The notes beneath the pieces were generated by a model, which made no database searches, had not been told where the DNA came from, and saw only the letters and a list, made by a program, of their open reading frames with translations. DNA of 32,000 bases from Vibrio vulnificus CMCP6. Lineage in GTDB: Bacteria; Pseudomonadota; Gammaproteobacteria; Enterobacterales; Vibrionaceae. Each line of letters begins with the position of its first letter. The first letter of the stretch is position 1. Made by a program: the position numbers and the translations under genes. The stretch spans positions 720,001 through 752,000 of the forward strand of contig NC_004460.2 in assembly GCF_000039765.1 (NCBI RefSeq), given 5' to 3'. Shown here one piece after another: positions 1 through 32,000 of the stretch.

Positions 1-1744
1 AGGGAAAGAAAGCGCCTTTTTACCAAGGCATCGCGATCATAAGTTTACTGCTCTGTTTTCGGTTTCGCATAAACCGTTATCAACAGGCGATAAGATCATC
101 ACCCGCTTTACAGACAAAACTCGCGGCATTAAGGCCAACGTCGTGCACCACATTGTTCAAGCCGACAATAACGCCGTGATTGCCCAATCCAAAAATGGAC
201 AATCACTCACGATCGATCCCGAAAAAATTAAGGATGGCCATTGGGATTACGCCTATACCCGAACCGCAGATATGGCGCAAGGTGCCACGTACCAAAACGT
301 CATTACCTCTATCAAAGGGAAAGGTGCTCTAACTAACCTAAGACGTGCTTATATCGATTTAACAAGGGCAAGTGAACACGTCAGACTCTACACCGATAAC
401 CCCAAACAGATGATGAAGAGCTGGTTATCCAAAGAGGTCAACAAAGCCAGTGCGATTGAAACCGTTAAGCACATCGCCCCTCAATCGACCACGTATTTTA
501 ATGGCAACGCGCTTCCTCATGAAGACGTTCGTTATCAAAACAAAAATGGCGATTTCGATTACGACAAATTCAGAGAGCACATCAACTCTGAGTTACCAAA
601 ATACACAGAAAGCCTCGCCATCCACCTATTAGGAGCGCCTAACAAATCGAAATCCGATCGAGACTATTTAACGTTTGGTACGGGCAAGTCCGCCATTAAA
701 GTCAGTTTAACGGGGGACTATCGCGGTTATTTCAAAGATTACACAACAGGAGAAAAAGGCTCGCTGATTAATCTAATGATGAGTCATAAAGACCTCAGTT
801 ACAAAGAGGCGATGAACGAGGCTCATCACCTCTTAAATAATCCTGAACACTATCAAGTTGCAATTAACAAGGATCACGACAAGCTTATGAATACAACACC
901 AAAACACATTGCTCAATTTGAACAACGATCGAAAGATTATTTACAAGAAAGCCAAGAGCTAAAAGGAACATTAGCTGAGCAATACCTCCATAAGTTAGGT
1001 GTTAAAAACGCTGAGAACGACAACGTTCGTTTCCATCCCGCAGTTTACTCGTCAGAAGATAAAGCGTTCCACCCTGCTATGATTGCAAACATTCACAACC
1101 AGAAAGGAGAAACACGAGCGATTGAAATTACCTATCTTGACCATGATGCTAATAAAGACAGTGATATGGATGTGAACCCAAGAGTATTAGGGACCAAATC
1201 GAAGCAAATGACTCTCTTTAACCAAGGACAGGATTTAAACACAACGATTATTAGTACGGGCATTGAGCAGTCGTTCATAATAAATGAGCATACTCACGGC
1301 CAATATGACATCATCAATGTCAATCATAAAAATGACATTCAAAATATAACGCCTGACGAAATACGACAAAATGTCATTATTGTGTTGACCAATCAAAACT
1401 TAGATATCAACTCAAACAACATGGAGAAGATCATTAAAAAATTCTCTTCTCCTAATATTAACTTTGTTACCGAAGAAGATATGCTCAAGCAAATCACTGA
1501 GTGCATTCATAAATTTGAAGGACAGGATAAAGACATCAACCTCAATATTGCCATTGATGATAGTGTGTTGAAACAGCCTAATAGTGACCATAAAGATGTT
1601 ATTTCGTCTATACATAATGAGCGAGAGAGTAAAGAATTAGAGCACTTTGATCATAAAGAACATTCACCTCAACAAGATATTGACTTAAATAAAGCTCAAG
1701 ACGTAGACAAACATCTAGATTTAGACAGAGAGTTAGAACGATAA
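1..1744 (+). CDS. Conjugative relaxase/helicase (TraI-like, MOBF-type context), C-terminal part with primase-like (P4-alpha/TraC-type N-region plus Toprim-like) segment; 5' end lies outside the window
   Basis: Frame 2 is open from base 2, with no stop before the track's GTG at 143, so the gene begins upstream. 'YAYTRTADMAQGATYQNVI' resembles the terminal helicase motif of RecD/TraI-type helicases. 'LTFGTGKSAIKVSLTGDYRGYFKDYTTGEKGSLINLMM' and 'LAEQYLHKLGV..VRFHPAV..HPAMIANI..ITYLD..RVLGTK' resemble plasmid primase-like/Toprim proteins. The tail is acidic and low-complexity. The gene lies next to an F-like oriT. Confidence 0.6.
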   Translation, partial: GKESAFLPRHRDHKFTALFSVSHKPLSTGDKIITRFTDKTRGIKANVVHHIVQADNNAVIAQSKNGQSLTIDPEKIKDGHWDYAYTRTADMAQGATYQNVITSIKGKGALTNLRRAYIDLTRASEHVRLYTDNPKQMMKSWLSKEVNKASAIETVKHIAPQSTTYFNGNALPHEDVRYQNKNGDFDYDKFREHINSELPKYTESLAIHLLGAPNKSKSDRDYLTFGTGKSAIKVSLTGDYRGYFKDYTTGEKGSLINLMMSHKDLSYKEAMNEAHHLLNNPEHYQVAINKDHDKLMNTTPKHIAQFEQRSKDYLQESQELKGTLAEQYLHKLGVKNAENDNVRFHPAVYSSEDKAFHPAMIANIHNQKGETRAIEITYLDHDANKDSDMDVNPRVLGTKSKQMTLFNQGQDLNTTIISTGIEQSFIINEHTHGQYDIINVNHKNDIQNITPDEIRQNVIIVLTNQNLDINSNNMEKIIKKFSSPNINFVTEEDMLKQITECIHKFEGQDKDINLNIAIDDSVLKQPNSDHKDVISSIHNERESKELEHFDHKEHSPQQDIDLNKAQDVDKHLDLDRELER

Positions 1745-1777
1745 AAAAGGGTAGCCATTAGGCTACCCTTTTTTTTT
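1745..1777. terminator. Bidirectional rho-independent terminator between convergent genes
   Basis: The stem is GGGTAGCC (1749-1756), loop ATTA, GGCTACCC (1761-1768). An A-run lies 5' and a T9 run 3'. It overlaps the last codons of the minus-strand gene. Confidence 0.75.
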
Positions 1778-2134
1778 GCCTTCAAGAAATGAATCCACCT
1801 GATTATCAATATCGGCTTTAACTTGGCGCCTAACGGGTTGAGACTCTTTTTGATCTTTAAATAACTTCTCACCATTAAATGTCTGACCATGAATAACATC
1901 CCCTATCGCAGAGGACTGGCGAACAACCCGATAAATCTCCTCCATCAGCTCTCTGTTTGAAGGACGGCCTTCATCACTATCATTCAGCTTGATCCGTAAA
2001 GCCAAAGTCAAAAGCTGCCGAGTAGCTTCGGCATCCGAAAGGTTTTCTCTGTCTCTGAATTTGATGAAATCTTGCTTTAATTGACCTCGTAATGAGCTCT
2101 GTAATGGGTAAGCACGACTCATATTTTCCACCAT
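1763..2134 (-). CDS. Ribbon-helix-helix relaxosome accessory protein candidate (TrwA/TraY/MobC-like role)
   Basis: The ORF is 123 aa. Its N-terminus 'LRGQLKQDFIKFRDRENLSDAEATRQLLTLAL' fits a beta-strand plus two helices of an RHH fold. The gene is transcribed away from the adjacent oriT-like region, like trwA/traY. A more likely start is ATG 2122, which has GGTGGA 5 nt upstream. Confidence 0.45.
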   Translation of the reverse strand: MVENMSRAYPLQSSLRGQLKQDFIKFRDRENLSDAEATRQLLTLALRIKLNDSDEGRPSNRELMEEIYRVVRQSSAIGDVIHGQTFNGEKLFKDQKESQPVRRQVKADIDNQVDSFLEGKKKG

Positions 2135-2448
2135 TTTCCATCATTGAAATTCATTACACTATCAATGGATTTTCAATGAATCAAATTCAACCTCTAGAGC
2201 TTGAAGGCATACCACAAAAGGGATAAATAAAAATTCAATGAACTTTAAATTAAAAATCATTGAATCAGCTTGTATCCCTTACCATTAAAAGGATAAATGA
2301 CATGTCAATTAAACTACATAGAATTCAATTGATAAAAATGATTAATTTTAGTGGAAAATTTGAAAATTTTTTCACCATTCAAGACTAAGCACCAAAGCAA
2401 ACTATCTCATTGTTTTTAAAGTCTTTATCTTTTCTACAGACAACCATT
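2135..2448. promoter_or_regulatory. AT-rich oriT accessory region with repeated TTCAATGA/TCATTGAA and AAGGGATA motifs (candidate RHH/IHF binding sites and promoter of the RHH gene)
   Basis: ATTCAATGA-type motifs occur at least 5 times in both orientations (about 2141, 2162, 2172, 2234, 2257 and 2322). A large imperfect palindrome spans 2218-2280: AAGGGATA...TTCAATGA...TCATTGAA...TATCCCTT. Confidence 0.55.
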
Positions 2449-2481
2449 CGGATTGAAAATCAATCCGCCGTGGGGTGTGGT
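2449..2481 (+). other. oriT: oriT core: 8-bp hairpin followed by an F-type nic sequence, with predicted nick between 2478 and 2479 on the + strand
   Basis: The hairpin is CGGATTGA-AAA-TCAATCCG (2449-2467), followed by CCGTGGGGTGT|GGTTCC. The 13-nt CGTGGGGTGTGGT matches the F plasmid TraI recognition/nic core (TTTGCGTGGGGTGT/GGTGCTTT) as I recall it. A hairpin 5' of nic is the arrangement known from R388. Confidence 0.6.
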
Positions 2482-2671
2482 TCCTACTCAAAGACCCTAC
2501 GACGCTAACAATGATCACTCATCGGTTAACCATCTTGAGCGGAGGGGTTGCAGCCAGTGCGAAGCTAAAAGCCGATCGGTGGCGATTGAATCGGAGAGAA
2601 CAAGCAACATGTGCCAGGCTTGGAAAGGAGATCAGGAAGATGTCAATTGCACCACAATGGTGCAAGGTGTG

Positions 2672-3121
2672 TTATTTGAAGTTTGGAGAAAAATAAACGG
2701 CTTGAACTTTTTGGATGTATATTCTTCGGGCGCTCTCGGTGCGTTTAGAAAATCCTGCATTATACGCACCGACACTGTTCCAGTTATAACCATGACTAGC
2801 AAAGTTAGACGCTAATACCCAAGCACCAAGCGATACATTAAAACACGGCTCGTAAACATTGGACTCATCGACATTAAATTCAGCAAGTTTAGGAAACCAA
2901 GACGAATTAATTTGCATCAATCCATAATCACGACTTATTATTTCACCATTTTGATTTTTGTTTTCGTTGTAAGCGTTGGATCTAAGACTGCTTTCTACTT
3001 GCGCAATAGCTCTAAGTAAATCAGGTGATACGTTATAATGCTGTCCGGCCTCTTCAAAACAAAAGGCCGAAACCGCACTAGGAAAAATAAGCAATAGTAA
3101 GCATGTTTTTTTCATAAGCAA
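2672..3121 (-). CDS. Lytic transglycosylase (SLT domain; F orf169/geneX, R1 P19-like), secreted
   Basis: There is a signal peptide 'MKKTCLLLLIFPSAVSA'. The catalytic-Glu motif 'AIAQVESSL', 'GLMQIN' and 'AYNAG' are typical of plasmid-borne SLT-family enzymes. The gene sits next to oriT and points toward it, as in F. Confidence 0.85.
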   Translation of the reverse strand: MLMKKTCLLLLIFPSAVSAFCFEEAGQHYNVSPDLLRAIAQVESSLRSNAYNENKNQNGEIISRDYGLMQINSSWFPKLAEFNVDESNVYEPCFNVSLGAWVLASNFASHGYNWNSVGAYNAGFSKRTESARRIYIQKVQAVYFSPNFK

Positions 3122-3167
3122 AAAATGGAGTCCGTCAGGACTCTATTCTATCGTATATTTTAAGAGA

Positions 3168-3509
3168 TTAATATTCACTAGGCAGCAAAACCGTGGTAAC
3201 ACTTCTATCTCTTTCTGTAATGACCCAAATACGCTCACCACATAACTTATATTTAGATAAAACACGTTCACCTGTTTTGGTAGCTTCATCGTTCGTTATT
3301 TTATCATCAATACAGATAGAGCCCCAGTCACCATTTTTATGGCGAGTAAGTGCAATAAACAAACTACCCTGTGAACCACTGTTATTTTCTATTATATCAG
3401 CTACACCTTGTGTCATTACCGTTTTTCCAAGCTCAAACGGAACAGCCGTACACACATAATTTTGCGCTTTTAAATCTTTTTGATTTAGAGTATTCTTTAA
3501 TGCGTTCAT
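3168..3509 (-). CDS. Small conserved plasmid/ICE-borne hypothetical protein (113 aa)
   Basis: The ORF is in the same orientation as its neighbours. The C-terminal 'GDWG...IWVITERDRSVTTVLLPSEY' pattern is one I recall from plasmid-related hypothetical proteins. No function is assignable. Confidence 0.5.
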   Translation of the reverse strand: MNALKNTLNQKDLKAQNYVCTAVPFELGKTVMTQGVADIIENNSGSQGSLFIALTRHKNGDWGSICIDDKITNDEATKTGERVLSKYKLCGERIWVITERDRSVTTVLLPSEY

Positions 3510-3601
3510 TTTTAAGTTTCCTATAGTTTATAATTGAACATGCCTTAGCGAATTTTTGCTGAGCGTTAAGGATTTTTATTTCTGGTTTATTCGTAGTACG
3601 T

Positions 3602-3967
3602 TCACCACTGTCTATACACTTGATAAATGTCGTCGTATGAATAACCATACTCTTCGAGATTTTCTACACAGTCGGTAATATCATTGGTATAAAAACACTC
3701 GTGATTAGAGAGTTCACGACGAATAATTGTCTCCTTGCCATTTTCGGCAATGTCTTGCTTAATCCCTTCTTTTTGAATTTCATCTAAACGCTCAATCAAT
3801 TTTTTAGCGTTATTCTTAGGCACAATCATTCCCATGCCGAGAGAGACATACTCAACGCCTTTTTTCTTAGCTGAATCGAACTGATTATTAGAAAACGCGA
3901 AGAACGCGCCTAGCTCATCAAATAAATCGGTTTGTGGTTGTTGGGTGTAATCTGATAGATATTTCAT
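3602..3967 (-). CDS. Hypothetical protein (121 aa), leading-region gene
   Basis: The start lies 3 nt after the stop of the upstream gene, suggesting operon coupling. 'LGAFFAFSNNQFDSAKKKG' resembles a conserved plasmid-borne DUF family. No function is assignable. Confidence 0.5.
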   Translation of the reverse strand: MKYLSDYTQQPQTDLFDELGAFFAFSNNQFDSAKKKGVEYVSLGMGMIVPKNNAKKLIERLDEIQKEGIKQDIAENGKETIIRRELSNHECFYTNDITDCVENLEEYGYSYDDIYQVYRQW

Positions 3968-3970
3968 AGC

Positions 3971-4351
3971 TTAAGCCTCAACATTAAAATTAATGGTGGT
4001 ATCTATTAATGTGGCGGAAAGTGCTTTTGCAATTGCGCCACACTCTTGTTTAATTGCAGATATTGAAAGCTGTGAGGATAGAAAGTTCTTAACGTGTTTC
4101 TCATTACCATTTGACTCAATAGCCATGACTTGAAAGCCCGCCTCCCACTGCTCACGCGGCGTATCCCATGAACCAAAGTGCTCCCCACGAACGACCACAC
4201 TGACCACCTTTGATGGGTCAAGATAAGCCGGTAACTGCTGAAGAAAATGACAAGAGATATCATTTTTTGGTGAGCTTTCGTGCCCAGCGGCGAAACGCTG
4301 GTCGCTGACCTTCGATTTAGAGAGAGTTGGGGTTGAGTGTCGTTGTGCCAT
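3971..4351 (-). CDS. Hypothetical protein (126 aa), first gene of the minus-strand cluster
   Basis: The ORF has AGAAGGAAA about 9 nt upstream of its ATG. It lies immediately downstream (minus strand) of the GC-rich structured region. The overlapping 4006..4413 ORF is an alternative frame. Confidence 0.45.
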   Translation of the reverse strand: MAQRHSTPTLSKSKVSDQRFAAGHESSPKNDISCHFLQQLPAYLDPSKVVSVVVRGEHFGSWDTPREQWEAGFQVMAIESNGNEKHVKNFLSSQLSISAIKQECGAIAKALSATLIDTTINFNVEA

Positions 4352-4760
4352 AAGGAGTTTCCTTCTGTTTGAGTATCACTTTTATGGAGCCGCTTGGCTG
4401 CCCCATTCCTCAAACAGGGTTCTTCTTTGCAAGGGCGCTCAGCGGCTTCGCCCTACCTTGCAAAGAGGGTTCTGGGTGAGGATGGTTTACAGCCTGCGAG
4501 CGCCATCAAATGATGCGAGTTGAAAGGAAAATCGGCACATAAGACACCGAGCCCTTACTCGAACTTAATCGAAGTCAGTGAAAGGTTTTACGTGAGGAGG
4601 TACGAGGCGCAGCTACGCAGTAACGAAGGCGCTGGGTGATTGTCCGCAGGAACTTAGAGCCACATCGAGCTTGCTCGATGAACATGGATCAAGTTATCGA
4701 GGGAGGAGCGTAGCAACGGAATGAACCGACCGGAGGGAGAACGCCAATAATAATGCTTAC
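4352..4760 (-). other. GC-rich structured non-coding element (candidate ssDNA promoter/Frpo-like element or ncRNA)
   Basis: No ORF of 60 aa or more fits here in a sensible frame, and GC is visibly higher than in the flanks. One stem is CTTTGCAAGGGCG (4425-4437) with CGCCC(TA)CCTTGCAAAG (4449-4465). A palindrome CATCGAGC-TT-GCTCGATG lies at 4663-4680. A long-range complement pairs CCTGCGAGCGCC (4493-4504) with GGCGCT...CGCAGG (4628-4650). GGAGG-rich units repeat. Confidence 0.4.
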
Positions 4761-4947
4761 ATGCAAAATTGCTATGTGACACTAAATTTAAACGGACATA
4801 ACTTCTAAGCTATTTTTGCCCCAAAGTCTATTAGTTCAAATACTCTATACCTTTTCAAACTTGCTACGCATCATTAGAAAAAATTATCTGAAATCACGGT
4901 TTCTAAAATTAATAGGTCACTCAAGTAAGTAACCATGGAGGTGATGT

Positions 4948-5546
4948 ATGGTGACTGTTAATACAAAGAAACGGATATTAGGACAGAAGAAGCCCTTTAA
5001 GCTTGAAGATATCTGGCGGATTCGAACGCATTTAGAAATTGAAGGTAACCTTATGGAGTTGGCACTATTAAACCTTGCCATAGACTGTAAGTTACGTTCG
5101 TGTGATTTACTCAGATTGCGGGTTTGTGATGTATCCTCTTCTGGCATCATTATGACGAGAGTTTTACTGACTCAAAGTAAAACATCGCGAGATGTGCAAT
5201 TTGAAATCACATCCAAAACCCAGCACGCACTCAGTCAATGGTTATTTGTGAGTCAGTTATCACCCCAAGACTTTTAATTCCTAGTCCCAGGCGTGAAGGA
5301 GTACCAATGAGTTATTCCTATTACGCCAGCATTATTAAACGATGGGCAAGTACGCTTGGCTTGGATTCTACTCATTATGGTACTTACTCTATGCGCAGGA
5401 CTAAGGCCACACCTATCTATGCGAAGACAAAGAATATTAGAGCGGTACAATTGCTGTTAGGGCACGTTAAGCTCGATAACACCATCCGTTATCTAGGGGT
5501 AGAAATCGAAGATGCGCTCAAAATTTCAGAAGATACTGATATCTAG
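4948..5546 (+). pseudogene. Small (~200 aa) tyrosine recombinase (FimB/ResD-size integrase/resolvase), interrupted by a 1-nt frameshift
   Basis: GGAGG lies 6 nt upstream of ATG 4948. The motifs are 'DLLRLRVCDV' (Arg), 'HYGTYSMRRTKAT' (HxxR) and 'LLGHVKLDNTIRYL' (H...Y). The frame breaks at the T4 run 5272-5275. One extra T would read ...SPQDFLIPSPRREG... continuously. Confidence 0.75.
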
Positions 5547-6026
5547 CTAAGTATTGGTTCGATGTGGCTGTGGACTGGCTAAACATATCTGCCTCGATTG
5601 GTCCCCTGATGCCGAGTGTTTTAACTTTGCTACCAACCTATCAGGTGCGCAATATTTACACAGAGTCACCCTCGATTCTTACTCGATATCGAAATATGAG
5701 ACCAGTTTTTGGATATGGAGTAGATGCGCCAGATTAATCAACTGCCGCCCACAATGACCTATTTTATTAGCATGATCCCGATGAACGATTCTCGTAAGAT
5801 CTTGAGTGAGCGTAATGAAGTTTGGCGTGCCTCCACGCATTGAAAATGGTCGGAAGTTCTTAAAAAAAACAATATTGAGCAAGAAATGTACAAATTAAGT
5901 ATTAAGTATCGAAAACTATGGTAGGCTAGTTCGTGAACCCCCACAGCTTAGTGGGACATTTTGTTGATTCTGGATTGACTATCCTCCCCATCGTGCCCTT
6001 CTAAGCCTAACGAAGTTAGGTAAATC

Positions 6027-7211
6027 ATGTTACACCCAACACGTAAAATGAGCTCAAAACTGAGCAACGTAGAAAACTTGTACTCTTTACCAAGAAGTAG
6101 AGCGTTACCTAAACCCAATTTATTGAGGCAACAAAGGGAGACTGCGGTTGTCTACTGCGAGGGCTTCTTTGGTGAGTCTAAAGGTAAAACAACTAACGGG
6201 CTAGTACGTGAGTCGAATCGGTTCAAGATCGTATCTGTTATCGACAGTACCAAAGCAGGCCAAGATAGTGGAGCTTATCTCTATGGGCATGACAATGGCG
6301 TTCCTATTTGTTCTAGTTTAAGTCAAGCGATCGCGGTTTCTGATTGGATTCCGGAATACTTTATTTACGGCCTTTCTCCTGAGAGTGGGCGTTTATCTCT
6401 TGAAGAAAGACAGCTAATCCTCACCGCAATGAGATTGGGGATGAACATTGTGATTGGCCTACATGAATTTTTAACGGACGACCCAGAGTTTATGGAAGCG
6501 GCCAAAAAGAATCATGTTCGGATTATTGATGTTATCAAACCAAGGCCAATAGATGAACTTCAGCTGTTTGCGAACCGTCTCCAAACAGTTCTTTGCCCAA
6601 GGATTTTAGTCATGGGTACGGATTGTGCTATTGGCAAACGTACCACTGCATTGGCGTTGACGAAAGTCCTCGAAAGATACGGTTTAAATGTCGTCATGAT
6701 CGCCACAGGGCAAACGGGGTTGATCCAAGGAGCACGCTATGGGATCGCACTTGAAGCCATACCTTCACAGTATTGCGTTGGAGAGTTAGAAGCCATTGTT
6801 GTTGAAGCATACGAAGAAGAAGGACCTGATGTCATTGTGATTGAAGGGCAAGGTGCATTAAGCCACCCCTGTTTTTGTACTAGTGCATCGATTATCCGTG
6901 GCTCGCAACCACATGCTGTAATCCTTCAACACTCTCCAACGAGAGTCTACTTGAGTGGTAGTGAGCAATATTTTATGCCTGATTTGGATACAGAAATAGA
7001 GCTAATAGAGCTGTTTGCAGGTGTACCCGTTATAGGCATTACATTAAACAGTCAAGGTTTGGATGAGCAATCTACCGCGGAAGTGATTTCTCACTATGTC
7101 GACAAGTATCATCGTCCAGTGGCAGAACTGTTTACTGTTTCAGATGAAGTTCTAGTTGAAATGGTGATGGACATGTTCCCAGAGTTAGATCTTGATTCTA
7201 TCACTATCTAG
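6027..7211 (+). CDS. DUF1611 domain protein (DgcN-like N-acetyltransferase family), paralog A
   Basis: 'VVYCEGFFGESKGKTTNGLVR', 'VMGTDCAIGKRTTA' and 'IVIEGQGALSHP' are hallmark blocks of DUF1611. It is a paralog of 13016..14221. Confidence 0.8.
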   Translation: MLHPTRKMSSKLSNVENLYSLPRSRALPKPNLLRQQRETAVVYCEGFFGESKGKTTNGLVRESNRFKIVSVIDSTKAGQDSGAYLYGHDNGVPICSSLSQAIAVSDWIPEYFIYGLSPESGRLSLEERQLILTAMRLGMNIVIGLHEFLTDDPEFMEAAKKNHVRIIDVIKPRPIDELQLFANRLQTVLCPRILVMGTDCAIGKRTTALALTKVLERYGLNVVMIATGQTGLIQGARYGIALEAIPSQYCVGELEAIVVEAYEEEGPDVIVIEGQGALSHPCFCTSASIIRGSQPHAVILQHSPTRVYLSGSEQYFMPDLDTEIELIELFAGVPVIGITLNSQGLDEQSTAEVISHYVDKYHRPVAELFTVSDEVLVEMVMDMFPELDLDSITI

Positions 7212-7233
7212 TTAACTGAATTTTAGCAGAGTA

Positions 7234-7262
7234 AAACAGTGAATATGTTGTTCACTGTTTTC
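7234..7262 (+). terminator. Rho-independent terminator candidate after DUF1611-A
   Basis: The stem is AAACAGTGAA (7234-7243), loop TATGTTG, TTCACTGTTT (7251-7260). The T-tract is partly within the stem. Confidence 0.55.
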
Positions 7263-7265
7263 GCC

Positions 7266-7293
7266 AAATATACTGAATTTATTCAGTATATTT
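7266..7293. repeat. Perfect 13-bp-arm palindrome AAATATACTGAAT-TT-ATTCAGTATATTT
   Basis: Read directly from the sequence. It lies in the intergenic region between DUF1611-A and the hflK-like gene. Confidence 0.9.
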
Positions 7294-7681
7294 GTGCTTA
7301 ACAGGCATATTTTTCGCCTGCTTAGTGACCTTATATTGAAGGGTTCTTTTGTATTTCTTCCGATTTTTCTTGAAAAACGTTCAGCGCTACTACTAAAAGT
7401 GGCTTTTTCACATTTATCCTATTGGATTCCATTTTTATCTTGGTAGGTAAGAGTAGATCTTGAAAGCGGATGACTTGATGAAAAACAGGCGTTTAAAAGC
7501 AATTGTTCCTCTCTTTTAAACGTGTAGTTCTTTGTTAAAGCATCTAGTTGCACTCCTGGACAAAACGTTTAGAGAAGCTTTGGAACATGACACGAAATAT
7601 GGCCTTGTTACTTCGGGCTATCCCTCAATGCATAAACCGAGTGGGTTAAAAATGTTCCCCCTACAGCCGGAGGGCATGCTC

Positions 7682-8740
7682 ATGAGCCAACGTATTCATC
7701 TTTCGCGAAACCCCTGGGGGGGCGGAAAACAAGATCCTCCTAATTTTGGTGAAGCTTTCTACACTCTCTTTCATCATTTTAAGAAAAGGCTTCCAAACGG
7801 AAGGTGTTCAAGTTTATTTATTCCTCTTATCGTCTTCCTTCTAACATCCATTTCCTGGAGCGTCTTTTACACAGTGCCGAGCGATTCTGTTGCGGTGATA
7901 CAGCGGTTTGGGAAATATGTTCATAGTGTACCTGCAGGGCTTCATTTAAAGATGCCACTTGGTATCGATGCCGTAAAAATAGTGCCTGTGAAGAGACAGC
8001 TCAAACAAGAGTTTGGGTTTATTACTCCAGGGGCAAGTGACCCTCACCAAAATCCGCGAGTCAACTCTCGGCATCAAGAAATGCAAATGGTGACTGGTGA
8101 TTTAAATGCCGCTCTTGTCGAGTGGGTGGTGCAGTATAGAATCTCTGAACCCATCCATTTTCTATTCGAAGTCCGTGAGCCTAGTGAGACCCTTCGATAT
8201 GTTTCTGAATCTGTGATGCGCGAAGTGGTAGGAGATAGGACTGTGGATGAAGTGATCACCATAGGTCGGCAAGAAATTGAGTCCGAAGCTCTATCAAAAA
8301 TGCAAGCGCTCTCTACGAAATATGTCTTAGGGATCAGAATTGACCAAGTTCAGTTGAAAAACATCAACCCACCTCAACCTGTCCAAGCGTCGTTCAATGA
8401 AGTAAATCAAGCTCAACAAGAAAAAGAGAAACTGATTAACGAAGCTCGTAGAGATTACAACAAAGTGATCCCTTTAGCGCTAGGAGAAAAAGATCAGCGA
8501 ATCAGAGAAGCTGATGGTTATCGCTTAAAACGCATTAATGAGGCAGAGGGGGATACGGCTCGTTTCAATGCTTTACTGCTTGAGTACGTTAAAGCACCTG
8601 AAGTGACTTTGCGAAGAATCTATCTTGAAACAATGCAGGTCGTCTTACCGAATATTCACACCAAGATTATCATTGATGAGCGAACCAACAGTATTTTGCC
8701 CCTGCTTGATCTCAATAAAATACAAGGAGATGCAAAATGA
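7682..8740 (+). CDS. hflK: HflK-like SPFH/band-7 membrane protein
   Basis: 'NPWGGG' at the N-terminus, a TM segment, an SPFH core ('VVQYRISEP', 'VMREVVGDRTVDEV') and the coiled-coil tail 'EAEGDTARF' fit HflK. ATG 7682, with GGAGG 9-10 nt upstream, is preferred over the track's TTG 7532. Confidence 0.8.
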   Translation: MSQRIHLSRNPWGGGKQDPPNFGEAFYTLFHHFKKRLPNGRCSSLFIPLIVFLLTSISWSVFYTVPSDSVAVIQRFGKYVHSVPAGLHLKMPLGIDAVKIVPVKRQLKQEFGFITPGASDPHQNPRVNSRHQEMQMVTGDLNAALVEWVVQYRISEPIHFLFEVREPSETLRYVSESVMREVVGDRTVDEVITIGRQEIESEALSKMQALSTKYVLGIRIDQVQLKNINPPQPVQASFNEVNQAQQEKEKLINEARRDYNKVIPLALGEKDQRIREADGYRLKRINEAEGDTARFNALLLEYVKAPEVTLRRIYLETMQVVLPNIHTKIIIDERTNSILPLLDLNKIQGDAK

Positions 8741-9726
8741 AACCGATTAACGTAGGGCTTGTAATCGCATTGATTTTGGGTGTGTCTCTTAGCCTATACA
8801 ATGCATTGTACACGGTTAATGAAGTTCAACAGGTCGTTATCACTCAGTTTGGCAAGCCTATCGGGACGCCTATTGTGAATGCAGGATTGAAGATAAAAAT
8901 ACCCTACATTCAAGAAATAAACATGATCGATAAACGTGTCTTGGAGTGGGATGGACGACCTTCTGATATGCCAACAAAAGACAAACTGTATATTTCTGTA
9001 GACCTATTTGCTCGGTGGCGAATTATCGATCCGCTTCAATACTTCTTACGTCTCAAAGATGAGCGCAGTGCACAATCACGGCTGGACGATATTTTGGGTA
9101 GTGAAACGCGAAATGCAGTGGCAAAACATGAACTGATAGAAATAATCCGAACAAACAAAAATCGAAAACCGTTGCGAGACCCCTTACTGAGCGAGGCTGA
9201 AAGAGCGTTAAAAATTGGCGCTCTCGTGCCTATTCAAAAAGGTCGTCAATTAGTAGAACAAGAAATATTCTTAGCAGCGGCAGAAAAAATAAAAATTTTT
9301 GGTATTGAACTGCTCGATATTCGTTTCAAACGTATTAACTACAATGAGAGTGTTCGTCCCAAAATTTACGAGCGAATGGTCAGTGAACGTCGTCAAATTG
9401 CAGAACGTTTTTTGTCGGAAGGCAATGGGGAAGCAGCAAGGATCCGAGGTGACCGGATCAGAGATTTGAATATGATTCAATCTGAGGCCTATCGAGAGGT
9501 AGAAGAGATTCGAGGGCAAGCCGATGCGAAAGCTGCTGAAATTTATGCGTCAGCTTACAATAAAAACCCTGAAGCAACACGTCTGTATGAGTTCACACGA
9601 ACGATGCAGTCTTACTCAACTGTCCTGGCAGAAAACACAACACTGGTTTTGTCTACCAATAGTGAATTATTCAAGTTTCTTAATGGTGTTGAAGGCAGCT
9701 TAAATGGCACGGCTGAAAAGCAATGA
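8737..9726 (+). CDS. hflC: HflC-like SPFH/band-7 membrane protein
   Basis: There is an N-terminal TM segment, 'VITQFGKP' and an SPFH core, followed by a coiled coil. It overlaps hflK by ATGA, with AAGGAG 8 nt upstream. Confidence 0.8.
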   Translation: MKPINVGLVIALILGVSLSLYNALYTVNEVQQVVITQFGKPIGTPIVNAGLKIKIPYIQEINMIDKRVLEWDGRPSDMPTKDKLYISVDLFARWRIIDPLQYFLRLKDERSAQSRLDDILGSETRNAVAKHELIEIIRTNKNRKPLRDPLLSEAERALKIGALVPIQKGRQLVEQEIFLAAAEKIKIFGIELLDIRFKRINYNESVRPKIYERMVSERRQIAERFLSEGNGEAARIRGDRIRDLNMIQSEAYREVEEIRGQADAKAAEIYASAYNKNPEATRLYEFTRTMQSYSTVLAENTTLVLSTNSELFKFLNGVEGSLNGTAEKQ

Positions 9727-11066
9727 CTAAAAGAAAGAAGAGAGCAGCCATTAATCTGACCCGGCTACCAATAGAGTACATTGATTGGTTATCTCGTCCT
9801 ATATACCGTTTTATTCATATTGAATCTGCCGCTGGAATTGTACTGTTTATTTCAACGCTCTTAGCTGTTTTATTGGCTAATTCACATTTAAGTGAGGAGT
9901 TTGCTCGTTTTTGGCAGATTTCGCTAGGGATGACGGTTGGTGATTTAGTTTTTGAGCGTTCATTACACAAATGGGTCAATGATGCCGGAATGACCCTATT
10001 TTTCTTTCTTATTGCCTTGGAGCTTAAGCGTGAGTTAGTGCTAGGTGAACTTCGCAATCCCCAATTAGCTCTCCTTTCCATTGCTGCTGCTCTTGGAGGC
10101 ATGTCGACCCCGCCTCTTTTTTACTTACTTCTACAGTACGGTGAATCCGGTCAGCATGGTTGGGGGACGGTCATGGCAACGGATACCGCCTTTGTGATCG
10201 GATGTCTTGCACTCTTAGGGCGAAGCATTCCAAGCAGTTTGCGGATATTCATGTTATCAATGGCCGTGGTGGATGATATCGGTGCGATCTTTGTTGTCGC
10301 TATTGGTTACGGAGAAGCGGTTGACTGGCTGGTGTTATCCTATGCGTTGTTGGGCTTTATGCTTGTCCGTGCGATGGCTTTCTTAGGGGTCCGTAGTCTT
10401 GTACTCTTTTCTATTGTCGGCGGAGCAATATGGTTGGTTATCGATATGTCTGGTGTTCATCCAACAATTACAGGAGTGATTCTCGGCTTACTAACCCCCA
10501 CGAATAAATGGATGAGTAGGCAGCATCTTTTTATCATTATGGAGGCTTTAGTGCCATCTTCACCTAGTCAACAATGGAGTGGTGACAAGAGAGAAGGAGA
10601 GATCTTAAAAACCGCAGCGGCGGCTGCACGAGAAACGCTTTCACCTGTAGAGCGGCTGGAAATGTTGCTTCATCCTTGGGTCGGGTTTGTTGTTTTACCG
10701 TTGTTTGCTCTTGCTAACGCGGGAGTTTCATTGACCAGTGTAAACCTAACGTCTCCTATTACGCTGGCTGTTTTTGTGGGTTTTGTTTTTGGTAAACCTA
10801 TCGGTATTGTCTTGTTTAGTTGGATTGCTGTCTGGCTAGGGATCGCGAAATTGCCTGAAAATTTGAATTGGGGAATGGTATTTGGGGGAGGTATGTTGGC
10901 TGGTATTGGTTTTACTATGGCACTATTCATCTCGGAACTAGCGTATAACCCAGACCAAATAAATGCTGCGAAATTGGGTATCTTCATCGCGTCCATTACT
11001 TCGGCTTTAATTGGTTTCCTCTGTTTACGGTATTTCGCGGCTAGAGAAAAACAGAAGAGGACTTAA
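9723..11066 (+). CDS. nhaA: Na+/H+ antiporter NhaA family
   Basis: 'NDAGMTLFFFLIALELKRE', 'ATDTAFVIG' and 'VVDDIGAI' are NhaA signature blocks, with about 12 TM segments. It overlaps the hflC-like gene by ATGA. Confidence 0.85.
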   Translation: MTKRKKRAAINLTRLPIEYIDWLSRPIYRFIHIESAAGIVLFISTLLAVLLANSHLSEEFARFWQISLGMTVGDLVFERSLHKWVNDAGMTLFFFLIALELKRELVLGELRNPQLALLSIAAALGGMSTPPLFYLLLQYGESGQHGWGTVMATDTAFVIGCLALLGRSIPSSLRIFMLSMAVVDDIGAIFVVAIGYGEAVDWLVLSYALLGFMLVRAMAFLGVRSLVLFSIVGGAIWLVIDMSGVHPTITGVILGLLTPTNKWMSRQHLFIIMEALVPSSPSQQWSGDKREGEILKTAAAAARETLSPVERLEMLLHPWVGFVVLPLFALANAGVSLTSVNLTSPITLAVFVGFVFGKPIGIVLFSWIAVWLGIAKLPENLNWGMVFGGGMLAGIGFTMALFISELAYNPDQINAAKLGIFIASITSALIGFLCLRYFAAREKQKRT

Positions 11067-11148
11067 GCTCTATCGTGACGAATACACACACAACCGAGTT
11101 ACTGTCCCCCTTTAAATAAAGGTATGGGAGGAGGCGTCGTTATGTGCA

Positions 11149-11469
11149 TCAAAGTGTGTCCCACATAACGTCACACTCCCCCGCTATTGCCGAATTTAAT
11201 AAGTTAAGTAATGGATAGGCTCGAACAATAATCGAGACGGAATGTTCTGAGTGTTCATTTTCTTCTTGTGTTTCAACAAGATTAAGGCGTCGTATGTTTT
11301 CTTGTTTCAGTTCGCTTTTGAGCTGCTTCAACGCTTCTGGAATGTTTGGTGCGAGAATTGCGCCTGGTATAGCTCCGCTATGTCCCATCATTTTTATCAT
11401 TTCTTGGGCCACGTCCCCAAACATTGTGACACTTGCATGATTTTTACAACTAAAATTTACCAACATCAT
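11149..11469 (-). CDS. DUF1840 domain protein (~106 aa)
   Basis: 'MLVNFSCKNHASVTMFGDVAQEMIKMMGHSG' matches my recollection of the DUF1840 N-terminus. AAGAGG lies upstream of ATG 11469. The track's 170-aa version carries a basic, low-plausibility N-terminal extension. Confidence 0.6.
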   Translation of the reverse strand: MMLVNFSCKNHASVTMFGDVAQEMIKMMGHSGAIPGAILAPNIPEALKQLKSELKQENIRRLNLVETQEENEHSEHSVSIIVRAYPLLNLLNSAIAGECDVMWDTL

Positions 11470-11936
11470 AAAACCTCTTGTCGCTTGTCTTTTACTAAAC
11501 CAAATCGTAACGGGAGCAAATCTCCCTACGTTCCTTAACCTAGGGGAGAGATAAGATTTTTTTCGTCCAGTTACCTGCGTGTTTTTCACCACTTTAGCTT
11601 GTTTGGAAAGGGGCAAAACACATTGTTTTTGTTTACTTGATAAGGAGCGTTTTGTTATCACCTTGTGGTGTAAATCTGAGATAAAGCTCTTCTCCCATTG
11701 AGTCTATATGGAGAAGTCGAGTAACAGCATATCGCTCAAGACATTATGAAAGTATTATTCATTTAGTCCGCTTAGAATGAGTTCATGACCTTAAGTAAAA
11801 AGATGGTATTGAGGCAATCTACCGTATTGGAGTCCTCTTTCGCTTTTATTTGGGAGCGATTTGACGGTATTGTATACATGTTAAATGAACATCTGCTACG
11901 TATACCCTTCTAGACGGAATCCAGAGACCGTGTCCC

Positions 11937-13019
11937 TCATAAGCCTTTTCTTAGGCAACGATGGTTAAACACTTTATGCACTGAACTTGAAGACATCGCG
12001 GATAAAAATGCACTGTAATCGAGTTTAAATGGCACTTTATTTCCAACAATTAGAGACTCTTCGGCTGTTTCAATGATCAGATGATCGCTACTCGATGACA
12101 CAATACTCATGTCGTCAGGTGGGTGCAGCCCCTGAACACAAACATCTTGACGGCCTAGGGCAAGAATCGCCTGTGCAACGGATCCTCGGTCTTGGAGTGC
12201 TTCCTTCTCACCAAATGCATTTACGCCTCGATTACCCCAGGGCAGAGATGGTTTAATTTTGGCTTCGATCACTTCAGCAGTTAATGTGACCGCATCTGTG
12301 TGGAGACCTCCGAGCGGTTGTTGCTCATTAGGCACACAACCGAGAAAAATGGCTTCCCCTAGTCGCAAGTTGTTGATGCGAGTTCTCCCTTGATGAGCCA
12401 GAACCCAATTGATGGAAGAGGAGTTGCCTCCGGAAATAATCTCAAGGTTGATACCAAATACGGCTTCGATACCATCAGCGAGATCAGACAGAAGTCTCAT
12501 TTTTTTGTCATCCGGTGTGATGCCGTAGCGACAGGTAAGATTCGCCCCAATGCCTTTTATGATTATATTAGGTAAAGATATGATTTCACTAATAAAACCA
12601 ATGAGACGACTTGGCATCACTCCTTCTCTTAAATCCCCAAGCTCAACCATGATTATCACGCCGTGTTTGGAATTCACTTGTTTTGCAACGCGGGAGAGTT
12701 GCTGAATAACTTGGATTTCAGTGTTCAAACTGATATCACAATACTCTACAACCTTCGCTGTTTGGCTCAGCATTGGGGTACGAATGAGCATTTTGGGTAC
12801 CGTAATCCCAGAATGGACCATTCTTTGGATATTTTCGATTCTGGAGTCTGCTAGTGTACTTGCACCAGCATCAATGAGAAGCTGAGCAATGATGGGATGG
12901 CCTAAACAGGATTTTGTCACAGGTGTGACTGACACATTTTTTAAAGCCAGTCGTTCAATGAGATACTGAGTATTATGATGAATTTTAAAACAATCGAGAT
13001 CTAGCTTTGGGTACCTCAC
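11937..13019 (-). CDS. Alanine/ornithine racemase-family PLP-dependent enzyme (COG3457-like)
   Basis: The N-terminal barrel pattern with 'VTPVTKSC' gives a PLP-lysine candidate. Overall size and layout are YhfX/Orr-like. The GTG start overlaps the stop of the upstream DUF1611 gene (GTGA). Confidence 0.65.
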   Translation of the reverse strand: MRYPKLDLDCFKIHHNTQYLIERLALKNVSVTPVTKSCLGHPIIAQLLIDAGASTLADSRIENIQRMVHSGITVPKMLIRTPMLSQTAKVVEYCDISLNTEIQVIQQLSRVAKQVNSKHGVIIMVELGDLREGVMPSRLIGFISEIISLPNIIIKGIGANLTCRYGITPDDKKMRLLSDLADGIEAVFGINLEIISGGNSSSINWVLAHQGRTRINNLRLGEAIFLGCVPNEQQPLGGLHTDAVTLTAEVIEAKIKPSLPWGNRGVNAFGEKEALQDRGSVAQAILALGRQDVCVQGLHPPDDMSIVSSSSDHLIIETAEESLIVGNKVPFKLDYSAFLSAMSSSSVHKVFNHRCLRKGL

Positions 13020-14221
13020 CTTAGTTCTGCTCTAGTATTTTCTAGCAAAGGATAGGCTGAGAAGATCATTTGTAACAGATGTTCTTTAGGTTGAGACAAT
13101 GGGTCTGTCACCGGTAGGCCCAACTCAGCAGAATAAGCACTGATTGCTGATAGTATTTCATCGGAAGACAACCCTTCGTGATTCAGTGTTAATCCTATCA
13201 CAGTGGTGTCTGAGAAGGCCTGAATAAGATTGATTTCATAGGCTACTGACGGGATTGGCAGTTCTGGGAAATCAACGCGATACGCCCGTTTCGGGGCGTG
13301 CTGCAAAATAACAGCCGTTGGACAGCAGCCTCGTAATATATGAGAGCTGGTAGAAAAGGCTTGGTGACTCAATGCCCCTTGGCCTTCGATGATGATGATA
13401 TCGGGGTTTTCATTCTCATAGGCCTTCACAATGACCGCTTCCAACTCACCAGCACAGAAAAAAGAAGAGACGGCGTCTAGCGCAACACCGTAGGGAGCGC
13501 CTTGCATAATGCCAGTCTGCCCCGTTGCTATCATAACGACATTCAGCCCTTTGTTTCTTAACTCGTTGGTTAAAATAGTCGCAGTTGTTCTTTTTCCTAA
13601 AGCGCAGTCTGTCCCCATTACCGCAATTCTAGGGCATTTGACTTGGTGTATTTTTCCACTAAATGATTGCATATTTTCGTTGTTCTTGGGTTTGCGAACA
13701 TCAACGATATGGACGTTGTATTTGAGACTGGCTTCAATAAAAACAGGGTCTTCGGTTAGAAATTCATGTAATCCAATAATGATGTTTATATGACAAGACA
13801 TAGCTTTTAGAAGGATGTCTCTTTCGGTGTCAGAAAGTAAGCCATTTGATGGTGCAATTCCAAAAATAAAGTAGCTAGGAGCGATGTCTGTGTGACGCAG
13901 GGCTTCTTCTAGGTCTGAAAAGATGGGAATGGTGTTTTTTTTACCGTCAAGTATTTCTCCAGAGTTAGAGCCTGAAAGTTCACTATCAATCACCGACAAA
14001 ATTCGATAATTGGGAGAGTGTCTTACCAAACCGTTCGCTGTTTTTCCGTCGGTTTTACCAAAGTTACCTTCACAGTAAATAATTGCAGTGGGCGTCGTCG
14101 GATTAACTTTATGACAAAGAGGCGTCCAAGGTTCCGGACGAGTTGGGCTATGGTCGTTTTTTATATGTTCGGTTCTAGTTAATTGAAAGATGTTTCTTAA
14201 CTTTCTAGTTGAAATTGACAT
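13016..14221 (-). CDS. DUF1611 domain protein (DgcN-like), paralog B
   Basis: 'IIYCEGNFGKTDGKTANGLVR', 'VMGTDCALGKRTTA' and 'IIIEGQGALSH' are present. Roughly half of the aligned residues are identical to paralog A, judged by eye. Confidence 0.8.
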   Translation of the reverse strand: MSISTRKLRNIFQLTRTEHIKNDHSPTRPEPWTPLCHKVNPTTPTAIIYCEGNFGKTDGKTANGLVRHSPNYRILSVIDSELSGSNSGEILDGKKNTIPIFSDLEEALRHTDIAPSYFIFGIAPSNGLLSDTERDILLKAMSCHINIIIGLHEFLTEDPVFIEASLKYNVHIVDVRKPKNNENMQSFSGKIHQVKCPRIAVMGTDCALGKRTTATILTNELRNKGLNVVMIATGQTGIMQGAPYGVALDAVSSFFCAGELEAVIVKAYENENPDIIIIEGQGALSHQAFSTSSHILRGCCPTAVILQHAPKRAYRVDFPELPIPSVAYEINLIQAFSDTTVIGLTLNHEGLSSDEILSAISAYSAELGLPVTDPLSQPKEHLLQMIFSAYPLLENTRAELR

Positions 14222-14280
14222 AATTAAAGCCTGCAGTAAGGCTTAGGGGGCTACTAAGGAGTGCCGAGATGTGAGTTCGG

Positions 14281-14312
14281 AAAAGAAAAGAAGTCCCTAC
14301 TAAGCGGTAGGG
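14281..14312 (-). terminator. Rho-independent terminator candidate (minus strand)
   Basis: On the minus strand the stem is CCCTAC-CGCTTA-GTAGGG, followed by ACTTCTTTTCTTTT. It lies downstream of the EEP pseudogene and upstream of DUF1611-B. Confidence 0.55.
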
Positions 14313-14351
14313 TAAGCAACCATGCTAACACACTTCCAAGACTTTTGTTGG

Positions 14352-14734
14352 TTAATCAATAAAATGACTATTTGATTTTGGAAAAGCAAAATCGATATTT
14401 TCATCTGCATTTGAGATGTTGCCTGAGGCCAAGCGGAAATCGAGGCCTTTTTGAATCGCAAAAGCCAAGTTCATGTCATCTGTGCTTTCATCGTCGATGA
14501 TGATGTTGCATTGATCAGGTGGGAAAAGCGCTCTAAAGCGTAGCGATCCCTGACCTCTTGAAGGGCAATAATGTCTGCATTGAGTCTAGGGACCGTTTCT
14601 TGATAGTTGATGACCCTAACTTTGTTCATGTAGGCCGATAAAAACTTCGAGTTGTAAGTGGCCAATCGAAGGTGATCTGATGAGTAAGTGGAAAAAGAAA
14701 AAACAAGGAGTGAGAGTGCAATAAATATTTTCAA
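14352..14734 (-). pseudogene. Endonuclease/exonuclease/phosphatase (EEP) family gene remnant
   Basis: A signal peptide plus 'LRLATYNSKFL...ADIIALQEV' is a typical EEP N-terminus. The frame then breaks, and only a short C-terminal piece (…DDMNLAFAIQKG…) follows in another frame. Most of the domain is missing. Confidence 0.65.
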
Positions 14735-15214
14735 GGAAACAATCCGTGCGGCTAATGTTTTGTCATTTATACATTTACAGGGTGGATTTAACTTGACTTA
14801 ATATGTGCGAATGGGCTGTGAACTGAAACTTATGTCGCTGATAATCATATAAATATCAAATTGCTGCGACGAGCTACAAAGTACAATTATACAACGTAAG
14901 CATTTGTTTTTATGTGTAAATGAATATTTCTTGCATTTACTGTCAATGTTAATTAGCGCTTTATTTCCGAGAAAATTAAATATAGTGTTCTTTGAACGTT
15001 ATTTTTTGTGAACGAAAAACTAGGTAGAACAAACTACCCCTGTTCTACTTGAAAAGAAGTGCCAGCTATAGTCATCTTTTAACCTTGTCGATGTGCTTCT
15101 TCTTTTCTTATTTTATCTGATTCCATTTCATTTATTTTAAAAATAGAAATATCACCAAAGTGGGACGTTTTTGGGCTAAATGTCTACTGTTGATTATTTT
15201 TTGTACGAACCAAC

Positions 15215-15244
15215 TTGCACTGAAGTTTGAAAACTCGGTATAAC
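15215..15244 (+). promoter_or_regulatory. Sigma-70 promoter candidate for the small-ORF/MFS/HExxH operon
   Basis: TTGCAC (15215-15220), an 18-nt spacer, then TATAAC (15239-15244). It lies about 70 nt upstream of the small ORF. A hairpin ACAATC-GAAA-GATTGT lies in the putative leader. Confidence 0.3.
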
Positions 15245-15316
15245 GATATTGCAGCTAACAATTACTTAACAATCGAAAGATTGTAATCCAATCAACGTAG
15301 AAAGAGGAAAGACATC

Positions 15317-15394
15317 ATGAAAAAGCTAGATAAATCAAAACTTTTTTCTGTAAAAAAGAAAGGTTCTCCTGTTCTTAAAGTGGTAGAGAACTAA
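15317..15394 (+). CDS. 25-aa Lys-rich small ORF MKKLDKSKLFSVKKKGSPVLKVVEN (candidate RiPP precursor or regulatory leader peptide); absent from the ORF track
   Basis: ATG 15317 is preceded by AAGAGGAAAG with 7-nt spacing. The TAA stop is at 15392-15394. It sits 26 nt upstream of the MFS gene in the same orientation. Confidence 0.5.
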   Translation: MKKLDKSKLFSVKKKGSPVLKVVEN

Positions 15395-15420
15395 TCGAAA
15401 GAAGTTTTGGAGGTTATTTG

Positions 15421-16659
15421 ATGAACTACTACTTGTATATTTTTTCTCACTTAGCCTCCATCGTTGCTTTTCGAAGTACGACGATTATCGTGATATGGGC
15501 TTTAGTGCAGTCATTTGGCCAAGCAGAAAGTGTTGGACTTTTAGTGGCCATTATGTGGATTGCTAATATTCTATTTTTGCCGGTTTCAGGTTATTTCCTA
15601 GACATCTACTCAAAGAAAACCATCATACTGATTTCGAGCATCGGCTCTGCGGTGGCGGCAACGCTACTGTTGTCCTTCAATAGCTCCTTGCTCATTTGTA
15701 TCTTACTCGTTTCAATACTCTCCATATTCAATAGTGCAATCTCAGCAGCCCCTAATGCCGTAATCCCCCTTTTAGTGAGTCAAGACAGGTTAACAAAGGC
15801 CATTGGTTTGGCTGCAACGTTGAACTCTTTGCAAGTGATAATAGGTGTCATTATTGGTGGTGGGGTCATTTATGCGATTGGTATAGAAGTATCTTTGTTT
15901 GTCACAACAGCACTCTATTTACTGTCTCTCGTCCTAATTTTATCGGTGCGTCTTCCTAGTGTTTCGCCTGAGCAGGGAGAGGTTTCTGGGAAAAGAGTTT
16001 CCCAGCTTACTCAAGGTTTTCGAAGTTTAAGCACATTAAAACCTGAAGTGATGTTTTGTTTTTCAGCGATGGTCGGCAATTTCATTCTAACCCCACTAAT
16101 TTCAATTGTTATACCAATCTATGTCCAACAGAGTCTCAATAACAACATTGGTTATGTTGTGCTGTTTGAGTCTGCGATCGCAGTTGGAATGATAGCTGGA
16201 GGGACGATGGCGATGAGAGCGGCTTCGTTTATGAACCGATATCACCAAGTTCTTTTAGGTGGACTTTTAATTGGTGTCGGGGTAGTGGCTTTCGCTGCAT
16301 TTGAACACACATACATAAAAGCGTTTGCACTCTTCAGCTCAGGGATGGGACTCACCATCAAAGGTATTCCTTTTAGCTCACTTAGAGGTCATGCCGTACC
16401 TGCAAACTATAAGGCTAGGATAGAATCTGCGATCTTTACGCTTTGTATCTTGAGCATACCATTAGGCAGTTTTACGTTTAGCTACCTCATTGATAACACA
16501 CAACTGGATATTAATAGTCTGGTGATGTTTATGGGCGTTCTTATTGTCTTATCACTCACTTTTATTGTGTTTTCAAAAGAGAGTGTGGCGGTTTTAAAAA
16601 CAAAAGACGAAGAATTGGTCCACTACTACACAACTCATTACCCACAGGCCTTCAAATAA
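15421..16659 (+). CDS. MFS transporter (EntS/MFS_3-like exporter type)
   Basis: There are about 12 predicted TM segments throughout. GGAGG (15409-15413) lies 7 nt upstream of ATG 15421, whereas the track starts at TTG 15418. Confidence 0.8.
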   Translation: MNYYLYIFSHLASIVAFRSTTIIVIWALVQSFGQAESVGLLVAIMWIANILFLPVSGYFLDIYSKKTIILISSIGSAVAATLLLSFNSSLLICILLVSILSIFNSAISAAPNAVIPLLVSQDRLTKAIGLAATLNSLQVIIGVIIGGGVIYAIGIEVSLFVTTALYLLSLVLILSVRLPSVSPEQGEVSGKRVSQLTQGFRSLSTLKPEVMFCFSAMVGNFILTPLISIVIPIYVQQSLNNNIGYVVLFESAIAVGMIAGGTMAMRAASFMNRYHQVLLGGLLIGVGVVAFAAFEHTYIKAFALFSSGMGLTIKGIPFSSLRGHAVPANYKARIESAIFTLCILSIPLGSFTFSYLIDNTQLDINSLVMFMGVLIVLSLTFIVFSKESVAVLKTKDEELVHYYTTHYPQAFK

Positions 16660-17685
16660 ATGGAAATAACAACTGCAAATTGGGCAAAGCCAAGTGCCGA
16701 GAGAGCGGATTGGATCATTAAATGCAATCTAGAAGAATTAGCAGAGAGTTTAATTTATATACATGGCTTCTTTGACGTTAAAGAAAGCGATCTCAAAGAG
16801 GTCTTAGGTCGAAAACAAGTGTCGTTTCGTCAAAATATGCCACAAGCTTTTTTATATCATGAATACATGATCAGAAATATTGAGAGTGAGCATTGGAAGC
16901 CTGAACTTCTTTTTACACACTTGCTGTCGGAATTGAGTCCGGTCAATGAAAACAAGATAGAGATTGTTTTGTATGGGCATAGATATCATCAGTTTACGAA
17001 TGAGGTTTTAGAAAACTTAATCGCTGATGATCACTTGGAGTGCTATGGCGAGCATCTTAAGAAACGTAATCAAGGGATCACTGTTCCTAGCGAATCTCAG
17101 TTTCGCTACACACGGGCTGAAGTGGAAAAGTGTTTAAACTACATCGAATGTTCCTGTCCTGAGCTATATGACGAAATAAAAACGGTCGTCTCTCAAATAC
17201 ACATCATGAGTTCTCCTTGTGTTAATGCTGGTAGTTATCTCAGTATGCTGGGCATGTTCAATATTCGCTATCTTGATAAATCCTCTGAACACTGGAGCCG
17301 TTTGGCAGAACATATTATCCACGAATCCGCGCACAACCTATTGTATCAACTTTGGCATCATGACCCGATTATTACAGACGACGATGGTCTTTTTTACACA
17401 CCTTTTAGGAAAGATGAGCGACCGATTAGTGGGGTGTTCCACGCGATGTTTGTCTTGGCAAGGACCATTTACGGTTTCAACCAATTACTAAAAAATCCAG
17501 ACGTTCATCTTGAGACACATCAGATCAGCAGCCACTATAATGAAGCCAATAACGAACTGCCATTCACCGACAAGTTTTATCAGACGGTTGAAGTCTTAGA
17601 GAAATCAGGAAAACTTACGGAATTCGGCAACAGAATTGTGAAAGATTGCGTCGTTTTGGTAGAAGAGTGCAAATATAAAGTTTAG
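16660..17685 (+). CDS. HExxH-motif domain protein (TIGR04267-like putative peptide-modifying enzyme)
   Basis: 'LAEHIIHESAHNLLYQLW' (HExxH) is followed by 'YTPFRKDERPISGVFHAMFVLARTIY'. This matches my recollection of the HEXXH-motif peptide-modification family. The ATG directly follows the MFS stop (TAAATG). Confidence 0.65.
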   Translation: MEITTANWAKPSAERADWIIKCNLEELAESLIYIHGFFDVKESDLKEVLGRKQVSFRQNMPQAFLYHEYMIRNIESEHWKPELLFTHLLSELSPVNENKIEIVLYGHRYHQFTNEVLENLIADDHLECYGEHLKKRNQGITVPSESQFRYTRAEVEKCLNYIECSCPELYDEIKTVVSQIHIMSSPCVNAGSYLSMLGMFNIRYLDKSSEHWSRLAEHIIHESAHNLLYQLWHHDPIITDDDGLFYTPFRKDERPISGVFHAMFVLARTIYGFNQLLKNPDVHLETHQISSHYNEANNELPFTDKFYQTVEVLEKSGKLTEFGNRIVKDCVVLVEECKYKV

Positions 17686-18163
17686 TGTCAGTCGGCGAGC
17701 AAAGACAGAACCATCTCATCTGGGCTCCTTTGTCGATTCATTGGTCGTCAACAGTAATGTTTATCTGCTCATACTTTGCTCAAAATTATAAGCAGTTATA
17801 AGATCTCGACAGTCTTTTGAACAATACTGGGAACCTCGATCTCGGTGAACGATAATCTACTCCAAGAATCCACGACGAAACAAAGCCATTGATAGTGCAT
17901 CAAAGATCAGTGTAGCGGTCATTCGGAGCCTCTGCGTTAAAATTCTGAGCCAGCGCAGCATGTTCGGAGCAACAGGCATTTTATGTTTGCTTGTCCGTTG
18001 TACACTTAAACTTGCGTGCCGCTTTCGGCGTTAAATCCTGGCGCTTCATGCTAGCTGCAATGGTTTTAACATTATAGCTGTCACCGTGTTCCGCCAGTTC
18101 TTTTTGGATACGCCTTGAGTCGTAAGGACGTTTGCTATTGTCAAAAGCCTCTTTCACCGTCAT
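17686..18163 (-). mobile_element. IS3-family element remnant (degraded orfB with internal deletions), terminus at 17686
   Basis: 'RPYDSRRIQKELAEHGDSYNVKTIAASMKRQDL' is a typical IS3 OrfB N-terminus. Downstream fragments ('NFNAEAPNDR', 'DALSMALFRRG', 'GSQYCSKDCRDLITAYNFEQSMSR') lie in shifting frames. The + strand begins TGTCAG..., that is, a ...CTGACA-3' IS3-type end. Confidence 0.7.
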
Positions 18164-18643
18164 ATTAAGTTCTTGGCGAATTATTAACTTTTTCTAAAGC
18201 CAATCTTGCTCTCTCCTTATAAGCAACTCAAGCCATATCGACAAGCTATGTGATTTTTGTATGTGTTTCAGGGATGAACCACGGAAATAATCAGTCTCGC
18301 AACTCTGCATCGTGTCATTAGTTCTGATATACCAAACTAATATTAAGTGTGTAAATGTTTATTTACTCAAACAAGAAAAGGGTCAAAAGTTATTTAGAGT
18401 AATAACCTGAATTTAGAAAATTCGGATAACTTTCAGTATCGAAAGTCACTTCGTGAGGTGTCCAACACTGCTGGTGCGGTTTAGTGCCGAGAAAACTCAA
18501 AATCTCATAACTCCTTACACGTCATGTATGAACGCCATAATATTCATACAACCAAATTTAAAAGGTTCATCCCAACAATGCGACACTTACGATCATAACG
18601 CTAAAGGTTCATCATATAACGCATAGATGTCTTCGCCATTGTA

Positions 18644-18820
18644 TTAGCTTTTGAACGGTTTCATAAGTGCCATCCTCCCAAGCGTTGTATTGCCATTCAA
18701 AAATTGATGTACTCATTTTTCAATCGTTGGAGATTTCACTTTAAACTGCTCAGCAGCTTGAATGATCGGCATGCCTTGGTCTAGTAAAGTGTTGGGCGAT
18801 TGCAAGCCGTGAAACTGTTC
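18644..18820 (-). pseudogene. Transposase helix-turn-helix fragment
   Basis: The minus-strand translation 'LLDQGMPIIQAAEQFKVKSPTIEKWVHQFLNGNT' is a typical transposase HTH (IS630/IS3 OrfA type). There is no intact ORF. Confidence 0.45.
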
Positions 18821-18882
18821 AAGACAAGACAACCAAGTTGCATATAAGTTGTACTATTTACGTTACTCCACAGAACCAATAT

Positions 18883-19872
18883 CTACTTAAAGTAATTCGT
18901 TTTGCTAATTCCCAGAGTTTTCATTTTTGAGCGAAGAGTATTCGGATTAATTGCCAGCAGTTGTGCCGCCCCAAATGGCCCTTCAACTCGGCCATGACAA
19001 TGAACTAACGCTTTAGTAATGTGCAGCTTTAACGCTTCATTTAAAGTCAGAAAAACTCCATTTGTACGTATTGGCTCTCTTACCTGATTAGCAACCTTAC
19101 CATTATTGTCTATAGATGCCTGAGGAAGAACGAGCGATTCTTCAATCGCCAAAAATGCACCTTGACCCAGTATTGCCGCTCTTTCAATGATGACCTGAAG
19201 TTCCCGCACGTTACCTGGCCACTCGTATTTTTTCAGGTAACTAATTTGTGACTCTGTGGGTAAGGCCAAGGGAAGTCCTAGTTTATTGGATGCTTTCTGG
19301 GCAAAGTACTCTGCTAAATCAGCAATGTCTTCTATTCTGTCTCGCAACGCTGGTAAACGAATAGGAAAAACATTAATTCGAAACCAAAGATCTTCACGAA
19401 AGATACCGCCTTTAACAGATTCTTCTAGATTTCGATGAGTTGCGGCAACGATACGGGCATTCACATTGATCTCTTGTTCTCCACCAACACGCGTTAGAGT
19501 CCCTTCTTGAAGCACCCTAAGTAAACGAACCTGTGCCGCTAGGCTCAATTCTCCAATTTCGTCTAAAAAAAGGGTTCCACCGTTAGCTCTTTCAAACCAA
19601 CCTTTTTTTTTCGATGAGGCCCCAGTAAAGCTTCCTTTTTCATGACCAAAAAGCTCTGAATCAATCAGCTCCGACGGAATAGCACCACAGTTTACACGAA
19701 TGAAGCTATTGTTAGCTCTTGAGGAGTGTTGATGAATATAACGCGCTATGAGTTCCTTTCCCGAGCCTGTTTCGCCAAGAATTAATGCAGTTGAGTCAGT
19801 TTGTGCGACCAATCCAACTTCACGTATCGCACGTTTTAAGCCTTTGTTGTATCCAATAATCATGGTGAGCAT
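18883..19872 (-). CDS. Sigma-54-dependent transcriptional activator (bEBP) with AAA+ and Fis-type HTH domains only; no N-terminal sensor/receiver domain
   Basis: Walker A 'GETGSGKE', the sigma-54 contact loop 'GSFTGA' (GAFTGA variant), 'FLDEIGEL', 'RVIAATHRNL' and the C-terminal HTH 'GAAQLLAINPNTLRSKMKTLGI' are present. The AAA+ domain starts at about residue 5. Confidence 0.85.
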   Translation of the reverse strand: MLTMIIGYNKGLKRAIREVGLVAQTDSTALILGETGSGKELIARYIHQHSSRANNSFIRVNCGAIPSELIDSELFGHEKGSFTGASSKKKGWFERANGGTLFLDEIGELSLAAQVRLLRVLQEGTLTRVGGEQEINVNARIVAATHRNLEESVKGGIFREDLWFRINVFPIRLPALRDRIEDIADLAEYFAQKASNKLGLPLALPTESQISYLKKYEWPGNVRELQVIIERAAILGQGAFLAIEESLVLPQASIDNNGKVANQVREPIRTNGVFLTLNEALKLHITKALVHCHGRVEGPFGAAQLLAINPNTLRSKMKTLGISKTNYFK

Positions 19873-20011
19873 TCCATCGATTTCAGAGATTATCAGCGAG
19901 ATTAAATGGAATAAATGTTATATATAAATAATTTTTAATTACCAAATCAAATAAAAGATTATATTAAAGATTCAACTCAATAAAACTAATTTCTATTTAT
20001 CAATAATTTAT

Positions 20012-20027
20012 TGGGAAATTACTTGCC
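20012..20027 (+). promoter_or_regulatory. Sigma-54 (-24/-12) promoter candidate TGGGAA-N5-TTGCC upstream of the hydrolase gene
   Basis: GG and GC are spaced exactly as in the TGGCAC-N5-TTGCA consensus. It lies 55 nt upstream of ATG 20082 and is divergent from the bEBP gene across an AT-rich spacer. Confidence 0.4.
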
Positions 20028-20081
20028 AACAGTAGAAATGGCACAAGATCTGATTAGGGACTGCTCCACCTCAAAGACAAT

Positions 20082-20663
20082 ATGGAAATGACTATGAAAG
20101 GTAACATTCTCATCGTCCCTGGTTACAAAGGCAATCCGAGAGGCCACTGGCAAACATGGATTGAAAAGCAATATCCTAATGCGCAGCGTCTCAAGGCCAT
20201 TGACTATCACCAACCCGCACTTTTCAATTGGTCTACACACATCAGCGAGTATCTTGCCCAGCAAACACACCCCGTGACCATTGTTGCTCACAGTTTTGGT
20301 TGCCTTGCTGCTGTACTGGCAATAAAACAGCAGAGGCACATGGTGAATACGGCTTTACTTGTTGCGCCAGCCTCTCCCCTTCGCTTCACGGAAGATGGAC
20401 ACATCAACGATTTTCCGACTTCCCCAACCATTTCAGCCGCTCTACCAGATAAGCCGCTAGGAATTACTGGTCTCATCGTTGCTTCCCAGAATGATCCGTG
20501 GATGGATTATAAGGACGCACACGAGTTGTCATTAAAGTGGGGAATGCTGTTTCACAACGCTGGATATGCCGGGCACATTAATATTGAGTCTGGACATGGC
20601 CCCTATCCCAAAGTAAAGGTGCTCCTTGATAGCCTCATTTACATCACACAAGCAGATAGATGA
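20082..20663 (+). CDS. RBBP9/YdeN-family alpha/beta (serine) hydrolase
   Basis: 'ILIVPGYKGNPRGHWQTWIE', the nucleophile elbow 'VAHSFGC', and 'DPW...GHINIESGHG' fit the Ser_hydrolase (PF06821-like) pattern. The start could also be ATG 20094. Confidence 0.7.
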   Translation: MEMTMKGNILIVPGYKGNPRGHWQTWIEKQYPNAQRLKAIDYHQPALFNWSTHISEYLAQQTHPVTIVAHSFGCLAAVLAIKQQRHMVNTALLVAPASPLRFTEDGHINDFPTSPTISAALPDKPLGITGLIVASQNDPWMDYKDAHELSLKWGMLFHNAGYAGHINIESGHGPYPKVKVLLDSLIYITQADR

Positions 20664-20684
20664 ATATCGTCCATTTATTCAATG

Positions 20685-20713
20685 AAAAACCACTGTATTT
20701 AGTGGTTTTTGTT
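20685..20713 (+). terminator. Rho-independent terminator
   Basis: AAAAACCACT (20685-20694), loop GTATTT, AGTGGTTTTT (20701-20710), followed by GTT. Confidence 0.75.
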
Positions 20714-20776
20714 ATGAAAAATAGAATTTAACAAAACAAAATAAAACTTAACTATTTAAATCAATAACTTAAAAAG

Positions 20777-20792
20777 TGGCATTCTTTTTGTA
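20777..20792 (+). promoter_or_regulatory. Sigma-54-like promoter candidate TGGCAT-N5-TTGTA upstream of sbp
   Basis: The -24 TGGCA is good, and the spacing to the -12 element is correct. The -12 element reads GT instead of GC. It lies 35 nt upstream of ATG 20827. Confidence 0.25.
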
Positions 20793-20826
20793 ATTGAGAT
20801 AAGGACTCAATCTAAAAGGAATCATT

Positions 20827-21843
20827 ATGAAAAAAATAGTCGGAATCACTCTGATCGCCGCATTGGCTGGTTTTAGCGGGCAATTGTTGGCAGAGACCAA
20901 GACCTTACTCAATGTCTCCTATGATCCAACTCGAGAGTTTTATCGTGAGTTTAATGAAAGTTTCAGCCAAGACTACAAAGAAAAAACGGGAATTGATGTT
21001 CAGATCCGTCAATCACATGGAGGATCAGGTAAACAAGCTCGAGCGGTGATTGATGGACTAAAAGCAGATGTTTTAACGCTGGCTCTAGCCTACGATATTG
21101 ATGCGGTACAAGCTCGTACGCAACTCTTCAATACCGATTGGCAAAACCAGTTCCCTCATGCTAGCGCACCTTATACTTCGACTATTGTCTTTCTGGTACG
21201 CAAAGGCAACCCCAAAAACATTCGAGACTGGGGAGACTTGATCAAGCCTGGCGTTGAAGTAATTACTCCTAACCCCAAAACCTCCGGTGGTGCACGTTGG
21301 AACTACTTGGCCGCGTGGGCTTATGCGGCTAAACAGTATCATGGAGATGAAGCAAACATTCGCCAATTTGTCGGAGACTTGTACAAGCATGTTCCGGTTC
21401 TTGACTCAGGCGCGAGAGGCTCAACAAACACCTTTGTTCGTAATGGTATTGGTGATGTTCTGCTCGCATGGGAAAACGAAGCTTTACTGGCCACAGAGAA
21501 GCTGCAAGGTGCCAGTGAATTTGAAATCGTCGTACCTTCTATCAGTATCCTAGCTCAGCCCCCAGTTACGGTCGTTGACAAAAATGCTGATCAACATGGT
21601 GTAGCCAAAGAAGCCCAAGCTTATCTTGAATACCTTTATAGCCCTGAAGCACAAAAATTGGCCGCGAAACATTTCTACCGTCCAGTAAGCCCAAAATATG
21701 CCGAGAAAAACGACCTAGCTCTCTTTCCCGATGTCCATCTGATCACGATTGATGACGAGTTTGGTGGTTGGCAAAAAGCACAACAAACGCATTTCAATGA
21801 CGGTGGTGTGTTTGATGAAATTTACCAACCGAGTCAAAAATAA
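20827..21843 (+). CDS. sbp: Sulfate/thiosulfate ABC transporter substrate-binding protein
   Basis: A signal peptide and '[13 protein letters not shown]...[17 protein letters not shown]...[12 protein letters not shown]' are typical of Sbp/CysP. Confidence 0.9.
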
Positions 21844-22692
21844 ATGAAAGGATTCAAACAATATTCAGTGATCCCCGGACTCTCATTGAGTCTGGGTTAC
21901 ACCCTGTTCTATCTCGGATTGATCGTTTTACTACCCATGGCGGCACTCGTGGGTAAAACCATGACACTCAGTTGGTCACAATTTTGGGCCGTCGTGACAC
22001 ATCCGCAAGTCGTTGCTTCTTATCAGCTCACCTTTGGTGCGGCTTTTGTGGCTGCATTGATCAATTTAATATTTGGCTCTTTAGTCGCATGGGTGCTAGT
22101 ACGTTACTCTTTTCGTGGCAAACGAATTGTTGACGCGTTGATTGATCTTCCATTTGCTTTACCGACAGCGGTAGCGGGCATTGCATTAGTCGCTATTTAC
22201 GGCCCAAACGGTCCTATTGGCGGTCCTTTATTGCAAGCCGGAATCAAAGTGGCTTACACCCCGCTGGGGATCACACTAGCACTGATATTTATCGGTTTTC
22301 CGTTTGTCGTCAGAACGGTGCAGCCGATTTTGGAAGATTTTGAGCAAGGGCTGGAGGAAGCCGCTGCTGCTTTGGGAGCGAGCCGTTGGTATACCATCCG
22401 CCGTGTGATTATTCCGCATCTACTGCCGTCACTTCTGACAGGTTTTGCCTTAGCGTTTGCTCGCGGTGTGGGTGAGTACGGTTCAGTGATTTTTATCGCA
22501 GGTAACTTACCGTTTGTTTCTGAAATTACCCCGCTACTGATTGTCACCAAACTAGAGCAGTTCGACTATCCTGGTGCGACAGCAATCGCTTGTGCCATGC
22601 TGGCTTTTTCTCTGGTCATTCTTTTTGTGATTAACACTTTACAAGGCTGGCTGGAACTGCGTGAGAGAAAACATCAAGGAGTAATGGCATGA
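21844..22692 (+). CDS. cysT: Sulfate ABC transporter permease CysT
   Basis: '[23 protein letters not shown]' and an EAA-loop region are present. It follows the sbp stop directly. Confidence 0.9.
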
Positions 22693-23564
22693 ACAACAGC
22701 ACGGCTCTAAGTCTGATCTCACCTCGGCCAACTATGACAGTACATCCGTCTGCAACGACTGAACGTGCTTGGGTGAGAAAAACCTTAACCGCAATTGCAT
22801 TAGTCTTTGTGGTTTTTACTCTCATTCTTCCTCTTTTGATGGTGCTCTATGAAGCATTTCGTTCTGGATGGCATGTGTATCTAGCCTCGATTACTGAACC
22901 CGATGCCCTGAGCGCGATCAAACTGACCCTACTCGTTGCCGCTATAGCTGTGCCTTTAAACCTGATTTTCGGTCTGGCAGCCGCTTGGTCAGTAACAAAG
23001 TTTGAGTTCATCGGTAAACGCTTATTGATGACGTTAATTGATCTCCCGTTTTCCGTCAGCCCTGTCATTGCTGGTCTTATTTTCATTCTGCTGTTTGGCA
23101 GTGAAGGCTGGTTTGGTGAAACACTGACGCAGTATGACATTCAAATTGCGTTCTCGGTTCCTGGTATCGTGTTGGCAACGGTTTTTGTCACATTTCCATT
23201 TATTGCCCGTGAACTGATCCCGCTAATGCAGTCACAAGGAACCGATGAAGAGGAAGCTGCCAGAGTATTAGGCGCGTCCGGCTGGCATATTTTCTACCGC
23301 ATCACATTACCCAACATTAAGTGGGCATTACTCTATGGCGTCATTTTGTGTAACGCCCGAGCAATGGGCGACTTCGGCGCGGTGTCTGTCATATCTGGGC
23401 ATATCCGCGGGCTCACCAACACACTACCGCTCCATGTTGAAGTGGTCTACAACGAATATCAATATACGGCGGCATTTGCCTGCGCTTCTCTATTGGCGTT
23501 ATTGGCAATCGTCACCCTGATCATTAAAGAAATTTTGCAACGCAATTTGCACCAAGAAAAATAA
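22689..23564 (+). CDS. cysW: Sulfate ABC transporter permease CysW
   Basis: It is a permease paralog with '[22 protein letters not shown]'. It overlaps cysT by 4 nt. Confidence 0.9.
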
Positions 23565-23585
23565 CCGAATTCAATAGGCATCATT

Positions 23586-24623
23586 ATGAGCATCCAAGTT
23601 TCAGGGCTGTGCAAACATTTTGGACAATTCACCGCATTAAACAATGTCAGTATTGAGTTTCCCAGCGGGGGACTCGTGGCACTGCTTGGCCCTTCCGGTT
23701 GTGGTAAAACGAGCCTTTTGCGGGTGATCGCGGGTTTAGAGCGCCCTGATTCCGGGACCGTTGCGATCCAAAATCGTGATGTGTCTGGGTTAGACATCCG
23801 TGAACGTCAAGTCGGGTTTGTGTTTCAACACTACGCGCTGTTCCGCCACATGACTATTTTTGAAAATGTGGCCTTTGGCCTACGTGCTAAACCTAAAGCC
23901 CGTCGTCCTAATGAAGCCACAATTAAACAGAAAGTAAACCGACTGCTGCAACTGGTGCAGTTGGATTGGTTGGCTGATCGTTATCCAGCGCAACTGTCTG
24001 GAGGTCAACGTCAACGGGTAGCCTTAGCAAGAGCGTTAGCCATAGAGCCACAAGTGTTGCTACTGGATGAACCCTTTGGGGCACTGGATGCCAAAGTACG
24101 CAAGGAGCTGCGCCGATGGCTACGAAAACTGCATGATGAACTGCACATAACAAGCTTATTTGTGACTCACGATCAAGAGGAAGCGCTGGAAGTTGCTGAT
24201 CACATCGTCGTGATGAACAAGGGACAAATCGAGCAAATTGGCACGCCTGAAGAAATCTACCGAACACCACGTACCGAGTTTGTTTACCAATTTGTCGGTT
24301 CATCCAATCGACTGTATCTCGAAGATTCCAACGGCCTTTCTTTTACTCCGAGCGACGTTGTTTCAACCCATGGAAAGCAAGCCAAGAGAATCTACTGCCG
24401 GCCTCACGATTTTGCTGTGAATACACAACATCGGCCAGATGCCATCCCCGTGGCAGTAGCGCGAAAATTAGCGCTAGGGAACATGGTTCGATTGGAAGCC
24501 TACAGCTTAGATAACCAGCAATTGGTGGAAGTGGAGTTGTCCAATCATGATCCCGTACTAGACGAAATCCAAGCTAAGAGACATCTGTGGCTCACCCCAA
24601 AAACCGTCTCTCAATTTGCCTAG
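23586..24623 (+). CDS. cysA: Sulfate ABC transporter ATP-binding protein CysA
   Basis: Collinearity with E. coli CysA as I recall it is strong: '[18 protein letters not shown]', '[15 protein letters not shown]', '[15 protein letters not shown]' and '[14 protein letters not shown]'. Confidence 0.92.
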
Positions 24624-24626
24624 TGA

Positions 24627-24810
24627 GTCGCAAATGCACTTTATACCTCTCACTCTGGTGTTAGTCGTAACATCAAAGAATTAGAAGAAGAATTAGGCTT
24701 ACCGCTCTATGTAGGTAAAGGTAAGCGCCTACTGGGCATGCCCCCCCCCGGAGAGGACTTACTGATGATGGCAGAAAAGATTCTCAACGAAGCTGCCAAC
24801 ATCAAATGGT
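24627..24810 (+). pseudogene. cysB: CysB/Cbl-like LysR regulator fragment (HTH end to about residue 85 only)
   Basis: 'ALYTSHSGVSRNIKELEEELGLPLYVGKGKRLLGMPPPGEDLLMMAEKILNEAANIK' is collinear with E. coli CysB residues ~25-85 ([49 protein letters not shown]). The first ~25 codons are missing, and the 3' side is replaced by IS sequence. Boundaries are approximate. Confidence 0.7.
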
Positions 24811-25490
24811 TAGCTCAAAAAGCAAACAGAACAAGCGCGGCAGGCCTCGTCGATTCAGCGACCTAGAAATTAATACTGCACTGATGGTAAAACGCGTTTT
24901 CTCTATGCCATTGAGACCGCTGCAAGGTATTCTAGACTCAGTATTCAGCTGGCTAACATACCGCTTGTTTGTCCGCATGACACATGTATAAGCCGTCGAG
25001 CCAAGCAGGTTGAGATTTCATTTAAAACTAAAACCAGAGGTACGATACAGCATCTGACCATTGATGCCACTAGTCTCAAGGTTTATGGCGAAGGTGAATG
25101 GAAGGTTAAGAGCCATGGAACTAATGGGAAGCATGTAGTCTGAAGATGGTGCTTACGACACAAGGAATTGCCAAGATGCCATATGGATTAAGCGAACTGT
25201 TCCGCTTATCTCACCAAGAGAAGGGGCAGCCTTCTGGGAGTAAGGACACCCTCGCAATTTGGCGGTGGGTTGCCAAAAGCTCTATGGCTCCTACAAGAAG
25301 TGGAGAAAGCGGTATGGTTATCACAAGCATTAACTCTCAGAAACAGCCATGTATCGAGTGAAGCAGTTGCTAGGTGGGAAGTTAAGCTTGAGAAACTACA
25401 ATGCTCCGGTTGGTGAAACTTACGCCATGATTAAAGCGCTGAACAAGCTTACAGGGCTTGGTATGCCTGAAACTCAGTATGTTGTATACC
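24806..25490 (+). mobile_element. IS5-family (IS903-group) transposase remnant: 5'-truncated, frameshifted, internally deleted
   Basis: 'RGRPRRFSDLEINTALMVKRVFSMPLRPLQG', 'RRAKQVEISFKTKTRGTIQHLTIDATSLKVYGEGEWKVKSHG', 'DGAYDTR' and 'SETAMYRVKQLLGGKLSLRNY...ALNKLTGLGMPE' are collinear with IS903 transposase. They are spread over three frames with a central gap. Confidence 0.8.
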
Positions 25491-25846
25491 CTTCCTACTT
25501 GAAGCTGCAGCGGTGTTGGCTGCATTCGTTCACTGGCACGCCAGCCCGGCCCAATCACATAGCGTACCTATGCTCATGGGGTTCACTCATTTGCCGCCTA
25601 CCTGCAACTTCAAGTTGTTTAGGTATATAAGAATTGTTTAATTTCGGGCGGTTTGGTTTTCTGTCCGAATTACGCAAAAAAGCCGCTCCGAAACTAAGCT
25701 AGAGCGTAACTTTCAATGGGGTTGCATTTTCACCCCAGAAGTAGAAAACTCAACATTTTTATAAACGGTTGACAAAAAAATGATATTTATATGGGAAAGT
25801 TAGTTTTTGACCAGTTCAAAGAGTTATTGCAGAAAGGGAAACATTA

Positions 25847-26641
25847 GTGATAAATGGAGAGCTACTAGCAGCTTACAAGAGAGGGAATGTCATTTTATTC
25901 GTTGGGGCTGGTGTATCAATGAACCTTGGTCTTCCTTCATGGTCTGAACTTATCAACCATATTTCCGAAGAGTTAGGCTATGATCCTGATATTTATAAAA
26001 CATTTGGAGATGATCTTGCGCTAGTCGAATATTATCGAATCCAAAAAGGCAGAATCGGTCCCCTGCGTAGCTGGATGGACACCGAATGGAACTCTGCAAA
26101 TGTGGCACTGGAAGCATCCAAGATTCATGAATATATTGCCAAAGCAAATTTCCCTCTTATCTATACGACAAACTACGACAGATGGATAGAGGCGTCGCTA
26201 AAACATTACGGTAAAGAGTTTATAAAAATAGCGTCTGTATCGGACATGATTGAGGTGAAAAAAGACCAGACACAAGTCATTAAGTTTCATGGAGACTTTG
26301 ATGACGATGAATCAATAGTTCTTGATGAATCGAGTTACTTCGAACGACTAGAGTTCGAATCACCTTTAGACCTCAAACTTAGGGCTGATGTGCTCGGAAA
26401 AACGGTTCTTTTCATTGGTTACAGTTTATCTGATATCAACATAAGACTTTTATTCTATAAACTATCGAAGCTATGGAAAGGTAACTACTGTGGAGGAGCT
26501 CAGCCTAAGTCCTACGTCTTCTCTCCACGTCCAAATCCTGTTCAGGAAGCAGTGCTTGAACAATGGGGAATCAATATGATTAATTCAGAAATTGATGATC
26601 CTGGTAAAGCACTTGAAGAGTTTTTGAAACAGTTTGTGTAA
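25847..26641 (+). CDS. Stand-alone SIR2-family protein (SIR2_2, ThsA-N-terminal-like NADase fold), 264 aa, apparently intact
   Basis: '[22 protein letters not shown]' (Rossmann GAGxS), 'TTNYDRWIE', 'IKFHGD' and '[13 protein letters not shown]' parallel the motif series of Thoeris ThsA SIR2 domains. The GTG start has AAAGGGA upstream. Confidence 0.75.
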
Positions 26642-26823
26642 TACTCGAGAAGTATGAGAAAACGATTTTCCAGACTTCAGAGATGTACATTTAGCCCTCC
26701 GTTCAAGTTGGTTTATACAAACTAGAGGGCATTTCAGATGAGATATTCTAAGGGAAAAATGCGGCTCGGCATGTTGGGGGATGGTTCGACTAAAACTAAA
26801 ACATTTCGGGGCAGAGCCATTTA

Positions 26824-27318
26824 TGTAGTGGTCAACTAAAATTGGCCACGGTTTTAGAGTTTGCCCAATACCGTCGTTCAGACTCATTAGGGGTTAGACC
26901 ACCATTATATTGATGGGACCTGAGTTGGCCGTGATACATCGAGAGTTGTTCAGTGAATCCGACATCAAGAGAGCAGTAGCCTTTTTAATATTTTATTGTG
27001 TTCTTCAAGGCGTGTAAGTTTCTTCTTCAGATCCCGTATCTCAATTTGCTCTGGTGTCATTGGAGAGGCTTGAGGAGTCATTCCTCTTATTTCTTACTTG
27101 AGGTGCCTTACCCACTATCCATTGTCGATTTACCCACACCCATGGCTTTTGCAGCTTCAACAACTGTATAGTTTTGGTCGAGAACAAGTTGCGCTGCTTC
27201 GAGTTTGAACTCCGCACTGAAAGTACGTCTGATACACTTGGTCATAGTTTCACCTGTCATTTTATGAGGTGTATCTTAACACCTCTAATCAGGTGGCCAA
27301 ATTCACCGTACCACTACA
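26824..27318 (-). mobile_element. IS3-family (IS911-like) internally deleted element with both terminal inverted repeats
   Basis: The ends are TGTAGTGGTCAACTAAAATTGGCCAC (26824 onward, + strand) and TGTAGTGGTACGGTGAATTTGGCCACC (reverse complement ending at 27318). The inside holds a frameshifted orfA ('[42 protein letters not shown]') and only the last codons of orfB. Confidence 0.8.
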
Positions 27319-27678
27319 ATAACTTTAAAAAAGCTCCGCGATACTAGTATTTTCATGTGAAATGTCCTTATGTGCAGGTAGGCGACAGAGTATCAACGCC
27401 ATTGCGTTTCAGTCAGGAGTATGACAATCGTGAAGCCAGTGAGAATATGTTGAACCAATAAAAAATTGGAAACCGGATAAAAGCTGAGGTGATATAGGTT
27501 GATTACAATTGGACAAGAAGGCACAGTTGTTGGGCATCCACGCCAAGTTAACGCTGAAAATCACAATTTCGTTTAATGAAGCGTCCAGTCTAACTACTGG
27601 TTCAGATCACGTGTTAGCCGAAGTCCATACGCAGACAAACCGTTTAATTAGTTCTAGGAATAGAAAAGGAGGAAAGAC

Positions 27679-28761
27679 TTGAATAATTCAAATGAGAACT
27701 TAGAAAAGGTATTAGTGAAAGCATTTAGTACTTCATTGATACGATTCGCAGCAATTACGCTTATTGTTATTGTCTGTTGGTGGGCGTTTTTACCCTTTTT
27801 ACCTATTTTACTTTGGGCTCTGGTATTGGCTATTGCACTTTACCCTCTTAAGTTGGCTATTGAACGTAAACTGGGCTTAAGATCTAGCCGATCGGCTACT
27901 TTAGTCGCTGTGATTGGCGTGCTTGTACTTGGAACGCCTACCGCAATGGTTGGTAACTCATTTGCGTCTAAAACGTTAGAAGCTCTCGATTCTTATCGAA
28001 ATGGCACACTAGCCGTGTCGAAGCCAACTGACAGCGTAAAAGAATGGCCATTAGTCGGGGAAAAAGTATATGCAGCCTGGGATGAAGCCGCTGTCAATCT
28101 GCCTGTTTTCATAGACAAGCATCAGCCTCAAATAAAAAGCATTTTCGGTTGGGTATTCGATAGTGCGGCGGGCGCAGCTAAGAGCGTATTTGTCTTGATA
28201 GGTGCTGTGATCATTGCTGGGATAATGTTAGCTTGGGCTGAACCCGCATCAGCATCAATACGTAAGATTTTTATAAGTTTTACAGATCCGATCAAAGGAC
28301 CCTCACTGCATAAATTAACAACAGCAACTCTAAGGCAGGTCGCTGTTGGCATTATTGGAATCGCATTTTTAACAGCAATGATATTTGGTGCTATCGTAGC
28401 GTTAGCAGGCGTTCCAGCGGCTTCTCTGTTTACATTAATCGCCTTAGTTTTTGCTATCGTTCAGCTCCCTGTGACCGTAGTGGCTCTGGTCGCTGTTGCA
28501 GTCTTGTGGTCAGGAGATAGTGGAACAGCACACAATGCTATCTTCACAGTATTAATTATTGCTGCAAGCTTTATCGATAATTTCCTAAAACCGATTATTC
28601 TTGGAAGAGGGTTGGATGTACCAATGCCTATAATACTCATTGGCGCTGTAGGTGGGGTCATGTCTGGAGGAATACTGGGTATGTTCGTTGGTGCGGCATT
28701 TTTAGCTACAGGATATCAAGTTTTTATGCAATGGGTAGAGTCAGAAAGCAAGCAAGTCTGA
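27679..28761 (+). CDS. AI-2E family transporter (PerM/UPF0118)
   Basis: The protein is a multi-TM protein with an AI-2E-like layout ('LWALVLAIALYPL', C-terminal 'FLKPIILGRGLDVPMPIILIGAVGG'). The TTG start has AAAGGAGGA upstream. Confidence 0.75.
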   Translation: MNNSNENLEKVLVKAFSTSLIRFAAITLIVIVCWWAFLPFLPILLWALVLAIALYPLKLAIERKLGLRSSRSATLVAVIGVLVLGTPTAMVGNSFASKTLEALDSYRNGTLAVSKPTDSVKEWPLVGEKVYAAWDEAAVNLPVFIDKHQPQIKSIFGWVFDSAAGAAKSVFVLIGAVIIAGIMLAWAEPASASIRKIFISFTDPIKGPSLHKLTTATLRQVAVGIIGIAFLTAMIFGAIVALAGVPAASLFTLIALVFAIVQLPVTVVALVAVAVLWSGDSGTAHNAIFTVLIIAASFIDNFLKPIILGRGLDVPMPIILIGAVGGVMSGGILGMFVGAAFLATGYQVFMQWVESESKQV

Positions 28762-28915
28762 GAGATCGTTGAAAATTCGAAATCGAAATATAAAGGCGCT
28801 AAATAGCTGTTCCTAAATGTAGATCACTGGTGTGTAAAAAGAAGGGAACTCGGTACCGTTTGAGCGATCTGATCAGTAGCCAAACATACAAACCCGCAAC
28901 CGTTACCGAGTTCCC

Positions 28916-29260
28916 ATGATTCTAAATTTACCTGACCGCGCTGAGCGACGTCGTATCACTTAAAAGATGCATAAGACTAAGGATAAAGACCATTACCGAC
29001 GCTTGAATGCCATATTATTTCTTTCTCATGGACATTCTGTTACCACAGTCTCGAAGATTCTGGTTTCAGCTCGCTCTTCTATAGGACGCTGGATTAACTG
29101 GTACACGAAATGCGGCATCGATGGCTTGGAAAGCTCAACTCGAGGTAGAGCCGCGACGCTCCCATTTCTTCAAATTGCCGCTGTATTGACTGCTTTAATC
29201 GCACTGAATCCTCAAAGTCTGGGATATCAGCGTTCACGTTGGGATCGTTTGGTCCGGTGA
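28916..29260 (+). mobile_element. IS630-family transposase N-terminal fragment (with in-frame stop)
   Basis: 'MILNLPDRAERRRIT*' is followed by 'DHYRRLNAILFLSHGHSVTTVSKILVSARSSIGRWINWYTKCGIDGLES..RGR', a typical IS630 HTH region. The rest of the transposase is absent. Confidence 0.65.
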
Positions 29261-29261
29261 C

Positions 29262-29848
29262 CTCCATGGTAAGATCACCGAAAAAATGAAGGACAACATG
29301 AACTTCTTCAACGCCTGTAAAGAATATCCTCATATGGATATGAGTACCGCTGGCCGTGGTGGTGCTGCAATCTTAGCAGGAGAATCGCACCCTACCGTTG
29401 CCTACCACAAAATGCCAATGTGAGCCTCGGTGGTAAGTTTGAGAAATTGGCAGGTGAACCAATTAAAACCAAAGCTTATGTCAAGTCCATTTCGGATGGC
29501 GATGAGATCGTTCGCGGCGGGACCGCTTGCAACGCCCCATTTAAGCTTGGCCCTACCGTTAGGTTGGTCATTGAAGCGGAGAATACGGTGGATGTCATTG
29601 TTATATCAGGCCTATGCCAGACGTATGATGATACACAGGGACGCCCACATGGTATCGCGATTCAAGAATATGACGTTATTGGTGTGAAAAGCGGCATGCA
29701 CTATAGAGCTTTCTATAAGAACTTCACCGACAAGTTACTGATCGTTGATGTTCCAGGGGCCACCAGTCGCGATGTGACTATTTTCGAACATACTCAGTTA
29801 ACAGCGCCTGTGTACCCTTTAGATAAAAACGCAACGTTTAATATTTGA
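29262..29848 (+). pseudogene. M81-family (MlrC-like) metallopeptidase remnant
   Basis: The fragment 'LHGKITEKMKD..ACKEYPHMDM' stops at 29421. A second frame then gives an MlrC C-terminal-domain-like sequence ('VIVISGLCQTYD..IGVKSGMHYRAFY..LIVDVPGATS..VYPLD'). The N-terminus is replaced by IS630 sequence. Confidence 0.6.
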
Positions 29849-30209
29849 CGGAGTACTGCTGTTAACTTAGCCATAATCAGGGCAATCTCACGAGTGCTGG
29901 GTTTTTCGCCAACGCGTTAAAACAAGCGCTCAACACAGCTTCCAACATATCACTATTAACAACATAGCATTGATGATATCCAATCAACGAAACGTACGTG
30001 AAATTGAGCTGGTTCAATCGCCGATATAATACGAGCGATGCATCATCAACGGGGCCCCCTCCTTTTTAAAACAGATCATTCCCTTGAAGCCTATGGTGGT
30101 AGCCAAGGATGTAGCCTCGAATGTCAAACAGCCCTTTCGTACCAGCTATAACAGCACACAATGACCCAAACAGGATCTCAAAAAGACAACAAGTGACTTT
30201 TGTACTCCG

Positions 30210-30390
30210 ACACTAGACAGCCACAGCTTGAAAATGTTCTTCAACATACTCAATTTGCACCAAGATCCATTATCTGGTGATGGCGCATATGACACAAGGT
30301 ATTGTCACGATGAAACACGATTTAAACGCCCCGTTTGGCTCATCCCACCAGAGAGGGTACTGCGTTTGGGGAAAATGGTTAGCCTGATAC
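30210..30390 (+). mobile_element. Second IS5-family (IS903-group) transposase fragment
   Basis: 'LSGDGAYDTRYCHDETRFKRPVWLIPP' matches the DDE-region block 'ADGAYDTRLCHDELRRKKISALIPP' of IS903. No flanking transposase sequence is present. Confidence 0.6.
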
Positions 30391-30497
30391 ACTTAGCGTT
30401 CGTCAATAATGTCTTGATTAAGTTAACAGAACTCATTTACACCACGAGATACACTATAATTTCAATCAACTTTAGCTAATGAGATAAGGGAATAAAA

Positions 30498-32000
30498 ATG
30501 AAGGATGACATATTGACTGAAAAGTCTGAATCTCATGAGATAGACCATACAAAACGTTCTACGTTGACTAAATTAGCCTTTGGCGCAGCAACACTTCCAT
30601 TTGCTTCGGTTCTACATGCGGCTTCTGACAAACTGGCTGTACAGAATATTTCCCTAATGCCTAATGAAAAAGGCCCTTTTGATATTGTTATCGAAAATGG
30701 TCGTGTGGTTGATCCTGAAACGGGCTTAGATGCGATTCGTAACGTGGGGATCAAAGGTAAGCGTATTGCTGCTATTTCAACAAATACCTTGAAAGGTGCC
30801 AAAGTAATTAATGCTGAAGGTTTAGTCGTTGCTCCGGGCTTCGTTGATTTACATGCACATGGTCAACAGCTTCCTGCGGCTCGCGCTCAAGCATTTGATG
30901 GTGTTACCACCCAACTGGAAATGGAATCGGGTTTATTACCCATCTCTAAATTCTACGATGATACCGCAAAAGAAGGTCGACCTCTTAACTACGGCGCTTC
31001 GGTTGCTTGGACCTACGCGCGAGTTATGGCAAAAGAACCAACAATGCCAGCAGCTGATGGTACGATTGTTTGGTTCCAAAAAGCATTTTCATACAACAAT
31101 TGGCAAAATACATTAGCAACACCAGATGAGCTAAAACAGATCCTCAATGATATCGAGCAGGGTCTGAAAGAAGGAGGTTTAGGCATTGGCATTAACGCAG
31201 GTTATGCTCCGGGTTATGGCCATAAAGAGTACTACGAGCTAGCGAAGCTCGCCAAACGCTATAATATGCCAACTTATACGCACGTTCGTTACTTAAACAG
31301 TGCAGAACCAAAATCCAGCTTTGAAGCTTATCAAGAACTGATCAGTTTATCTGCAACGACTGGTGCACACATGCACATTTGTCACCTGAATAGTACCTCT
31401 GTGCAAGATATTGATGATTGTGCGGACTTAGTGCAATCAGCGATTGATAGAGGTTTGAATGTAACTGCCGAAGCTTACCCTTACGGTGCCGGTTCGTCAC
31501 TGATTGGCGCAGAAGTTTTCCGTGGTGATGATTGGTTAGCGCGCTGGGGAGTACCAAGTGCAAGTTACATGGAAGCCAATGGGAAACCATTAACACAAGA
31601 AAAGATCACAGAGCTTCAAGCAAATGACCCAGGCAAAGTGGTAGTAATGCATTTCTTAAAACCTGATGATAATCCATCCGATCGTCAAAAAATGGATCGT
31701 TCAGTTCTGTTTCCCGGTGCAGCTATTGCTTCAGATGCTATGCCTTGGATGGACTCAAAAGGACAGGTCATCGAAGGTGATATTTGGCCACTCCCTAGTG
31801 ATGCCATCGCTCACCCAAGATCACTGGCTTGTTTTACCCGTTTCATTAGTAAATATGTTAACGAATACAAAGCGGTTACGCTTATTGAGGCAATGGAGCG
31901 TTGTAGCTTAAACGCTTGTCGCATTATAGAAAACAGCGTCCCACAAATGAAAAATAAAGGCCGTGTTCAAGTAGGTAAAGATGCAGATTTAGTGATATTC
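30498..32000 (+). CDS. N-acyl-D-amino-acid deacylase (D-aminoacylase) family amidohydrolase, exported; 3' end outside the window (not in the ORF track)
   Basis: ATG 30498 has AAGGGA upstream, and 501 codons are open to the window edge. There is a signal-like 'KRSTLTKLAFGAATLPFASVLHA'. 'FDIVIENGRVVDPETG..APGFVDLHAHG' is the HxH metal motif, with 'HICHLNS' and a terminal 'GKDADLVIF'. Four track ORFs inside it are alternative frames. Confidence 0.8.
   Translation, partial: MKDDILTEKSESHEIDHTKRSTLTKLAFGAATLPFASVLHAASDKLAVQNISLMPNEKGPFDIVIENGRVVDPETGLDAIRNVGIKGKRIAAISTNTLKGAKVINAEGLVVAPGFVDLHAHGQQLPAARAQAFDGVTTQLEMESGLLPISKFYDDTAKEGRPLNYGASVAWTYARVMAKEPTMPAADGTIVWFQKAFSYNNWQNTLATPDELKQILNDIEQGLKEGGLGIGINAGYAPGYGHKEYYELAKLAKRYNMPTYTHVRYLNSAEPKSSFEAYQELISLSATTGAHMHICHLNSTSVQDIDDCADLVQSAIDRGLNVTAEAYPYGAGSSLIGAEVFRGDDWLARWGVPSASYMEANGKPLTQEKITELQANDPGKVVVMHFLKPDDNPSDRQKMDRSVLFPGAAIASDAMPWMDSKGQVIEGDIWPLPSDAIAHPRSLACFTRFISKYVNEYKAVTLIEAMERCSLNACRIIENSVPQMKNKGRVQVGKDADLVIF

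Follow-up and report, generated by a model that had tools for sequence, protein, structure and literature searches.

Three adjacent genes in Vibrio vulnificus CMCP6 probably constitute one operon for an uncharacterized RiPP, in which an oxygenase would modify a 25-residue peptide and an MFS protein would export it. The genes lie in a window of 32,000 nucleotides (contig NC_004460.2, positions 720,001 to 752,000), and all coordinates given here are positions in that window. The gene structure, the selection acting on the peptide, the co-occurrence of peptide and enzyme and the family and fold membership of the enzyme are directly supported. As is general for RiPP systems, the encoded putative precursor is adjacent to and co-conserved with its presumed modifying enzyme, here across three proteobacterial classes.

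Results

A compact cassette on a mobile module

The peptide ORF (15317-15394), the MFS gene (15421-16659) and the HExxH gene (16660-17685) are all intact and lie on the plus strand with little spacing, which bears out the three co-oriented, tightly packed genes described in an earlier note on this DNA. The first gene has 25 codons and encodes MKKLDKSKLFSVKKKGSPVLKVVEN, with the motif L4-D5-x-x-K8-L9-F10 and the C-terminal residue N25. The Shine-Dalgarno sequence claimed for it is GAGG (15304-15307, plus strand), read from the sequence 9 nt 5' of the ATG; homologous peptide genes in other genera have AAGG or AAGGAG 6-10 nt upstream. The MFS gene encodes a 412-aa protein of the MFS_1 family and starts with the ATG at 15421, indeed 26 nt past the peptide stop. 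Within this spacer, a GGAGG Shine-Dalgarno sequence (15409-15413, plus strand) is located 7 nt 5' of the MFS ATG and is kept in the homologous loci L001 and L002. An alternative TTG start for the MFS gene is present at 15418. The ATG of the HExxH gene (16660) immediately abuts the MFS stop (TAA ATG), again as reported before.

Upstream of the peptide gene is the AT-rich intergenic region that had been estimated at ~580 bp; it measures 582 bp (14735-15316, plus strand), with 31-34% G+C vs ~41-44% in genes, and is presumed to be the site of the promoter and regulatory sequences. The sigma-70-like promoter that the earlier note placed there was not recovered: a consensus scan of 14400-18900 gave no sigma-70-type promoter on the plus strand of this intergenic region, and 9 promoter-like matches were found across the scanned region vs 11.2 expected from shuffles. 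The best candidate picked by eye, TTGCAC-N18-TATAAC (15215-15244), is weak. No terminator was detected computationally in 14400-18900. The RNA structure of 15290-15450, spanning the ORF and the MFS start, was indistinguishable from shuffles (z = -0.70), and Rfam gave nothing in 14200-18900 at a permissive threshold, so an attenuator or riboswitch is not supported. Comparison between clades likewise speaks against an attenuator or leader arrangement, both the spacer and the downstream gene differing.

The cassette resides in a 3.8-kb mobile module (14355-18182, no strand assigned) that shares 97.6% identity (blastn) with two other V. vulnificus assemblies (L026 and L027), in which the DNA differs beyond both module ends. 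The right end of the shared module contains IS3-family transposase fragments (HTH_21; 17857-18163, minus strand), which are probably linked to module mobility and lie outside the pathway.

The small ORF is a gene under selection

Comparison of the peptide gene with that of the Vibrio homolog L001 gave 14 synonymous and 2 non-synonymous codon differences over 26 codons. Substitutions of this kind show that the peptide sequence is under selection and thereby imply that the small ORF is translated, as had been supposed. Identity to the homologs is 88-92% for the peptide, 74-75% for the MFS protein and 63-64% for the HExxH protein, and DNA similarity to L001 and L002 starts at 15315, 2 nt before the peptide ATG, and stops at 17684. 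Judged from these comparisons, the peptide ORF is a real gene under purifying selection. The peptide contains 8 Lys, 1 Asp and 1 Glu in its 25 residues and ends in VVEN; it is free of Cys, as the earlier note stated, and the count of 9 Lys given there had to be corrected to 8 of 25. No Pfam or NCBIfam family model matches it, and the precursor has no name in the sources searched. Precursor genes of 25 codons are systematically missed by gene callers, as this small ORF illustrates.

The precursor family obeys a fixed-length rule

All 25 peptides collected for the core family contain [LIV]-D-x-x-K-[LIV]-F (Met replaces Lys in one and Gln replaces Phe in one) and end in Asn followed by the stop codon, and in every case the segment from the Asp to the terminal Asn comprises 21 residues. 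The distance was tabulated for 23 peptides (20 distinct tails) with N-terminal extensions of 3-16 residues, and the V. brasiliensis peptide and a distant 61-aa member obey it too. Over all collected core peptides, the extensions before the motif range from 3 to ~39 residues. The C-terminal Asn is invariant, the residues between it and the motif are variable, and Pro18 is mostly conserved. On these alignments, the hallmark of the precursor is the fixed-length D-x-x-K-[LIV]-F ... N-COOH unit, not Lys-richness. More distant clades retain the N-terminal motif and have an altered C-terminus; a conserved N-terminal motif joined to a more variable C-terminal part would fit a recognition-plus-core layout. 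The window peptide has only 3 residues ahead of the motif, which in a 25-aa peptide leaves scant space for a classical leader, and leader removal is not evident since the cassette contains no protease.

The HExxH protein is assigned to the aKG-HExxH oxygenases

The 341-aa protein scored 61.5 bits against TIGR04267 (curated cutoff 40), residues 160-328 aligning to model positions 6-175 of 177. A profile built from 14 homologs matched ChlH (PDB 8s5f) with an E-value of 2.3e-9, the match spanning both HExxH and PxRxDxRPxxGxxHA. The metal-binding motif is HESAH (H221-E222-x-x-H225; 17320-17334, plus strand) and is invariant in the 14 aligned homologs. It is followed, as the earlier note had seen, by the block P248-x-R250-x-D-x-R254-P255-x-x-G-x-x-H261 (17401-17442, plus strand; P-F-R-K-D-E-R-P-I-S-G-V-F-H), which aligns to the same block of ChlH and in which P248, R250, R254, P255 and H261 are invariant among the homologs (14 aligned). 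The AF2 model of the protein has a pLDDT of 88.5 and a pTM of 0.89. Foldseek aligned this predicted structure with the 8s5f chains over the full length (~370 alignment columns, TM 0.64-0.69, E 3.5e-11), and the next-best matches outside the family had E > 0.1. Confident structural neighbours of the predicted enzyme were only ChlBH and SjiH, the aminopeptidases falling at E > 0.1. The protein is without an extra domain. By family match and modelled structure, it is an aKG-HExxH peptide oxygenase (TIGR04267 / IPR026337) with a zincin-like ChlBH HExxH-domain fold, an assignment that upholds the type proposed for it; the predicted activity is Fe(II)/alpha-ketoglutarate-dependent peptide oxidation.

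The MFS protein is weakly similar to models of EntS, Mef and ryptide exporters, and its orthologs adjoin in L001-L006, L019-L023 and L026-L029. It is presumed to export the peptide product or to act as an immunity pump against it.

The cassette is the reduced form of a larger cluster type

Related peptides adjoin the enzyme clade in ~30 loci of gamma-, beta- and alphaproteobacteria. The peptide gene heads the cluster, co-oriented with it, in Vibrio, Photobacterium-like metagenomes, Endozoicomonadaceae, Fastidiosibacter, Paraburkholderia, Xenorhabdus, Citrobacter, Pseudomonas and Xanthobacteraceae MAGs. The gene that follows it differs (MFS, methyltransferase or HExxH), and the constant partner is the HExxH enzyme. 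Homolog neighbourhoods thus do contain a conserved small ORF, with an MFS or other transporter alongside. Loci whose upstream sequence is intact have a member of the peptide family beside the enzyme, save for some of the most distant ones: L016 and L018 yielded no family-type peptide by profile or loose pattern, and L024, L025 and L033 have only diverged peptide versions without the terminal Asn. L003 and L007 are cut off upstream. The enzyme clade, ~125 clusters at 50% identity, includes no characterized member.

Besides the core, relatives usually carry an FkbM-type methyltransferase; a ClpP paralog, which is catalytically intact, an amidase or a GNAT is also frequent. Accessory genes of these kinds are typical of tailoring, processing and export in RiPP clusters. 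A tblastn search of the window found no remnants of methyltransferase, ClpP, amidase, EamA or GNAT genes, and no protease is present, so there is no visible sign that the minimal form arose by decay of a full cluster. In V. vulnificus the cassette is a minimal version of a larger, conserved and widespread type of proteobacterial gene cluster, and not an isolated oddity; the earlier suggestion of an undescribed minimal modified-peptide system is supported. The lack of a radical SAM partner was confirmed both for the neighbouring window genes and for the conserved gene sets of the ~30 related clusters. Carriage by phages was not seen in 50,697 phage records or IMG/VR. Searches of the literature readable without subscription, combining HExxH with ClpP, FkbM, Xenorhabdus or Vibrio, found no description of this cluster type. 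The proposed cassette of precursor, modifier and exporter passed the family search, the neighbourhood comparison and the translation check alike.

Discussion

A proposed pathway

The aKG-HExxH oxygenases were recognised only in 2024, and every newly studied member has so far, to our knowledge, revealed a new reaction: Asp/His, Gln or Pro hydroxylation, or oxidative backbone cleavage. Members of the family hydroxylate His, Asp, Phe, Gln and Pro in RiPP precursors, and PflC and PosC act at the C-terminal end, positioning being provided by the N-terminal leader (PMC12636437, PMC13060819). Reactions of the family "at present cannot be predicted" according to the authors of PMC13060819.

The substrate, we infer, is the 25-aa peptide encoded by 15317-15394, whose N-terminal motif K-K-[LIV]-D-x-x-K-[LIV]-F-[SA]-[LIV] would dock on the Fe(II)/alpha-ketoglutarate HExxH oxygenase, and the fixed 21-residue distance from Asp5 to Asn25 may act as a ruler that places one defined residue at the iron site. 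The likeliest reaction would be beta-hydroxylation (+16 Da) of the invariant Asp5, Phe10 or Asn25 or of the mostly conserved Pro18; an alternative would be a C-alpha oxidation at the C-terminus of the kind catalyzed by PflC and PosC. The product, cationic with 8 Lys against 1 Asp and 1 Glu, would be exported by the MFS protein, or this protein would shield the producer, and in relatives the FkbM-family methyltransferase plausibly methylates the new hydroxyl. V. vulnificus is a pathogen of humans and fish, and a strongly cationic peptide borne on a mobile element could play a part in its competition with other bacteria or its dealings with the host. Any such biological activity, like the type and site of oxidation and the export by the MFS protein, is a proposal. 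The cassette offers the smallest possible test system, comprising just a 25-aa substrate, an enzyme and a pump, and the fixed-length precursor rule gives testable predictions on site choice by aKG-HExxH enzymes.

A bolder reading, which we consider unlikely, is that the system represents a RiPP class of its own, whose hallmarks would be an aKG-HExxH oxygenase that stands alone and a ruler precursor ([LIV]-D-x-x-K-[LIV]-F, 14 residues, Asn-COOH), with chemistry at the terminal Asn that is unreported for RiPPs. C-alpha oxidation might then expel the Asn and leave a C-terminal amide, a bacterial Asn-based counterpart of peptidylglycine amidation; or a beta-hydroxylated terminal Asn might serve as a reactive warhead, the ClpP paralog of the fuller clusters being a resistant copy of the target.

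Other readings of the small ORF and its partners

The invariant spacing of the peptide could also reflect an event on the ribosome, the small ORF being a regulatory arrest peptide in the style of TnaC, SecM or ErmCL that controls the downstream transporter and enzyme genes, with the HExxH protein acting on another substrate. The distance to the last codon is fixed at 20 residues for the conserved D, 17 for K and 15 for F, the residue before the stop does not vary, and arrest peptides such as TnaC and SecM show a fixed residue-to-end geometry. The ORF is first in the operon throughout, and the MFS protein resembles drug-efflux pumps such as Mef, which are often preceded by leader peptides. We nevertheless regard this as very improbable. 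The RNA structure around the ORF and the MFS start is not significant (z = -0.70) and includes no Rfam element; the spacer varies from 26 nt to ~120-140 nt between clades and the next gene may be an MFS, methyltransferase or HExxH gene, which leaves no conserved coupling device; and a ribosome paused at the stop codon in the window would cover, not expose, the MFS Shine-Dalgarno sequence. What stays constant beside the ORF is an enzyme of a peptide-modifying family, and the clusters contain no other conserved candidate substrate ORF. Distant clades, moreover, keep the N-terminal motif and alter the C-terminus, the pattern of a recognition sequence with a variable core. Equally slim are the chances that an unmodified cationic bacteriocin-like or signalling peptide is exported by the MFS protein and that the HExxH protein is a hydrolytic protease or immunity factor. 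In favour of it are the strong positive charge of the peptide (8 Lys, 1 Asp, 1 Glu), the standing of HExxH as the classical zincin protease motif, the absence of a dedicated protease from the window, so that this role would be open to the enzyme, and the hydrolytic cleavage by PflC when the leader was absent (PMC12636437). Against this stand the specific aKG-HExxH family match, including a PxRxDxRPxxGxxH block that is absent from zincin proteases, and the confident structural neighbours, which are ChlBH and SjiH only, with aminopeptidases at E > 0.1; the FkbM methyltransferase, amidase and GNAT of relatives point to chemical tailoring as well.

The peptide might instead be a scaffold that yields just a small piece from its C-terminus: the invariant Asn would be oxidised, methylated in relatives and released, with ClpP as the releasing protease or as a resistant target copy. 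Such a course of events agrees with the invariant C-terminal Asn at a fixed distance from the docking motif across variable intervening residues, and a short Asn-ending peptide encoded along with MFS, methyltransferase-fold, GNAT and peptidase proteins is reminiscent of the microcin C gene order. Peptide-scaffolded small-molecule pathways and the Trojan-horse microcin C follow the same logic. Cluster-encoded clpP copies are established self-resistance markers (PMC13243586), and C-terminal oxidative chemistry has a precedent in PflC and PosC (PMC12636437). No MccB/ThiF-like, PEARL or other scaffold-chemistry enzyme is present in any cluster, however; the window has no ClpP, methyltransferase or protease, and the data do not separate a C-terminal site from Asp5, Phe10 and Pro18. 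We therefore give the scaffold reading only a small chance, and favour modification of the peptide by the oxygenase followed by export.

Comparison with known systems

The closest relative by family and fold is ChlBH/ChlH (PDB 8s5f; Morishita et al., Nat Chem 2024, as cited in PMC12636437). It belongs to the same TIGR04267 / IPR026337 family, has the HExxH and PxRxDxRPxxGxxH motifs in common with the window enzyme and shares its overall fold over ~340 residues. ChlBH acts on a ribosomal precursor peptide encoded beside it, an arrangement that the gene layout suggests here too. Sequence identity between 8s5f and the window enzyme is only 18-20%, and the ChlBH precursor is unrelated. The window enzyme is stand-alone, whereas the ChlBH type has a fused or adjacent radical SAM/SPASM protein, of which there is none in the cassette or the ~30 related clusters.

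PflC and PosC are aKG-HExxH enzymes that likewise stand alone; they belong to the pfl and pos clusters of Pseudomonas, proteobacterial RiPP clusters that encode transporters but no protease (PMC12636437). Features of these clusters are a long leader of the NHLP type, a Gln run with an ARMD tail, a fusion of MNIO and nitroreductase, and a GNAT (PMC12636437); unlike them, the window precursor has 25 residues and ends in V-x-N (VVEN), and neither the cassette nor its relatives contain an MNIO or nitroreductase gene. PesO of the nitrilobacillins (PMC13060819) and BpmH/BipH of the biphenomycins (PMC12257519, PMC12707348) are aKG-HExxH enzymes that each hydroxylate a RiPP precursor once, at a specific residue, which for PesO is a Pro. 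The bip cluster includes an MFS transporter, as the cassette does. Both are accessory steps in multi-enzyme clusters defined by MNIO, AS-like nitrile synthetase or B12-rSAM enzymes, whereas the HExxH protein is the sole modifying enzyme of the window cassette.

In microcin C, the MccA heptapeptide ends in Asn, MccC is the MFS exporter and MccB is a ThiF/E1-like adenylyltransferase. The cassette resembles it in its very short unannotated precursor with a terminal Asn (25/25 core peptides), its putative MFS exporter and its compact mobile operon, and relatives of the cassette also carry methyltransferase-fold, GNAT and peptidase genes. Going by annotation, no MccB-type adenylyltransferase is found among the genes of the cassette and clusters. 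Microcin C is defined by MccB, whereas the modifying enzyme of the cassette is predicted to be an oxygenase.

Results

The cassette consists of three co-oriented, closely packed genes on the forward strand, as the earlier note had described: a 25-codon ORF (15317-15394) with the product MKKLDKSKLFSVKKKGSPVLKVVEN, an MFS gene (412 aa, ATG at 15421, ending at 16659) and an HExxH gene (16660-17685, 341 aa). The ribosome-binding site claimed for the small ORF is present as GAGG 9 nt upstream of its start, and GGAGG lies 7 nt upstream of the MFS gene. The MFS gene starts 26 nt past the peptide stop codon, and the HExxH-gene ATG at 16660 directly follows the MFS stop, both spacings agreeing with the earlier reading. 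The upstream intergenic region, put at about 580 bp and AT-rich, measured 582 bp with 31-34% G+C. Two details did not hold: the peptide has 8 lysines and not 9, and a consensus scan of the forward strand upstream of the peptide gene found no sigma-70-type promoter. A hairpin with a 10-bp stem, followed by a T-run on the reverse strand, lies in the middle of the intergenic region (15024-15048); it scores as a reverse-strand terminator, yet no reverse-strand gene lies upstream of it.

DNA similarity to two Vibrio relatives (L001 and L002) runs from 15315, 2 nt 5' of the peptide ATG, to 17684, so that conservation coincides exactly with the three ORFs. Identity to L001 and L002 is 92% and 88% for the peptide, 74-75% for the MFS protein and 63-64% for the enzyme; 16 codons of the peptide gene differ between the window and L001, 14 of them synonymously. 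In other genera, too, every homologous peptide gene is preceded by a Shine-Dalgarno sequence of its own. Judged from these comparisons, the small ORF is a real gene under selection. Gene callers left it uncalled in other V. vulnificus assemblies. When the peptide alignment was searched against a database, 13 called copies came up, all with a C-terminal Asn; no source names any of them, and the 25-aa Vibrio form is not among them. In L001 (Vibrio sp. 10N.261.46.E11), an in-frame stop splits the HExxH gene (6001-7026) into ORFs at 6001-6480 and 6505-7026; the peptide and MFS genes are intact despite this, and the broken gene may be a recently inactivated copy.

Loci were collected from a species-representative genome scan, exact-protein look-ups and plasmid records, and the peptide profile was run on their six-frame translations. 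A single co-oriented peptide gene heads the cluster in Vibrio vulnificus, V. europaeus, V. profundum, V. diabolicus, V. brasiliensis and one further Vibrio species. A single same-strand peptide gene also stands at the cluster head in an Endozoicomonadaceae MAG, Fastidiosibacter, Paraburkholderia, five Xenorhabdus species, Citrobacter youngae, Pseudomonas helleri, two alphaproteobacterial MAGs and several metagenomic contigs. The small ORF sought in homolog neighbourhoods thus recurs beside the enzyme clade. The contigs of two loci without a peptide (L003, L007) end upstream; the profile found no peptide in L016 and L018, which carry a much more distant enzyme clade. Diverged peptides in L024, L025 and L033 keep the N-terminal motif and have a different C-terminus. 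L024 (a Pantoea agglomerans conjugative plasmid) encodes MKKVESSKLLKIKSPLSGWSFSK at 5488-5559 and L025 (a Xenorhabdus sp. TH1 plasmid) ...KKFDTQKIIGLKNKSTCLTVMTIGTK at about 5730-5819, each ahead of an HExxH and MFS pair; both ORFs are unannotated and without the terminal Asn, and their enzymes are distant. In L029 (4895-5038) and L030 (1227-1370) the peptide gene lies between a preceding HExxH gene and a following methyltransferase gene, an order on short contigs that points to tandem clusters or to an assembly that is circular or collapsed. Upstream, L029 also carries a phage minor-tail gene.

The motif [LIV]-D-x-x-K-[LIV]-F is present in all 23 tabulated peptides (20 distinct tails), and in every one the distance from the Asp to the terminal Asn-stop is exactly 21 residues, with an N-terminal extension of 3 to 16 residues. 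In V. vulnificus the 25-mer is essentially the bare conserved unit with a Met in front, and a six-frame search of the 32-kb window gave a single match to the strict pattern. Spacing is unchanged in the V. brasiliensis peptide, which has Met in place of Lys; a distant 61-aa member has Gln in place of Phe but retains D-x-x-K-L, the terminal Asn and the spacing.

The constant set is the peptide, the HExxH enzyme and usually a transporter (MFS or EamA-type); none was detected beside the alphaproteobacterial clusters L014 and L015. Most clades add an FkbM-family methyltransferase (PF05050), and many clusters a ClpP paralog (PF00574; NF009205, 244 bits) with intact Ser, His and Asp motifs. Xenorhabdus-type clusters have a GNAT gene. 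Pseudomonas/Citrobacter-type clusters have an FmdA/AmdA-like amidase, with an EamA-type transporter for the MFS; peptides of this type and one metagenomic peptide contain Asn-Gly motifs (LNGKNGK, LNGNG; L008 2997-3146, L009 3718-3876, L031 4762-4947). Radical SAM genes, whose absence from the cassette had been pointed out, were found in none of the clusters compared, nor were MNIO, YcaO or ThiF-like genes. The window, L001/L002 and other V. vulnificus strains have peptide, MFS and HExxH genes only, and no accessory-gene remnants were found in the window. In the Endozoicomonadaceae MAG (L005 2593-4744), a Mutator-family IS (transposase 2852-4060, reverse strand) splits the FkbM-type methyltransferase gene and parts the peptide gene from the remaining cluster.

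The 341-aa protein scored 61.5 bits against NCBIfam TIGR04267 ('aKG-HExxH-type peptide beta-hydroxylase'; cutoff 40), as the earlier proposal expected, and had no Pfam match. A 14-homolog profile matched the ChlH crystal-structure sequence (8s5f) with an E-value of 2.3e-9, across HExxH and the P-x-R-x-D-x-R-P-x-x-G-x-x-H-A block; H221, E222, H225, P248, R250, R254, P255 and H261 are invariant in the homolog alignment. An AlphaFold2 model (pLDDT 88.5, pTM 0.89) superposed over its full length on 8s5f (TM 0.64-0.69, E 3.5e-11), SjiH being the sole further confident structural match. Because of the TIGR04267 score, profile match, invariant residues and fold, the protein is assigned to the aKG-HExxH family on all testable features, with catalysis predicted. 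Full-length stand-alone relatives form a clade with 125 representatives (E <= 1e-30), part of a superfamily numbering about 2,700.

A 3.8-kb module (14355-18182) is common to the window and two other V. vulnificus assemblies (L026, L027) at 97.6% identity. Its left edge carries the stump of an EEP (endonuclease/exonuclease/phosphatase) gene (14355-14734, reverse strand; 87-aa ORF at 14471-14734), which is truncated relative to the 393-428 aa of its counterpart in L026/L027. Its right end lies just past IS3-family transposase fragments (HTH_21; 17857-18163, reverse strand), which suggests IS-associated movement of the cassette. In L026 (12249-21026) and L027 (8372-17361) the module is flanked by the full-length EEP gene and adjoins SSB, RecT, YqaJ, CbbQ-like AAA, DUF3150 and VWA genes, a set that we take to resemble an SXT/R391-type integrative conjugative element core. 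L001 and L002 hold the cassette in further, different contexts, and it was not found in phage collections. A sigma-54 activator (18883-19872, reverse strand, 329 aa) is PspF-like, with its AAA+ domain at the very start and no sensor domain; since it lies outside the module, it is probably not the cassette regulator. Two DUF1611 paralogs and an alanine-racemase N-terminal-domain gene (6027-7211, forward; 11937-13019 and 13016-14221, reverse), one DUF1611 gene overlapping the latter by 4 nt on the same strand, are outside the module and unrelated to the cassette. DUF7146-containing and SIR2_2-domain proteins (143-1744 and 25847-26641, forward) point to accessory or island-type DNA across the wider window.

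Discussion

The observation of a compact peptide, MFS and HExxH gene trio is confirmed, and the reading of it as precursor, exporter and modifier is supported and extended. The best-supported reading is a RiPP pathway on a stand-alone aKG-HExxH oxygenase, in which we infer peptide modification from context. The precursor family is rule-bound and previously undescribed, with the window as its minimal three-gene form; no description of the cluster type was found in family libraries or the openly accessible, searchable literature.

The most serious alternative is that the small ORF encodes an arrest or leader peptide, since such peptides, too, characteristically keep a fixed distance to the stop codon. 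However, neither an RNA structure nor an Rfam element was found, clades differ in spacer length and in which gene comes next, and a ribosome paused at the peptide stop codon would occlude, not expose, the MFS ribosome-binding site; nor do the clusters offer a peptide-modifying enzyme any alternative candidate substrate. That the HExxH protein is a protease or immunity factor is argued against by its family-specific motifs and fold, zincin aminopeptidases matching the model only at E > 0.1. A scaffold or Trojan-horse pathway centred on the terminal Asn is the most novel of the possible readings, one to which cluster-encoded clpP genes, known self-resistance markers (PMC13243586), lend weight, but the window has no ClpP.

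aKG-HExxH Fe/aKG oxygenases act on RiPP precursors, hydroxylating His, Asp, Phe, Gln or Pro; PflC/PosC carry out oxidative cleavage of a conserved C-terminal tail as well, and the N-terminal part of their substrate places the C-terminal part at the iron (PMC12636437, PMC13060819, PMC12707348). By analogy with this chemistry, the best-supported model from context is that the 25-aa peptide would be the enzyme's substrate, its N-terminal motif a docking element and its fixed 21-residue length a ruler to the active site, so that one defined residue would be oxidised (candidate sites: Asp5, Phe10 and Asn25, all invariant, and Pro18, which is mostly conserved) and the product exported by the MFS protein. 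In relatives, the FkbM-type enzyme could plausibly O-methylate the new hydroxyl, since the FkbM family is known for O-methyltransferase chemistry. The aKG-HExxH enzymes are not class-defining, and which reaction a member catalyses is not yet predictable (PMC12636437, PMC13060819, PMC12707348). The cassette extends an emerging theme rather than offering a conceptual surprise; being minimal and clean, it suits experiments on an enzyme family that is under active chemical mapping.
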